DNA of 64,000 nt from contig CBDDFZ010000001.1 in assembly GCA_965227515.1 (NCBI GenBank), positions 640,001 to 704,000 of the forward strand, in the 5' to 3' direction. The DNA comes from Alphaproteobacteria bacterium (lineage in GTDB: Bacteria > Pseudomonadota > Alphaproteobacteria > CALKHQ01). Both the position numbers and the translations under genes were made by a program. Positions 1 to 64,000 of the stretch are shown here, piece after piece (position 1 is the stretch's first letter; each line of letters starts with the position of its first letter). The notes under the pieces are model-generated. The model searched no databases. It saw nothing but the letters and a program-made list of their open reading frames with translations, and was not told the DNA's origin.

Positions 1-510
1 TTCGATCTGGACGGCCGGCAGCGACGGGTCGATGTCCGACCAGAAAGTGTGCGGGTTGTCGACGATCTCGCCGTCCACCGGCACCCTGGCCGCCAGCGCT
101 TGCCATATCTGCGGGATGGTCAGCTCGTAGGTCTCGGACTCGTTGGAGTTGGCGAGCACGATGCCGTCATAGCCGATCTGTACTTCGGTGATCTCGGTCA
201 CGCCATTGGCGGCGCAGGTCTCGACCTCGGAGTCCTTGATGGCGCGCGACGCGTTGGTGATGTCGGGGTGCTCGACGCCGACACCGGCACAGAACAGCTG
301 CAGGCCGCCGCCCGAGCCCGTGGACTCGATCACCGGCGGGTTGAACTCGGTGGTGTTGGAGAATTCTTCCACCACGGCGGTGGCAAACGGAAACACCGTC
401 GACGATCCGACGATGCTGATGTAGTCGCGCGACTGGGCCATCGCGCCGGTCGTGCCGGCCGCTGTGGCGCACGTCGCCAGTGCCGCGATCGAAATGAGTC
501 CGTATCGCAT
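1..510 (-). CDS. pstS: Phosphate ABC transporter substrate-binding protein (3' end runs off window)
   Basis: Manual translation MRYGLISIAAL...SRDYISIVGSSTVFPF...IESTGSGGGLQLFCAGVG..HPDITNASRAIK is typical of alphaproteobacterial PstS; lies downstream of phoR. Confidence 0.9.
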   Translation of the reverse strand, partial: MRYGLISIAALATCATAAGTTGAMAQSRDYISIVGSSTVFPFATAVVEEFSNTTEFNPPVIESTGSGGGLQLFCAGVGVEHPDITNASRAIKDSEVETCAANGVTEITEVQIGYDGIVLANSNESETYELTIPQIWQALAARVPVDGEIVDNPHTFWSDIDPSLPAVQIE

Positions 511-724
511 ATCGAAGCTCTCTCCCTCTTCCCTGGAACCGCCCCCCGCAAGGTCTCCGGCGAGATGGCGCTGGACTGGTAATCCGGTTCGGCCCGTTTC
601 GCTTGCCCGCGCCAATGTGCCGTTCGAAGTGTGCAGTGCAACATGCGGCGGCAGGGCAGGTGTCTCAGGGCTCGAGTCGGCAACAGCCGACGAGAGGGGC
701 TTTAGGAGCTTTGAGTTAATCCAC

Positions 725-754
725 TAAGTCAGTTTGAAGAATCTTTTGTGACAC
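725..754 (-). promoter_or_regulatory. Putative Pho box upstream of pstS
   Basis: Minus strand TGTCACAAAAG/ATTCTTCAAAC/TGAC shows 11-bp periodicity resembling CTGTCAT-N4 PhoB repeats; lies between phoR and pstS. Confidence 0.45.
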
Positions 755-922
755 CTCTCGCAGGTGCAAAAAGCGCAATACATCCGTCACAATGCCATTC
801 CGCGAGGCGCTGCGGGACGTTGACATGGGTGCCAGCGCGCAATCGCCGGACTTGCACACAGGTTTTCCCCAGGCGGCCGGGCCAGCGCGGGCGGCGCGGA
901 CTCCATGGCAAGCGGATTCCGG

Positions 923-2362
923 TCAGTCGTGGGCGGCCTCGTCCTCGTCGCCCCCGGCGGCCGGCCAGTGGACGGTGAAGGTGCTGCCAACACCCAGCTC
1001 GCTGTCGATATCCAGCACCGCGCGGTGGCGGCTGACGATGTGCTTCACGATGGCAAGGCCCAGGCCGGTGCCGCCCTGGGCCCGCGACCGCGCCCGGTCG
1101 ACACGGTAGAACCGTTCGGTGATGCGCGGCAGGTGCTCGCGGGCGATGCCCTCGCCCCGGTCGCGCACGGCCATGCTGATGCTGCCGACGCCGGCCTCGG
1201 CGCCGGCGCGGCGGGGCTGGGCGGCCCGCGAGATCGTCACCTCGATGCGGCTGCCGTCCTTGCTGTGCCGGATGGCGTTCTCCACCAGGTTCTCCAGCAC
1301 CTCCTGCACCTGGTCGGCGTCGCCGTTGATCATCGCCGGGCTGTCCAGGCCCTTGGCCACCAGGCGGATGTCGCGGCTGCTGGCGCGCTGTTGCTGGGAT
1401 TCCATGACGCTGGTGACGATGTCGGCCAGGTCCACCTGGTCCTCGGGCGGCAAGTGTTCGTCCAGCTCGATCCGCGACAGCGACAGCAGGTCGTCGATCA
1501 GGCGCGCCATGCGCTGGCCTTCGGTGTCCATCAGGCCCAGGAAGCGGGCTTGCGCCTCCGGGTCGTCCTTCGCCGTGGTGCGCAATGTCTCGATGATGCC
1601 GATGACGGTGCTCAGCGGCGTGCGCAGCTCGTGGGACACGTCGGCCACGAACTCGCCGCGCAACTGCTCGGTGCGGCGCATGGCGGTCAAGTCGTGCAAC
1701 AGCACCAGCACCGCCGGCGGCTGTGCCGCGGGGCCGTCGCCGTCGCGCTGTTCGAGCGGGCCGTCCATGTGAGGCAGGTGCTCGACCACCGCCTTGAAGG
1801 TGCGCGAGACCGGCACCGGCAGCTCGAACTCGACCTCGCGCCGCGCGGCGCCGGTGAAAATGTCGTTGATCGCGTCCAGCAGCAGCGGGGTGCGCACGAT
1901 ATCGCTGATATCGCGGCCGATCAGCCGGTCGCCGAAGATATCGCGCGCGGCCACATTGGCGCCGGCAACCTCGCCCTCGTTGTCCAGCAACAGCAGGGCG
2001 ACCGGCAGGTTCTCGACGATCTGTGCATTGGTCCGCGCCTGCTGCGCCGCACGGCGCCGGGCGGATTCGCTGGTGCGCACGAGCTGGCGCACGGCGGCGA
2101 CCAGCCGGCCATAGCCGGTGACCGAGACAATGCCCGCCGGGCCGCCGCTGGCGCGCTCCGCGAACTCGGCGAGCGCCCGCAGCCGCCGGCGCTGCAGCCA
2201 GCCGACACCGACCGCGGCCAAGGCGGTGGCGGCGACACCTAAAACGAATGCCAGCCACGACACCTCGCCGTACAGCGTCAGCACGAACAGCACCACCGCC
2301 ACCGCGGCGACGATCATGCCGAGACCACTCAGGCCCCCAAGGGTCGAATGCACCGGTCGCAT
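923..2362 (-). CDS. phoR: Phosphate regulon sensor histidine kinase
   Basis: 2 TM helices, PAS region, H-box FVADVSHELRTPL, ERFYRVDRARSR..GGTGLGLAIVKHI; adjacent to pstS. Confidence 0.92.
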   Translation of the reverse strand: MRPVHSTLGGLSGLGMIVAAVAVVLFVLTLYGEVSWLAFVLGVAATALAAVGVGWLQRRRLRALAEFAERASGGPAGIVSVTGYGRLVAAVRQLVRTSESARRRAAQQARTNAQIVENLPVALLLLDNEGEVAGANVAARDIFGDRLIGRDISDIVRTPLLLDAINDIFTGAARREVEFELPVPVSRTFKAVVEHLPHMDGPLEQRDGDGPAAQPPAVLVLLHDLTAMRRTEQLRGEFVADVSHELRTPLSTVIGIIETLRTTAKDDPEAQARFLGLMDTEGQRMARLIDDLLSLSRIELDEHLPPEDQVDLADIVTSVMESQQQRASSRDIRLVAKGLDSPAMINGDADQVQEVLENLVENAIRHSKDGSRIEVTISRAAQPRRAGAEAGVGSISMAVRDRGEGIAREHLPRITERFYRVDRARSRAQGGTGLGLAIVKHIVSRHRAVLDIDSELGVGSTFTVHWPAAGGDEDEAAHD

Positions 2363-2559
2363 TGCGGCCTAGCTGGTTGCTTCCGTTTCGCCGCGACGCG
2401 CTACGCGGTCCGTGTGTACGCGCGGGTATGGCAAATGCCGCGCGGTGGCGCCGTGCCAGGGCGTACAGTCAACTTATACCAATTGTAATCCAAGGCCAGT
2501 TCTGGATCGGCGTTCGTTGAACCTGCGCCAACCCCCACCTGACCTGGCCGCACAGCCTG

Positions 2560-4848
<2,289 letters not shown>

Positions 4849-5115
4849 GGAGGTTCCTCTGATGGATTCGCGAGCAACGGGAGGGCGAATGCGCGGTGCG
4901 CGCGTCACATGAATTGTTACGTGGCCAGCGGGCGCGAGACAACCGCCGTTTCCGGCCATTTGTGCGGTCCGCGTCGAAGCCGCCGCTTGTCCTTACAAAC
5001 TTATAACAGCGGCTCCATTCGAAATTTATCGCCCCTCCCCCAAATCTCCCACAACGCGGCACAGCGGCAGCCGCCCCTGAGAGACACAAAGTCAAAGACA
5101 CGAAGGATGAACGCC

Positions 5116-5373
5116 ATGAAGAAGTTGATGATCCTCGGCACGACCGTCGCTTTGGGCTTGAGCGCGGCTGCCTGCGGTACCACCCCGACCGACCGTGCGA
5201 TTTCGGGCGCGGCCATTGGCGCCGGCGCCGGTGCGCTGGGTGCGCACATGATGGATGGCAATGTCGGCAACGCGGCCATTTGGGGTGCCGGACTCGGCGC
5301 CGGCGCGGGCCTGCTGACCAACCCCAACCAGGTCTACTTCGGCGAGCCGGCCTGGAACGGCTACGGCTACTAG
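5116..5373 (+). CDS. Small glycine-zipper lipoprotein
   Basis: MKKLMILG...LSAAAC lipobox followed by GAAIGAGAGA / GAGLGAGAG motifs. Confidence 0.8.
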   Translation: MKKLMILGTTVALGLSAAACGTTPTDRAISGAAIGAGAGALGAHMMDGNVGNAAIWGAGLGAGAGLLTNPNQVYFGEPAWNGYGY

Positions 5374-5771
5374 GTTTGAGCGATCCAATCAGCGTGAGCT
5401 GATCCAGAATTCAGTTTTGCGGCAACCGGGCCTCGGCCTGCCCCTCCCCGTCCTCCGACCGTCAGTCGGGGTCCGGTCGGCCACATGAACGTGGCCGAAG
5501 CTGCAAATTGGCGCCGCTCGTGTCAGGCATGGCACGGGCGGCGTCGTGTTTTTCGGTAGGGCGACAAACCCAATGCGACGATGCACGCAGGGTTGGCGTG
5601 GCGGCTGCGTGCATCGTCGAAACAGACTCTTGCGCACGTGAATTTGCCGGCGATCCGCGATAAGGTCCGCGCGACCCGATAGCCCATCCTCCACCGCCGG
5701 ACCGACTGGCCTTGGCCACCCAAACCGCTGCCGCATCCAGCAAGAAAGCTGACCCGTCTCCGGTGTCGTCC

Positions 5772-8549
5772 ATGGCGGGCGCCACACCGATGATGCAGCA
5801 GTATCTGGAGCTGAAGGCGCGCCACCCGGGCTATGTGCTGTTCTACCGGATGGGCGACTTCTTCGAGATGTTCTTCGACGACGCGGAGAAGGTCGCCCCG
5901 GTGCTGGACATCGCGCTGACCAAGCGCGGCAAGCATGCCGGCGCCGACATCCCCATGTGCGGCGTGCCGGTGCACCAGGCCGAGGCCTATCTGCACAAGC
6001 TGACCGAGAACGGCTTCCGGGTCGCGGTGTGCGAGCAGATGGAGCCGCCGGAGGATGCCAAGCGGCGGGGTGCGAAGGCTGTCGTGCGGCGCGACGTGGT
6101 GCGCCTGGTCACCGCCGGCACCCTGACCGAGGACGCCCTCTTGGACGGGCGGGCAAACAACAACCTGGCCGCCCTGGCCGAGGCCGCCGGCGACCTGGCG
6201 CTGGCCTGGCTCGATATGTCCACCGGCGAGGTCGGCGTGCAGGCGCTTGTGGCAGGCGAGCTGCCCCTGGCGCTCGACCGAGTGGCGCCGCGCGAGCTGC
6301 TGCTGCCGGAGCGGCTGGCCGAGAAACCGGATCTGTTCGACGCGCTCGGCGCGGTGAAGGCGGTGCTGGTGCCGCTGCCCAACCCGCGGTTCGACAGCCG
6401 CAACGGCGCCGACCGCATCGCCGAGGCCTATGGGGTGAAGGTGCTGGACGGTATTGGCCGTTTCAGCCGGGCGGAGACGGCGGCATTGGGGGCCGCCATC
6501 GACTATGTGGCGCTCACCCAATGCGGCGCGATGCCGGCGCTGCGGCCGCCGGTGCGGCTTGCCGCGGCCGAGGTGATGCAGATCGACCCGGCGACCCGCG
6601 CCAATCTGGAGCTGGTGCGTACGCTGGGCGGCGAGCGCAAGGGCAGCGTGCTGCAGGCCATCGACCGTACGCGTACGTCGGCGGGCGCGCGGCTGCTGGC
6701 CGGGCGGCTGGCGGCACCCTCCGCCGTGGCCGACGAGATCAACCGCCGGCTGGACGGGGTGGCGTTCTTCGTCGATGCCCGTGACCATGCCGGCGCCGTC
6801 GACGCGGTGCTGCGCGAGGTGCCGGACCTGCAGCGTGCCATGTCCAGGCTGGGCGTCGACCGGGGCGGGCCGCGCGATCTGGCGATGGTGCGCGACGCGC
6901 TGTCCGGCGCGGCGGAAATCCGCAGCCGGCTGACCGCGGCACAGGGCCTGGGCCTGCCGCCGGCATTGGCCGAGGCGGTGGCACGGCTGACCGACCAGGC
7001 CGCGCTGATCGACAAGCTGAGCCGGGCGCTCCGCCCCGACCTGCCGACATCGCCGCGCGAGGGCGGGTTCATTGCCGCAGGCTACGCGCCGGAGCTTGAC
7101 GAGCTGCGCTCGCTGCGCGAGGACCGCCGTCGCCACATACTGGACCTGGAGGCGCGCTACCGCGACGAGGCCGGCGTCAAGGCGCTGAAGGTGCGCAACA
7201 ACAACGTCCTCGGCTATTTCGTCGAGGTGCCCCAGGCCCATGGCGAGAAGCTGGCCGGCCACGAGGCCGAGGACGGCACCAAGCCGTTCGTGCATCGCCA
7301 GTCGATGGCCAACGCGATCCGTTTCACCACCACCGAGCTTGCCGATCTGGACCGGCGGCTGGCGGAAGCCGGCGACCGGGCGGTGGCGCTGGAGCTGGCG
7401 TTGTTCCAGGAGCTGGCCGGCGACGTGAAGGCGCGCGCCGCGGAGCTGGCCGACACCGCGGTCGGCCTGGCCGAGATCGACGTCGCCGCGGGCCTGGCGA
7501 CACTGGCGACGTCCGAGGGCTATGTCCGGCCCCAGGTGGACGACGGCCGGGCCTTCCGCATCGCCGGCGGCCGTCATCCGGTCGTCGAGCAGGCGCTGCG
7601 CCGCGAGGACGACACCCGCTTCGTCGCCAACGCCTGCGACCTGTCGGATGCCGGCGAAGCCGCCGGGGACGATGTGAAGGAAGGCGAGGACGCGAGTGCC
7701 AGCCGCCTGTGGCTGGTGACCGGGCCCAACATGGCCGGCAAGTCAACCTTCCTGCGCCAGAACGCGCTGATCGCGATCATGGCCCAGGCCGGCAGCTTCG
7801 TGCCGGCGGACGCCGCCCGCATCGGCGTGGTCGACCGGCTGTTCAGCCGGGTCGGCGCCGCCGACGACCTGGCGCGCGGGCGCTCGACCTTCATGGTCGA
7901 AATGGTGGAGACGGCGGCGATCCTGAACCGGGCGACCGCCCGCAGCCTGGTGATTCTGGACGAGATTGGCCGCGGCACCGCCACCTTCGATGGCATGTCG
8001 ATCGCCTGGGCCTGCCTGGAAGACCTGCACGAGCGGGTCGGCTGCCGGGGCCTGTTCGCCACCCACTATCATGAGCTGACCCAGCTCGCCGCGCGACTGG
8101 AGGGCCTGACCTGCCACACGGTCAGGGTGCGGGAATGGAAGGGCGAGGTGGTGTTCCTCTACGACGTGGCGCCGGGCGCGGCCGACCGCTCCTACGGCGT
8201 TCATGTCGCACGGCTGGCCGGGTTGCCGGCGCCGGTGGTGGCGCGGGCGGAAACCATCCTCGGCTTGCTGGAGGCGCGCGCCCAGGCCAACCCGCAGACC
8301 GCGCTGGGCGACGACCTGCCGCTGTTTCGCGCTGCCCTGGACCAGGTGCCGCCGCCATCGAAGACAGCGCCCGATCCCGCCGCCGATGCCGCTGTCGACC
8401 TGCGGGCCGCCGCGCTTCTCGCCCGCCTGCACGCGGTCAATCCGGACGAATTGACCCCCCGCGCCGCGCTCGACCTGTTATACGAACTGGCAACGGCGGC
8501 GCGCGGCGACGGCGAATCGGCGGACGCCGAGCAAGACATTAACCACTAG
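5772..8549 (+). CDS. mutS: DNA mismatch repair protein MutS
   Basis: TPMMQQY, FYRMGDFFEMF, TGPNMAGKST, STFMVEM, DEIGRGT, FATHYHEL; start may be TTG at 5712. Confidence 0.97.
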   Translation: MAGATPMMQQYLELKARHPGYVLFYRMGDFFEMFFDDAEKVAPVLDIALTKRGKHAGADIPMCGVPVHQAEAYLHKLTENGFRVAVCEQMEPPEDAKRRGAKAVVRRDVVRLVTAGTLTEDALLDGRANNNLAALAEAAGDLALAWLDMSTGEVGVQALVAGELPLALDRVAPRELLLPERLAEKPDLFDALGAVKAVLVPLPNPRFDSRNGADRIAEAYGVKVLDGIGRFSRAETAALGAAIDYVALTQCGAMPALRPPVRLAAAEVMQIDPATRANLELVRTLGGERKGSVLQAIDRTRTSAGARLLAGRLAAPSAVADEINRRLDGVAFFVDARDHAGAVDAVLREVPDLQRAMSRLGVDRGGPRDLAMVRDALSGAAEIRSRLTAAQGLGLPPALAEAVARLTDQAALIDKLSRALRPDLPTSPREGGFIAAGYAPELDELRSLREDRRRHILDLEARYRDEAGVKALKVRNNNVLGYFVEVPQAHGEKLAGHEAEDGTKPFVHRQSMANAIRFTTTELADLDRRLAEAGDRAVALELALFQELAGDVKARAAELADTAVGLAEIDVAAGLATLATSEGYVRPQVDDGRAFRIAGGRHPVVEQALRREDDTRFVANACDLSDAGEAAGDDVKEGEDASASRLWLVTGPNMAGKSTFLRQNALIAIMAQAGSFVPADAARIGVVDRLFSRVGAADDLARGRSTFMVEMVETAAILNRATARSLVILDEIGRGTATFDGMSIAWACLEDLHERVGCRGLFATHYHELTQLAARLEGLTCHTVRVREWKGEVVFLYDVAPGAADRSYGVHVARLAGLPAPVVARAETILGLLEARAQANPQTALGDDLPLFRAALDQVPPPSKTAPDPAADAAVDLRAAALLARLHAVNPDELTPRAALDLLYELATAARGDGESADAEQDINH

Positions 8550-8554
8550 CGCGC

Positions 8555-8682
8555 TAGTGCATGATCAAATAAGTCGGCACCGGCCCTCTCCCCCACCCGG
8601 CCACCCAGCAGCATACTATCGTTGGGCGGCCGGGTGGGGGAGAGGGCTGGCGCAGACTTCAGCGAAAGCTGATTCTGCTCTA
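8555..8682. repeat. Palindromic intergenic repeat, family B, copy 1
   Basis: Long hairpin CTCCCCCACCCGGCC...GGCCGGGTGGGGGAG with TAGTGCATGATC/GATTCTGCTCTA ends; second copy at 45240-45375. Confidence 0.85.
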
Positions 8683-8719
8683 TGTCCGTGGCGTGTGCCA
8701 TTACTCGTGAGACGGTTTG

Positions 8720-11551
8720 ATGCCGGCGTACAACGTTACGTCTCCCAGGGCGATTATCGACCGCAAGGCGCTGACTCTCGCCATCACCACCTTTGCGGCG
8801 GAGAACAGTGCGCCAGAGGCGCGCAAGTTCGTGGCCGCGCGGCTGGACGAGGCGCTGTCGGTCGGCGACGAGGCGGTGCGCCGGCGGTTCGAGAACGGCG
8901 CGTCCGGGGCGGCGACCGTGCGCGCCCGTGCCTATCTGATCGACCAGATCATTCGCGTCATCTTCGACTATTGCGACCGGGTCCTTTATCCGACCAGCGG
9001 CCCGACCAAGGGCGAACGGCTGGCGGTGGTGGCGGTCGGCGGCTTCGGGCGCGGCGAACTGGCGCCGTTCTCCGATATCGACATCATGCTGCTGCGCCAC
9101 TACAAGCCGACGCCACGCGGCGAGCAGATCGTCGAGGCCATGCTCTACATCCTGTGGGACTTGGGGCTGAAGGTCGGCCATTCGTCGCGGTCCGTCGACG
9201 AATGCATCAGGCTGTCGCGCCGCGACGTCACCATCCGCACCGCGATTCTGGAGGCGCGCTGGATCTGGGGCGACCGTGAGCTCTACGACGAGCTGAACCG
9301 CCGCTTCACCTCGGAGGTCATCCGCGGTACCGCGCGCGAGTTCGTGGAGCTGAAGCTGGCCGAGCGCGAGGAGCGCCACCAGCGCATGGGCGACAGCCGC
9401 TATCTGCTGGAACCCAATTTGAAGGACGGCAAGGGCGGCCTGCGCGATCTGCACACGCTGGCCTGGATCGGTAAGTACGTCTACGAGGTCGACAGCGTCG
9501 ATGCGCTGGCCAGCCGTGGCGTACTGACCCGCGCCGAGGTGCGGGTGTTCGAGAAGGCGCAAGAGTTCTTCTGGATGGTGCGCTGCCACCTGCACTATCT
9601 GGTCGGCCGCGCCGACGAGCGCCTGACCTATGACGTGCAGCCGGAGATCGCGGCGCGCATGGGCTATACCGACCACGCCGGGTCGAGCGGGGTCGAGCGC
9701 TTCATGAAGCGCTATTTCCTGATCGCCAAGGACGTGGGCGACCTGACCCGCATTTTCTGCGCCAACCTGGAAGCCGAGCAGCAGAAGCCGAAGCTGAGGT
9801 TGCCGCGGCTGTGGGGGCGCACGGCCGACATCGCGCCGTTCGAGCTGGACAACGGGCGGCTCAGCGTGCCCGACGACAGCGTGTTCACCGACGACCCGGT
9901 CAACATGCTGCGCCTGTTCCATGTCGCGCTGTTTGAGGATCTGGATATTCACCCGAAGGCGCTGCAGATGGCGCGGCGCGGGCTGAAGCGCATCAATGCG
10001 GCGGTGCGCAAGGACGAGCAGGCCAACAAGCTGTTCCTGGAAATCCTGTGCGCCGACAAGCAGACCGGGCCGATCCTGCGGCTGATGAACGAGGCCGGCG
10101 TGTTCGGCCGCTTCGTGCCGGAGTTCGGCCGTATCGTCGCCCAGATGCAGTACAATATGTACCACGTGTACACGGTGGACGAGCACACGATCCACGCGCT
10201 GTCGATCCTGAACGACATCGACGCCGGCCACCTGACCGACGAGCTGCCGCTGGCCAGCGAAGTGGTGCACCAGGTGGTGTCGCGCCGTGTGCTGACCGTG
10301 GGCGTGATGATGCACGATATCGCCAAGGGGCGGCCGGGCGACCACAGCGAGGTCGGCGCCAAGCTGGCCCAGCGGCTGTGTCCGCGCCTGGGCCTGAGCG
10401 AGGAAGAGACCGAGACCGTTGCCTGGCTGGTGCTGCACCACCTGAGAATGAGCGACACCGCGTTCAAGCGCGATATCGGCGACCCGAAGACCATCGAGGA
10501 CTTTGTGGCCCTGGTCCGCTCGCCGGAGCGGCTGCGCCTGCTGCTGGTGCTGACGGTGGTCGATATCCGTGCCGTCGGCCCATCGGTGTGGAACGGCTGG
10601 AAGGCATCGTTGCTGCGCGAGCTTTATCACGTCACCGAGGAGGCGCTGACCAGCGGCCTCAACGTCGACACCGCATCGCGCCGGGTGGAGGGCAAGATCG
10701 AAGCATTGCGCGCGGCGCTGCCGGACTGGGACGCCGATGCGCTGGACACACACATCGCGCGCGGCACCACGCCTTACTGGCTGACCTACGATGTCGACAC
10801 CCTGGCCGCGCACGCGCGCATGGTGCGCCAGGCGGAAGCCGACGACCTGCCGTTGATGGTGACCAGCCGCATCGACGAGTTCCGCGCCGTGACCGAGGTG
10901 ACGATTTACACCCAGGACCAGCCCGGCCTGTTCTCGCGCATTGCCGGCGCGCTGACGGTGGCCGGCGCCGACGTGGTCGACGCGAAGATCTTCACGCTGT
11001 CCAACGGCTGGGCGCTGGATACGTTCTGGATCCAGGACAATCTGGGCAGCGACGGCGCGCCGGCGGCGTTCGCGCGGCCGGAACGGCTGGCCAAGCTCTC
11101 CAGCATCATCGAGCAGAGCCTGACCGGGCGCATCCGCGCCAACCGCGTGCTCACCGAACGTGCGTTCAAGCCCAAGCGCAACAAAGTGTTCAAGGTGGCG
11201 CCCCGGGTGCTGATCGACAACAAGGCCAGCGCCACCTGCACGGTGGTGGAGGTGAACGGCGCCAACCGGCCCGGCCTGCTGTTCTCGCTGACCAGGGCGC
11301 TCAACCAGAGCAATACGGTCATCAAGTCGGCGAAGATCTCGACCTTCGGCGAATTGGCGGTGGACGTGTTCTACGTGCAGGACCTGTTCGGCACCAAGAT
11401 CTTGCACAGCGGCAAGCAGGACGCGTTGCGTGCCCGCCTCTATGCGGCGCTGGAGGCGCCCGGGACCGGAGACGCCGGCGGCCTGCCGCGCGAGCGCTCG
11501 GCGGCCGAGTTCGCGGTGGCGCCGCCGCCCGCCATCGACGCCGCGGAATAG
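8720..11551 (+). CDS. glnD: PII uridylyltransferase/uridylyl-removing enzyme
   Basis: AVGGFGRGELAPFSDID NTase motif, EPNLKDGKGGLRD, YHVYTVDEH, MHDIAKGR HD domain, two ACT domains. Confidence 0.97.
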   Translation: MPAYNVTSPRAIIDRKALTLAITTFAAENSAPEARKFVAARLDEALSVGDEAVRRRFENGASGAATVRARAYLIDQIIRVIFDYCDRVLYPTSGPTKGERLAVVAVGGFGRGELAPFSDIDIMLLRHYKPTPRGEQIVEAMLYILWDLGLKVGHSSRSVDECIRLSRRDVTIRTAILEARWIWGDRELYDELNRRFTSEVIRGTAREFVELKLAEREERHQRMGDSRYLLEPNLKDGKGGLRDLHTLAWIGKYVYEVDSVDALASRGVLTRAEVRVFEKAQEFFWMVRCHLHYLVGRADERLTYDVQPEIAARMGYTDHAGSSGVERFMKRYFLIAKDVGDLTRIFCANLEAEQQKPKLRLPRLWGRTADIAPFELDNGRLSVPDDSVFTDDPVNMLRLFHVALFEDLDIHPKALQMARRGLKRINAAVRKDEQANKLFLEILCADKQTGPILRLMNEAGVFGRFVPEFGRIVAQMQYNMYHVYTVDEHTIHALSILNDIDAGHLTDELPLASEVVHQVVSRRVLTVGVMMHDIAKGRPGDHSEVGAKLAQRLCPRLGLSEEETETVAWLVLHHLRMSDTAFKRDIGDPKTIEDFVALVRSPERLRLLLVLTVVDIRAVGPSVWNGWKASLLRELYHVTEEALTSGLNVDTASRRVEGKIEALRAALPDWDADALDTHIARGTTPYWLTYDVDTLAAHARMVRQAEADDLPLMVTSRIDEFRAVTEVTIYTQDQPGLFSRIAGALTVAGADVVDAKIFTLSNGWALDTFWIQDNLGSDGAPAAFARPERLAKLSSIIEQSLTGRIRANRVLTERAFKPKRNKVFKVAPRVLIDNKASATCTVVEVNGANRPGLLFSLTRALNQSNTVIKSAKISTFGELAVDVFYVQDLFGTKILHSGKQDALRARLYAALEAPGTGDAGGLPRERSAAEFAVAPPPAIDAAE

Positions 11552-11566
11552 GCGCGACTCCTTCCG

Positions 11567-13138
11567 ATGTCCCTGGTCCGCGCCGTCGCGACCGTTGGCG
11601 GCCTGACGATGGTCAGCCGCGTGCTCGGCTTCGTGCGCGATGTGCTGATCGCGTCGCTGCTCGGCGCCGGCGCGGTGGCGGATGCCTTCTTCGTCGCCTT
11701 CCGCCTGCCCAACCTGTTCCGCCGCCTGTTCGCCGAGGGCGCGTTCAACGCCGCCTTCCTGCCGCTGTTCACCGGCCAGCACCAGGCCTATGGCCCGGCG
11801 GCCGCGCGCGCCTATGCCGGGCAAGTGCTGGCGGTGATGCTGGTGGTGCTGGTGCCGTTCACCGTGCTGCTGCAGATCGCGATGCCCTGGGTGGTGTCCG
11901 CCATCGCGCCCGGCTTCGACGACCGGCCCGAGGCCTATGCGCTGGCCGTCGAGTACGGGCGCATCACCTTCCCCTACCTGATGATGATGGGGCTGGTGGC
12001 GCTGTTGAGCGGTGTGCTGAACGCGATCCACAAGTTCGCCGCCGCCGCCGCCGCGCCGATCCTGCTCAACATCGTGCTGATCGCGGCCCTGGTGGTGTTC
12101 GTGCCGCTGTTCGACGATGCCGGCATGGTGCTGGCCTGGGGGGTGGCGATCGCGGGCATCGGCCAGTTCCTGTGGCTGGCGATCGCCTGCGGCCGGGCCG
12201 ACATGCTGCCGGCGCTGCCGCGCCCGCGCATTACGCCGAGCACGCGGCGGTTCGGCCGGCTGATCCTGCCCGGCGCCATCGGGGCCGGCATCATTCAGAT
12301 CAACCTGTGGATCGGCACCGTGTTCGCGTCCACCATCGACGGCGCGGTCTCCTGGCTCTACTACGCCGACCGGGTGAACCAGTTGCCGCTGGGGGTGATC
12401 GGCATCGCGGTCGGGGTCGCCCTGCTGCCGATGTTGTCGCGCCAATTGCGCGCCGGCGAGGACACGGCGGCGATGGCGAGCCAGAACCGGGCCATCGAGT
12501 TCGCGCTGTTCATGACGCTGCCGGCGACCGCGGCGCTGGTGGTGATTCCAACCTCCCTGGTCGACGTGCTGTTCGAGCGTGGCGCGTTCACCGCAGCGGA
12601 TACCGCCGCCACGGCTGGCGCGCTGGTCGCCTATGCCGCCGGGCTGCCGGCCTATGTGCTGATCAAGGCGCTGCAGCCGGGCTTCTTCGCGCGGGAGGAC
12701 ACGGCCACCCCGGTGAAGATCGCCGCCGCCTCGGTCGCGGTCAACATAGCGTTGACCCCGCTGCTGATGTGGCCGTGGGGCCATGTCGGCATCGCGCTCG
12801 CCACTGCCATCGCCGCCTGGCTGAATGCCGGCCTGTGCGCACTGGTGCTGTGGCGGCGCGGCCTTATCCGCGCCGACGACCGCCTGCGCCGGCGCCTGCC
12901 GCGCATCGTGCTGGCATCGCTTATCATGGCCGGGTTGGTGTGGGGTGGCGCGGAACTCCTGTCCGGCTGGCTTGCCGCCGGCACCGGGCAGGAGATCGTC
13001 GCCATCGCCGTCATCGTGGCGCTGGGGCTGATTGCCTATTTCGTGCTGGCGCGGCTGACCGGCGCGGTCGATGGCGCCGAACTGCGACGGTTTCTGCGGC
13101 GCCGGCCCCGCACGCCGGCCGACGAGACCGATGCTTGA
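11567..13138 (+). CDS. murJ: Lipid II flippase MurJ (MviN)
   Basis: SRVLGFVRD, AFRLPNLFRRLFAEGAF, many TM helices. Confidence 0.96.
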   Translation: MSLVRAVATVGGLTMVSRVLGFVRDVLIASLLGAGAVADAFFVAFRLPNLFRRLFAEGAFNAAFLPLFTGQHQAYGPAAARAYAGQVLAVMLVVLVPFTVLLQIAMPWVVSAIAPGFDDRPEAYALAVEYGRITFPYLMMMGLVALLSGVLNAIHKFAAAAAAPILLNIVLIAALVVFVPLFDDAGMVLAWGVAIAGIGQFLWLAIACGRADMLPALPRPRITPSTRRFGRLILPGAIGAGIIQINLWIGTVFASTIDGAVSWLYYADRVNQLPLGVIGIAVGVALLPMLSRQLRAGEDTAAMASQNRAIEFALFMTLPATAALVVIPTSLVDVLFERGAFTAADTAATAGALVAYAAGLPAYVLIKALQPGFFAREDTATPVKIAAASVAVNIALTPLLMWPWGHVGIALATAIAAWLNAGLCALVLWRRGLIRADDRLRRRLPRIVLASLIMAGLVWGGAELLSGWLAAGTGQEIVAIAVIVALGLIAYFVLARLTGAVDGAELRRFLRRRPRTPADETDA

Positions 13139-13195
13139 CTTGCCGGCGACCTAACGGCCATATCGGGCCGCTTTCCGAATGGAGTTCCTCATCAC

Positions 13196-14224
13196 ATGAG
13201 CCGTATTTTCTCGGGCATCCAGCCGTCCGGCGACCTGCACCTCGGCAACTATCTCGGCGCGATCCGCAACTGGGTCGGCCTGCAGCACGAATACGAGTGC
13301 CTGTATTGCATCGTCGACCTGCACGCGATCACGGTGTGGCAGGATCCGAACGAGCTGCGCGAGAGCATCCGCGAGCTGACCGCGGGCCTGATCGCCGCCG
13401 GGCTGGACCCCGACCACAACATCATCTTCAACCAGAGCCAGGTGGCGGCGCACGCCGAGCTGGCCTGGGTGTTCAACTGCGTCGCGCGTATCGGCTGGCT
13501 GAACCGGATGACCCAGTTCAAGGAGAAGGCGGGCAAGCACCGCGAGAACGCCAGCGCGGGGTTGTTCGTCTACCCCAATCTAATGGCGGCCGACATCCTG
13601 GCCTACCTCGCCACCCACGTGCCGGTGGGCGAGGACCAGAAGCAGCACCTGGAGCTGACCCGCGACATCGCGCAGAAGTTCAACCACGACTACGGGGTCG
13701 AGTTTTTCCCGGTGGTCGAGCCGCTGATCTTCGGTGCCGCCACCCGGGTGATGAGCCTGCGCGACGGGTCCAAGAAGATGTCGAAGTCCGATCCCTCGGC
13801 CCAGTCGCGGATCAATTTCACCGACGATGCCGACGCCATCGCGCTGAAGATCCGCAAGGCGAAGACCGACCCGGAGCCGATGCCGGGGCCGGAGACGCTG
13901 GACGACAAGGGCAACCCGAAGGCCGAGGCGGCCGACGCGCGGCCCGAGGCGTTCAACCTGCTGTCGATCTATGCCGCGCTGGCGGGCACCGACCTTGCCG
14001 CCGCGGTGGGCGAGATGGCCGGCCAGCCGTTCAGCGCCTTCAAGGGCCGGCTGACCGAAGTGGCGGTCGAGGTGCTGGGGCCGATCGGGGCCGAGATGAA
14101 CCGGCTGATGCAGGACAAGGCGGAAATCGACGGCGTGCTGCATCGCGGCACCGAACGCGCCCGCGCGCTGGCCCAGCCGGTGATCGAGAAGACCTACGAT
14201 ATCGTGGGGTTGCTGCGGACCTGA
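13196..14224 (+). CDS. trpS: Tryptophan--tRNA ligase
   Basis: [31 protein letters not shown]. Confidence 0.97.
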
Positions 14225-14276
14225 ACGTCGGCGTGGCCCAGCCGCAGGTTGAGAGAGGGCCACCCACCAAATCCAA

Positions 14277-14408
14277 TTGTCGTCCTTGGCCCGAGCCCAA
14301 CTCTTGGTTGGGCGAGGCGCCGAGGACCCATTCCCGATATCGCGCGATCCTAACCATGGATCCTCGACTCGGCGTCCATCTGACGATGGCGCCGGTCAAG
14401 GATGACAA
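14277..14408. repeat. REP-doublet-like element, family A (divergent copy)
   Basis: Inverted ends TTGTCGTCCTTGGCC / GGTCAAGGATGACAA, each arm a hairpin; lies between convergent trpS and atpC. Confidence 0.65.
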
Positions 14409-14465
14409 ATGGAATGGAGGTGAGCCGGCGGTCGGCGGACCGGGCGGCGAAGCGGGGCGATTGGG

Positions 14466-14873
14466 CTAGCCGGCAGCCTTGATCATGGCCTCATAGGCCG
14501 CGACCTGGCGCTGGGCGGCCTTGCGCCCGGCGTCGTCCTTGGCGTCTTCCAGGTCCTCGCGCAGGTCCTTCAGCTTGGCCTCGGCGGCGGCCCGGTCGAT
14601 ATCGGCCACCGCGACCGCGTGCTCGGCCAGCACGGTGCAGCGCTGCGGCGTGACTTCCGCGAAGCCGCCGGCGACGAAGATGCGCTCGGAAACCTCGTTG
14701 CGGGTCTTGTAGACGTCGATCACGCCGGGCCGGACGGTGGAGATCATCGCGGCGTGGCGCGGCAGCACGCCGAAATTGCCCTCGGCGCCCGGCACCACGA
14801 CCATGGCCACCTCTTCCGAGGCGAGCAGGCGCTCCGGCGAAACCAGTTCGAATTCCAGCGTTCCGTCAGCCAT
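14466..14873 (-). CDS. atpC: F1F0 ATP synthase epsilon subunit
   Basis: FELVSPER, PGAEGNFGVLPRHA, GGFAEV. Confidence 0.96.
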   Translation of the reverse strand: MADGTLEFELVSPERLLASEEVAMVVVPGAEGNFGVLPRHAAMISTVRPGVIDVYKTRNEVSERIFVAGGFAEVTPQRCTVLAEHAVAVADIDRAAAEAKLKDLREDLEDAKDDAGRKAAQRQVAAYEAMIKAAG

Positions 14874-14902
14874 GAGAGGCTCCTGCCCACTTTCCCAGCT
14901 TC

Positions 14903-14995
14903 GTCATGCCCGCACTTGTTGCGGGCATCCACGTCTTTCTACTTGGCCGCTCATGCGGCCATCTCGTGGATGGTCGGGTCAAGCCCGACCATGAC
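14903..14995. repeat. REP-doublet-like element, family A, between atpD and atpC
   Basis: GTCATGCCCGCACTTGTTGCGGGCATCCAC...GTGGATGGTCGGGTCAAGCCCGACCATGAC. Confidence 0.85.
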
Positions 14996-15009
14996 AGATA
15001 GTTCTTTCG

Positions 15010-17398
<2,389 letters not shown>

Positions 17399-17432
17399 GC
17401 CGGCTTCCGTCTGGCTTGCAAGAGCGTCGCGG

Positions 17433-18971
<1,539 letters not shown>

Positions 18972-18974
18972 GCC

Positions 18975-19532
18975 TTAAGCCCCTCTCATTGCAGTCTGCA
19001 GCCGCTGCAGCTGGCTGCGCACCGACGTATCGATCATCCGCGACCCGACCTGAACGACCAGCCCGCCGATCAGCTCCTCGTCGACCTCGAAATCCACACT
19101 GACCTTCGACCCCATCGCCTTGCGCAGGGCCTCGGTCACGCTCTTGGACTGTTCGTCCTTCAACGGTTTCGCCGACACCACCCGGGCGCGCTCCTCGCCA
19201 CGGCGGCGCGCCAGCTCGGCCAGATAGGCCCGGATCATCGCCGGCAGCGCGAACAGGCGCCGGTTGGCGGCGACCACGCCCACGAAATGCCTCACGATGT
19301 CGCCGATTTTGGCCTCCGCCAGCACTGCCTCCACCGCTGCGCCCTGTTGGTCGCGCGGCACCAGGGGGCTGCGCGTCACGGTGCGCAGGTCTTCGCTGCC
19401 CTGCAGCAAATCCTGGATGGTGGCAAGATCGGCGGCGACCGCATCATGCGCCTTTGCTTCATCGGCGAGGTCGAACAGCGCGGCCGCATACCGGCTCGCA
19501 AGTTCTGATACGCCTAGTCCTTCGACTGCCAC
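18975..19532 (-). CDS. atpH: F1F0 ATP synthase delta subunit
   Basis: ASRYAAALF, LIGGLVVQVGSRMIDTS; GTG start; operon position. Confidence 0.95.
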   Translation of the reverse strand: MAVEGLGVSELASRYAAALFDLADEAKAHDAVAADLATIQDLLQGSEDLRTVTRSPLVPRDQQGAAVEAVLAEAKIGDIVRHFVGVVAANRRLFALPAMIRAYLAELARRRGEERARVVSAKPLKDEQSKSVTEALRKAMGSKVSVDFEVDEELIGGLVVQVGSRMIDTSVRSQLQRLQTAMRGA

Positions 19533-19737
19533 GCTGCGATCCCTGACGCTCTTTCGGATAGCCTGTTCAGGAGGGTGCCGGACCCGCCCATTCAGGCAAG
19601 CGACAGCCCGCGGTCGGGGTCCCCGAAACCGGGGAGGTTGGTATCATACCGCCGCGGGGGGCGCAAGGCGTGCCGGCGCGCGTTTTCGGGCCAATTTTTC
19701 ATCATGCAGGGCGGCAAAAGCGCGCAACGGGCAGCGA

Positions 19738-20691
19738 TCAGCCAGCACCGTTGGCCGGCAGCGCGAACGAGGCGATCCGATCGCCCAGCAGGCAGCCGAG
19801 ATAAACCCGCCTGCCCGTTGGATGCCCCGATGAATGGAAGGCCAGGCTGGAGATGTTTTTCAGCGTGGTGTCGCCGACGTTGTCCAAATGCGGGCGGCCC
19901 ATGGCGTGGGCGCGATAGGCGGCCTCCACCCGGTCGACATGGGCGGGGTCGGGATCGGCCAGCACGGTCGACAGCGTGCCGTCCCGGTCCAGCCGCAGCA
20001 CGCTGTTGGAGACGATGGACACGATCCAGAGCCCGCGATCGGGCGCGAACGCCAGGCCGTCGGGAAAGATGCCGGTGCCGAACTCGGCCACGGTCTCGCG
20101 CGGGCCAAGGTCGCCGTCGGCGCGGATCGGCAGGCGCGACAGGCGTCGGGCGAAAGTCTCGTTCACGTAGAGCCATTGGCCGGACGGGTCGACCAGGCAT
20201 TCGTTGGTATAGCCCAGCCCGTCGGCGGCAATGCGCGCGTGGCCGCCCTCGATGCGCGCGACGAAGCCATCGGCGATGTCGCTCCGGTAGGCCGCGGCGC
20301 GCGGCTGGTGGCGGGTGCTGACCGTCGCCCAGATCCGCCCGGCGGCGTCGGCATGCACGAAGTTGGTTGGCGGCAGAGGCGCGCCATCGGCTTCCAGAGC
20401 GACCGGGCGGCAAGTGCCGTCGGCCGCCAGATGATAGATGCCGCCGTCCGTGTCGCCCAGGTGCGCGATCAAGTATCCACCATCTGGTGCGAGGCAGATG
20501 CCGTTGGGCTTGAGGGGAAACGATGTCGACAGGATGGTGTGCTGGCTGCCGTCCGGCGCGATGGTGGTGATGCCGCCGCGCCAGTCCGCGACATGCAGCG
20601 TGCCCGCGTCGTCGCAGACCACGCATTCCGGCCGGGCGAGGTCGCGCCCCACCCATTCGACGTCTGCGATGTCCAGTTGCAATGCGCCCAT
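19738..20691 (-). CDS. SMP-30/gluconolactonase family beta-propeller protein
   Basis: RPECV, PNGI, TNEC, YVNET, FPDGLAF motifs. Confidence 0.8.
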   Translation of the reverse strand: MGALQLDIADVEWVGRDLARPECVVCDDAGTLHVADWRGGITTIAPDGSQHTILSTSFPLKPNGICLAPDGGYLIAHLGDTDGGIYHLAADGTCRPVALEADGAPLPPTNFVHADAAGRIWATVSTRHQPRAAAYRSDIADGFVARIEGGHARIAADGLGYTNECLVDPSGQWLYVNETFARRLSRLPIRADGDLGPRETVAEFGTGIFPDGLAFAPDRGLWIVSIVSNSVLRLDRDGTLSTVLADPDPAHVDRVEAAYRAHAMGRPHLDNVGDTTLKNISSLAFHSSGHPTGRRVYLGCLLGDRIASFALPANGAG

Positions 20692-20738
20692 GCCCGCTTC
20701 ATAGCATGGTCGGTACGACGGGCCGGCAGGGAAGCGGA

Positions 20739-21776
20739 ATGGCGCAGGACAAACTTCGGGTGGCCGGCATCGGGGCCGGCTATTTCAGCCAGTTCCATTA
20801 CGACGCCTGGGCGCGGATGGACGACGTCGACCTGGTCGGCATCGCCGACACCGATGTCGGCAAGGCCGAGGCGATGGCCGGCGCACACGGCGCACCGGAG
20901 GTGTTCGCCTCGGCCGAGGCGATGCTGGATGCGGCCCGGCCCGATCTGGTCGACATCGTTACCCCGCCGGCGACCCATGCCGCCCTGGTGTCCCTGGCGG
21001 CGGCGCGCGGCCTGCCGATGATCTGCCAGAAACCGCTGGCGCCGACGATGGCGGAGGCCCGCGCCATCGTGGCGACGGCGGAGGCGGCTGGTGCGGACCT
21101 GTTCGTACACGAGAATTTCCGCTTCCAGCCCTGGTACCGCGAGATCGCCCGGCTGCTGGCCGGCGGCGCCTGCGGCGACGTGTTAAACGCAACATTCCGC
21201 CTGCGCCCCGGCGACGGCCAGGGCCCGGACGCCTATCTGGCGCGCCAGCCATACTTCCAGCAGATGCCGCGTTTCTTGGTCCACGAGACCCTGATCCACA
21301 TGGTCGACACCTTCCGCTTCCTGTTCGGCGAGGTGACGGCGGTGCAGGCCCATCTACGCCGCTGCAACCCGGCGATCGCGGGTGAGGATGCCGGCATCGT
21401 GGTGCTGGCGTTTGCCGGCGATACCGTAGGGACCGTCGACGGCAACCGGCTGGTCGACCACGCCGCCGAGAACACCCGGCTGACCATGGGCGAGATGTGG
21501 GTCGAGGGTACCGGCGGCACGGTGCGGCTGGACGGTGACGGCAACCTCTACCACCGCGCCCACGGCAGCACGGAAGAGCGCCGCCACGGCTACGCCTGGA
21601 CCAACCGGGCTTTCGGCGGCGACTGCGTGCTTGCCTGCCAGCGCCACATCGTCGATGCGTTGCGCGGAACCGGGCGGGCGGAAACCCGTGCCGCCGACTA
21701 CCTGCGTAACATCGAGATCGAGGACGCGATCTACGCGGCGGCCAAACAGGGCCGCAGGATCACGCTCGCCTTCTGA
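20739..21776 (+). CDS. Gfo/Idh/MocA family oxidoreductase
   Basis: GAGYFS, DIVTPPATH, ICQKPLA, HENFRFQP. Confidence 0.88.
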   Translation: MAQDKLRVAGIGAGYFSQFHYDAWARMDDVDLVGIADTDVGKAEAMAGAHGAPEVFASAEAMLDAARPDLVDIVTPPATHAALVSLAAARGLPMICQKPLAPTMAEARAIVATAEAAGADLFVHENFRFQPWYREIARLLAGGACGDVLNATFRLRPGDGQGPDAYLARQPYFQQMPRFLVHETLIHMVDTFRFLFGEVTAVQAHLRRCNPAIAGEDAGIVVLAFAGDTVGTVDGNRLVDHAAENTRLTMGEMWVEGTGGTVRLDGDGNLYHRAHGSTEERRHGYAWTNRAFGGDCVLACQRHIVDALRGTGRAETRAADYLRNIEIEDAIYAAAKQGRRITLAF

Positions 21777-22467
21777 AGAAAATCACCGCGATGACGATCA
21801 GCGCCAGGGCCAGCGCGTACCATGTCAGCGCGTATTCCAGATGGTCGTTGGCGAGGTCGACCACGACCGGCCCGCGCTCTGGCAACGGGTCGATGCCGTC
21901 CGGCGCATCGACATAAGCTTCCAGGCGCACCAGCACCGGCAGCAGGGCGTCCACGCCGGCGGCCTCGGCCATCGCTTCGCCGTCGAACGCGTGCCACAGA
22001 TTGCGGGCCGGGTCGTTGCCGGGCGTCATCCAGCCGGCCGTCAGCGGCACCCGCAGCACGCCGACGAACGAGACCTCGCCGGAGGGCGGCGCCAGTGCCG
22101 TGGCATCGCCGTCCTCCAACGGCACCCAGCCGCGGTCCACGAGCAGGGCGCCATCGGCATCGGCGGGCAGGAACGGCGACATCACGTTCAGGCCGGCGCG
22201 GCCGGCCTCCGACGCGCCGGGCATGAACAGCACGGCGGGCGCGAATTCGCCGGTCAGCGACGCGCGGACGAACTCCACGTCATCGCTCTCGATGGAGACG
22301 TCGCCGAATGCCACCGGGTCGGCGCCCAATCGCGCCTCGGCGGTGGCGACGATCTCGTTCTTCTCGCCCAGGCGGACGAGCTGCCAGGAGCCGAGCCCGA
22401 TCAGCACCAGCACCGCGACAGCGGCGGCGAATAGCTTCCAGGCGCGGGCTGAAGTACGTGCAGTCAT
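21760..22467 (-). CDS. surf1: SURF1 family cytochrome oxidase assembly protein
   Basis: LGSWQLVRL..K, LLVDRGWVP, NDHLEYALTWY. Confidence 0.92.
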   Translation of the reverse strand: MTARTSARAWKLFAAAVAVLVLIGLGSWQLVRLGEKNEIVATAEARLGADPVAFGDVSIESDDVEFVRASLTGEFAPAVLFMPGASEAGRAGLNVMSPFLPADADGALLVDRGWVPLEDGDATALAPPSGEVSFVGVLRVPLTAGWMTPGNDPARNLWHAFDGEAMAEAAGVDALLPVLVRLEAYVDAPDGIDPLPERGPVVVDLANDHLEYALTWYALALALIVIAVIFFRRRA

Positions 22468-22645
22468 TCAGGCGAAGGGCTCGGTCAATGGTTGCGAGGG
22501 GGCGGCACTCTCGGGGATGACGGGACCGATGGCAATTGCTTATCCTGAAGCGGGCCGCGTCATTGGCGATCCGAGCCAATTTGAAGCACCATATTGCTCG
22601 AGCGCATACTGCATCGATGTTGGCGTTGGGGGGGGCGCTTCCACC

Positions 22646-25237
22646 ATGCAAGCCACGATTCTGGGAGTCCTTTTTGGAGCCGCGGTTGCTGGACTGACCG
22701 CGAGTGCCGCGGCCGAGGTGCCGCTGACCTGTCCGGATTACGACACCCTGCCGCCCACCGCGCTCAGGGCGGCCCCGATCAATTTCGCCACCATGGGCCC
22801 CGGACATGAGCCCATGGAAGGCGTGCAGGGCTTCACCGATGCGGACGAGGTCATCTTCAGTCGGGGCCTCGAGTCCGAGGTCGCGGCCCTGGATGGCGAC
22901 GACACGGTCTTCGTCTACGACCCGCATGGCGAAACCTTCGTGGTGGGTGGCCGGGGCGCCGACACATTGGTGTTGTGCTCGATGCGTGCCTACGACGCCA
23001 TTCTGATACCGGGCGACTTCCACGCGCCGGACGAGGCTGCCGACACCATCGTCATACAGCCAGCGGTCTTCGCCAGCGGCACGCCCGGCTTTGCCCGCAT
23101 TATCAGCATCCGGTCGTTTATCGTCGGCGTCGATACGCTGGTCCTGCGTCTGCCGCCGGGCGCGGACATCTCTGTGGAGGCGTTGCCGGACTACAACCGG
23201 ACCGAAATCGTTGTCGGCGACACCCGGCTGGAAATCGATCATCCGCGCGAACTGGTGGAAGGCAGGCTCGATGGGTTCCTCAGCCTGGACAGTCCCAGCT
23301 TGGTGATCGAGACACAGACATTGCCACCCGGTCTCATGGTTGGCGTGGCCGAAGGGCCTCGCGATGCCCCACCCGGCTGCCCATCGCCCGAACAGCCGCC
23401 GAGCGGCGCGGTGACCTTCACTCCGGGTGTCGACCTTGGGCCAGGGCACGGACCGCCCGGAGATCCCAACCTGCTGACCACCGGCGACGACGTCGTGCTG
23501 GCGCAATGGCTGGCAACGGATATGCCGCTGGATGCGCGGCCCGGCGACGACACGATATTTCTGTACGAACCATACAACAACGCGCTGCCCAGCGCCGGAC
23601 CGGGCCGTGACGTCATTGTCGTCTGCTCGATGACGGAACTCGACTTGACGGTGTTCCCCAGCCGCGGCCGGACCGACGACGAGCCGGACACCATCGTCAT
23701 CGAAAGCGCGGCGTTCCAGAACATTCCGCAGGGATTGCGCCGGCATATCACGGTGTGGGCGTTCTTCGTGGGTGTCGACAGGTTGGTCCTGCGTGTGCCC
23801 GAGGACCTGACCGTCGCCACCGAGTACAACGATCTGCTGGGTGCCACCGATATCACGGTGGGTGACACGCTGGTCACTGTGCTGCATCCGCCAATCGGCC
23901 TGGACGAACGGGTGGCGCCGATGCTCGACCGACACAGCGACAGCCTGGTGATCGAGACCGTGGCGGCAACGGCACAGCCGACTGAGCACCTCCCCGACGC
24001 GGCACGCACGGTGCCGGAGGGTTGCCCCTTCTTCCACACCCTGCCCGCAGACGCCCAGATCCCGCCGATGGGATATGCCGATGTCGTCCCTGTGGACGGG
24101 CACCATGACACGTTCTTCGATCCGTTTGTTTTTACCAACGCCGACGACGTCATCTATGGCTGGCGCACAGAGCCGACCATCCAGGCGGCCGGCGGGGACG
24201 ACACCGTCTATCTCTACCATCCGCGCAGTGGCGCGTCGGTAACCGGTGGCCGGGGTGACGATGTGATTGTCGTCTGCTCGATGTCGGAATTCTACGTCGC
24301 TCTCTGGCCAAGCCGAGAACTGGACGACGATCGCGACATCGTCGTGATCCAGCCCCAGGCGTTCACGGCCATTCCGCTTGGTTTCCAGCGCACCATTCAG
24401 GTGTTCGACTTCCATCCCGCATACGACAGGCTGGTGCTGCGGGTTCCCGAGGCGCTGGACGTGACGGTTGAGCCCAGGCCTGGCACCTATAACGACACCA
24501 TCATCACTGTTGGCGCGACGACGGTGCAGGTGCTGCCGCCCCAGATCGCGGGCGAGGACGCACCGCTAGTGAACGTGGGGGACGAGGCGTTGGTGATCGA
24601 CAAAGTGGCCGGCGTCGCCATGGACGTGCCAGCGATCGCGGCGCCGCGCCCGACCCCGGCGGAATGCCCGGACGTCGATGCACCGCCGGCGGGGGCTGTC
24701 TTCACACCGACAGCCGAGGACGGCCTGCCCCAGGATCTCTACGATGGCGGCTTTCAGTACACTTTCACCTCCGGCGACGACGTGGTCATGGCCGTCCGGC
24801 CGCAAATCGGCCCGGAGGGTCGTGGCGGCGACGATACGATCTTCGTGTACGATCCGGTGGACGGGGCGGGCGCCATGAGCGGGCCCGGACGCGACATCGT
24901 GATGTTGTGCACGATGAGGGCCTACGCGGCCTTTTTCGACCTCCACGCCGATGCCGATCCCGACACCTTGGTCATAGAGGCAGCAGTCTTCGAGGGCATC
25001 GCGGACGGCTACCTTCGCGAGATTACGGTGCAGGGCTTTGTGGTCGGCGTGGACACGCTCGTGTTGCGGGTGCGGGCTGGAATGGATGCGATCGCTGAAC
25101 CGTTTCCGCAATATGGACAGTCAAGGGTTACCGTGGGGCGCACGGCGATCGTTGTCCGCCATCCATTCCTTCCCGACGGTGAGGCGTCCTTCTTGCGCGG
25201 AGGTCAGGCCAGTTTGGTGATCGAGCCCGCCTCGTAA
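22646..25237 (+). CDS. Secreted protein with four tandem ~215-aa repeats containing RTX-like G/D motifs
   Basis: Signal peptide MQATILG...ASAAA; repeats begin at CP codons 22730, 23378, 24023, 24665; GDDT(V/I)xxY, GxGxDxxxxC(S/T)M and (VGV)DxLVLR recur. Confidence 0.8.
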   Translation: MQATILGVLFGAAVAGLTASAAAEVPLTCPDYDTLPPTALRAAPINFATMGPGHEPMEGVQGFTDADEVIFSRGLESEVAALDGDDTVFVYDPHGETFVVGGRGADTLVLCSMRAYDAILIPGDFHAPDEAADTIVIQPAVFASGTPGFARIISIRSFIVGVDTLVLRLPPGADISVEALPDYNRTEIVVGDTRLEIDHPRELVEGRLDGFLSLDSPSLVIETQTLPPGLMVGVAEGPRDAPPGCPSPEQPPSGAVTFTPGVDLGPGHGPPGDPNLLTTGDDVVLAQWLATDMPLDARPGDDTIFLYEPYNNALPSAGPGRDVIVVCSMTELDLTVFPSRGRTDDEPDTIVIESAAFQNIPQGLRRHITVWAFFVGVDRLVLRVPEDLTVATEYNDLLGATDITVGDTLVTVLHPPIGLDERVAPMLDRHSDSLVIETVAATAQPTEHLPDAARTVPEGCPFFHTLPADAQIPPMGYADVVPVDGHHDTFFDPFVFTNADDVIYGWRTEPTIQAAGGDDTVYLYHPRSGASVTGGRGDDVIVVCSMSEFYVALWPSRELDDDRDIVVIQPQAFTAIPLGFQRTIQVFDFHPAYDRLVLRVPEALDVTVEPRPGTYNDTIITVGATTVQVLPPQIAGEDAPLVNVGDEALVIDKVAGVAMDVPAIAAPRPTPAECPDVDAPPAGAVFTPTAEDGLPQDLYDGGFQYTFTSGDDVVMAVRPQIGPEGRGGDDTIFVYDPVDGAGAMSGPGRDIVMLCTMRAYAAFFDLHADADPDTLVIEAAVFEGIADGYLREITVQGFVVGVDTLVLRVRAGMDAIAEPFPQYGQSRVTVGRTAIVVRHPFLPDGEASFLRGGQASLVIEPAS

Positions 25238-25301
25238 CGCCTCGAAGCTGTCGACCCCAGTGCCGCACCATACGGTGGACCCAGCGTGAGCGGGCCCTGA
25301 T

Positions 25302-25664
25302 CTACGACCCCTCGAAATCGCTCCGGCGGTGGCGGAACTGCAGCGCCACGACATAGGCCTTCAACGGCCGCATCGACGCCAGCGTCAGGCCGAGAATGAC
25401 CACGGGCCAGATGACGAGGTGGAGCCAGTAGGGCGGCTCGAACGTCGCCTCCACCCACAGCGCGGCGCCAACCACCACCGCGCCCAGCACGAACACCAGG
25501 AACACCGCCGGGCCGTCGCCACTGTCGTTCTCCGCCAGCTTCAGGCCGCAGACCTCGCAGGTGTCGACCACGGTCAGGTAGCCCTTGAACAGCTTGCCCT
25601 GGCCGCAGCGCGGGCACACGCATTTCATGCCGGCGCTCATCGGCGATGGCGAGAGGTAGCTCAT
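25302..25664 (-). CDS. DUF983 family protein
   Basis: CPRCGQGKLF, CEVCG, DSGDGPA; usual position after coxC. Confidence 0.88.
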   Translation of the reverse strand: MSYLSPSPMSAGMKCVCPRCGQGKLFKGYLTVVDTCEVCGLKLAENDSGDGPAVFLVFVLGAVVVGAALWVEATFEPPYWLHLVIWPVVILGLTLASMRPLKAYVVALQFRHRRSDFEGS

Positions 25665-25721
25665 CTTTGGGTCATGCGCCTGTCATTGGCCGACGTCGCC
25701 ACCCGTTGGGGTGCGGCCGGA

Positions 25722-26564
25722 TCAGCCGCCCCACCAGTAGACGGCGGCGAACAGGAACAGCCAGACCACGTCCACGAAGTGCCAGTACCATGCGGTCGCT
25801 TCGAACCCGACATGGTGCTTCGGCTTGAAGTGGCCGGCGGTGGCGCGGAAGAAGCATACGATCAGCGCGGTGGTACCGACCATGACGTGGAAGCCGTGGA
25901 AACCGGTGGCCAGGAAGAATGTCGACGGATAGATGCCGTCGGTCAGGCCGAACGACGCATGGCTGTACTCGATCGCCTGCAGCGCGGTGAACGCGAGCCC
26001 GAGCAGGACGGTCAGCCCCAGGCCGTAGACCAGATGCGGCCGGTTGTTCTCGATCAGCGCTTCGTGCGCCCAGGTCACGGTCACGCCAGAGGTCAGCAGG
26101 ACCAGCGTGTTGAGGAACGGCAGGTCGAACGCGTCGAACGCCTGGATCCCCACCGGTGGCCACGTGGCGCCGGTCACCTCGACACGGGTGTACTGGATGG
26201 CCTCGTCGTAATAGAGGCTGGCATCGAAGAACGCCCAGAAGAACGCGGCGAAGAACATCACCTCCGAGGCGATGAACAGCGCGATGCCGTAGCGATGGCC
26301 CAGCGCGACGACCGGGTTGTGGTGGCCCTCGTGCTCGGCCTCCCTCACCACGTCACGCCACCACAGGAACATGGTCAGGAACACCAGCGCCAGGCCGATC
26401 AGGAACAGCCACATGCTGCCGTATTCGTCGCTGCCTTCCTCGACCGGCTTCATCGCGATGATGGCGCCGAACAGCATGATGCCGCCCGAAAACGCGCCCA
26501 ACAGCGGCCAGGGGCTGGGATTGACCAGGTGGTAGGGATGATTGGGCTTTGCGTGCTCTGCCAT
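25722..26564 (-). CDS. ctaE: Cytochrome c oxidase subunit III
   Basis: HPYHLVNPSPWP, SEVMFF, TGFHGFHV, WYWHFVDVVWL. Confidence 0.96.
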   Translation of the reverse strand: MAEHAKPNHPYHLVNPSPWPLLGAFSGGIMLFGAIIAMKPVEEGSDEYGSMWLFLIGLALVFLTMFLWWRDVVREAEHEGHHNPVVALGHRYGIALFIASEVMFFAAFFWAFFDASLYYDEAIQYTRVEVTGATWPPVGIQAFDAFDLPFLNTLVLLTSGVTVTWAHEALIENNRPHLVYGLGLTVLLGLAFTALQAIEYSHASFGLTDGIYPSTFFLATGFHGFHVMVGTTALIVCFFRATAGHFKPKHHVGFEATAWYWHFVDVVWLFLFAAVYWWGG

Positions 26565-26614
26565 CGTGGTGCTCTGATCTGTGCCTGGGCCGCCCAGGGC
26601 GATGCGCGTTGGTG

Positions 26615-27253
26615 CTAGTTGTAGCTCAAAGAATCGGGCTGCGCGACCGCGCTGGTCTGCGTCGCATCGTCCCGCGTTTCCGGCGGGGGCATGTAGACGT
26701 AGGTCAGCGTAATGTCGGTCACGTCGTCCATGTTCGGGTCGTCGTCGAGCGCGGGGTCGAGGTAGAAGGCGACGGCCAGTGGCACGGTATCACCGGGCTG
26801 GATCGTCTGCGCCTCGAAACAGAAGCACTCGACCTTCACGAAGTACTGACCGGCCTTGGCCGGAGTCACGTTGAACACCGCGGTGCCGGTGGTCGGTCGC
26901 GAACTCAGGTTCTCCGCCTCATAAAACGCGATCACGTCGCGGCCGACCTGCACGTCGATGTGCTTCTGCGTCTCGGTGAAGCGCCAGGCCAGGCCAGGCG
27001 ACACTTCGGCGTAGAAGCTGACCTCGATGGTGCGGTCGATCGGCACGACCTGGCGGTCAGCGGCGTTCTCCACCTGCGGCGTGCCACCGAAGCCGGTCAC
27101 GCTGCAGAACAACTCGTAAAGCGGCACGGCGGCGAACGACAGCCCGGCCATGCCGACGGTCAGTCCGGCAAGCAGCAGCGCGGTCGAGCCGGCGCGTCGC
27201 GCCGGTGCCGGCGCGGTCCCGGCGGGTCCGTCGGTGTGCGCCCGGTCAGCCAC
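26615..27253 (-). CDS. ctaG: Cytochrome c oxidase assembly protein CtaG/Cox11
   Basis: VPLYELFCSVTGFGG, KVECFCF. Confidence 0.93.
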   Translation of the reverse strand: MADRAHTDGPAGTAPAPARRAGSTALLLAGLTVGMAGLSFAAVPLYELFCSVTGFGGTPQVENAADRQVVPIDRTIEVSFYAEVSPGLAWRFTETQKHIDVQVGRDVIAFYEAENLSSRPTTGTAVFNVTPAKAGQYFVKVECFCFEAQTIQPGDTVPLAVAFYLDPALDDDPNMDDVTDITLTYVYMPPPETRDDATQTSAVAQPDSLSYN

Positions 27254-27419
27254 CGGCGGTATCCAGCTTGACCACGGTGATGACGTAGAACGCGATCGCC
27301 AGCACGGCGAGCACCGCCAGCAAGGCGGTATTGCGCTGCCGGCGCTTGCGCTCGAACGCGGCCTTTTCCTCGGCGGTCATCGATACGGTCTGCTGTGTCA
27401 CGGGGTCACGTTCCGTCAT
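27246..27419 (-). CDS. Small membrane protein (CoxF-like); start uncertain
   Basis: RRQRNTALLAVL...FYVITVVKL; lies between ctaB and ctaG. Confidence 0.7.
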   Translation of the reverse strand: MTERDPVTQQTVSMTAEEKAAFERKRRQRNTALLAVLAVLAIAFYVITVVKLDTAGG

Positions 27420-27474
27420 GGTCCGTTGGGTCATTGAGTATTGGCTCACTCGGAAAACTGGCTCACTGACTGGC

Positions 27475-28476
27475 TCACTGGCCGATCCGGAAGGCCGCCG
27501 GCATCTCGGTCAGGCCGAGGCCGCCGTCGACCATCAGCACGGCGAACAGGATGAACAGGTAGGCGATGGAAAACGCGAACATCCGCCGCGCCGGGCCGAT
27601 CAATGCCTTGCTCTCGCTGTCGTCGGGCGCGCGCAGCACGCGCCAGCCGTGGGCGATGAACATCACGCTGGAGACCACGGCCACCCCGCCGTAGAGCCAG
27701 CCGGCGACGCCCAGCAGCGCCGGCAGAATCGCCAGCGGCAGCATCAGGACCGTGTAGGCCAGCATCTGGCGCTTGGTGGCGCGCACGCCAGCGGTCACCG
27801 GCATCATCGGCACCCCGGCGTCGGCATAGTCGCCGCGGCGGAACAGCGCCAGCGCCCAGAAGTGCGGCGGGGTCCAGAAGAAGATCAGCGCGAACAGGCT
27901 CCAGGACACCGGGTCGACCGTGCCGGTCACCACCGTCCAGCCGATCATCGGCGGGAACGCGCCGGCGGCACCGCCGATAACGATGTTCTGCGGGGTGCGG
28001 CGCTTCAGCCAGACCGTGTAGACGAAGACGTAGAACGCGATGGTCAGTGCGAGCAGGCCGGCGGCGGCCCAGTTGACCGCCAGCGCCATCATGGTGACCG
28101 AGCCCACCGCCAGCACGATGCCGAAGCCCAGTGCGGCATCCGGCGCCATCCGGCCGGCCGGGATCGGGCGGCTGCGGGTCCGCCGCATCACCGCGTCGAT
28201 GTCGCGGTCGTACCACATATTGATCGCCGCCGATGCGCCCGCGCCAACCGCGATGCACACCACCGCGATCACCGCCAGCACCGGGTGGATACCGCCGGGC
28301 GCTACCGCCATGCCGGCCACCGCGGTGAACACCACCAGCGACATCACCCGCGGCTTCAGCAGCGCCACATAGTCGGACACCGACGCCTCGGTGACGCCAT
28401 AGGCGCTCTCACCGACGAACGCGCCGCCCATGGGCAGCGCGTCGTTTCGGTTCTGGCTGGCGCTCAGGTCTGTCAC
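27475..28476 (-). CDS. ctaB: Heme o synthase (protoheme IX farnesyltransferase)
   Basis: LLKPRVMSLVVFT, DRDIDAVMRRTRSRP, FWTPPHFWAL. Confidence 0.95.
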   Translation of the reverse strand: MTDLSASQNRNDALPMGGAFVGESAYGVTEASVSDYVALLKPRVMSLVVFTAVAGMAVAPGGIHPVLAVIAVVCIAVGAGASAAINMWYDRDIDAVMRRTRSRPIPAGRMAPDAALGFGIVLAVGSVTMMALAVNWAAAGLLALTIAFYVFVYTVWLKRRTPQNIVIGGAAGAFPPMIGWTVVTGTVDPVSWSLFALIFFWTPPHFWALALFRRGDYADAGVPMMPVTAGVRATKRQMLAYTVLMLPLAILPALLGVAGWLYGGVAVVSSVMFIAHGWRVLRAPDDSESKALIGPARRMFAFSIAYLFILFAVLMVDGGLGLTEMPAAFRIGQ

Positions 28477-28545
28477 GCGGCGATCCGTCTCGTCATGGTG
28501 CTGTCGCTCGGGACACGTTCATTCCGGGCGACCGGCAGGGCGCGC

Positions 28546-31133
<2,588 letters not shown>

Positions 31134-31404
31134 CACACCCCTCGTTGCCATGCCCCCGGATACCATGCCCTGGATATCACGTTCGGGGTCGCCATGCTCT
31201 GCTTGTCATGGCGGGCTGACCGCGTCATGCCGCAACAAAATTGCCGCGCCGATTTCACGATCGCACGTTGCGCGCTTATATTAAACGGGTGCGCCTGTCG
31301 CGAATGCGGCATATTGTCCGAAATCCTTGGAAAACCGTGGATTTCCTGACTTGCGCCCCGGGCTATGGCCGGGGCTATCCACCGCCGCAGAAAGGGTTTT
31401 CTCC

Positions 31405-32838
31405 ATGTCCCACCTCGCCACCACCGACGACCTGTTCTTCAACCGCGCCGGACTCGACCGGCCGCGGGTCGAAGGGATCGTCGCCGACGCGCTGGATGGG
31501 GCCGACGACGGCGAACTCTATCTGGAATACACCCAGTCGGAGAGCCTGAGCTATGACGACGGCAAGCTGAAGAGCGCCAGCTTCGACACTGCCCAGGGGT
31601 TCGGCCTGCGGGCGGTGGCGGGCGAGGCGACCGGCTATGCCCATGCCGGCAGCCTGGACGAGGATGCGATGCGCCGCGCCGCCGGCACCGTGCGCGCGGT
31701 GGTGTCCGGCCATGCCGGCACCGCCGCCGAGGGGCCGTCCGGCACCAACCAGCGCCTCTATGTCGACGACAACCCGCTGTCGGCGACGCCGTTCGAGACC
31801 AAGGTCAAGCTGCTGCAGGACATCGATGCCTACGCGCGCAGCCGCGATCCGCGCATCGCCCAGGTGATGGCGTCGATCAGCGGCGAATGGTCCGCGGTGC
31901 AGATCGTCCGCGCCGACGGCCAGCGCGCCGCCGACGTGCGCCCGCTGGTGCGCCTGAACGTGGCGGTGGTCGTGGCCGACGGCGACCGGATGGAAAGCGG
32001 CAGCATGGGTGCGGGCGGCCGGGTGGCGTTCGATCTCTACCTGCAGCCGGAGACGTGGCAGGGCCAGGTCGACGAGGCGGTGCGCCAGGCGCTGGTGAAC
32101 CTGGAGTCGGTGCCGGCGCCGGCCGGCGAGATGACCGTGGTGCTGGGGCCCGGCTGGCCCGGCATCCTGTTGCACGAGGCCATCGGCCACGGCCTGGAGG
32201 GCGACTTCAACCGCAAGAAGACCAGCGCGTTCTCCGGCCTGATGGGCGAGCGCGTCGCGGCCCCCGGCGTCACCGTGGTCGACGACGGCACCATCCCCGA
32301 CCGCCGCGGGTCGCTGACCATCGACGACGAGGGCACGCCGACCAGCCGCACGACGCTGATCGAGGACGGATTGCTGGTCGGCTACATGCAGGACCGCCAG
32401 AACGCCCGGCTGATGGGCATGCGGCCCAGCGGCAACGGCCGCCGTCAGTCGTACGCCCACGTGCCGATGCCGCGGATGACCAACACGGTGATGCTGAACG
32501 GCGACAAGTCGCCGGACGAGATCCTGGCCAGCGTCGACAAGGGCCTCTATGCGGTCAATTTCGGCGGCGGCCAGGTCGACATCACGTCGGGCAAGTTCGT
32601 GTTCTCCGCGTCGGAGGCCTACCTGATCGAGGGCGGCAAGGTGGGCGCGCCGGTGAAGGGCGCCACCCTGATCGGCAATGGCCCGGACGTGCTGACCAAG
32701 GTCGGCATGATCGGCAACGACATGGCGATGGATCCCGGGGTCGGCACCTGCGGCAAGGAAGGCCAGGGCGTGCCGGTTGGCGTCGGCCAGCCGACCATGC
32801 GGGTCGACGGCCTGACCGTCGGCGGCACGGCGCAGTAG
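31405..32838 (+). CDS. tldD: Metalloprotease TldD
   Basis: LLHEAIGHGLEGDFNRK, PMPRMTNT, CGKEGQGVPV. Confidence 0.95.
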   Translation: MSHLATTDDLFFNRAGLDRPRVEGIVADALDGADDGELYLEYTQSESLSYDDGKLKSASFDTAQGFGLRAVAGEATGYAHAGSLDEDAMRRAAGTVRAVVSGHAGTAAEGPSGTNQRLYVDDNPLSATPFETKVKLLQDIDAYARSRDPRIAQVMASISGEWSAVQIVRADGQRAADVRPLVRLNVAVVVADGDRMESGSMGAGGRVAFDLYLQPETWQGQVDEAVRQALVNLESVPAPAGEMTVVLGPGWPGILLHEAIGHGLEGDFNRKKTSAFSGLMGERVAAPGVTVVDDGTIPDRRGSLTIDDEGTPTSRTTLIEDGLLVGYMQDRQNARLMGMRPSGNGRRQSYAHVPMPRMTNTVMLNGDKSPDEILASVDKGLYAVNFGGGQVDITSGKFVFSASEAYLIEGGKVGAPVKGATLIGNGPDVLTKVGMIGNDMAMDPGVGTCGKEGQGVPVGVGQPTMRVDGLTVGGTAQ

Positions 32839-32862
32839 GCCATTCGGCTGGCGGGCGCCGCG

Positions 32863-33390
32863 ATGGGGTCGCAGGCAGCGGTGGCCCGGCTGCGGGTGGC
32901 GCGCGGGGCCGACGACGTCGCCCATATCCGCCGGCTGTTCCTGGCCTACGGCGAAAGCCTGGGTTTCAGCCTGTGCTTCCAGAACTTCGACGACGAGCTG
33001 GCCGGCCTGCCGGGCAAGTATGCGCCGCCGCGCGGCGAGCTGTGGCTGGCCTTTGCCGGCGACGATGACGCGGTGCCCGTGGGGTGCGTCGGCGTGCGGC
33101 CGTTCGACGATACGACCGCGGAGATGAAGCGGCTCTATGTTGCGCCGGCCGGGCGGGGACTGGGTCTCGGTCGCCGGCTGGCCGAGGCCGCGACCGGGTT
33201 TGCGCGCGACGGCGGCTATCAACGAATTGTGTTGGACACCATCAGCCGGACCATGGGCACGGCCGAGCGGATCTATCGCACGCTGGGCTACGCGCCGTGC
33301 CAGCCCTACTACCACAACCCGGTGGAGGGCGCGGTCTACTACGAATGCGCCTTCACGCGTGCCGGGCTGGCGCCGGACGCAAATGCGTAG
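32863..33390 (+). CDS. GNAT family N-acetyltransferase
   Basis: EMKRLYV...RGLGLGRRL, LYxxLG-like IYRTLG. Confidence 0.88.
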   Translation: MGSQAAVARLRVARGADDVAHIRRLFLAYGESLGFSLCFQNFDDELAGLPGKYAPPRGELWLAFAGDDDAVPVGCVGVRPFDDTTAEMKRLYVAPAGRGLGLGRRLAEAATGFARDGGYQRIVLDTISRTMGTAERIYRTLGYAPCQPYYHNPVEGAVYYECAFTRAGLAPDANA

Positions 33391-33545
33391 AAAACTAACC
33401 TTTCGTAAACGTCACGGTTAACAGTTCTTAACGGGATTATGATATACCGTCCGCGCGTCACGAAGCGGTCCAAACGCCGGCAGGTACCGCCAGCGTCGGG
33501 CCGCGGTTGATTCCGGCGGTTGATCGAGGATCCCCCTTGGTAAAC

Positions 33546-34958
33546 ATGCGCAATGCGCACCTTTCCAGCGACATGCAGGCCATCCTGGCCGGTTGCCTGC
33601 GGATCGCCGATGTCATCGGGGTCGGGCTGGCTGGCGTCGTCGCCTACCTGATCCGCGAGGGTCATGCCGACATGGGCGTCACCTATCTGGTGGCGCTGGC
33701 CATCGGCATGCTGCTGATCCTCAACTTCATGCAGTTCGCCAAGCTCTACACGGTGCAGTCGCTGCGCAGCGGCAGCGCCCTGCTGGGCCGCCTGATCGGC
33801 GCCTGGATCGCGGTGCTGGTGGTGGTGCTGGCGTTCGGCTTCTTCTCCAAGACGTCGGAAGGCATCTCGCGTATCTGGTTCCTGCTGTGGGCGCTGAGCG
33901 GGCTGTCGTTCCTGCTGTTCAACCGGGTCGTCGCGTCGCGCATCCTGGCGCACTGGAACCGGCAGGGCCGGCTGCGCGCGCGGGTCGCCATCGTCGGTGC
34001 CGGCGGGCTCGGCGAGCGGCTGGTGGAGCACTTGCGCGAGCATGGCGGCAACGCGATGTCGGTGGTGGGCGTTTGGGACGACCGGCTGAGCCGGGTGCCC
34101 GAGAAGATCGGCGGGTTCGACGTGCGCGGCACCATCGACGACTTGATCGCCTACACCCGCAACAATCCGGTCGACGACATCATCGTGGCGCTGCCTTGGA
34201 GTGCCGGGCCACGAATCCGCCAGATGGCGCGCAAGCTCTATGTCGTGCCGGCGAACGTGCGCGTGTGCCCGGACCTGGTCGGCTTCGGCATCCCGCTGCG
34301 CGGCTTCTCATCGTTGCAGGGCGTGCCGCTGCTCAACGTCTACGAGCGTCCGCTCGGCGGCTGGGGCGTGATCCTGAAGGCGATCGAGGACAAGGTGGGT
34401 GCGGCCCTGATGCTGGCGCTGTTCGCGCCGCTGATGCTGCTGGTGGCGCTGGCGGTGAAGCTGGACAGCCCCGGCCCGGTGCTGTTCCGGCAGAAGCGCT
34501 ACGGCTTCAACAACAATGAGTTCAGCGTCTTCAAGTTCCGCACCATGTACCAGCGCACGGTCAAGGACGAGGACGGCGTGCCGCAGGCAACCAAGGGGGA
34601 CGCGCGCATCACGCGGGTCGGCGCCTTCCTGCGCAAGACCAGCCTGGACGAGCTGCCCCAGCTCTTCAACGTGCTCAGGGGCGAGATGTCCATCGTCGGC
34701 CCCCGGCCCCATGCGGTGGCGCACAACGAGAAGTACGGCCGCATCATCGACGAGTATATGTGCCGTCACCGGGTCAAGCCCGGCATCACCGGCTGGGCCC
34801 AGGTCAATGGCTGGCGCGGCGAGACCGAGACGCCTGAAAAAATGAGCATGCGCGTCCAGTACGACCTGTATTACATAGAGAACTGGTCGTTGTTGCTCGA
34901 CGTCCGAATCCTGTTCATGACCGCATTCGTCGGTTTTGCGCACCGCAACGCCTATTAG
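33546..34958 (+). CDS. Undecaprenyl-phosphate glucose phosphotransferase (WcaJ/PssY-like)
   Basis: 4-5 TM helices, CoA-binding-like region, [41 protein letters not shown]. Confidence 0.92.
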
Positions 34959-34993
34959 CCGCTTCCCCCGCCACCGATCCGAGCTGTCCATTC

Positions 34994-36451
34994 GTGGCCG
35001 ACAAGCCTGATACCAGCCCGCCGCGCGACGGATTCGCGTTCGTGATGTTCGCGCTGATGCTGGCGTGGGCGCCGCTGCCGTTCGCCAGCAACACGGTGAT
35101 GTTCAGCAACGTTCTGGTCGTGCTGGTCGGCTTGGCGGCCCTGGCGTGGGCGCTGTGCGCGTTCCGCGACGCCCGGGTGAACATGGTGCCGTTCCGCCGC
35201 TACCGCTGGTTCGTCTGGCTGACGCTGGCGCTGACGGTGTGGGTGATCGTCCAGAACGCAAACTGGACGCCGTCCGACTGGCACCATCCGTTCTGGCGGT
35301 CGGCGGGCGCGGTGCTCGGCATGCCGGAGATCGGGTCGATCGGGTTGACGCCGAACGCCGGCTACCAGACCCTGCTGCGCATCCTGGCCTATATCCTGAC
35401 GTTCCTGCTGGCGATGCAGCTCGGCCGGTCCGGCGAGGGCGCGGCGCGGGTGACCTGGCTGGTGATCCTGATCGCCATCGCCTATGCGCTCTATGGCCTG
35501 ATCATCAAGGTCGGCGATCTGGAGATGGTCGCCTGGGAAGAGAAGATCTTCTACCAAGACAGCCTGACCAGCACGTTCATCAACCGCAACAGCTACGGCA
35601 CCTTCGCGGCCCTTGGCCTGCTGGTGATCTGCGGCATGCTGTCCAGGCGGATGCGCGCCACCGGCGCCCTCGGCTCGCTGCGCGGCGGCGCGCTGGCCGC
35701 GTTCATCGACCGGCTGACCGCGCGCGACTTCGTGCTGTTCGCGGGTTTCATCATGGTCGGCAGCGCGCTGTTGCTGACCAATTCGCGCGGCGCCAGCCTG
35801 TCGTTCCTGGTTGCCGTCATCGTGCTGTTCCTGCTGATCGCGGCGGGCCGGCGCTCCTGGCGGGCCAGCACCCTGATCGCCGGCGCCATCATCCTGGCCG
35901 GCGGCTATCTGGTGTTCAGCGCGTCCAGCGCCGGGCTGATCAGCCGGCTGCTGGAATTCGATCGCGACATCGTCGCCCGGCAGGAGGTGGCGGCGATCAC
36001 GATCAGGGCGATTGGCGACCATCCCTGGGTCGGCACCGGCTTCGGCAGCTTCCAGGGCCTGTTCGCGGCCTATCGCGATGCGTCCATCGACCCCGCGGTC
36101 GCGATCTACGACAAGGCCCACAACACCTATCTGGAATGGGCGTTGGAGGCGGGCTTGCCGGCGACCGTGCTGATGGTCGGCACCATCGGCTTCATCGCGA
36201 TCATGTGCGCGCGCGGTGCCGTCGTGCGCCGCCGCAATACGATCTACCCGGCGGTGGGCGCGGCGGCGACCACGCTGGTCGCGGTGCACGCCCTGGTCGA
36301 TTTCAGCCTGCAGATCCCCGCGGTCACCGTCTACTACGCCGCCATCCTGGGTGTCGGCTACGCCCAGTCCTGGTCGACCGCCGGTGACGAGCCGGTCTCG
36401 CGGCGGCCGGTGGGCGGGCTGGAGGACTGGCGCGCGCCCGAACGCGCCTGA
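34994..36451 (+). CDS. O-antigen ligase/Wzy_C family membrane protein
   Basis: FINRN, TNSRGA, GTGFGSF, AHNTYLE motifs; many TM helices. Confidence 0.85.
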   Translation: MADKPDTSPPRDGFAFVMFALMLAWAPLPFASNTVMFSNVLVVLVGLAALAWALCAFRDARVNMVPFRRYRWFVWLTLALTVWVIVQNANWTPSDWHHPFWRSAGAVLGMPEIGSIGLTPNAGYQTLLRILAYILTFLLAMQLGRSGEGAARVTWLVILIAIAYALYGLIIKVGDLEMVAWEEKIFYQDSLTSTFINRNSYGTFAALGLLVICGMLSRRMRATGALGSLRGGALAAFIDRLTARDFVLFAGFIMVGSALLLTNSRGASLSFLVAVIVLFLLIAAGRRSWRASTLIAGAIILAGGYLVFSASSAGLISRLLEFDRDIVARQEVAAITIRAIGDHPWVGTGFGSFQGLFAAYRDASIDPAVAIYDKAHNTYLEWALEAGLPATVLMVGTIGFIAIMCARGAVVRRRNTIYPAVGAAATTLVAVHALVDFSLQIPAVTVYYAAILGVGYAQSWSTAGDEPVSRRPVGGLEDWRAPERA

Positions 36452-36472
36452 ACGCCATGTCTGACCCTCGCC

Positions 36473-36919
36473 ATGTCTGACTCTCGACCGGGCCGCGCCG
36501 ATTTCGCGCACCTGATGGAAATCACCACCCGCTGGCACGACAACGATGCCTATGGGCACATCAACAACGTCGTCTACTACGCGTTCTTCGACACCGCGGT
36601 GAACCGCTACTTGATCGACAACGGGCTGCTCGATATCGACCACAGCCCGGTGATCGGCCTGGTGATCGAGACCAAGTGCACCTACTTCCAGCCGATGGCG
36701 TTCCCCGACCTGGTGACCGCGGCGCTGCGGGTCGCCCGCCTGGGCACTTCCAGCGTGACCTACGAGATCGGGCTCTATCGCAACGACGATGACGAGCCGG
36801 CGGCACTCGGTACCTTCACCCACGTCTATGTCGACCGACAGACCCGCCGGCCATGCCCGCTGCCCGACAACGTGCGTGCCGTGCTCAGCCGACTGGTGAT
36901 GCCGCCAACTCCAGGCTGA
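36473..36919 (+). CDS. Acyl-CoA thioesterase (4HBT-like)
   Basis: RWHDNDAYGHINNVVY. Confidence 0.88.
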   Translation: MSDSRPGRADFAHLMEITTRWHDNDAYGHINNVVYYAFFDTAVNRYLIDNGLLDIDHSPVIGLVIETKCTYFQPMAFPDLVTAALRVARLGTSSVTYEIGLYRNDDDEPAALGTFTHVYVDRQTRRPCPLPDNVRAVLSRLVMPPTPG

Positions 36920-37037
36920 GCCGCTTATGCGGACCGTTTGCGCCAGGATGTCGCAAGCGAAGACGCTGGCCACCGGTCGCAGCCTTGCCACATTGTGTGG
37001 TCAGCCTCCGCGCGAACCGAACGGATGTTAGGCGGGT

Positions 37038-37565
37038 ATGACATCGCAACACGCCACCTATATCGGCACCGGCAGCCGGCGCATTTCGGCGACGGCCGTG
37101 GGTCTCGGCGTCTGCATCGTCAGCGCCGCCATGCTGGTCGGCGCCCTGGCGTTCCAGTACATCGGCGGGCTCGACCCCTGCCCGCTCTGCCATCTGCAGC
37201 GCTATCCCTACATCGCCGCCCTGATTCTGGGCGCGGCCTCGATCTGGGTATCCGGCGGCATGCGCGCGCCGCTGCTGGTGCTGGCTGCGCTGGCGTTCTG
37301 GACCACTGCCGGCATCGGCTTCTACCACGCGGGCGTCGAATACGGGTTCTGGCCCGGTCCCGATACGTGCTCCGGCGCCGCTGAGCTGTCGGTCGACATG
37401 CTGCAGGACTTCTCCACCGGACAGATCGAAGTGCCGACCGTGAGCTGCTCCGACGCGGCATGGACGCTGATGGGCATCTCCATGGCCGGTTACAACTTCC
37501 TAATCGCCGGCTTCGTCGGGCTCGTCACCCTGGTCGCCGCACTGCGCACGCGGAGCGCGCGATGA
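37038..37565 (+). CDS. dsbB: Disulfide bond formation protein DsbB
   Basis: PCPLCHLQR, YHAGVE, second Cys pair, TM helices. Confidence 0.85.
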   Translation: MTSQHATYIGTGSRRISATAVGLGVCIVSAAMLVGALAFQYIGGLDPCPLCHLQRYPYIAALILGAASIWVSGGMRAPLLVLAALAFWTTAGIGFYHAGVEYGFWPGPDTCSGAAELSVDMLQDFSTGQIEVPTVSCSDAAWTLMGISMAGYNFLIAGFVGLVTLVAALRTRSAR

Positions 37566-38119
37566 CGGATGCGCCCCGCCGCCCGCCGGCCCTGCCCGGC
37601 GATCCCGATTGGGATGCGCAGGTCGCCCGCATGGTGCGGGTGGACCACGCCGGCGAGTACGGCGCGCGGCGCATTTACGACGGGCAGCTCGCTGTGCTCG
37701 GCAAGACCGCGCACGCGGAGACCATCCGCCATATGCGCGACCAGGAGACCGAGCACCTGGAAACCTTCGACCGCCTGGTTGTGGAGCGGGAGGTGCGGCC
37801 GACCGCGCTGCATCCGCTGTGGCATGCGCTCGGCTACGCGCTGGGGGCGGCCAGTGCCGCCATGGGGCCGAAGGCGGCGATGGCGGTGACCGTCGCGGTC
37901 GAAGAGGTGATCGACGAGCACTACAGCAAGCAGGCCGAGAAGCTGGCCGGCGAGGACCCGGAGCTGCACGGCATCGTCGAGAAGTTCGCCGCCGACGAGC
38001 GCGAGCACCGCGACATCGGCCTCGACCACGGGGCGCGGGAGGCGCCGGGCTACGAACCGCTGTCCGCCGCCGTCAAGGCTGGTTCAAGACTGGCAATCTG
38101 GCTGTCGGAGCGGATTTGA
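37562..38119 (+). CDS. coq7: Demethoxyubiquinone hydroxylase Coq7
   Basis: RVDHAGEYGA, QETEH, AVEEVI..HY, DEREH di-iron motifs. Confidence 0.92.
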   Translation: MTDAPRRPPALPGDPDWDAQVARMVRVDHAGEYGARRIYDGQLAVLGKTAHAETIRHMRDQETEHLETFDRLVVEREVRPTALHPLWHALGYALGAASAAMGPKAAMAVTVAVEEVIDEHYSKQAEKLAGEDPELHGIVEKFAADEREHRDIGLDHGAREAPGYEPLSAAVKAGSRLAIWLSERI

Positions 38120-38143
38120 GCGATGTAAATCGATTGTGGATGG

Positions 38144-38419
38144 TCACAACGTCGGCTCAGCTTGCCTACCATTGCGGATCATCACGATCAGTACGACATC
38201 CTCTACATTTCGGTAGTAGATGTGGTGTGAGCGATAAACATATCTGCGATGGGTGTCGTTGAACCTGACCCCGATATCGGGATTCCTGCCAAGTAGCTCG
38301 AACGCCTGATAGAGGCCTCGCAAGTATTTCTCTGCCTGATTGGCGCCAAATGTCCGGTCGGTGTAGCGCGCAATGTCCACAACTTGGGCGATTGCCCGCC
38401 GACTCAACCGGAATGTCAT
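38144..38419 (-). CDS. ParE/RelE family type II toxin
   Basis: FRLSRRA..DIARYT..FG..QAEKY, HHIYY; 91 aa; overlaps upstream small ORF. Confidence 0.82.
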   Translation of the reverse strand: MTFRLSRRAIAQVVDIARYTDRTFGANQAEKYLRGLYQAFELLGRNPDIGVRFNDTHRRYVYRSHHIYYRNVEDVVLIVMIRNGRQAEPTL

Positions 38420-38637
38420 GGAGACTTATCGTTCTCCGCGCGCACTTCGGCGAGGATATCCTCTACGGTGTGGTGCTCAGCGATTCCGCTCGCATCAGCC
38501 TCCGCTAGGTCACGCTCAATTAGGGCGCGTTGTTGCTGGGGCGTCAGGCTTTCCCAGAGCGCAATGTCGGCTTCGGTCGGATTGACCGTCGACGAGAATC
38601 TGATCGCGGAGATGTCGAGGGTTTTCGTGTCGTCCAT
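38416..38637 (-). CDS. Putative antitoxin (73 aa, acidic)
   Basis: ATGA overlap with toxin; C-terminal AEADASG...VEDILAE resembles ParD-type toxin-binding tails. Confidence 0.6.
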   Translation of the reverse strand: MDDTKTLDISAIRFSSTVNPTEADIALWESLTPQQQRALIERDLAEADASGIAEHHTVEDILAEVRAENDKSP

Positions 38638-38715
38638 GGAGGCAACTCCTTCGCCACCCAAGATAACGCCGCTGGAGGCACATTCAACCGACATCGGCCT
38701 CTGTCCCAATCAGGA

Positions 38716-39948
38716 TCAATCCACCTGCAGCAACTGACCTTTCAAATACGCGGTTTCCGGCAGGTGCGGGTGGACCGGATGATCGGGGGCGGCGCCGACA
38801 GTGGCCAGCACCCGGCCGGTGCGCCGGGTGTCGTTGAGCCCCTTGGCGACGCAGTCCGCGAATGTCTCCGGCGAAATGTTGTGGGAGCATGAGGCGGTGA
38901 ACAACAGGCCGCCCGGCGCCACCAGGCCGGCGCACTGGCGCGCAAGCTTGCGGTAGCCGCGCGCCGCCGCCGGCACGTCCTTCTTCGACTTGGCGAACGC
39001 CGGCGGGTCGCAGACCACAATATCGTAGCGCTCCCCCGCCTCCCGCTTGGCTTCCAGCGCGGCGAATGCCTCCGCCCGCTCGAACCGGCAGCGCGCCGCG
39101 ACACCGCTGGCGTCGGCAGCCTGTTGCGCCAACTCCTGCGCCGGTGCCGACCGGTCGACACCGACTACCTGGGCCGCGCCGGCCACCGCCGCCTGCACCG
39201 CGAAGCCGCCTGTGTGGCAATAGACGTCCAGCACCCGCGCGCCGGCGGCGAAGCCGGCGACCAGTGCCCGATTGGCCCGCTGGTCGAAGAACCAGCCGGT
39301 CTTCTGCCCGCCCGTCAGGTCGGCCAGGAAGGTGGCCCCGCCCTCCGGCACCTCGACCGGCGCATCGGGCGGCGTGCCGACGACATGGGGGGTCGCGTCC
39401 AGCCCCTCCAGCGCGCGGGCCGGCGTATCGTTGCGGAACTGAATCGACTGCGGCCGGAAGCGCTCGGTCAACGCTTCCTCCAGGGCGGGCCGCAACCGCT
39501 CGAACCCGGCGACGTTCACCTGCACCACGAGATGGCGGTCGAACCGGTCGACGATCAGGCCGGGCAGGCCATCGCCCTCGGCGTGGACCAGGCGATAGAA
39601 TGGCGCCCCGGTCAGCCGGGCGCGCAATGCCGCGGCGCGCTCAAGGCGCGCATCGAGCCAGCCGGCGTCGATCGGCGTGTCGGCCTTGGTCGTCAGCAAT
39701 CGCGCCGCGATCAGCGGCCGGGGGTTGAAGAACGCGGTGCCGAGGTGCCGGCCCGTGCTGGCCACCAGATTGACCAGCGTGCCGGGCGGCAGCTTGCGCT
39801 CGGCGTCGCCCAGGCGCAGCTCGTTGGAATACACCCAGGGGTGGCCGGCCAGCAGCCGCCGCTCGCGTTTCGGCGCCAGATGCAACTGGGGATAGGGCGG
39901 CGTGTCTTGCGAAACCGCCGCTTTGGCCTGCGCCGTCGCTTCGCTCAC
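38716..39948 (-). CDS. RlmI-like class I SAM-dependent rRNA methyltransferase
   Basis: [12 protein letters not shown] domain, [29 protein letters not shown]. Confidence 0.88.
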
Positions 39949-40433
39949 GCCGGCGCTTTGGCGGCCAGCGGTTGGGCGAACTGCAGCTCCAGGTCCCATG
40001 GGAAATAGATCCAGGTGTCCTGGCTGACCTCGGTGATGAAGGTGTCGACCAGCGGCCGGCCTGCGGGCTTGGCGTAGACCGTGGCCAGATGCGCCTTCGG
40101 CAGCATCTCCTTGATCACCCGCGCGGTCTTGCCGGTGTCGACCAGGTCGTCGACGACCAGCAGGCCCGTACCGTCGCCCTCCACCGATTTCAGGATGCTG
40201 ACCTGCCCCTGCCGCTTCTCGTCGTGGTAGCTGGAGATGCACACGGTGTCGATCAGCCGGATGTCCAGCTCCCGCGCGACAACGGCCGCCGGCACCAGGC
40301 CGCCGCGGGTGATGGCGACGATGCCCTGCCATGGCTGTTGCGCCATCAGGCGCCAGGCCAGCGCCCGCGCGTCGCGGTGCAGTTGCTCCCAGGAAACCGG
40401 ATAGTTCTTGGTGTAGGTCGGCTCGTCGGCCAT
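39945..40433 (-). CDS. gpt: Xanthine phosphoribosyltransferase
   Basis: [30 protein letters not shown]. Confidence 0.93.
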
Positions 40434-40550
40434 GGCCACTCCCGCAGCGACGTGATCGGTGAAGGCCCGGACTATGGGCCAGCCGAGTCTGTGGCCCAGC
40501 CGACGCGCCCGCGTCAAGGGGAATGGGTCAGGAATTCACGCCCGAGGCAA

Positions 40551-40991
40551 TCAGGCGCTGAGCCCTGGCTTTTCCAGATAGCAGCCGCTGATCCGCCAGC
40601 TTCCGTCGGGCTGGCGCTCCATCCGGTAGCGCGCGATCACCGGCTCGCCGTCCGGCCCGACCAGATAGACGTCCTGGATCGGCTCGGCGCCGGTGGTATC
40701 CAGGTACTGGAACTCGACATATTGCGGCCGGTAGACCGGCATGTAGCCGGAGATCACCATGTCCATGAAATAGTCGGGGCTCTGGAACTGCAGCTGCAGC
40801 ATCGGCGATGCGTAGGAAAAAGCTTCCACGCGATCGTCGCGCTGGAAGGCGTCGAGCTGCGACTGGATGGTGGCGATGATCTGGGAACGGTCGGCCTCGC
40901 TGACGGATTGCGCGAGCGCCGGCTGGGACAGGGCGGTACCCATCCAGGTGACCGCCGCAACGAACAAGGCTCGTGCGATTAGGCGATGCAT
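40551..40991 (-). CDS. DUF4864-like secreted protein
   Basis: Signal peptide; QLDAF..DD..AFSYASP, F..MV..GY.PV, WRISGC. Confidence 0.75.
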   Translation of the reverse strand: MHRLIARALFVAAVTWMGTALSQPALAQSVSEADRSQIIATIQSQLDAFQRDDRVEAFSYASPMLQLQFQSPDYFMDMVISGYMPVYRPQYVEFQYLDTTGAEPIQDVYLVGPDGEPVIARYRMERQPDGSWRISGCYLEKPGLSA

Positions 40992-41149
40992 GGTCGCTCT
41001 CCGCGTGTCGTTCGTAAGAAAGGTTAACCCATGCGGCGGGCAACGTCATGTGACAGGGCGCACACTTGACGGCAATGGTTTTGTAAGCGCGATATGCGGC
41101 GGTGCGGTCGAACCCGCGCGACGCCGTTCGATTTCTTGGGGAGAACACC

Positions 41150-42529
41150 ATGGCCTCCGTCGCAAACTCGCCGGAAGCGCGGGACATTGCCTACCACCTG
41201 CACCCGTACACGAACCTGCGCAAGCTGGCCGAGGACGGGCCTTTGGTGATCGCCCGGGGCGAGGGCATCCACGTCTACGACACCAACGACAAGCCGTATA
41301 TCGAGGGTCTGGCCGGCCTGTGGTGCGCCGGGCTGGGCTTCTCCGAGCAGCGCCTGGTGGAGGCGGCGACCCGCCAGATGGAGAAGCTGCCGTTCTACCA
41401 TGCCTTCACCAACAAGGTGTCGGACGTGTGCACCGAACTGGCCGAGCGGCTGGTCAGCCTGGCGCCGGTGCCGATGTCGAAGGCGATCTTCGAAAGCTCC
41501 GGCTCCCAGGCCAACGACACCGTCATCAAGATCGTCTGGTACTACAACAACGCGCTCGGCCGGCCGGAGAAGAAGAAGTTCATCAGCCGCAAGCGCGGCT
41601 ATCACGGCGTCACCCTGGGCGCGGCGAGCCTGACCGGCCTGCCCTATGCCCAGGTCGACTTCGATGTGCCGTTCCCGTTCGTGCGCCACGTCACCCCGCC
41701 CCACACCTTCCGCGAGATGCAGCCGGGCGAGGACGAGGCCGCCTTCGTAGACCGGCTGGCGCAGGAGCTGGACGACCTGATCGAGGCCGAGGGGTCGGAG
41801 ACGGTGGCCGCCTTCATCGCCGAGCCGGTTCAGGGCGCGGGCGGCGTGATCCTGCCGCCTGAGGGCTATTTCCCGAAGATCCAGGCGGTGCTCAACAAGC
41901 ATGACGTGCTGATGATCGCCGACGAGGTGATCTGCGGCTTCGGGCGCACCGGCAACTGGTGGGGCAGCCAGACCTTCGACATCAAGCCGAACATCATGTC
42001 GATGGCCAAGCAGCTGACCGCCGCCTACATGCCGCTGTCGGCGGTGATGATCGACGACAAGGTGTTCCAGGTGCTGGCCGACAACAGCGCCAAGCGCGGC
42101 AATTTCGGCCACGGCTACACGTACTCGGGGCACCCGGTGCCGTCGGCGGTGGCGCTGGAGACGCTGAGGATCTACGAGGAGGACGGCATCATCGAGCGGG
42201 TGGCGGCCATCGGCCCGCACCTGCAAGCCGGGCTCCGCGCGCTGGGCGACCATCCGCTGGTCGGCGAGGCACGCGGCATCGGGCTGATCGGCGCGTTGGA
42301 ACTGGTCGCCGACAAGGAAACCAAGGAGGCCTTCCCGCCGGAGCGCATGGTCGGGCCGGCCGTCGTCGCCCACTGCCAGCGCCACGGGCTGATCCTGCGC
42401 AATCTGCCGGGCGATGTCGTCGCGGTGTGCCCGCCGATGATCATCACCACCGCCGAGATCGACGAGTTGCTGAAGCGCCTGGGTGCTGCGCTGGACGATG
42501 CCTACGCCGATATCCAGGCGGCGGCCTGA
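41150..42529 (+). CDS. Class III aminotransferase (omega-amino acid/polyamine type)
   Basis: GLWC, AAFIAEPV, IADEVICGFGRTG, AK (PLP lysine), HGYTYSGHP. Confidence 0.92.
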   Translation: MASVANSPEARDIAYHLHPYTNLRKLAEDGPLVIARGEGIHVYDTNDKPYIEGLAGLWCAGLGFSEQRLVEAATRQMEKLPFYHAFTNKVSDVCTELAERLVSLAPVPMSKAIFESSGSQANDTVIKIVWYYNNALGRPEKKKFISRKRGYHGVTLGAASLTGLPYAQVDFDVPFPFVRHVTPPHTFREMQPGEDEAAFVDRLAQELDDLIEAEGSETVAAFIAEPVQGAGGVILPPEGYFPKIQAVLNKHDVLMIADEVICGFGRTGNWWGSQTFDIKPNIMSMAKQLTAAYMPLSAVMIDDKVFQVLADNSAKRGNFGHGYTYSGHPVPSAVALETLRIYEEDGIIERVAAIGPHLQAGLRALGDHPLVGEARGIGLIGALELVADKETKEAFPPERMVGPAVVAHCQRHGLILRNLPGDVVAVCPPMIITTAEIDELLKRLGAALDDAYADIQAAA

Positions 42530-42544
42530 GGCGGTATCTCATTT

Positions 42545-42722
42545 GACGCCCTCCGCCTTGTGCCGAGGGCCATGCTCTTGCAAGGCTGGTCACGAATGTC
42601 GTTTGTGCGTGGCGAGGGTGCCATGCTGGCCGCCAGCCGTCTGCCATCTACGCGGCGTAACGCCAGGCAGTCGGTACGCGTTCGGGACATGGATGGGTCC
42701 TCGCCACAAGGGCGAGGACGTC
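42545..42722. repeat. REP-doublet-like element, family A
   Basis: GACGCCCTCCGCCTTGTGCCGAGGGCCAT...ATGGGTCCTCGCCACAAGGGCGAGGACGTC. Confidence 0.8.
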
Positions 42723-42779
42723 GATGGTGTTTTTGATCAGATAGAGTCCGTCGCGGCCTGATCCAATCAGGCCCGCGGC

Positions 42780-43034
42780 CTATTCGACCGGCTCGCCGTC
42801 GACCACGGTCTCGTTGTCAACCGCCGCGTCGTCGTCGACGGTCATTTCCTCCGGCAGCGCGTCTTCCTCGGCCGCTGCGTCGTCCTCCGCATCGGCCGCG
42901 TCGATCATCGAGCCGAAGGCGGGGCGCGGCGGCTCGGTGCCGCGCCAGTTCCAGTCGCGGTCGAACATGATCGGCAGGCACCCGGACACGGCGACGCCAA
43001 GCGCGATGGTCGTGGACAAGGTGAGAAGGCGCAT
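42780..43034 (-). CDS. Small acidic lipoprotein
   Basis: MRLLTL...VAVSGC lipobox; D/E-rich tail. Confidence 0.65.
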   Translation of the reverse strand: MRLLTLSTTIALGVAVSGCLPIMFDRDWNWRGTEPPRPAFGSMIDAADAEDDAAAEEDALPEEMTVDDDAAVDNETVVDGEPVE

Positions 43035-43181
43035 CGGGTTACCGTCCTTGATCTTGTACTGAACGCGTTGTCCGGCTGTGGGCGGCGGAGAATCGCACGT
43101 GCCCTGAGATTGAGCACGCCGAACATGGCAGCGGACGCGCGCCAAGGCAAGACCGTCGGTAACGCGCGCGCCAACGGCCAC

Positions 43182-43802
43182 TCACTCCACAATCAGCGCT
43201 TCGACAAAGTACTCGATGTTGTCGGCGTTGCGCATGGCCAGGGCGGGGTCGTCGCGGGCCAGCGCCAGCGCGTCGTTGACGCCATAGACGATGTCGTCGG
43301 ACGCGACGCCGCGCTCCATGTGCGAGACCTCGTGGATAACGGTGCCCATGCGGGTGTCGAACCCGCCCTTCAGGTTGGTCTCGAAGAACGAGTTGCCGAA
43401 GCCGATCCACGCGTTGCCGTCGATCTCGATCATCGTCCAGCCGTAGAGCGGCTCGTTGCGGTCGCACACCATCTCGATCGGATCGGCGTCGTGGCGCAGG
43501 CGCTTGTGCAGGTAGCGATAGATGCGCAGCACCTGGTTGACGTTGGCGCCGGTGCCGAACCAGCGGTCGAGCTCCCAGAGCGTGATCTTGCTGGGATGGG
43601 CGCTGCCCAGGTCCAGGATTACGCTGACCAGCGCCTCCTCCGCCGCGACCATCGCCTCCAGCACCTGCGCGCGCTCCGCCGGGCTGCACTTTTCGTAGGT
43701 CAGCGGGACGCCCTTGCCCTCGGCGTGGGCCGCGGGCGTGCCGGCAGGCAGGGCAAGCGCAATCAGCACGGCGACGGCGACAAGGCGGAGGGTCAAGCGC
43801 AT
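43182..43802 (-). CDS. M35 (aspzincin) metalloendopeptidase
   Basis: Signal peptide; HEVSH followed by DD..YG and NADN. Confidence 0.82.
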   Translation of the reverse strand: MRLTLRLVAVAVLIALALPAGTPAAHAEGKGVPLTYEKCSPAERAQVLEAMVAAEEALVSVILDLGSAHPSKITLWELDRWFGTGANVNQVLRIYRYLHKRLRHDADPIEMVCDRNEPLYGWTMIEIDGNAWIGFGNSFFETNLKGGFDTRMGTVIHEVSHMERGVASDDIVYGVNDALALARDDPALAMRNADNIEYFVEALIVE

Positions 43803-43813
43803 GGCTGGACTTC

Positions 43814-45184
43814 CTATCCCATCTTGCGGCGCAGATGGTTGATCAGGTCGACCTTTGTGATCAGGCCCAGGAACGCGCCCTTGTCCGCGATCACCGCAAC
43901 GCGCCCGGCGCGGAAGATCGGCAGCAGGTCGGCGATGTCGGCATCGGGGGCCAGGGTGTCGACCCGGCGCGACATGGCGCTGACCACCGGGCGCTGGAAG
44001 GCGGACGCCTCGCCGAACGCCATCGCCAGCACGTCGCTCTCGTCGATCAGGCCGATCACCTGGTCGCCCTCCATCACCGGCAATTGCGATACGTCGGCCA
44101 TGCGCATGCGGCCATAGGCCGACAGCAGGCTGTCGTCGCGGTCGGCGGAGACCACGCCCCCCGCACCCACAGGCCGGGCGATCAGGTCGCGCAGGTCGCC
44201 GTGACGGTCGCGCTCCTGGAACCCCTGCTCGGTCATCCAGGCATCGTTGAACATTTTCGACAGGTACTTGTTGCCGCTGTCGCAAATCAGGGTCACCACG
44301 CGCTTCGGCGCGGTCTGTGCCCGGCAGTAGCGCAGCGCCGCCGCCACCAGGGTGCCGGACGACGAGCCGGCCAGAATGCCCTCGCGCAGCAACAGGTCGC
44401 GCCCGGTCGCCAGTGCCTCGGCATCGGAAATGCGGATCGCGCTCGTGGCCAGCGAGATGTCGCAGTTCGGCGGCACGAAGTCCTCGCCGACGCCCTCCAC
44501 CACCCAGCTCCCCACCGGCTGGCGCTGCTCGCCGAACTCGACCATGTCGGCGATGACCGAGCCTTCCGGGTCGGCCACCACCATCTCCACGTCCGGCGCG
44601 GTCTCGCAGAAATAGCGGCCGAGGCCGGTCAGCGTGCCGCCGGAGCCGACGCCGCAAACCATGGCGTCCATGGTCCCGTCCATCTGCCGCCAGATCTCCG
44701 GGCCGGTGGTGGTCTCGTGCGCCTTCGGATTGGCCGGGTTGGCGAACTGGTTGATCCAGAACGCGCCGGGCGTTTCGGCGGCCAGGCGCTCGGCCATGTC
44801 CTGGTAATAGGCGGGGTGGCCGCGCTCGACATCGGAGCGGGTGGTCACCACCTTGGCGCCCAGCGCGCGCAGGTGGTGCATCTTCTCCTGGCTCATCTTG
44901 TCGGGCATGACGATGGTCAGCCGATAGCCCTTTTGCGCCGCCACCAGCGCCAGGCCGAGCCCGGTGTTGCCGGCGGTCGCCTCGACCAGGGTGCCGCCGG
45001 GCGCGATGCTGCCGTCCGCTTCCGCCGCCTCGATCATCGAGAGCGCCACCCGGTCCTTGATCGAGCCGCCGGGATTCTGGCTTTCCAGCTTGACGAACAG
45101 CCGGCACGGGCCGGTATCGAGCTTGGTCAGCTCCAGCATCGGCGTGTTGCCGATCAGGTCCAGGACGGAACGCGGTGGGGTCAT
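43814..45184 (-). CDS. cbs: Cystathionine beta-synthase with C-terminal CBS domains
   Basis: KLESQNPGGSIKDR, EATAGNTG, GVGSGGT, YLSKMFND, CBS pair. Confidence 0.9.
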   Translation of the reverse strand: MTPPRSVLDLIGNTPMLELTKLDTGPCRLFVKLESQNPGGSIKDRVALSMIEAAEADGSIAPGGTLVEATAGNTGLGLALVAAQKGYRLTIVMPDKMSQEKMHHLRALGAKVVTTRSDVERGHPAYYQDMAERLAAETPGAFWINQFANPANPKAHETTTGPEIWRQMDGTMDAMVCGVGSGGTLTGLGRYFCETAPDVEMVVADPEGSVIADMVEFGEQRQPVGSWVVEGVGEDFVPPNCDISLATSAIRISDAEALATGRDLLLREGILAGSSSGTLVAAALRYCRAQTAPKRVVTLICDSGNKYLSKMFNDAWMTEQGFQERDRHGDLRDLIARPVGAGGVVSADRDDSLLSAYGRMRMADVSQLPVMEGDQVIGLIDESDVLAMAFGEASAFQRPVVSAMSRRVDTLAPDADIADLLPIFRAGRVAVIADKGAFLGLITKVDLINHLRRKMG

Positions 45185-45239
45185 GAGAAGTTCGGGACTC
45201 GCGTCGGGTCGGTCGGCGCAGGCTTGATCTTACATGCAC

Positions 45240-45375
45240 AAGAGCATGATCGCTGAAGTCTGCGCCAGCCCGCTCCCCCACCCGGCCGCCCAGCAGCATA
45301 CTCTCGTGGGCGGCCGGGTGGGGGAGCGGGCCGGTGCCGGCTTCGGCGCAAGCTGATCCTGCGCAAGCTGATCTA
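45240..45375. repeat. Palindromic intergenic repeat, family B, copy 2
   Basis: Shares stem and CAGCAGCATACT loop with 8555-8682. Confidence 0.85.
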
Positions 45376-45396
45376 ACTCATACATGGACCGGTGGC

Positions 45397-45425
45397 CTTG
45401 TCAGAGCAAGCCGGCTTGCGCATAT
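45397..45425 (+). promoter_or_regulatory. Putative RpoH (sigma32) promoter of htpG
   Basis: CTTGTC-N16-CGCATAT resembles alphaproteobacterial RpoH consensus CTTG..-N16-CCTATAT. Confidence 0.45.
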
Positions 45426-45496
45426 GTTGGGCAAATCCCGCGCGCGGCCCTCCCTCCACCGGCCGCGCTACCTAACGCAGATTCAAGGGACCTGTC

Positions 45497-47431
45497 ATGG
45501 CAGAAACCCATACCTTCCAGGCGGAGGTCAGCCGCCTGTTGGATATCGTCGCCCACTCGCTCTATTCCGATAAGCAGATCTTCCTGCGCGAACTGATCGC
45601 CAATGCCGCCGACGCTTGCGACAAGCTGCGCTATGCGGCGCTGACCGACCCGGACCTGGCGGGCGACGGCAACTACGCGATCACGCTGACCGCGGACAAG
45701 GACAGCCGCACCGTCAAGGTCGCCGACAACGGCATCGGCATGAGCCACGACGACATGGTCGGCAATCTCGGCACCATCGCCAAGTCCGGCACCTCCGACT
45801 TCCTGGCCCAGATCAGCGGCGATGCGAAAAAGGATACCAACCTGATCGGCCAGTTCGGCGTCGGCTTCTATTCTGCGTTCATGGTCGCCGAGAAGGTGGA
45901 GGTGGTCAGCCGCAAGGCCGGCGAGGACGAGGCCTGGCGCTGGACGTCCGACGGCAAGGGCAGCTTCGAGATCGAGCCGGCGATCGCCTCGCCGCTGCTG
46001 GAGGTGCCGGAGCGCGGCACGGTGGTGATCGTTCACCTGACCGAGGACCACGCCGAGTTCGCCGATGCCGCGCGCCTGCGCGAGGTGGTGCGCGCCTATG
46101 CCGACCACATCGCGGTGCCGGTGTCGCTGGCCGCCACGGACGAAGCGGGCGAGGACGGCGCGCCGGAGGTGCTGAACAAGGCCTCGGCGCTGTGGACCCG
46201 GCCGAAGTCGGAGATCGACGACGACCAGTACAAGGAGTTCTACCAGTATGTCGGCCAGGCGTTCGACGACCCGTGGCTGACCATCCATTTCCGCGCCGAG
46301 GGCGTGATCGAATACACAGCCCTGATGTTCGTGCCGACCTCGCGGCCGTTCGACCTGTTCCGGCCCGAGCGCAAGCACGGCCTGAAGCTCTACGTGAAGC
46401 GGGTGTTCATCACTGACGATTGCGAGGGGCTGGTGCCGGGCTGGATGCGCTTCGTGCGCGGCGTGGTCGACAGCCCCGACGTGCCGCTGAATGTCAGCCG
46501 CGAGATGCTGCAGCACAACCCGGTGCTGGGCAAAATCCGCTCCGGCCTGGTCAAGCGCGTGCTCTCCGAGCTCGACAAGAAGGCGGAAAAGGCGCCGGAC
46601 GACTACGCCACCTTCTGGGAGGCGTTCGGCCCGGTGATGAAGGAGGGCATCTATGAGGACGATGCCAACCGCGACGCGCTGTTGAAGCTCGCCCGCTTCA
46701 CCACCACCCGCACGGTGAAGGAGGGCGGCAAGCCGATCTCGCTGGCCGACTACATCGGGCGGATGGCCGAGGGCCAGGAGGCGATCTTCTACGCCACCGG
46801 CGACAATCTGGAGGCGTTGAAGCGCAGCCCGCAGCTCGAGGGCTTCGCCGCCCGCGATGTCGAGGTGCTGCTGCTGACCGACCCGGTGGACGAGTTCTGG
46901 GTGCCGGCGGTGCACGAGTTCGAGGGCAAGGCGCTGACCAGCGTGGCGCGCGGCGGCGCCGACCTGGACAAGATCGCCAGGAAGGACGCGGCGGCCGAGG
47001 AAAGCGACGGCAAGGACAAGAAAGAGCAGAAAAAGGACGACGCGGCGCCGGCCGCCATCGATGCCGTTATCGCCGCCTTCAAGGTGGCGCTGGGCGACGC
47101 GGTGGAGGACGTGAAATCGTCGAACAGGTTGACCGACAGCCCGGTCTGTCTCGTCGCCGGTGAGAACGCGATGTCGATGCACCTGGAGCGGCTGCTGAAA
47201 TCCCACGGCCAGCTCGAAAACCTGAGCCAGCGGGTGCTGGAGCTGAACCCCGGCCATCCGCTGGTCAAGCGGTTGAACGACATGGCGGCGAAGGACGCCA
47301 AGGACCCGGTGCTGGACGAGGCGGCGCACCTGCTGCTGGACCAGGCCCGCATCCTGGAGGGCGAGCCGGTGCCCGACCCGGCCGCCTTCGCCCGCCGCAT
47401 GAGCCAGGTGATGGTCGCGGGATTGGCGTAG
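45497..47431 (+). CDS. htpG: Chaperone HtpG (Hsp90)
   Basis: FQAEV, IFLRELI, NLGTIAKSGT, IGQFGVGFYSAF. Confidence 0.97.
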   Translation: MAETHTFQAEVSRLLDIVAHSLYSDKQIFLRELIANAADACDKLRYAALTDPDLAGDGNYAITLTADKDSRTVKVADNGIGMSHDDMVGNLGTIAKSGTSDFLAQISGDAKKDTNLIGQFGVGFYSAFMVAEKVEVVSRKAGEDEAWRWTSDGKGSFEIEPAIASPLLEVPERGTVVIVHLTEDHAEFADAARLREVVRAYADHIAVPVSLAATDEAGEDGAPEVLNKASALWTRPKSEIDDDQYKEFYQYVGQAFDDPWLTIHFRAEGVIEYTALMFVPTSRPFDLFRPERKHGLKLYVKRVFITDDCEGLVPGWMRFVRGVVDSPDVPLNVSREMLQHNPVLGKIRSGLVKRVLSELDKKAEKAPDDYATFWEAFGPVMKEGIYEDDANRDALLKLARFTTTRTVKEGGKPISLADYIGRMAEGQEAIFYATGDNLEALKRSPQLEGFAARDVEVLLLTDPVDEFWVPAVHEFEGKALTSVARGGADLDKIARKDAAAEESDGKDKKEQKKDDAAPAAIDAVIAAFKVALGDAVEDVKSSNRLTDSPVCLVAGENAMSMHLERLLKSHGQLENLSQRVLELNPGHPLVKRLNDMAAKDAKDPVLDEAAHLLLDQARILEGEPVPDPAAFARRMSQVMVAGLA

Positions 47432-47496
47432 GGGCTGCGGTTCGACCGATACGCCCCTGTTATCGTTGGGTTCGACCGCCACTATCCATAATCATT

Positions 47497-47670
47497 GTCG
47501 TCCTCGCCCTTGTGGCGAGGACCCATTTATGTCATATATATCAATAGGTTGAAGTATCTCGTCACCCTAAGTGGCACTTGCGAGCCTGCGACGGGCCTTT
47601 CTGCCGGATTCTGTCGGCACCAGCCCGGATCGCCCCGCAAATGGGCCCTTGCGACAAGCGCAAGGGCGAC
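47497..47670. repeat. REP-doublet-like element, family A, with AT-rich spacer
   Basis: GTCGTCCTCGCCCTTGTGGCGAGGACCCAT...ATGGGCCCTTGCGACAAGCGCAAGGGCGAC. Confidence 0.8.
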
Positions 47671-47812
47671 GGCGGACGAAAGCAAGAGTGGGGCCCAAAT
47701 GAAATGCCGCTGCCCTTGACATTTGGGCCCCGGACCCACTAATACCCACCGCTCGGCATCAGCCTGCAGCCGGAAGAGCGGGCCGTTGATCTATTGACCG
47801 AAGGCGGATCCG

Positions 47813-47938
47813 ATGAAAGTCGTGAGCTCCTTGAAGACGATTAAGAAGCGCCACAAGAACTGCCGTGTCGTGCGGCGGCGTGGGCGCGTCTACGTCATCA
47901 ACAAGACCAACCCGCGGTTCAAGGCCCGCCAGGGCTGA
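47813..47938 (+). CDS. rpmJ: 50S ribosomal protein L36, zinc-free type (absent from ORF track)
   Basis: [41 protein letters not shown]. Confidence 0.95.
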
Positions 47939-47966
47939 CCGCGCGGTCGCAAGTTTCCCCATCGTT

Positions 47967-47999
47967 GTCATGCGCGGACTTGATCCGCGCATCCACGTC
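47967..47999. repeat. Single REP-like hairpin, family A
   Basis: GTCATGCGCGGACTTGATCCGCGCATCCACGTC resembles the left arm at 14903. Confidence 0.75.
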
Positions 48000-48080
48000 T
48001 TGGTGCGTCTGCGCCATTTGACACCCGTGCGCCGTGCGCCCCATTCTCCGGCCATGCCTTCGTAACACCGGAGCGGCCCC

Positions 48081-49568
48081 ATGCGCATGCCCACGCCCGA
48101 TGCCGGCACCATCGCCCGGCGCCACCAGATCGCCGCCGACCTGCGCGCCATCGTGCCCGGCGAGGGCGTGATTGATGCCGCCGAGGAACTCGCGGTCTAT
48201 GAGAGCGACGGGCTGACCGCCTACAAGCAGCCGCCGCTGCTCACCGTGCTGCCGGAAACGGTCGACCAGGTCAGCCGCGTCCTCGCCTACTGCCACAAGC
48301 ACAAGATCAAGGTGGTGCCGCGCGGCGCCGGCACCTCGCTGTCGGGCGGCGCGCTGCCGCTGGCCGACGGCATTCTGCTCGGCATGGCCAAGTTCAACCG
48401 GGTGCTGGAGATCGACTACCCCAACCGCTGCGCCGTGGTGCAGCCGGGCGTCACCAACCTCGGCGTTACCCAGGCGGTGGCGGCCGACGGCTTCTATTAC
48501 GCGCCCGACCCCTCCAGCCAGATCGCCTGCACCATCGGCGGCAACGTTGCGGAGAACTCCGGCGGCGTGCACTGCCTGAAATACGGGCTCACTACCAACA
48601 ACGTGCTCGGCCTGCAAGTGGTGCTGATGGACGGCGAGGTGGTGCGCATCGGCGGCAAGCACCTGGATGCGGAGGGCTATGACCTGCTCGGCCTGATGAT
48701 CGGGTCCGAGGGGCTGCTGGGCGTGGTGACCGAGGTGACGGTGCGCCTGTTGAAGGCGCCGACCACCGCCCAGGCGCTGCTGATCGGCTTCCCGTCCAGC
48801 GAGGACGCCGGCGAGGCGGTGGCCCAGATCATCGGCGCCGGCATCGTGCCCGGCGGCATGGAGATGATGGACAAGCCCGCCATACACGCCGCCGAGGCGT
48901 TCGTCCATGCCGGCTACCCGATGGACTGCGAGGCGCTGCTGATCGTGGAGTTGGACGGCCCGCCGGCCGAAGTCGCGCACCTGATCGGCGCGGTCGGCGA
49001 CATCGCGAACGGCTGTAAGGCGACCTCGGTCCGGGTCAGCAACGACGAGGCCGAGCGGCTGCAGTTCTGGGCCGGGCGCAAGGCGGCGTTCCCGGCGGTC
49101 GGCCGCATCTCGCCCGACTACTACTGCATGGACGGCACCATTCCGCGCAAGCAGCTCCCCTTCGTGCTGAAGCGGATGACAGAGCTGTCGGAGAAGCACG
49201 GGCTCAGGGTCGCCAACGTGTTCCACGCCGGCGACGGCAACCTCCACCCGCTGATCCTCTATGACGCCAACAAGCCCGGCGAGCTGGAACGGGCCGAGGC
49301 GTTCGGGTCCGACATCCTGACCCTGTGCGTGGAGGTCGGCGGCGTGCTGACCGGCGAGCACGGCGTCGGCGTGGAGAAGCGCGACCTGATGCCGGTGCAG
49401 TTCGGCGAGGACGACCTGAAGCAGCAGCAGCGGGTGAAGTGCGCCTTCGACCCCGACGCGCTGCTCAACCCCGGCAAGGTGTTCCCGCAACTCCACCGCT
49501 GCGCCGAACTCGGCCGCATGCACATCCACCGGGGCCAGCTGCCGTTCCCCGAGCTGGAGAGATTTTGA
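48081..49568 (+). CDS. glcD: Glycolate oxidase subunit GlcD-like FAD-linked oxidase
   Basis: PRGAGTSLSGG, APDPSS, GGVHCLKYG, HAGDGNLHP, GEHGVG, LLNPGK. Confidence 0.9.
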   Translation: MRMPTPDAGTIARRHQIAADLRAIVPGEGVIDAAEELAVYESDGLTAYKQPPLLTVLPETVDQVSRVLAYCHKHKIKVVPRGAGTSLSGGALPLADGILLGMAKFNRVLEIDYPNRCAVVQPGVTNLGVTQAVAADGFYYAPDPSSQIACTIGGNVAENSGGVHCLKYGLTTNNVLGLQVVLMDGEVVRIGGKHLDAEGYDLLGLMIGSEGLLGVVTEVTVRLLKAPTTAQALLIGFPSSEDAGEAVAQIIGAGIVPGGMEMMDKPAIHAAEAFVHAGYPMDCEALLIVELDGPPAEVAHLIGAVGDIANGCKATSVRVSNDEAERLQFWAGRKAAFPAVGRISPDYYCMDGTIPRKQLPFVLKRMTELSEKHGLRVANVFHAGDGNLHPLILYDANKPGELERAEAFGSDILTLCVEVGGVLTGEHGVGVEKRDLMPVQFGEDDLKQQQRVKCAFDPDALLNPGKVFPQLHRCAELGRMHIHRGQLPFPELERF

Positions 49569-49618
49569 TAGGTCCCATCTCTGACTACACCTGCGATTAC
49601 TTGAACAACCAATAGTGC

Positions 49619-50371
49619 CTATCCAAATGGCTCCGTGGAATCATCCGAGTCCTGCTCATCTGGCTTTGGCATTGGTCGCGTAATTTCTGCTTCTCTTATG
49701 AGCTCTGACCGAAGATCTCTTCTTGAGATAACCCAATTGATATGAGACGAGAGACCATCAAGATCAGGAAATATCGACGCAACATTAATCCCAAAATGAT
49801 CCAGGTCGAGCAAGAGGTCAGATTTTATACATGCAGGCACCTCAAATTTTTTGATTTTTCCGTATGAGCCGCCTAGTACCATTTTTTTGTCGGGTGGGCC
49901 ATGAATTGTGAAAACTCCCGATTGTCTTGATATTCGAGAAGCGTATGCGGTCGGACGGAATAGGCTGAGACCTTCGTATTCGAGCGGGTGGATATTTTCG
50001 CGCTTCACATAGCTGTTGGGCTGAAATGCATAGATTGCACCATCCAAGTCGTTGTGAGCATTTGCAGCAAAGTACGCTGCTATCAACGGGTTGGTTGACC
50101 AATCAAGCAAGCGGGTCGGAAAGCCATGGTGTTGCGCAACTGAAAGCCAATCCCAGCCATCATTCGGGCTGAACCGAATGTATTCAACTGCCCTACGTTT
50201 CCATGACTCAAAATGCAGCTTTTCATTTTTTGACATAACTTTCGATCTACCGGCTTTGGGAAGCAAGGACCAACTAGAGTTTGAATGACCTCGATAGAAC
50301 CAATCATAACCGCCCCGCATGTCTTTAGTATTAGCATAGAGGTCAGCTAAGTTTTTGATCTTTTCTGGCAT
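49619..50371 (-). CDS. FRG domain protein (AT-rich, likely horizontally acquired)
   Basis: FYRGH, AQHHGFPTRLLDWSTNPLIAAYFA, RI..Q.G.F, IFPDLDGL. Confidence 0.85.
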   Translation of the reverse strand: MPEKIKNLADLYANTKDMRGGYDWFYRGHSNSSWSLLPKAGRSKVMSKNEKLHFESWKRRAVEYIRFSPNDGWDWLSVAQHHGFPTRLLDWSTNPLIAAYFAANAHNDLDGAIYAFQPNSYVKRENIHPLEYEGLSLFRPTAYASRISRQSGVFTIHGPPDKKMVLGGSYGKIKKFEVPACIKSDLLLDLDHFGINVASIFPDLDGLSSHINWVISRRDLRSELIREAEITRPMPKPDEQDSDDSTEPFG

Positions 50372-50472
50372 GGCACGCACAATGCCTCTTATTCTCGTTA
50401 GCAAGCATAAGCTGGGAGATGCACAGTGGAAAACCGGATACCGCTCCATTCGACGCAAGTTGCCGACTCTGT

Positions 50473-51522
50473 CTAAGCCGCACCATACCACGCCCCTCGG
50501 CCGCGGCCGTGGAGTTGCAGATGGCCGCGTTCCACGAGCTGGCGGAAGTGGCCTTTCAGGGTGTTACGGCTGGCGCCGGTCAGGGTTGCGGCCTCGCCGA
50601 TGGTGATGCGGCCGTGGTCGCGGACGTGGTCGAGCAGGCGCAGCGACAAAGGCGGCAGTTGGTCCGCCAGCAGCTTCTCGTTCTCGACCTTGGTGCGCAG
50701 GCGCCGCATCTGGGTGTGCAGGGCCCGCATGAAATAGGTCAGCCACGGCTGCCAGTCCGGGGCATCGGACTTGAGCGTCGCTTGGGTGCGCCGCAATGCT
50801 AGGTAATAGCCCTCCTTGGTGCGTTCCACGACGCTTTCGAGCGAGCTGTACGGCGCGTACGCGTACCCTGCCCGCAGCAACAGCAGCGTGGTCAGGATAC
50901 GGCTGAGGCGCCCGTTGCCGTCCTGGAATGGGTGGATGGCGAGGAAATCGACCACGAACGCGCCGATGACGATCAGGGGATGCAGTTTGCCTTCGCTCAG
51001 TGCGGCGCGCGTCCAGTCCACGAGCGCGGTCATGCGCCGTGGGGTTTCGAATGGCGTAGCCGTCTCAAACACCACCGCAATCTGCCTGCCTTCCTCGTCG
51101 AAGGCGGCGACGTTATTCGGCGTGGTCTTGTAGCTGCCGCGATGCCAGTCGTCCTTCTCGCTGTGGCGCAGCAGATCGCGATGAAGCTGTCGGATGTGGT
51201 TCTCGGTCAGGTCGATCTCTGACCAGGAGGCAAATATCGTCTCCATCGCCTCGGCGTAGCCGGCCACTTCCTGTTCGTCGCGGGTGGCGAAGGCCCGGAT
51301 GTCGAGGTTGGCCAACAGGCGCTCAACCTCGCGGTCGGACAGCTGAGCGCCCTCGATGCGGGTGGACGAGCCAACGCTCTCGATGGTCGCGATCCTGCGC
51401 AGCGCCGACAACCGCTCCGGCGCCAATCGGCCCAGCGCCTGCCAGGCGCCCTTGAACTCGTCGATCTCGGCGATCAACGACAACAGTTCGGGCGTGATGT
51501 GCAATGAGCCAATGGCGACCAT
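50473..51522 (-). CDS. Fic family protein (class II) with C-terminal wHTH
   Basis: HPFQDGNGRLSR catalytic motif; N-terminal SSTRIEG inhibitory motif; HTH ending GRGRGAWY. Confidence 0.9.
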   Translation of the reverse strand: MVAIGSLHITPELLSLIAEIDEFKGAWQALGRLAPERLSALRRIATIESVGSSTRIEGAQLSDREVERLLANLDIRAFATRDEQEVAGYAEAMETIFASWSEIDLTENHIRQLHRDLLRHSEKDDWHRGSYKTTPNNVAAFDEEGRQIAVVFETATPFETPRRMTALVDWTRAALSEGKLHPLIVIGAFVVDFLAIHPFQDGNGRLSRILTTLLLLRAGYAYAPYSSLESVVERTKEGYYLALRRTQATLKSDAPDWQPWLTYFMRALHTQMRRLRTKVENEKLLADQLPPLSLRLLDHVRDHGRITIGEAATLTGASRNTLKGHFRQLVERGHLQLHGRGRGAWYGAA

Positions 51523-51657
51523 GCGCCATTTATACACCCATTTACACCCGATTAGGAGCGGCAGTTGACCAAGGGGTGACAGTGACGCGCGGTTGCGCCG
51601 ACGCCTGCTTCCGGGCCACCATCGATTGGACGAATTGACATGGCATGGGGGCCTGAC

Positions 51658-52500
51658 ATGTACGACCGAGAGTGTGTGACCTGGATTGCCCTGGCGGCAT
51701 CGTCCCTGTTGGCGGCCAACGCGGCGGCCCAGGAACCGTGTGGCGGGGTGGAGCAACCCTGCGAGGTCGAGGAGGGCGTCTATCACGTCGCCCTGCCTGA
51801 CGGGGTCGAGAACCCGCCCGCCGTCATCTACTTGCACGGCTATGGCGGCGCGGGCCACAAGACGCTGGCGAAAGAGGCATTCGTCAACCAGTTCACCGAC
51901 CGCGGCTACGCGCTGATCCTGCCGACCGGCCAGCCCGACAAGGCGGAGAACCCGGGGTTGGACTGGGGCGCGCTCGACAATCTGATCCTGCCGCGTGACG
52001 ACGTGGCGTTCCTGCAGGACGTGCGCGCCGACGCGCTGGCGCGCTTCGGCCTCGATCCGGACCGCATCCTGATCGCCGGCTATTCGCGCGGCGGTTCGAT
52101 GGTGTGGGAGATGGCCTGCGAGGCGCCGGACAGCGCGCGCGGCTTCGCGGCATTGGCCGGCACGTTCTGGGAGCCGATGCGGGCCACCTGCGCCGGCCCG
52201 GTCGACCTCCACCACACCCACGGCTTCACCGACCGTACCTTGCCGCTGGAGGGCCGCGTGCTGCCGTTCGCCGGCATGCGCTTCCAGCCGATCGACATCC
52301 TGACCGCGCTCCGGCTGATGACCGGGGTCAACGGGTGCAGCCAGCAGGCGAATACGAGCGACACCGAGGGCGCGTTCTGGGTCAAGTCGTGGACCGACTG
52401 CGCCGCCGGATCGCTGACCCTGGCGCTCTCGCCCGGGGGCCACGGCATGCCGGATGGCTGGGCCAACCTGATCCTGGATTGGTTCGAAACGCTGGAGTAG
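51658..52500 (+). CDS. Secreted alpha/beta hydrolase (PHB depolymerase-like esterase)
   Basis: YLHGYG, GYSRG nucleophile, HG..D, GGH. Confidence 0.78.
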   Translation: MYDRECVTWIALAASSLLAANAAAQEPCGGVEQPCEVEEGVYHVALPDGVENPPAVIYLHGYGGAGHKTLAKEAFVNQFTDRGYALILPTGQPDKAENPGLDWGALDNLILPRDDVAFLQDVRADALARFGLDPDRILIAGYSRGGSMVWEMACEAPDSARGFAALAGTFWEPMRATCAGPVDLHHTHGFTDRTLPLEGRVLPFAGMRFQPIDILTALRLMTGVNGCSQQANTSDTEGAFWVKSWTDCAAGSLTLALSPGGHGMPDGWANLILDWFETLE

Positions 52501-52513
52501 GCAGCGGCGCGCC

Positions 52514-53284
52514 TTAGCTCACCGGATCGAGGCCGACCGCCGCGCGGCCCTCGTCGGTCTTCAGCGAGAAGTCGGTGCCGAGCCAGTCGTCGGCGCCCGG
52601 CCCGCACAGATAGGCGATGGCGCGCGCCACCCATTCCGGCGGGATGTGCACCGAGAAATCGAGCTGGCTGACCGGGTTGATGCCCGACGCCTTGATCTGC
52701 ACCTGCATCTCGGTCGCCACCGTGCCGGGGCTCAGCCCGACCGCGCGGATGCCCTGGTCGCGGTACTCCTTGTCGACGCAGCGGGTGAGCGACAGCACGC
52801 CGGCCTTGGTGGCGCAATAGTGGCTCCACCCCTCCAGCGCGCCGGTCGCCGCACCCGAGCTGATGTTGATGATGGTGCCGCCGCCGCGCGACACCATCTC
52901 CGGAATCGCGAAACGCAGGCCGTAATAGACGCCCTTCAAGTTGATATCGACCACATGGCTCCATTCGGCCGGGTCGCTGTCGGCCAGCCGCGCCACCGGC
53001 TCGATGACGCCGGCATTGTTGACCAGCACGTCGAGGCGGCCGGTGCGGTCGACGGCTGCTGCCACCAGGTCGCGAACGTCATCGGCGCTGGCGACATCGC
53101 AGGCGACTGCGATGGCACTGCCGCCGCCGGCCCCGATCTCGAGCGCGATCTCGCCGATCCGGCTTTCGGTCCGCGCGGCGAGCACCACGGTCGCGCCTGC
53201 CTCGGCCAGATGGCGGGCGGCGGCCTCGCCGATGCCCCGGCTGGCGCCGGTCACGATGATGGTCTTGCCGGCAATGTCGGTCAT
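52514..53284 (-). CDS. SDR family oxidoreductase
   Basis: TGASRGIG, NNAG, YCATK. Confidence 0.92.
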   Translation of the reverse strand: MTDIAGKTIIVTGASRGIGEAAARHLAEAGATVVLAARTESRIGEIALEIGAGGGSAIAVACDVASADDVRDLVAAAVDRTGRLDVLVNNAGVIEPVARLADSDPAEWSHVVDINLKGVYYGLRFAIPEMVSRGGGTIINISSGAATGALEGWSHYCATKAGVLSLTRCVDKEYRDQGIRAVGLSPGTVATEMQVQIKASGINPVSQLDFSVHIPPEWVARAIAYLCGPGADDWLGTDFSLKTDEGRAAVGLDPVS

Positions 53285-53323
53285 GGCGCGGTCCTTCAAC
53301 TGAAAGATGTTCGATAGGGCCGG

Positions 53324-54358
53324 TCAGCCCACGGCGGGGATGATGTCCTCCGCCAGCATGGCGCGCAAGTCGCCGACGTAACCGTCGGAGCGTGCCGGGC
53401 GGTTGGGGTCGGAGGTGATGGCGACGGTCAGTGCCGCGTCAGGCACCACGTAGAGGAGCTGGCCGCCATAGCCCCTTGCGTAGCGCACTTCCGCGCCGCC
53501 CAGCTCGGTCGCGAACCAGCCATAGCCGTACCGGTCGCCGGAATAGGGCGAGCGGGTGCGCGGCTGCCAGCTCGCCTCGATCCAGCCCTCGCTGACCACC
53601 CGCTGGCCGTTCCACACCCCGCCCATGCGCGCCATCTCGCCGAAGCGCCACAGCGCGGTCGGCGCCAGCGCCATGTTGTTGCCGCCCATGTAGAAGCCCT
53701 GCGGGTCGCGGGTCCATGGCGGCACTTGGATCTCCAGCGGCGTGCCCAGCCAGTCGCGGGCCAGCGCCAGCAGGCTCTGACCGGTCACCTGCGACAGCAC
53801 CGCGCCGAGCACGTGGTAGCTGCCGGTGGAATAGAGCATGCGCCCGCCCGGCACGTCGATGAACGGGCGGGTCAGCACATAGCGCACCCAGTTGCCGCTG
53901 CCGACCCAGGCGCCGTAGTTGGGGCCGGAGGTGCGGTCGAGCCCGGCGCGCATGGTCAGCAAATGGTCGACGGTGATGTCCTGGACCAATGGATCGGCAT
54001 CGGCCGGCACCAGGTCGCCCAGCAACGGCGCTACCGGCGTGTCGGGCCCGGCGATCAGGCCACGGTCGATGGCGATGCCGGTCAGGATGGCGACGATGGT
54101 CTTCGACGCCGACTTGACGTTGGCCGGGTAGTCGAGCGACGGGCCGCGAAACGCCTCCGCCGCAACCACCTCGCCGCGATGGCCGACGATCATGCTGTGG
54201 AGCTGGTCGAGGCCGCGGGCGCGTTCGACCGCGCGGGCCAGCACGTCGGTGTCCAGGGCCGGCAGCGCCGCGCGCGCGAGCGGAGCGGCAGCGAGCGTCC
54301 CCGCCGCCGCGGCGCAACCGGCAAGCACGTCCCGCCGGCGAAGTTTCGTTTTTGCCAT
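53324..54358 (-). CDS. Tat-exported serine hydrolase (beta-lactamase-related family)
   Basis: RRRDVL Tat motif, SASK (SxxK), LLTMRAGL, YST, ARGYGGQ. Confidence 0.85.
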   Translation of the reverse strand: MAKTKLRRRDVLAGCAAAAGTLAAAPLARAALPALDTDVLARAVERARGLDQLHSMIVGHRGEVVAAEAFRGPSLDYPANVKSASKTIVAILTGIAIDRGLIAGPDTPVAPLLGDLVPADADPLVQDITVDHLLTMRAGLDRTSGPNYGAWVGSGNWVRYVLTRPFIDVPGGRMLYSTGSYHVLGAVLSQVTGQSLLALARDWLGTPLEIQVPPWTRDPQGFYMGGNNMALAPTALWRFGEMARMGGVWNGQRVVSEGWIEASWQPRTRSPYSGDRYGYGWFATELGGAEVRYARGYGGQLLYVVPDAALTVAITSDPNRPARSDGYVGDLRAMLAEDIIPAVG

Positions 54359-54511
54359 GACGGCAGAATTGCGCCAGCGCGACCGTGAGATCAACTCATC
54401 GACGCTTCACACCCGCGTCATCTCGCCGACTCGATGAAGACGCCCTTGCCACATGGGTTATGCCATTCACACATCTCGATTGCGGTTGCTCCATTTCTCC
54501 AAAAGACGCTC

Positions 54512-54688
54512 GACTCCCTCGGCCTTGTGCCGAGGGTCCATAGCAACGCCGGACGCGATTGGCGGGCGGGAAGGCATCAACATCTGATGCAGCAACCACT
54601 CCAAGGACAATATCCAGGATCGGTGGCATATCGCCAAACCATTGGAGCGAATGCGAAAATAGGCCCTCGGCACAAGGCCGAGGGCGTC
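54512..54688. repeat. REP-doublet-like element, family A
   Basis: GACTCCCTCGGCCTTGTGCCGAGGGTCCAT...GGCCCTCGGCACAAGGCCGAGGGCGTC. Confidence 0.82.
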
Positions 54689-54702
54689 AACTTTCTAGGC
54701 GC

Positions 54703-54775
54703 GTAGCCTGGGTGAAGCGTAGCGAAACCCGGGTTCCACTTCGTTCCACCCAGGCTACGGGGTTCCATCCAGGCT
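54703..54775. repeat. GTAG-family REP cluster, interrupted at its last GTAG by the IS110 element
   Basis: GTAGCCTGGGTGAAGCGTAGCGAAACCCGGG...CCAGGCTAC...CCATCCAGGCT; remainder ACGGGAT lies at 56205-56211. Confidence 0.88.
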
Positions 54776-54809
54776 TCTGTAACGGACCGTTGTTGGTCAA
54801 TCCCTTTTT

Positions 54810-54985
54810 CGTCGTCCCGGCGCCTGGGTCATGCTTCTGTACGGGGTCGGCGCAGGGCCGCCGCCAAGATGGATATGCGAGGATCGGTCGGTCCAATCTA
54901 CGGAAGCGTGCTCTCGTGCGAGGCGACATCCTGGATGGCGGCCTGACCTGATCCATCGTCCCGGCGCGGGACGGCGCTTGACGGG
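54810..54985 (-). ncRNA. Putative bridge (seek) RNA of the IS110 element; ends approximate
   Basis: 5'->3': CCAUCCAGG (left target), CCGUAG (right target, reverse complement), CCAUCU (left donor), UACAGAAG (right donor, reverse complement), arranged around hairpins. Confidence 0.78.
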
Positions 54986-55048
54986 CCGGTGTCAGCGCCC
55001 GCCGAAGCTCGTGTGTTGGTTCTCCCTATGCGGCGGTCGTCTTTGCCA

Positions 55049-56092
55049 TTAGGCCGCGGCCATCGCCGGGCGCACCGGTCCGGCATGGTTGAACACGGTG
55101 CCGTCAACCCACATCCGGTGCATGATCACGGCCAGCCGGCGCGCCAGGGCCACCTTCGCCTTCCTCATGCCGGCTCGCCTGGCCAGCTTCATCGCCCAGC
55201 TCTTCAACCACCCGCCCTTGATCGGCCGGGTCAGGATCACGTGCGCCGCCTCGTAAAGCGCTGCACGCACGTCCGCATCGCCCACCTTCGAGATCCGCCC
55301 CGTCATCTCGCTCTCGCCCGACTGGCGCTTGGTCGGCGTCAGACCGAAGTGCGCCCCCACCAGGCGCGACGACGCAAACCGCCCAGGGTCGTCCACCCCC
55401 GACAAGTAGGTCAGACCGACAATCTCCCCCACCCCCGGCACCGTCATCAGCAGACGCACCCGAGCGTCCGCCTGCGATGCCGCTCGGACCTGCCGGTCCA
55501 GCGCCGTGAACGAATGCAGCAACCCATCTCGTGCCGCCAGCAACGCACCCGCCACCGCCTCCAAGACAGGATGCCCAGACACCAATGTCGCAATACGCGC
55601 GGCAAAGCGGCGCCGCGTCGTGGGCCCTACCTTCAGCCCGAAGTTCCGCAGCTGACCGCGAAGGTGCATCTCAAGGTCGTGCAGTTTGCAGCGAAGCTGA
55701 TCGCGCCCCTTCAAGAGCGCGCGCATCTCCTGAGCCGCCAAAGACTTGCAATGAACAGGCCGAAACCAACCCACACGCATCATCTGAGCAATCCCACGCG
55801 CGTCCGAGCGATCCGACTTCACCGGCATCGTCGAAAGCGCTCGCGCAACGTGACGCGTCTCCAGCAACTCAACCGAAAGACCACCCTGCGCGCACTCCCG
55901 CACAAGCCATTGCGACAATGGACCCGCCTCAAGACCAATCCGCTCAACCGAAAAACCCAGACCCTCAAACCAAGCCAATAAACCCGAAGGCGTGCTCGCA
56001 ATACGAGCCTCGCAGACAATCCCGCCCGCGCCGTCAACAACGCACACCGATGACCATTCCAAAGAAACGTCAATCCCGGCATAGTAGTTCAT
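55049..56092 (-). CDS. IS110 family DEDD recombinase/transposase (347 aa)
   Basis: GIDVS, GLEAG, KSDRSDA (DEDD); TVPGVG; HFGLTP..RQSG (conserved Ser); GRISKVGD..VR.ALYEAA; frame intact. Confidence 0.95.
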   Translation of the reverse strand: MNYYAGIDVSLEWSSVCVVDGAGGIVCEARIASTPSGLLAWFEGLGFSVERIGLEAGPLSQWLVRECAQGGLSVELLETRHVARALSTMPVKSDRSDARGIAQMMRVGWFRPVHCKSLAAQEMRALLKGRDQLRCKLHDLEMHLRGQLRNFGLKVGPTTRRRFAARIATLVSGHPVLEAVAGALLAARDGLLHSFTALDRQVRAASQADARVRLLMTVPGVGEIVGLTYLSGVDDPGRFASSRLVGAHFGLTPTKRQSGESEMTGRISKVGDADVRAALYEAAHVILTRPIKGGWLKSWAMKLARRAGMRKAKVALARRLAVIMHRMWVDGTVFNHAGPVRPAMAAA

Positions 56093-56210
56093 GGTCGTCT
56101 CTCCTCGATGTCTTGGAGCGGCAAACCCGACTCCGTGTATGACACCGACATCTTGAGGGACGACCACTCAACTCAGCCAAAAAAACAGGACCGTTAGCCC
56201 ATCTACGGGA

Positions 56211-56699
56211 TTAGGCCGCTTTCTTGTTCAGAGTCACCTCGGCCAGCGAGGTCAGCTCGCGGTCGACATCGTATTCGTTGTCCAGGTTCTGCTGCAGCAG
56301 GGTCTTGGCGGTGTCGTTACCCAGCAAGTCGGCCCATGAGACCAGCGTGCCGTAGCGCGCGATGCCATAGTGCTTGGCGGCCTGCAGCGCGGCCACGATG
56401 GCGGCGTCCATCGCCTGGTCGTCGTCGCAATCGGCGATGATTTCGTCGGTCTCGTCGATGATGCCGTTGATCGCCGGACAGGTCTCGCCGCGCGGCTTCA
56501 GGTCGATGGTCTCGAACACGCTTTCCAGGCGCTCGACCTTCTTGTCGACCTCGTCGCCGTGGGTGTTCAGGAAGTTGGTCAGCGTGTCGAAATTGGCCTT
56601 GGCCTGCATCTTCGGCATCGTCGTGCGCATGCGCTTCTCGGCGTAGTAGATGTCGCGCAGGAAGTGCTTGAACAGGTCGTCGAGCGAAGTCATTGCCAT
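56211..56699 (-). CDS. Ferritin-like DUF892/YciF family protein
   Basis: LRDIYYAEK, RLESVF, CPAINGII, HYGIARYGTL..WA..LG. Confidence 0.88.
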   Translation of the reverse strand: MAMTSLDDLFKHFLRDIYYAEKRMRTTMPKMQAKANFDTLTNFLNTHGDEVDKKVERLESVFETIDLKPRGETCPAINGIIDETDEIIADCDDDQAMDAAIVAALQAAKHYGIARYGTLVSWADLLGNDTAKTLLQQNLDNEYDVDRELTSLAEVTLNKKAA

Positions 56700-56773
56700 G
56701 TCGTCCTCCGGAGCGTTCCGGGAGCCGGCGCACCAGGACGCGACAACGCTCCCGTTGTTGGGGTCAATCCCAC

Positions 56774-56798
56774 AACGGAGGAAAGGCTCGAAGGTTCC
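56774..56798 (-). promoter_or_regulatory. EcfG/sigmaT general-stress promoter
   Basis: Exact GGAAC-N16-CGTT upstream of a DUF892 gene, a typical general-stress regulon member. Confidence 0.7.
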
Positions 56799-56812
56799 GG
56801 CTGTACCGGCGC

Positions 56813-56892
56813 GTAGCCCGGGTGAAGCGCAGCGAAACCCGGGTTCCATTTCGTTCCACGCAGGCTACCGGGTTCCACCCGGGCTACGGGAT
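56813..56892. repeat. GTAG-family REP cluster (unoccupied)
   Basis: GTAGCCCGGGTGAAGCGCAGCGAAACCCGGG...CAGGCTAC...CCGGGCTACGGGAT. Confidence 0.88.
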
Positions 56893-56907
56893 CGACAAGT
56901 CCCTGAT

Positions 56908-57501
56908 CTAGTGCTCCCGGGGCGCGTGCTTGTTCAGGATGCGCTGCAGGGTGCGGCGGTGCATGTTCAGGCGCCGCGCCGTTTCCGAGACGTTGCGGTC
57001 GCACTGCTCGAACACGCGCTGGATGTGCTCCCAGCGCACGCGGTCGGCCGACATCGGGTTTTCCGGCGGCGGCGGCAGCGAGCCCTCGTGCGCGGTGAGC
57101 GCGGCGGCCACCTGGTCGGCGTCGGCGGGCTTGGGCAGATAGTCGACCGCGCCGGCCTTGATCGCGCTGACCGCGGTGGCGATGTTGCCGTACCCGGTCA
57201 GCATGACGATGCGGCAGTCCGGGCGCGCGTCGCGCAGCACCGGCACGATGGACAGGCCATTGCCGTCCTCCAGCCGCATGTCGATGACCGCGAAGGCGGG
57301 TGGCTTGACTGCAATCGCCTCCATCGACTCCGCCACCGACGCCGTGCCGACCACGGTGAAGCCGCGCTTCTCCATCGCCCGGCTCAGGCGGTTGCGTAGC
57401 GGCGCATCGTCGTCGACGATCAACAGATGGCGGTCGTCGGCGGCGTTGGGACCCGCATTGGTTGTGTGGGGTGACGATCCGCCGGGTGGCGTTGTTGTCA
57501 T
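56908..57501 (-). CDS. regA: Redox response regulator RegA/PrrA/ActR
   Basis: LTGYGNIATAV, PENPMSADRVRWEHIQRV, NVSETARRLNMHRRTLQRIL. Confidence 0.95.
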   Translation of the reverse strand: MTTTPPGGSSPHTTNAGPNAADDRHLLIVDDDAPLRNRLSRAMEKRGFTVVGTASVAESMEAIAVKPPAFAVIDMRLEDGNGLSIVPVLRDARPDCRIVMLTGYGNIATAVSAIKAGAVDYLPKPADADQVAAALTAHEGSLPPPPENPMSADRVRWEHIQRVFEQCDRNVSETARRLNMHRRTLQRILNKHAPREH

Positions 57502-58973
57502 ATCCGGCTGCCTCCGGTTGGGCTGGCATTGGGCGCCACGTTCGCGGCCGCCCCTGTTGTGATCGCCCCTGTTGTGATCATTGACAATTGTTCGGGGGAC
57601 CAGGTGATGGTGACCGCGGCACCACCTCCTAATTCGCGCGGAACGTTGCCATAAGTCAACTCGGCACCGGTTCGGGCGAGCAGGGTTTCGGCGATGAACA
57701 CGCCCAATCCCATGTGTCCGGTGCGTACCCGCTTGCCGCCGCGATGGGTGGCCCGCCGGCTGGACACATAGGGCTCGCCGAGCCGGCCCAGGATGGACGG
57801 CGCGAAGCCCGGCCCGTCGTCGGACAGCACCACGCTGACCGATTTCGGGGTCCAGCTTGCGGTCAGCGTCACATTGGTGCGGGCAAACTGCACGGCGTTC
57901 TCGATCAGCGTGCCGAGGCCCTGGCGCAGTTCGGCGGAGTTGGCGGCGATCGGCTCCTCGCCCTCGCTGTCCTCGCACACCACCTCCACCGTGACCGTCT
58001 CGTGCTCGTGCGCCATCGCGATGTCGTTGAGCAGGGTGCTCAGGGGCAGGCGGGCAAACGTGGTGTCGGTGCCGGTGGTGGAGTCCAGAGGGCGGGTGGA
58101 CAAGCCGGTCAGGATCTCGCGGCAGCGGTCGGTCTGGCTCAGCAGCAGGGTGATGTCCTCGCGCAGCGGCCCTTCCGCCGGCAGATCGTCCTTCAGCTCG
58201 TTGGCGACCACCGCGATGGTGGCGAGCGGAGAGCCCAGCTCGTGCGCCGCCGCGGCCGCCAGCGCGCCGACCGCCGACCGGCGCTGTTCGCGCGACAGGG
58301 CGACCTGGGTCACCGCCAGCGCGTCGCTGATGCGGCGCCCCTCCTCCGCCACCCGGCCGACATAGACCGCGATGAAGGCGGCGCTGATGCACACCGCCGT
58401 CCACAGCCCCAACAGATAGATCGACGGCACCGAGAAGCCCATTTCGTCGGGCAGCGGTAGCGGTTCGTGGAAAAAGGCGATGAAGCTCATGCACAGGATC
58501 GCGAGCAGCATCAACGCGACAGTGATCCAGCGCGACAGGATGGAGGCGGAGATCACCACCGGCGCGATCACCAGGAACACGAACGGGTTCTCGATCCCGC
58601 CGGTCAGGTAGAGGAGGGCCGTGAGCTGGATGATGTCGTAGCCCAGCATGAACGCGGCATCGCGGTCCGAGACCCGCGGCAATGTCGGCCCGAACAGCTG
58701 CACCGCCACGTTGAGCACCACCGACGAGGCGATCACCAGCATGGCGGCGATGATCGGCAGTTCGTAGCCGAAGCCATAGCGCACCACCAGGACCGCCGCG
58801 AACTGGCCGGCGATCGCGCCCCACCGGATCAGGACCAGGGTGCGCAGGCTGACCGGCGCCGGGGTTTCGCCGTGCATCTCCGGCGGCACCGCGCGCACGA
58901 CGCGGCCCTCCAGGCTCTCCCGCGCCGGGGTGGGCGGGTCGTTCTGTGCTCCCGCGGTTGCGGTCGCCGTCAT
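57498..58973 (-). CDS. regB: Redox sensor kinase RegB/PrrB/ActS
   Basis: GGIENPF quinone-binding motif, AHELGSPL, DRCR redox Cys, MGLGVFI. Confidence 0.93.
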   Translation of the reverse strand: MTATATAGAQNDPPTPARESLEGRVVRAVPPEMHGETPAPVSLRTLVLIRWGAIAGQFAAVLVVRYGFGYELPIIAAMLVIASSVVLNVAVQLFGPTLPRVSDRDAAFMLGYDIIQLTALLYLTGGIENPFVFLVIAPVVISASILSRWITVALMLLAILCMSFIAFFHEPLPLPDEMGFSVPSIYLLGLWTAVCISAAFIAVYVGRVAEEGRRISDALAVTQVALSREQRRSAVGALAAAAAHELGSPLATIAVVANELKDDLPAEGPLREDITLLLSQTDRCREILTGLSTRPLDSTTGTDTTFARLPLSTLLNDIAMAHEHETVTVEVVCEDSEGEEPIAANSAELRQGLGTLIENAVQFARTNVTLTASWTPKSVSVVLSDDGPGFAPSILGRLGEPYVSSRRATHRGGKRVRTGHMGLGVFIAETLLARTGAELTYGNVPRELGGGAAVTITWSPEQLSMITTGAITTGAAANVAPNASPTGGSRI

Positions 58974-59243
58974 TCGGGACTCCAGCGCTCTGTCCTGCAC
59001 AATCCTGGGTGCGCGCAAGGTTTGCGCCGATTTGGCCCCGAAAGGCAAGCGTGCCGGCGCCAATCGTGCCGCGTCGTGCTGCCAGTCTGGACGGAAAAGC
59101 GTATACTTCTGGCCAACCGAGTCGCGCCGTCGTGCGGGGGCATGGCAGTTCACTTGCCGAGCGATTGATAAGTAGCTCGGCCCATGGGGTGATGGAACTG
59201 GGCGGCGGTCTCTGGCAACCCTTAACGCGGTTGGAGATCCAAC

Positions 59244-59942
59244 ATGCTGAAGACACTGCACGCCATCACCCTGGCCGCAGGCTTGGCCCTCGTCGCCGCC
59301 TTGGCGCCGGCACCGGCCGACGCCCAGGGCTATTCCGACGAGCAGCAGCTGGTCGACGAGGCGGCGCTCACCCTGCACACCCTGCTCAACGACCCGAATT
59401 TGCGGCCGCTGCGCCAGTTCATCAAGGACGCGCGCGCGGTGCTGATCGTGCCCGAGCTGCTGAAAGGCGGTTTCGTGTTGGGCGCGGAAGGCGGCAACGG
59501 GGTGTTCCTGGTCCGCGGCGCCAACAACACGTGGAGCGATCCGGCCTTCTACACCCTGGGCGCGGGCAGCATCGGCCTCCAGATCGGGTTCGAGGCCAAG
59601 GAAGTGGTGTTCACCATCATGAACGATGGTGCGGTGATGTCGATCCTGGACGACCAGGCCAAGCTGGGCGTCGACCTGAGCGGCGCGATCGGCCCGATCG
59701 GCGCCGGCCTGGAAGTGGCGACCACGACCAACTTCGACCAGGACATCTTCGCGTTTTCCAACGGTGTCGGCCTGTTTGCCGGCGGCGCGTTCGAGGGCGC
59801 GGTGATCGCCCGTCGCGACGACATGAACGAGGCGTATTACGGCCCCGGCGCCAACGCCTACACCATCACCCAGCAGTGGCTGCATACCAACCCGGGGTCG
59901 TCGGGACTGCGCTCGATCCTGGCGCTGACTGCGATGAACTGA
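59244..59942 (+). CDS. Secreted Ysc84/SYLF lipid-binding domain protein
   Basis: KGGFVLGAEGGNGV, WSDPAF, GSIGLQIG, GLFAG..FEG, N.AYYG. Confidence 0.85.
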   Translation: MLKTLHAITLAAGLALVAALAPAPADAQGYSDEQQLVDEAALTLHTLLNDPNLRPLRQFIKDARAVLIVPELLKGGFVLGAEGGNGVFLVRGANNTWSDPAFYTLGAGSIGLQIGFEAKEVVFTIMNDGAVMSILDDQAKLGVDLSGAIGPIGAGLEVATTTNFDQDIFAFSNGVGLFAGGAFEGAVIARRDDMNEAYYGPGANAYTITQQWLHTNPGSSGLRSILALTAMN

Positions 59943-60113
59943 CGGTTGCGCGGGCTGCAAGCCGCCCGCGCCTCGCAGCAGCGGGCCACCCAAGGCATGC
60001 GTGCGCGCGGTCCAGGTGAGCCCGATTTTTAGCGTCGTGCTCGCGCCCGTTTACCTGCCATTTAGCGATCTTGGCTAGGCTCGCACCGAGATGAGCCTCA
60101 TCCGTGTGTCGCC

Positions 60114-60668
60114 ATGAGCCAGAAACCGCCGCCCCGCCCTATCGACGAGGAACGCCGACAGCAAGTGCTGAACGGCCTGTCGTTGCTCGACACCGAGCAG
60201 ACGCCGGAATTCGATCGCGTGGTTTGGCTTGCGAAGCGATTTTTTCGAACGAAAATCGCGCTGATCTCCCTGATAGACAACGATCGTCAGTGGTTTCTCG
60301 CGGCCGATGGCCTCAGCCAACGCCAAACGCCGCGGGACCACGCGTTTTGCGCTCACGCCATCATGTCCGAAGAGGCGCTGGTCGTGCTCGATGCCGCGCA
60401 GGACGCGCGTTTTGCCGGCAATCCGCTGGTCGTTGGGCCGCCGCACATCCGGTTCTACGCCGGCGTGCCGATCAAGATCGACGGTGCGACGCTCGGCACG
60501 CTGTGCGTCATCGACGACCAGCCTCGGCAGGACCCGAGCGCGGAGGATCTGGCCATTCTGGTCGAGCTGGCGCACGTGCTCGAGGATGAAATCAACCTGT
60601 GGCGGCACGGGCGCAGGACGGTCGTGGCGCTGGAACGCGAGCTGCGCGAGGCCAGGAAACGCGCGTAG
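60114..60668 (+). CDS. Stand-alone GAF domain protein
   Basis: LLDT..E.FDR, AFCAHAI, D.RF..NPLV..PHIRFYAG.P, GTLCVID. Confidence 0.85.
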   Translation: MSQKPPPRPIDEERRQQVLNGLSLLDTEQTPEFDRVVWLAKRFFRTKIALISLIDNDRQWFLAADGLSQRQTPRDHAFCAHAIMSEEALVVLDAAQDARFAGNPLVVGPPHIRFYAGVPIKIDGATLGTLCVIDDQPRQDPSAEDLAILVELAHVLEDEINLWRHGRRTVVALERELREARKRA

Positions 60669-60982
60669 GCTGTTGTTGCCGCGAAGGCGCGACGTCGCGC
60701 CCTCCCGAGCCACCATCCGCAAACCCTGCCCAAGGCCGCATGGTCCGCTCGCGCGGCGCCCCACCCCAAGTGACGCCCCACCCCAAGTGACAATGCCGTG
60801 TGCGGTGCACACACGGAGGTTTGCGGGCTCCCGCCAGCCGTGTAATGTCGTCGCCAATCGGCCCGCCGATCGCGCGGGCCATAACGATGGCGCCCCCAAG
60901 ACATATTCGGCCCATCGTCGAGGATGGAAACGGCCTCAGATCGGCACGGAACCGGACGCGGCCGTCATAATGGGAGACACCT

Positions 60983-62578
60983 ATGCACCAAGTGCTTCGC
61001 ACACTATTGCTCGGCACCGCGCTCAGCGTCGGCGCCGCGACCGCGGCCTCAGCCGCGACCCTGGTCTATTGTTCCGAAGGCAGCCCCGAGGGCTTCAATC
61101 CCTCGCTCTACACCGCCGGCACCACCTTCGACGCTTCGTCGAAGCCGATCTTCAACCGTCTGGTCGAGTTCGAGCTCGGCACCACCAACGTGGTCCCCGG
61201 CCTGGCGGAGTCCTGGGAAGTCTCCGAGGACGGCCTGGAGTACACCTTCCACCTGCGCGAAGGCGTGGCGTTCCACAGCAACGACGACTTCACGCCCAGC
61301 CGCAACTTCAATGCGGACGACGTCGTGCACAGCTTCATGCGCCAGTGGGATGAGGGGAACCCCTACTTCGCTGTCACCCCCGGCAGTTACGAGTATTTCG
61401 CCGCGATGGGCATGCCGGACCTCTTGGCGTCGGTCGAGAAGGTCGACGACATGACGGTCAAGTTTGTGCTGAACGCGCCCGCGGCGCCGTTCCTGGCCAA
61501 CATGGCGATGGACTTCGCGTCCATCATGTCGCTGGAGCATGCCGAGGCGATGATGGAAGCCGGCACGCCGGAGCTGATCGACCTGGAGCCGGTCGGTACC
61601 GGGCCGTTCCAGCTGGTCGACTACCAGACCGACGCGGTGATCCGCTATCAGGCAAACGCCGACTACTGGGCCGGCGCCCCGGCGCTCGACATGCTGATCT
61701 TCTCGATCACGCCCGACGCCAGCGTGCGCTATGCCAAGCTGCAGGCCGGCGAATGCCATGTGATGCCCTATCCGAACCCCTCCGATATCGAGGACATGCG
61801 GGCCAATCCGGACATCAACATGATGGAGCAGGAAGGCCTGAACGTCGGCTATCTCGCCTTCAACACCGAGAAGGAGCCGTTCACCGACGTGCGGGTGCGC
61901 CAGGCGCTGAACATGGCGATCGACAAGCAGGCGATCCTGGACATCATCTTCCAGGGCGCCGGCTCGATGGCCAAGAACCCGATTCCGCCGACCATGTGGT
62001 CGTACAATGACGCCGTCGAGGACTATCCCTACGATCCGGAGGCGGCCAAGGCGCTGCTGGCCGAAGCGGGCTTCCCGGACGGCTTCACGACCGACATCTG
62101 GGCGATGCCGGTGCAACGCCCCTACAACCCGAATGCAGGGCGCATGGCCGAGCTGATCCAGGCCGACTGGGCCGAGGTCGGCGTCGAAGCCGAGATCGTG
62201 TCCTACGAGTGGGGCGAGTATCTTCAGCGCTCGCGCGACGGTGAGCACCAGACCGTGCTGCTCGGCTGGACCGGCGACAACGGCGACCCGGACAATTTCC
62301 TGTACGTGCTGCTGAGCTGCGATGCGGCGAGCGGGGCGAACCGGGCCCGCTGGTGCTATGAGCCGTTCGACGAGCTGCTCATCCAGGCTCAGCGCAGCAC
62401 CGATCAGGCGGAGCGGACAGCGCTCTACGAAGAGGCGCAGGTCATCTTCAAGGAGCAGGCGCCGTGGGTGACCACCGCGCACTCTGTGGTGTTTATGCCC
62501 ATGCGCCCCGAGGTGCAGGGCTATGTGATCGATCCGCTGGGCGGTCACAACTTCTACGGCGTGTCGCTGGCCGAGTAG
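60983..62578 (+). CDS. dppA: Dipeptide ABC transporter substrate-binding protein
   Basis: LVYCSEGSPEGFNP, PGLAESWEVSEDG, AMPVQRPYNPN, GWTGDNGDPDNF. Confidence 0.93.
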   Translation: MHQVLRTLLLGTALSVGAATAASAATLVYCSEGSPEGFNPSLYTAGTTFDASSKPIFNRLVEFELGTTNVVPGLAESWEVSEDGLEYTFHLREGVAFHSNDDFTPSRNFNADDVVHSFMRQWDEGNPYFAVTPGSYEYFAAMGMPDLLASVEKVDDMTVKFVLNAPAAPFLANMAMDFASIMSLEHAEAMMEAGTPELIDLEPVGTGPFQLVDYQTDAVIRYQANADYWAGAPALDMLIFSITPDASVRYAKLQAGECHVMPYPNPSDIEDMRANPDINMMEQEGLNVGYLAFNTEKEPFTDVRVRQALNMAIDKQAILDIIFQGAGSMAKNPIPPTMWSYNDAVEDYPYDPEAAKALLAEAGFPDGFTTDIWAMPVQRPYNPNAGRMAELIQADWAEVGVEAEIVSYEWGEYLQRSRDGEHQTVLLGWTGDNGDPDNFLYVLLSCDAASGANRARWCYEPFDELLIQAQRSTDQAERTALYEEAQVIFKEQAPWVTTAHSVVFMPMRPEVQGYVIDPLGGHNFYGVSLAE

Positions 62579-62603
62579 GGCCGACCCGCTGAGGTAACGA
62601 CGC

Positions 62604-62641
62604 GAGGGCCGTCCGGACGAAACGGGCGGCCCTCCGTGTTT
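62604..62641 (+). terminator. Stem-loop after dppA (terminator or mRNA stabiliser)
   Basis: GAGGGCCGTCCG-loop-CGGGCGGCCCTC followed by a short T tract. Confidence 0.55.
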
Positions 62642-62666
62642 CCGGGCTTGGACCGCAAACCGCGCG

Positions 62667-63677
62667 ATGCTGCAGACGCTAGTTAGACGTGCCGTCATCA
62701 TCCTCACCACCTTCATAGGGGTGACGCTGCTGGCCTTCGCGCTGATCCGCCTGATCCCGGGCGACCCGGTGCTGCTGTTGGCGGGCGAGCGCGGTCTGGA
62801 CGAGGAGCGGTATGCCGAGCTGCAGGCGCAGTTCGGATATGACCGGCCGATCCTGGAGCAGTACGCGATCTACATCTCCGGCGTCGTGCAGGGCGACCTT
62901 GGCGTCTCGATCAAGACCAAGCGGCCGGTGCTGGAGGAATTCTTCAGCCTGTTCCCGGCGACCCTGGAGCTTTCGTTCTTCGCCATGGTGTTCGCGATCG
63001 TGCTCGGCATACCCGCCGGCGTGTTCGCGGCCCTCAAACGCGGGTCGGTGGGCGACCATCTGGTGATGGGCACGTCGCTGGCCGGCTATTCCATGCCCAT
63101 CTTCTGGTGGGCGTTGCTGCTGATGCTGCTGTTCTCGGTCACCTGGGACATCACCCCGGTCTCCAGCCGGCTGAACGTGATGTACTGGGTGCAGCCGGTG
63201 ACCGGGTTCATGCTGATCGACACGCTGCTGTCCGACCAGCCGGAGGCGTTCTGGTCGGCGCTGCACCACCTTGTGCTGCCGTCTATCGTGCTCGGCACCA
63301 TCCCGCTCGCTGTTATCGCCCGCATGACCCGCTCGTCGATGCTGGAAGTGCTGAACGAGGACTATGTGCGCACCGCCCGCGCCAAGGGCCTGAAGCCGCT
63401 GCGGGTGGTCGGCCTGCATGCGCTGCGCAACGCCCTGATCCCGGTGGTGACCGTGATCGGCCTACAGGTCAGCGTGTTGTTGACCGGCGCCATCCTGACC
63501 GAGACCATCTTTGCATGGCCCGGCATCGGCAAGTGGATGGTCGATGCCATCGGCCGCCGCGACTACCCGGTGGTGCAGGGCGGCGTTCTGCTGATCGCCA
63601 CCACGGTGATCCTGGTCAATCTGCTGGTCGATATCCTGTACGGGTTGATCAACCCGCGCGTCCGCCGCGCCGCCTGA
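62667..63677 (+). CDS. dppB: Dipeptide ABC transporter permease
   Basis: PGDP, FPATLEL, DYVRTARAKGL, HALRNA, RDYPVVQG. Confidence 0.93.
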   Translation: MLQTLVRRAVIILTTFIGVTLLAFALIRLIPGDPVLLLAGERGLDEERYAELQAQFGYDRPILEQYAIYISGVVQGDLGVSIKTKRPVLEEFFSLFPATLELSFFAMVFAIVLGIPAGVFAALKRGSVGDHLVMGTSLAGYSMPIFWWALLLMLLFSVTWDITPVSSRLNVMYWVQPVTGFMLIDTLLSDQPEAFWSALHHLVLPSIVLGTIPLAVIARMTRSSMLEVLNEDYVRTARAKGLKPLRVVGLHALRNALIPVVTVIGLQVSVLLTGAILTETIFAWPGIGKWMVDAIGRRDYPVVQGGVLLIATTVILVNLLVDILYGLINPRVRRAA

Positions 63678-63691
63678 GCGGAAGGGCAGAC

Positions 63692-64000
63692 ATGGTCCAG
63701 CGCGACATCGCCATTATCGGGGTCGATTGGGGCACCAGCAACCTGCGCGCGGTGGCGATGGCCGCCGACGGCACTGTTCTGGACGAGCGGGCGGCGGCCA
63801 GGGGCATCATGAAGGTGCCGGCCGACGGGTTCGGCGCGGTGCTGGACGAGACCATCGCCGGCTGGTGCGCGGACAGCGGTGCCATGCCACCCATCGTGCT
63901 GTCGGGCATGATCACCAGCCGCCAGGGCTGGGTCGAGACCAGCTATTGCGCCTGCCCCTGCGACGCGGCGATGCTGTCGGCGGCGATGGTGGCCCACACC
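63692..64000 (+). CDS. dgoK: 2-dehydro-3-deoxygalactonokinase (runs off window)
   Basis: Manual translation IGVDWGTSNLRA...LSGMITSRQGWVE..Y..CP. Confidence 0.82.
   Translation, partial: MVQRDIAIIGVDWGTSNLRAVAMAADGTVLDERAAARGIMKVPADGFGAVLDETIAGWCADSGAMPPIVLSGMITSRQGWVETSYCACPCDAAMLSAAMVAHT

Follow-up and report, generated by a model that had tools for sequence, protein, structure and literature searches.

An alphaproteobacterial IS1111-group insertion sequence whose right end probably encodes a bridge/seek RNA for target and donor recognition

In a 64-kb window of alphaproteobacterial DNA (the whole stretch that was analysed), we found an apparently intact insertion sequence of the IS1111 group, the right end of which most probably encodes a bridge/seek RNA that guides both target and donor recognition, a reading to which we give a probability of roughly 0.88. 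The sequence anatomy of the element, the covariation of guide segments with insertion sites and element ends, the structural covariation, the intact open reading frames and motifs and the many independent insertions were observed directly; from these we infer the RNA transcript, its ends, its binding by the protein and its activity. A sequence-only reading of the same DNA had placed four guide segments behind the recombinase gene (CCATCCAGG at 54938-54930, CCGTAG at 54903-54898, CCATCT at 54872-54867 and TACAGAAG at 54841-54834). Upon rereading the minus strand all of its coordinates and matches proved correct, and the 275-nt right end indeed carries all four segments downstream of the gene (Table 1).

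Table 1. Features of the element and its insertion site (positions in the window; guide and helix letters as in the source strand or its RNA)
Feature	Position	Strand	Remarks
Whole IS1111-group insertion sequence	54774..56202	-	1429 bp including one AG core copy
Second AG core copy	56203-56204		Outside the 1429-bp element, at the left junction
Left target half, cccgt	56205..56209	-	Followed by core AG 56204-56203; matches target guide 2
Left end, 110 nt	56093..56202	-	Terminal ATGGGC, sub-terminal inverted repeat, 5'-UTR hairpin
Recombinase gene, 347 aa	55049..56092	-	DEDD RuvC-like domain and Tnp domain; D8, E55, D94, D97, S258-G259
Right end, 275 nt	54774..55048	-	Non-coding; carries the putative bridge/seek RNA gene
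Bridge RNA core (predicted), 146 nt	54821..54966	-	Closed by long-range helix H1; RNAalifold
Helix H1	CGCCGGG 54966-54960 with CCAGGCG 54827-54821	-	99.4% paired; both-side changes in 3/7 pairs
Target-binding stem-loop (predicted), 74 nt	54881..54954	-	Basal stem GGATC-A-GGTC (54954-54945) with GACCGATCC (54889-54881); helix 2: 93.5% paired, both-side changes in 6/13 pairs
Target guide 1, CCAUCCAGG	54930..54938	-	Pairs with the element-strand right flank, 9/9; LTG in the IS621 frame
Small hairpin CUCG-CA-CGAG	54913..54922	-	Between the two target guides
Target guide 2 and core, CCGU-AG	54903-54898	-	Then AU 54897-54896, candidate handshake dinucleotide (whole entry 54896..54903)
Donor guide 1 and core, CCAU-CU	54867..54872	-	Complementary to AG-ATGG at the left end
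GC-rich hairpin between donor guides	54845..54865	-	Helix 3: 94.2% paired; both-side changes in 5/6 pairs
Donor guide 2 and core, UACAGA-AG	54841-54834	-	Then CA 54833-54832 (whole entry 54832..54841)
-35-like box, TTGACC	54800-54795	-	Upstream of the right inverted repeat GGTCCGTTA 54788-54780 (entry 54780..54800)
Right target half, CCTGGATGG	54765..54773	-	5' arm of the REP-like hairpin; 9/9 complementary to target guide 1

On the minus strand the left junction reads ..cccgtAG/ATGGGCTAACGG (the slash marks the joint), with the core at 56204-56203 and the element beginning at 56202, and the right junction reads ..CCGTTACAGAAG/cctggatgg, with the core at 54775-54774. With both junctions read on this strand, the reconstructed target and circle junction that had been proposed earlier follow from them, and the ends are fixed by the termini common to 20/20 full genomic copies, GTAG at the left and CC[C/T]GG[A/G]TG at the right. 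The core is AG on the minus and CT on the plus strand, and the element lies inside a REP-like repeat. Insertion is sequence-specific, as 20/20 copies sit at GTAG/CC[CT]GG[AG]TG with the 2-bp core shared; terminal inverted repeats and a target duplication beyond this core are absent, fitting the IS1111 group. The exact 16-nt reconstructed target was found uninterrupted once elsewhere in the genome, which further holds 114 similar sites without insertion. The sub-terminal inverted repeat TAACGGTCC (56196-56188) agrees with the reverse complement of its right-end counterpart at 8/9 positions; in homologues the agreement is 10/10, e.g. GTAACGGGCC, and within the TAATCGGCCG clade the repeat shows covariation (by eye). 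The 5'-UTR hairpin of the left end extends to the Shine-Dalgarno sequence and the start codon. Four DNA or unknown-type sequencing runs were compared: a contig of one (X3) joins 54773 to 56203 and omits the 1429 bases in between (depth 2.6, short side 34 nt, 90% likeness), which as an empty-site joint gives weak backing to the element ends 54774-56202, and one contig of another (X4) spans the whole element. Where contigs of the four runs gave cover, none contained a circle junction.

The recombinase matches the Pfam families PF01548 (E 6e-13) and PF02371 (E 1.1e-19) and scores 239 bits, with a cut-off of 140, against the NCBIfam model NF033542, 'IS110 family RNA-guided transposase'. Similarity to the IS621 protein is confined to the C-terminal domain (E 7e-12), and the residues listed in Table 1 align with the catalytic residues of IS621 (8wt6), the N-terminal stretch of this alignment being weak; judged by these alignments, the catalytic motifs appear intact. 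Earlier the element had been assigned to IS110/IS1111, of which the family part stands and IS110 proper falls away, since the short left and long right end, the sub-terminal inverted repeats, the 347-aa transposase and the order of the target matches (the element-strand match lying 5' of the opposite-strand match) place it in the IS1111 group. For that group, a longer non-coding region downstream of tnp and a transposase of 330-350 aa have been described (PMC11187229), together with sub-terminal inverted repeats of 7-17 bp.

Within the window, the 9-mer of target guide 1 occurs 6 times on both strands against 0.87 expected, 2 of these occurrences being the guide and its own flank, and the 8-mer of donor guide 2 occurs twice (element end and internal segment) against 0.29 expected; a chance origin of the segment matches is negligible. 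Directly behind target guide 2, the AU is identical to the two bases with which the left end begins, and the C of the CA behind donor guide 2 to the base with which the right flank begins. The left donor guide as read earlier does match the left end, although with just 4 of 7 non-core bases and the 2 core bases, the weakest match of the homologue set.

That homologue set comprised 80 loci with a protein identity of at most 68%, the level of the best relatives found outside this genome, with ISfinder entries lying outside the comparison; about 25 families of other alphaproteobacteria share the architecture. Covariation of the guides with insertion sites, which the sequence-only reading had put forward as a check, was found for both target guides. 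Guide 1 agrees over 25 families with the right flank at a mean of 7.24/9 positions, compared with 4.73 off-diagonal, and guide 2 agrees with the left flank at 3.65/6 compared with 1.77, scores reached in 0/10,000 permutations each; guide 1 matches its own flank poorly in 3/25 families (L019 4/9, L039 4/9, L091 5/9). In homologues whose targets are quite different and not REPs, the bases that match still occupy these two places in the covarying stem-loop. For the donor segments the statistics are weaker because variation among homologues stems from few lineages: segment 1 agrees with the left end at 6.1/7 and segment 2 with the right end at 6.9/9, and the observed scores were reached in 29 and 13 of 10,000 permutations, respectively. 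In L017, segment 1 changes together with the left end, ACACCAU going with a left end that begins ATGGTGT, as it does in L030 and L070, where GGCAU goes with ATGCC, and ACAGAAG, AGAGAAG and AGCGAAG each occur in both donor segment 2 and the right end (AGCGAAG in L046 and L084, by eye). As for the candidate handshake bases, compared by eye and without a statistic, the AU behind the core of guide 2 corresponds to a left-end AT in nearly all homologues, with CU/CT in L058; the bases behind the core of donor guide 2 agree with the right flank in the window copy (1/2), L016, L030, L035 and L046/L084 and disagree in L013, L027, L031, L047 and L085 (also by eye).

In these comparisons, homologue right ends were set by homology to the terminal AGAAG motif and not by empty sites. 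The guide 1 test left out L014, L028 and L058, whose right end was not alignable to this motif, L026, whose right flank consists of another copy of the non-coding region, and L047, with only 5 nt of flank; the guide 2 test left out L028 and L070 (left flank below 6 nt) and loci for which no left end was found. L041, L046 and L084 were assessed by eye alone, because nhmmer missed their right ends. One homologue, on plasmid pACMV1 of Acidiphilium multivorum AIU301 (NC_015178.1 240964-242394), can be aligned along 100% of the element with a DNA identity of 67.6% and shares its end motifs and RNA architecture, with guide 1 matching its own right flank at 9/9 (by eye). It differs in its target, GCGCTCATA.., and is annotated as 'IS110 family transposase' only, without an RNA feature.

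Comparative folding predicts a three-helix structure with the guides in loops, in which 95.1% of the cells of 26 pairs are paired and 14/26 pairs show compensatory changes; 0/500 shuffles were as good, and slid controls were 34-50% paired. This covariation supports both the GGATC-A-GGTC/GACC-GATCC stem and the GC-rich hairpin of the sequence-only reading. The basal stem of the target-binding stem-loop is lengthened by G.CCG with UGG..C, and the small hairpin between the target guides is present in every homologue, with varying sequence and length (by eye, uncounted). The donor segments are placed in a conserved multi-loop, on either side of the covarying GC-rich hairpin. Single-sequence minimum free energy (MFE) folds of 54776-55048 and 54821-54966 did not exceed shuffled sequences in stability (z -1.27 and -1.11) and lacked the comparative structure, guide 1 being partly paired with the donor-guide region. 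The earlier concern that the guides might be buried in stems thus has a divided outcome: the single-sequence MFE fold buries part of them, whereas the comparative structure leaves them in loops. Since the single-sequence folds are not distinguishable from shuffles, they count neither for nor against, and the predicted loop placement rests on comparison and not on thermodynamics. A local GUCCC/GGGAC hairpin upstream of the target-binding stem-loop was considered and rejected; it shows no covariation, a count that is uninformative as its columns are offset between clades, and H1 was preferred because the two overlap and H1 covaries. A scan of 54000-57500 against Rfam 15 (E <=1), a collection limited to curated families, gave 0 matches.

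The donor segments bear most directly on a narrower reading, in which the RNA guides target choice only, as a seekRNA, the ends being recognised by the recombinase via the sub-terminal inverted repeats and the donor segments being unneeded. For ISEc11, an 82-nt seekRNA with the target matches alone moved a mini-IS better than a 154-nt form, and the authors suggest a different end recognition in IS1111 (PMC11187229); as that 82-nt seekRNA without the donor region was enough to move an IS1111 member (PMC11187229), the donor segments may be dispensable here. In line with this, the target-binding stem-loop alone measures 74 nt here, the window copy has only 4 non-core matches in its donor guide 1, and between clades the conserved sub-terminal inverted repeats covary (by eye). 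Against it, covariation of the donor segments with the ends is seen in several lineages (L017, L030 and L070 and the three right-end variants above), permutations only rarely reach the donor scores, and these segments lie in the conserved multi-loop beside a covarying hairpin, so that we consider target-only guidance unlikely and retain an RNA guiding both target and donor recognition.

The genome as a whole holds 20 full copies with identical ends, next to one internally deleted copy. Their ORFs are intact in 20/20 (345-347 aa), and they form three sublineages. Guide CCAUCCAGG is carried by the window copy and 6 others, of which 7/7 lie at CCTGG sites, and guide CCAUCCGGG by 13 copies, of which 11/13 lie at CCCGG sites, so that one A-to-G substitution in the 9-nt guide goes along with a T-to-C substitution at the sites of insertion (Fisher p 4.6e-4). 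Set against a pool of the 114 empty and 20 occupied sites, the two guide alleles gave binomial p values of 4.8e-4 and 1.8e-4. Together with the covariation across families, the compensatory structure and the intact catalytic motifs, this supports the earlier claim of a bridge/seek RNA with target guides preceding donor guides and a CT core.

These copies also weigh on the reading that the matches are passive relics, either captured or duplicated pieces of REPs or ends or a silent guide fossil, with no present RNA function. It draws on the context of donor segment 2, CCCGUACAGAAGC, which resembles the true right end CCGTTACAGAAGC like an internal duplicated end, on the resemblance of guide 1 to the 3' arm of the REP hairpin and on the unremarkable MFE fold. 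Relics are nevertheless highly improbable in view of 20 copies at different sites with intact ORFs and identical ends, of a site subtype predicted by the guide allele, of homologues with non-REP targets that keep matching bases at the same positions of the same stem-loop, and of mismatches that are of wobble type on one strand only. That strand is the recombinase strand: at guide positions 1-8, 12/12 non-Watson-Crick positions are G:U/T wobbles when it is read and 0/12 when the other strand is read, while position 9 is mismatched in 6/20 genomic copies. The idea that a functional RNA comes from the opposite (window plus) strand, for which guide-DNA complementarity is strand-symmetric in duplex DNA and five of the position-9 mismatches (C:A) would be wobbles, has next to no probability given the 12/12 internal mismatches that wobble on the recombinase strand only, the frequent G-U pairs of the helices (e.g. 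14 U-G at columns 35/107 and 22 G-U at 42/100) that would become C-A, and the mapping of IS1111 seekRNAs downstream of tnp (PMC11187229).

Taking the right end to encode a guide RNA on the recombinase strand, we tentatively consider, as a possibility that we would rate somewhat below even, that the A-to-G guide change shifts insertion from CCTGG to CCCGG sites and that the three co-resident sublineages, alike in their ends and unlike in their guide alleles, partition subtypes of one REP family, a retargeting in progress accompanied by trans mobilisation across lineages and extending IS621 rules to the IS1111 group. The reading also draws on two guide positions at which G:U wobbles are tolerated. 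In one sublineage, two copies lie at sites that better fit the guide of the other; if the reading is true, these misfits would mean that the RNA-recombinase complex of one lineage can mobilise the circles of another in trans, the retargeting and the apparent handshake dinucleotides would extend mechanistic rules of IS621 to the IS1111 group, and the copies of this genome would constitute a natural data set on mismatch tolerance.

In the mechanism that we propose, transcription of the 275-nt right end on the recombinase strand would yield the bridge/seek RNA, starting either at a promoter that circle formation restores at the junction or by read-through from the upstream gene. The 9-nt guide in the target-binding stem-loop would pair with element-strand DNA to the right of the core, and the second guide, 4-6 nt long with the core counted in, with the opposite strand on the left side of the core; two further segments, in the multi-loop under the long-range helix, would pair likewise with the excised circle, at its left and its right end. 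The DEDD/Ser recombinase with its bound RNA would then join circle and target by strand exchange at the CT/AG core, giving insertion without target duplication at GTAG/CCYGGRTG, the foot of a REP-like hairpin, and the dinucleotides behind the core-pairing segments could serve as handshake guides following strand exchange. That the element is 'intact and reprogrammable', as the earlier reading has it, is likewise an inference. A scan of the linear element for sigma-70-like promoters yielded 0 sites; a -10-like GAAGAT, with a 17-nt spacer from TTGACC, forms only when the right end joins the left end, and TTGAC is found in 25/26 aligned homologues. At the level of motifs, and by analogy with Pjunc of ISEc11, this would make a circle-junction promoter.

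Bridge/seek-RNA recombinases are under development as programmable DNA insertion tools that act without double-strand breaks, and mechanistic work has mostly dealt with IS621 and ISCro4, which belong to the IS110 group, and with a small number of IS1111 members from enterobacteria and pseudomonads. The locus adds a well-delimited alphaproteobacterial IS1111 orthologue in which guides, core, ends and comparative structure can be read, and its 20 natural insertions in one genome reveal which guide positions are strictly read and which tolerate wobbles. It also aids annotation, because such right ends are currently unannotated RNA genes.

A bridge/seek RNA 3' of the gene has already been published for the IS1111 group (PMC11187229, PMC11208160). 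With the IS1111 seekRNA systems of ISEc11, ISPa11, ISKpn4 and ISPst6 (Siddiquee et al. 2024, PMC11187229), the window element shares the long non-coding region downstream of tnp, a transposase in the size range of 330-350 aa with a GL-P----SG motif (here 347 aa and GLTPTKRQSG), sub-terminal inverted repeats, and two short target matches of which the segment pairing with the element strand lies 5' of the one pairing with the opposite strand. ISPa11 likewise targets a REP, and natural retargeting by guide change, seen here between sublineages, has a parallel in ISEc11 versus ISXne4 (PMC11187229). The published seekRNA sizes of 82 and 154 nt (PMC11187229) stand next to a 74-nt target-binding stem-loop and a 146-nt helix-enclosed core. 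The element differs from these studied systems in belonging to another, uncharacterised alphaproteobacterial lineage, known here from its sequence, and in its evident donor-matching segments, since Siddiquee et al. assign no donor-binding role (PMC11187229).

Compared with IS621 (Durrant et al. 2024, PMC11208160; Hiraizumi et al. 2024, PMC11208158), the likeness extends to a bispecific RNA with LTG/RTG followed by LDG/RDG when read in the frame that has CT as the core, a CT core, inclusion of this core in RTG, LDG and RDG, a REP target, DEDD and Ser residues that align with the window recombinase, and two nucleotides behind the core-pairing part of RTG (AU here) that equal the donor bases beside the core, like handshake guides. 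In contrast to IS621, the RNA is encoded 3' of the gene, and the strand that codes for it has AG as the core, so that the whole transcription unit is inverted relative to the recombination site; further, the sub-terminal inverted repeats are long, a multi-loop under a long-range helix holds the donor guides in place of a simple internal loop, and LTG of the window copy pairs with just one of the two core bases. Durrant et al. [quoted passage not shown] The guide order, the 3' location, the sub-terminal repeats, the predicted multi-loop donor site and the candidate 2-nt handshake positions of the window element fit the published IS1111 and IS621 descriptions. The locus is a clean further example of the mechanism described in 2024 and not a new kind of system; it leaves that mechanism unchanged and offers a candidate orthologue for testing it.

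The sequence-only reading had placed a bridge/seek RNA downstream of an IS110-family recombinase, an interpretation that comparison of guides, donor segments and structure among relatives supports. On the minus strand, the order is the stop codon of an upstream gene, tcccgt-AG, ATGGGCTAACGGTCC..., the 347-aa ORF, a non-coding stretch, AG and cctggatgg, with the element terminus at 54774. Re-reading of this strand returned the four guide segments at their proposed coordinates, and the reconstructed target and circle junction can both be derived from the two observed junctions. The 9-mer of guide 1 occurs six times in the 64-kb window compared to 0.87 expected; two of these are the guide and its flank and four are further copies (19412, 22888, 24177, 40940). 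The 8-mer of donor guide 2 occurs there only twice, as element end and as internal segment.

Features of the element and its surroundings, in window coordinates
Feature	Position	Strand	Detail	Basis
Recombinase ORF	56092-55049	minus	347 aa	direct reading of window
Non-coding right end	3' of ORF	minus	275 nt, terminating ...GGTCCGTTACAGA-AG	direct reading
Guide 1 (LTG)	54938-54930	minus	9 nt	minus strand re-read
Guide 2 (RTG)	54903-54898	minus		minus strand re-read
Donor guide 1 (LDG)	54872-54867	minus		minus strand re-read
Donor guide 2 (RDG)	54841-54834	minus		minus strand re-read
Long-range helix			CGCCGGG with CCAGGCG (window copy)	RNAalifold
Basal stem			originally proposed stem extended by G.CCG/UGG..C	RNAalifold
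5'-UTR hairpin	56093-56160	minus	long, conserved	
Small terminator-like hairpin at left-end start	56188-56200	minus	followed by TGTTTTTTTG	
Upstream gene (ORF)	56211-56849	minus	stop codon 6 nt before element	
REP-like repeat pair and strong terminator-like hairpin	54663-54773		hairpin at 54685-54663, then T-run	

The ORF contains the Pfam domains DEDD_Tnp_IS110 and Transposase_20 and scores 239 bits (cut-off 140) with the NCBIfam equivalog 'IS110 family RNA-guided transposase'; among solved structures, only the transposases of IS621 (E 7e-12) and ISCro4 (E 2e-11) are related to it in sequence. D8, E55, D94, D97 and S258 align opposite the IS621 catalytic residues named in the available part of Hiraizumi et al. 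(PMC11208158), the N-terminal stretch of this alignment being weak on its own. Following the group definition (PMC11187229, section 6; PMC11208160, as far as available), placement in the IS1111 group is based on a short left end (110 nt) compared to a long right end (275 nt), the protein length of 347 aa, the recombinase motif GLTPTKRQSG and a 9-bp sub-terminal inverted repeat (8/9 in the window copy; 10/10 and covarying in homologues, by eye). Judged by its sequence, the element is a new member of this group with a readable bridge/seek RNA, and apparently an active one.

In its own genome (5.5 Mb in two contigs), the element is present as 20 full copies plus one with an internal deletion, at 89-93% identity to the window copy. 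Termini are identical in 20/20 full copies, with GTAG on the left and CC[C/T]GG[A/G]TG on the right, and the ORF is open in all of them (345-347 aa). In the deleted copy (C1:998356-999172, C1 being a contig of this genome), element positions 1-710 are fused to about 1309-1421; what is missing is the 3' half of the gene together with a 5' portion of the RNA region, guide 1 included. An abundant REP-like family supplies the target (GTAG + CCYGGRTG... hairpin). Uninterrupted sites number 114 (60 C/G, 33 T/G, 18 C/A and 3 T/A), one of which is the exact 16-nt reconstructed target of the window copy. In a contig of the public sequencing run X3, 54773 is joined to 56203 with exactly 1429 bases skipped; with a depth of 2.6, a short side of 34 nt within the repeat and 90% likeness, this joint is weak evidence, fitting an unoccupied orthologous site in a relative. 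A 1438-nt contig of another run (X4, record 26) spans 54769-56206 (109 differences, 6 gaps), a likeness that implies a whole-element copy of about 92% identity in another public data set.

The right ends of the genomic copies form three sublineages. The window copy is the sole member of its own and matches its site at 9/9 positions of guide 1; six copies carry its guide CCAUCCAGG at CCTGGGTG sites, giving one U:G wobble, and 13 copies carry CCAUCCGGG, nine at CCCGGATG, two at CCCGGGTG and two at CCTGGGTGA. Sorting of guide alleles by occupied sites thus reveals that the A/G guide position tracks the T/C site position (7/7 compared to 11/13, Fisher p 4.6e-4), so that target guide and insertion site do co-vary among the genomic copies; binomial tests of the two site preferences, with the available sites as background, give p values of 4.8e-4 and 1.8e-4. 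If the RNA corresponds to the recombinase strand, all 12 non-Watson-Crick pairs at guide positions 1-8 are G:U/T wobbles, compared to 0/12 if it corresponds to the opposite strand. Six copies have a mismatch at position 9, and five of these mismatches would be wobbles when read from the opposite strand, a pattern indicating that this position is probably not read.

A scan of species-representative genomes yielded 80 homologous loci (protein identity 38-68%), mostly in alphaproteobacterial MAGs and some in Nitrobacter, Xanthobacter, Mesorhizobium and others; 39 loci gave an nhmmer match to the right-end architecture, right ends being placed via homology to the terminal motif and not via empty sites. 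Across these homologues the segment at the guide 1 position varies with the flank: two copies in one MAG have segments AAUCCGCC and AACCCGCC and flanks GGCGGATT and GGCGGGTT, and own-flank matches are also seen for CAUGCGGG, GCAUGUCCG and GGAGCGCGC. For 36 loci in 25 families (second genomic allele added; L014, L028, L058, L026 and L047 dropped), guide 1 matched the right flank at a mean of 7.24/9 compared to 4.73 for mismatched pairs, a value reached in 0/10,000 flank permutations. Guide 2 compared with the six bases left of the core gave 3.65 identical positions versus 1.77 (0/10,000 permutations; 20 families, 30 loci). An Acidiphilium multivorum plasmid relative (pACMV1), alignable over the whole element at 67.6% identity, matches its own flank at 9/9.

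Three families match their own flank poorly, L019 (4), L039 (4) and L091 (5). The sister copy L016 has a guide that fits the L019 flank, and an L036-type guide fits the L039 flank, which suggests action in trans or later drift. At C1:3233662 and C1:392231, the own-flank fit of guide 1 is poor, or below that of the sister-lineage guide. In L019, L039 and these two genomic copies, a trans effect of the RNA on circles from a different copy could explain the misfit, as could drift since insertion.

The proposed correspondence of donor guides and element ends also held: permutations reached the observed scores in 29/10,000 and 13/10,000 cases, figures behind which lie few independent changes. Donor segment ACACCAU goes with left end ATGGTGT and GGCAU with ATGCC, and ACAGAAG, AGAGAAG or AGCGAAG (the last by eye) is common to donor segment and right end. 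Within the set of homologues, the first donor guide is shortest in the window copy (CCAU + core CU).

RNAalifold on a 26-sequence alignment gave three elements, a long-range helix, a basal stem and a GC-rich hairpin, the latter two recovering structures already proposed from the sequence. In a slightly extended version of this structure, 95.1% of cells were paired, 14/26 pairs had changed on both sides and 0/500 shuffles were as good; slid controls were 34-50% paired. Inside a 74-nt stem-loop, a variable hairpin separates the two target guides; the long-range helix closes a multi-loop in which the GC hairpin has one donor segment on either side. The check for buried guides had a mixed outcome: they are located in loops of the comparative structure, but single-sequence thermodynamic folds are unremarkable and partly bury them. 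We take the latter to reflect the limited reach of MFE prediction when an RNA is bound by protein, and it still counts against the interpretation. In four homologous loci (L017, L020, L033, L034), about 200 nt of additional sequence separates the recombinase stop codon from the conserved RNA region, so gene-to-RNA spacing is not fixed.

TTGAC lies 17-18 nt from the terminal GAAG in 25/26 homologues, and GAAG with the left-end AT would form a weak -10 only in the joined form; no sigma-70-like site was found in the linear element. By analogy with the ISEc11 junction promoter (cited in PMC11187229, section 8, and in the reference list of PMC13626964), transcription of gene and RNA would start at the circle junction. 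Alternatively, transcription might occur by read-through from the upstream gene, as PMC13626964 (available part) shows for IS621. The position of the element between this gene and the terminator-like hairpin indicates that insertion parted the gene from its likely terminator and makes read-through into the element possible. The T-run at the left-end start is confined to the window copy, the 19 sister copies having ..TTGTTTGGTGG.. or ..TCGTTTGGTGG.. there. The 5'-UTR hairpin, conserved in homologues L016-L053, has an outer stem of GGTCGTCCCTC with GAGGGACGACC in most homologues and GCTGCGCTTC with GAAGCGCAGC in another clade (by eye), which covers the Shine-Dalgarno sequence immediately ahead of the ATG; its inner stems contain compensatory changes, and it may exert translational control of the recombinase.

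The anatomy of the element shows no departure from publications of 2024-2026. In the CT-core frame (window plus strand), the order is LTG, RTG, LDG, RDG, as originally read and as in IS621, where LTG reads in left-target sense and RTG as the reverse complement of core and right target (PMC11208160, available part). Both core bases fall within RTG, LDG and RDG, and the LTG of the window copy holds only one. The AU after the RTG core equals the first two left-end bases, L058 having CU there and CT at its left end (by eye); in the window copy the RDG core is followed by a base identical to the first of the right flank, and two bases agree in several lineages and not in others (by eye). By eye, these bases look like the handshake guides of IS621 (PMC11208158, available part). 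At one MAG locus, L026, the 3' non-coding RNA region is present twice (2301-2488 and 2554-2741), the second copy coming immediately after the right end, recalling the extra copies of the downstream small-RNA gene of ISPpu9 described in the available part of PMC12288879. The seekRNAs of ISEc11, 82 nt and 154 nt long (PMC11187229), are similar to the 74-nt and 146-nt units here. The core is AG on the RNA-coding strand, so that the transcription unit as a whole is inverted with respect to the recombination site when compared to IS621; Siddiquee et al. (PMC11187229) describe this for IS1111 as a reversal in the order of matches to the top and bottom strands.
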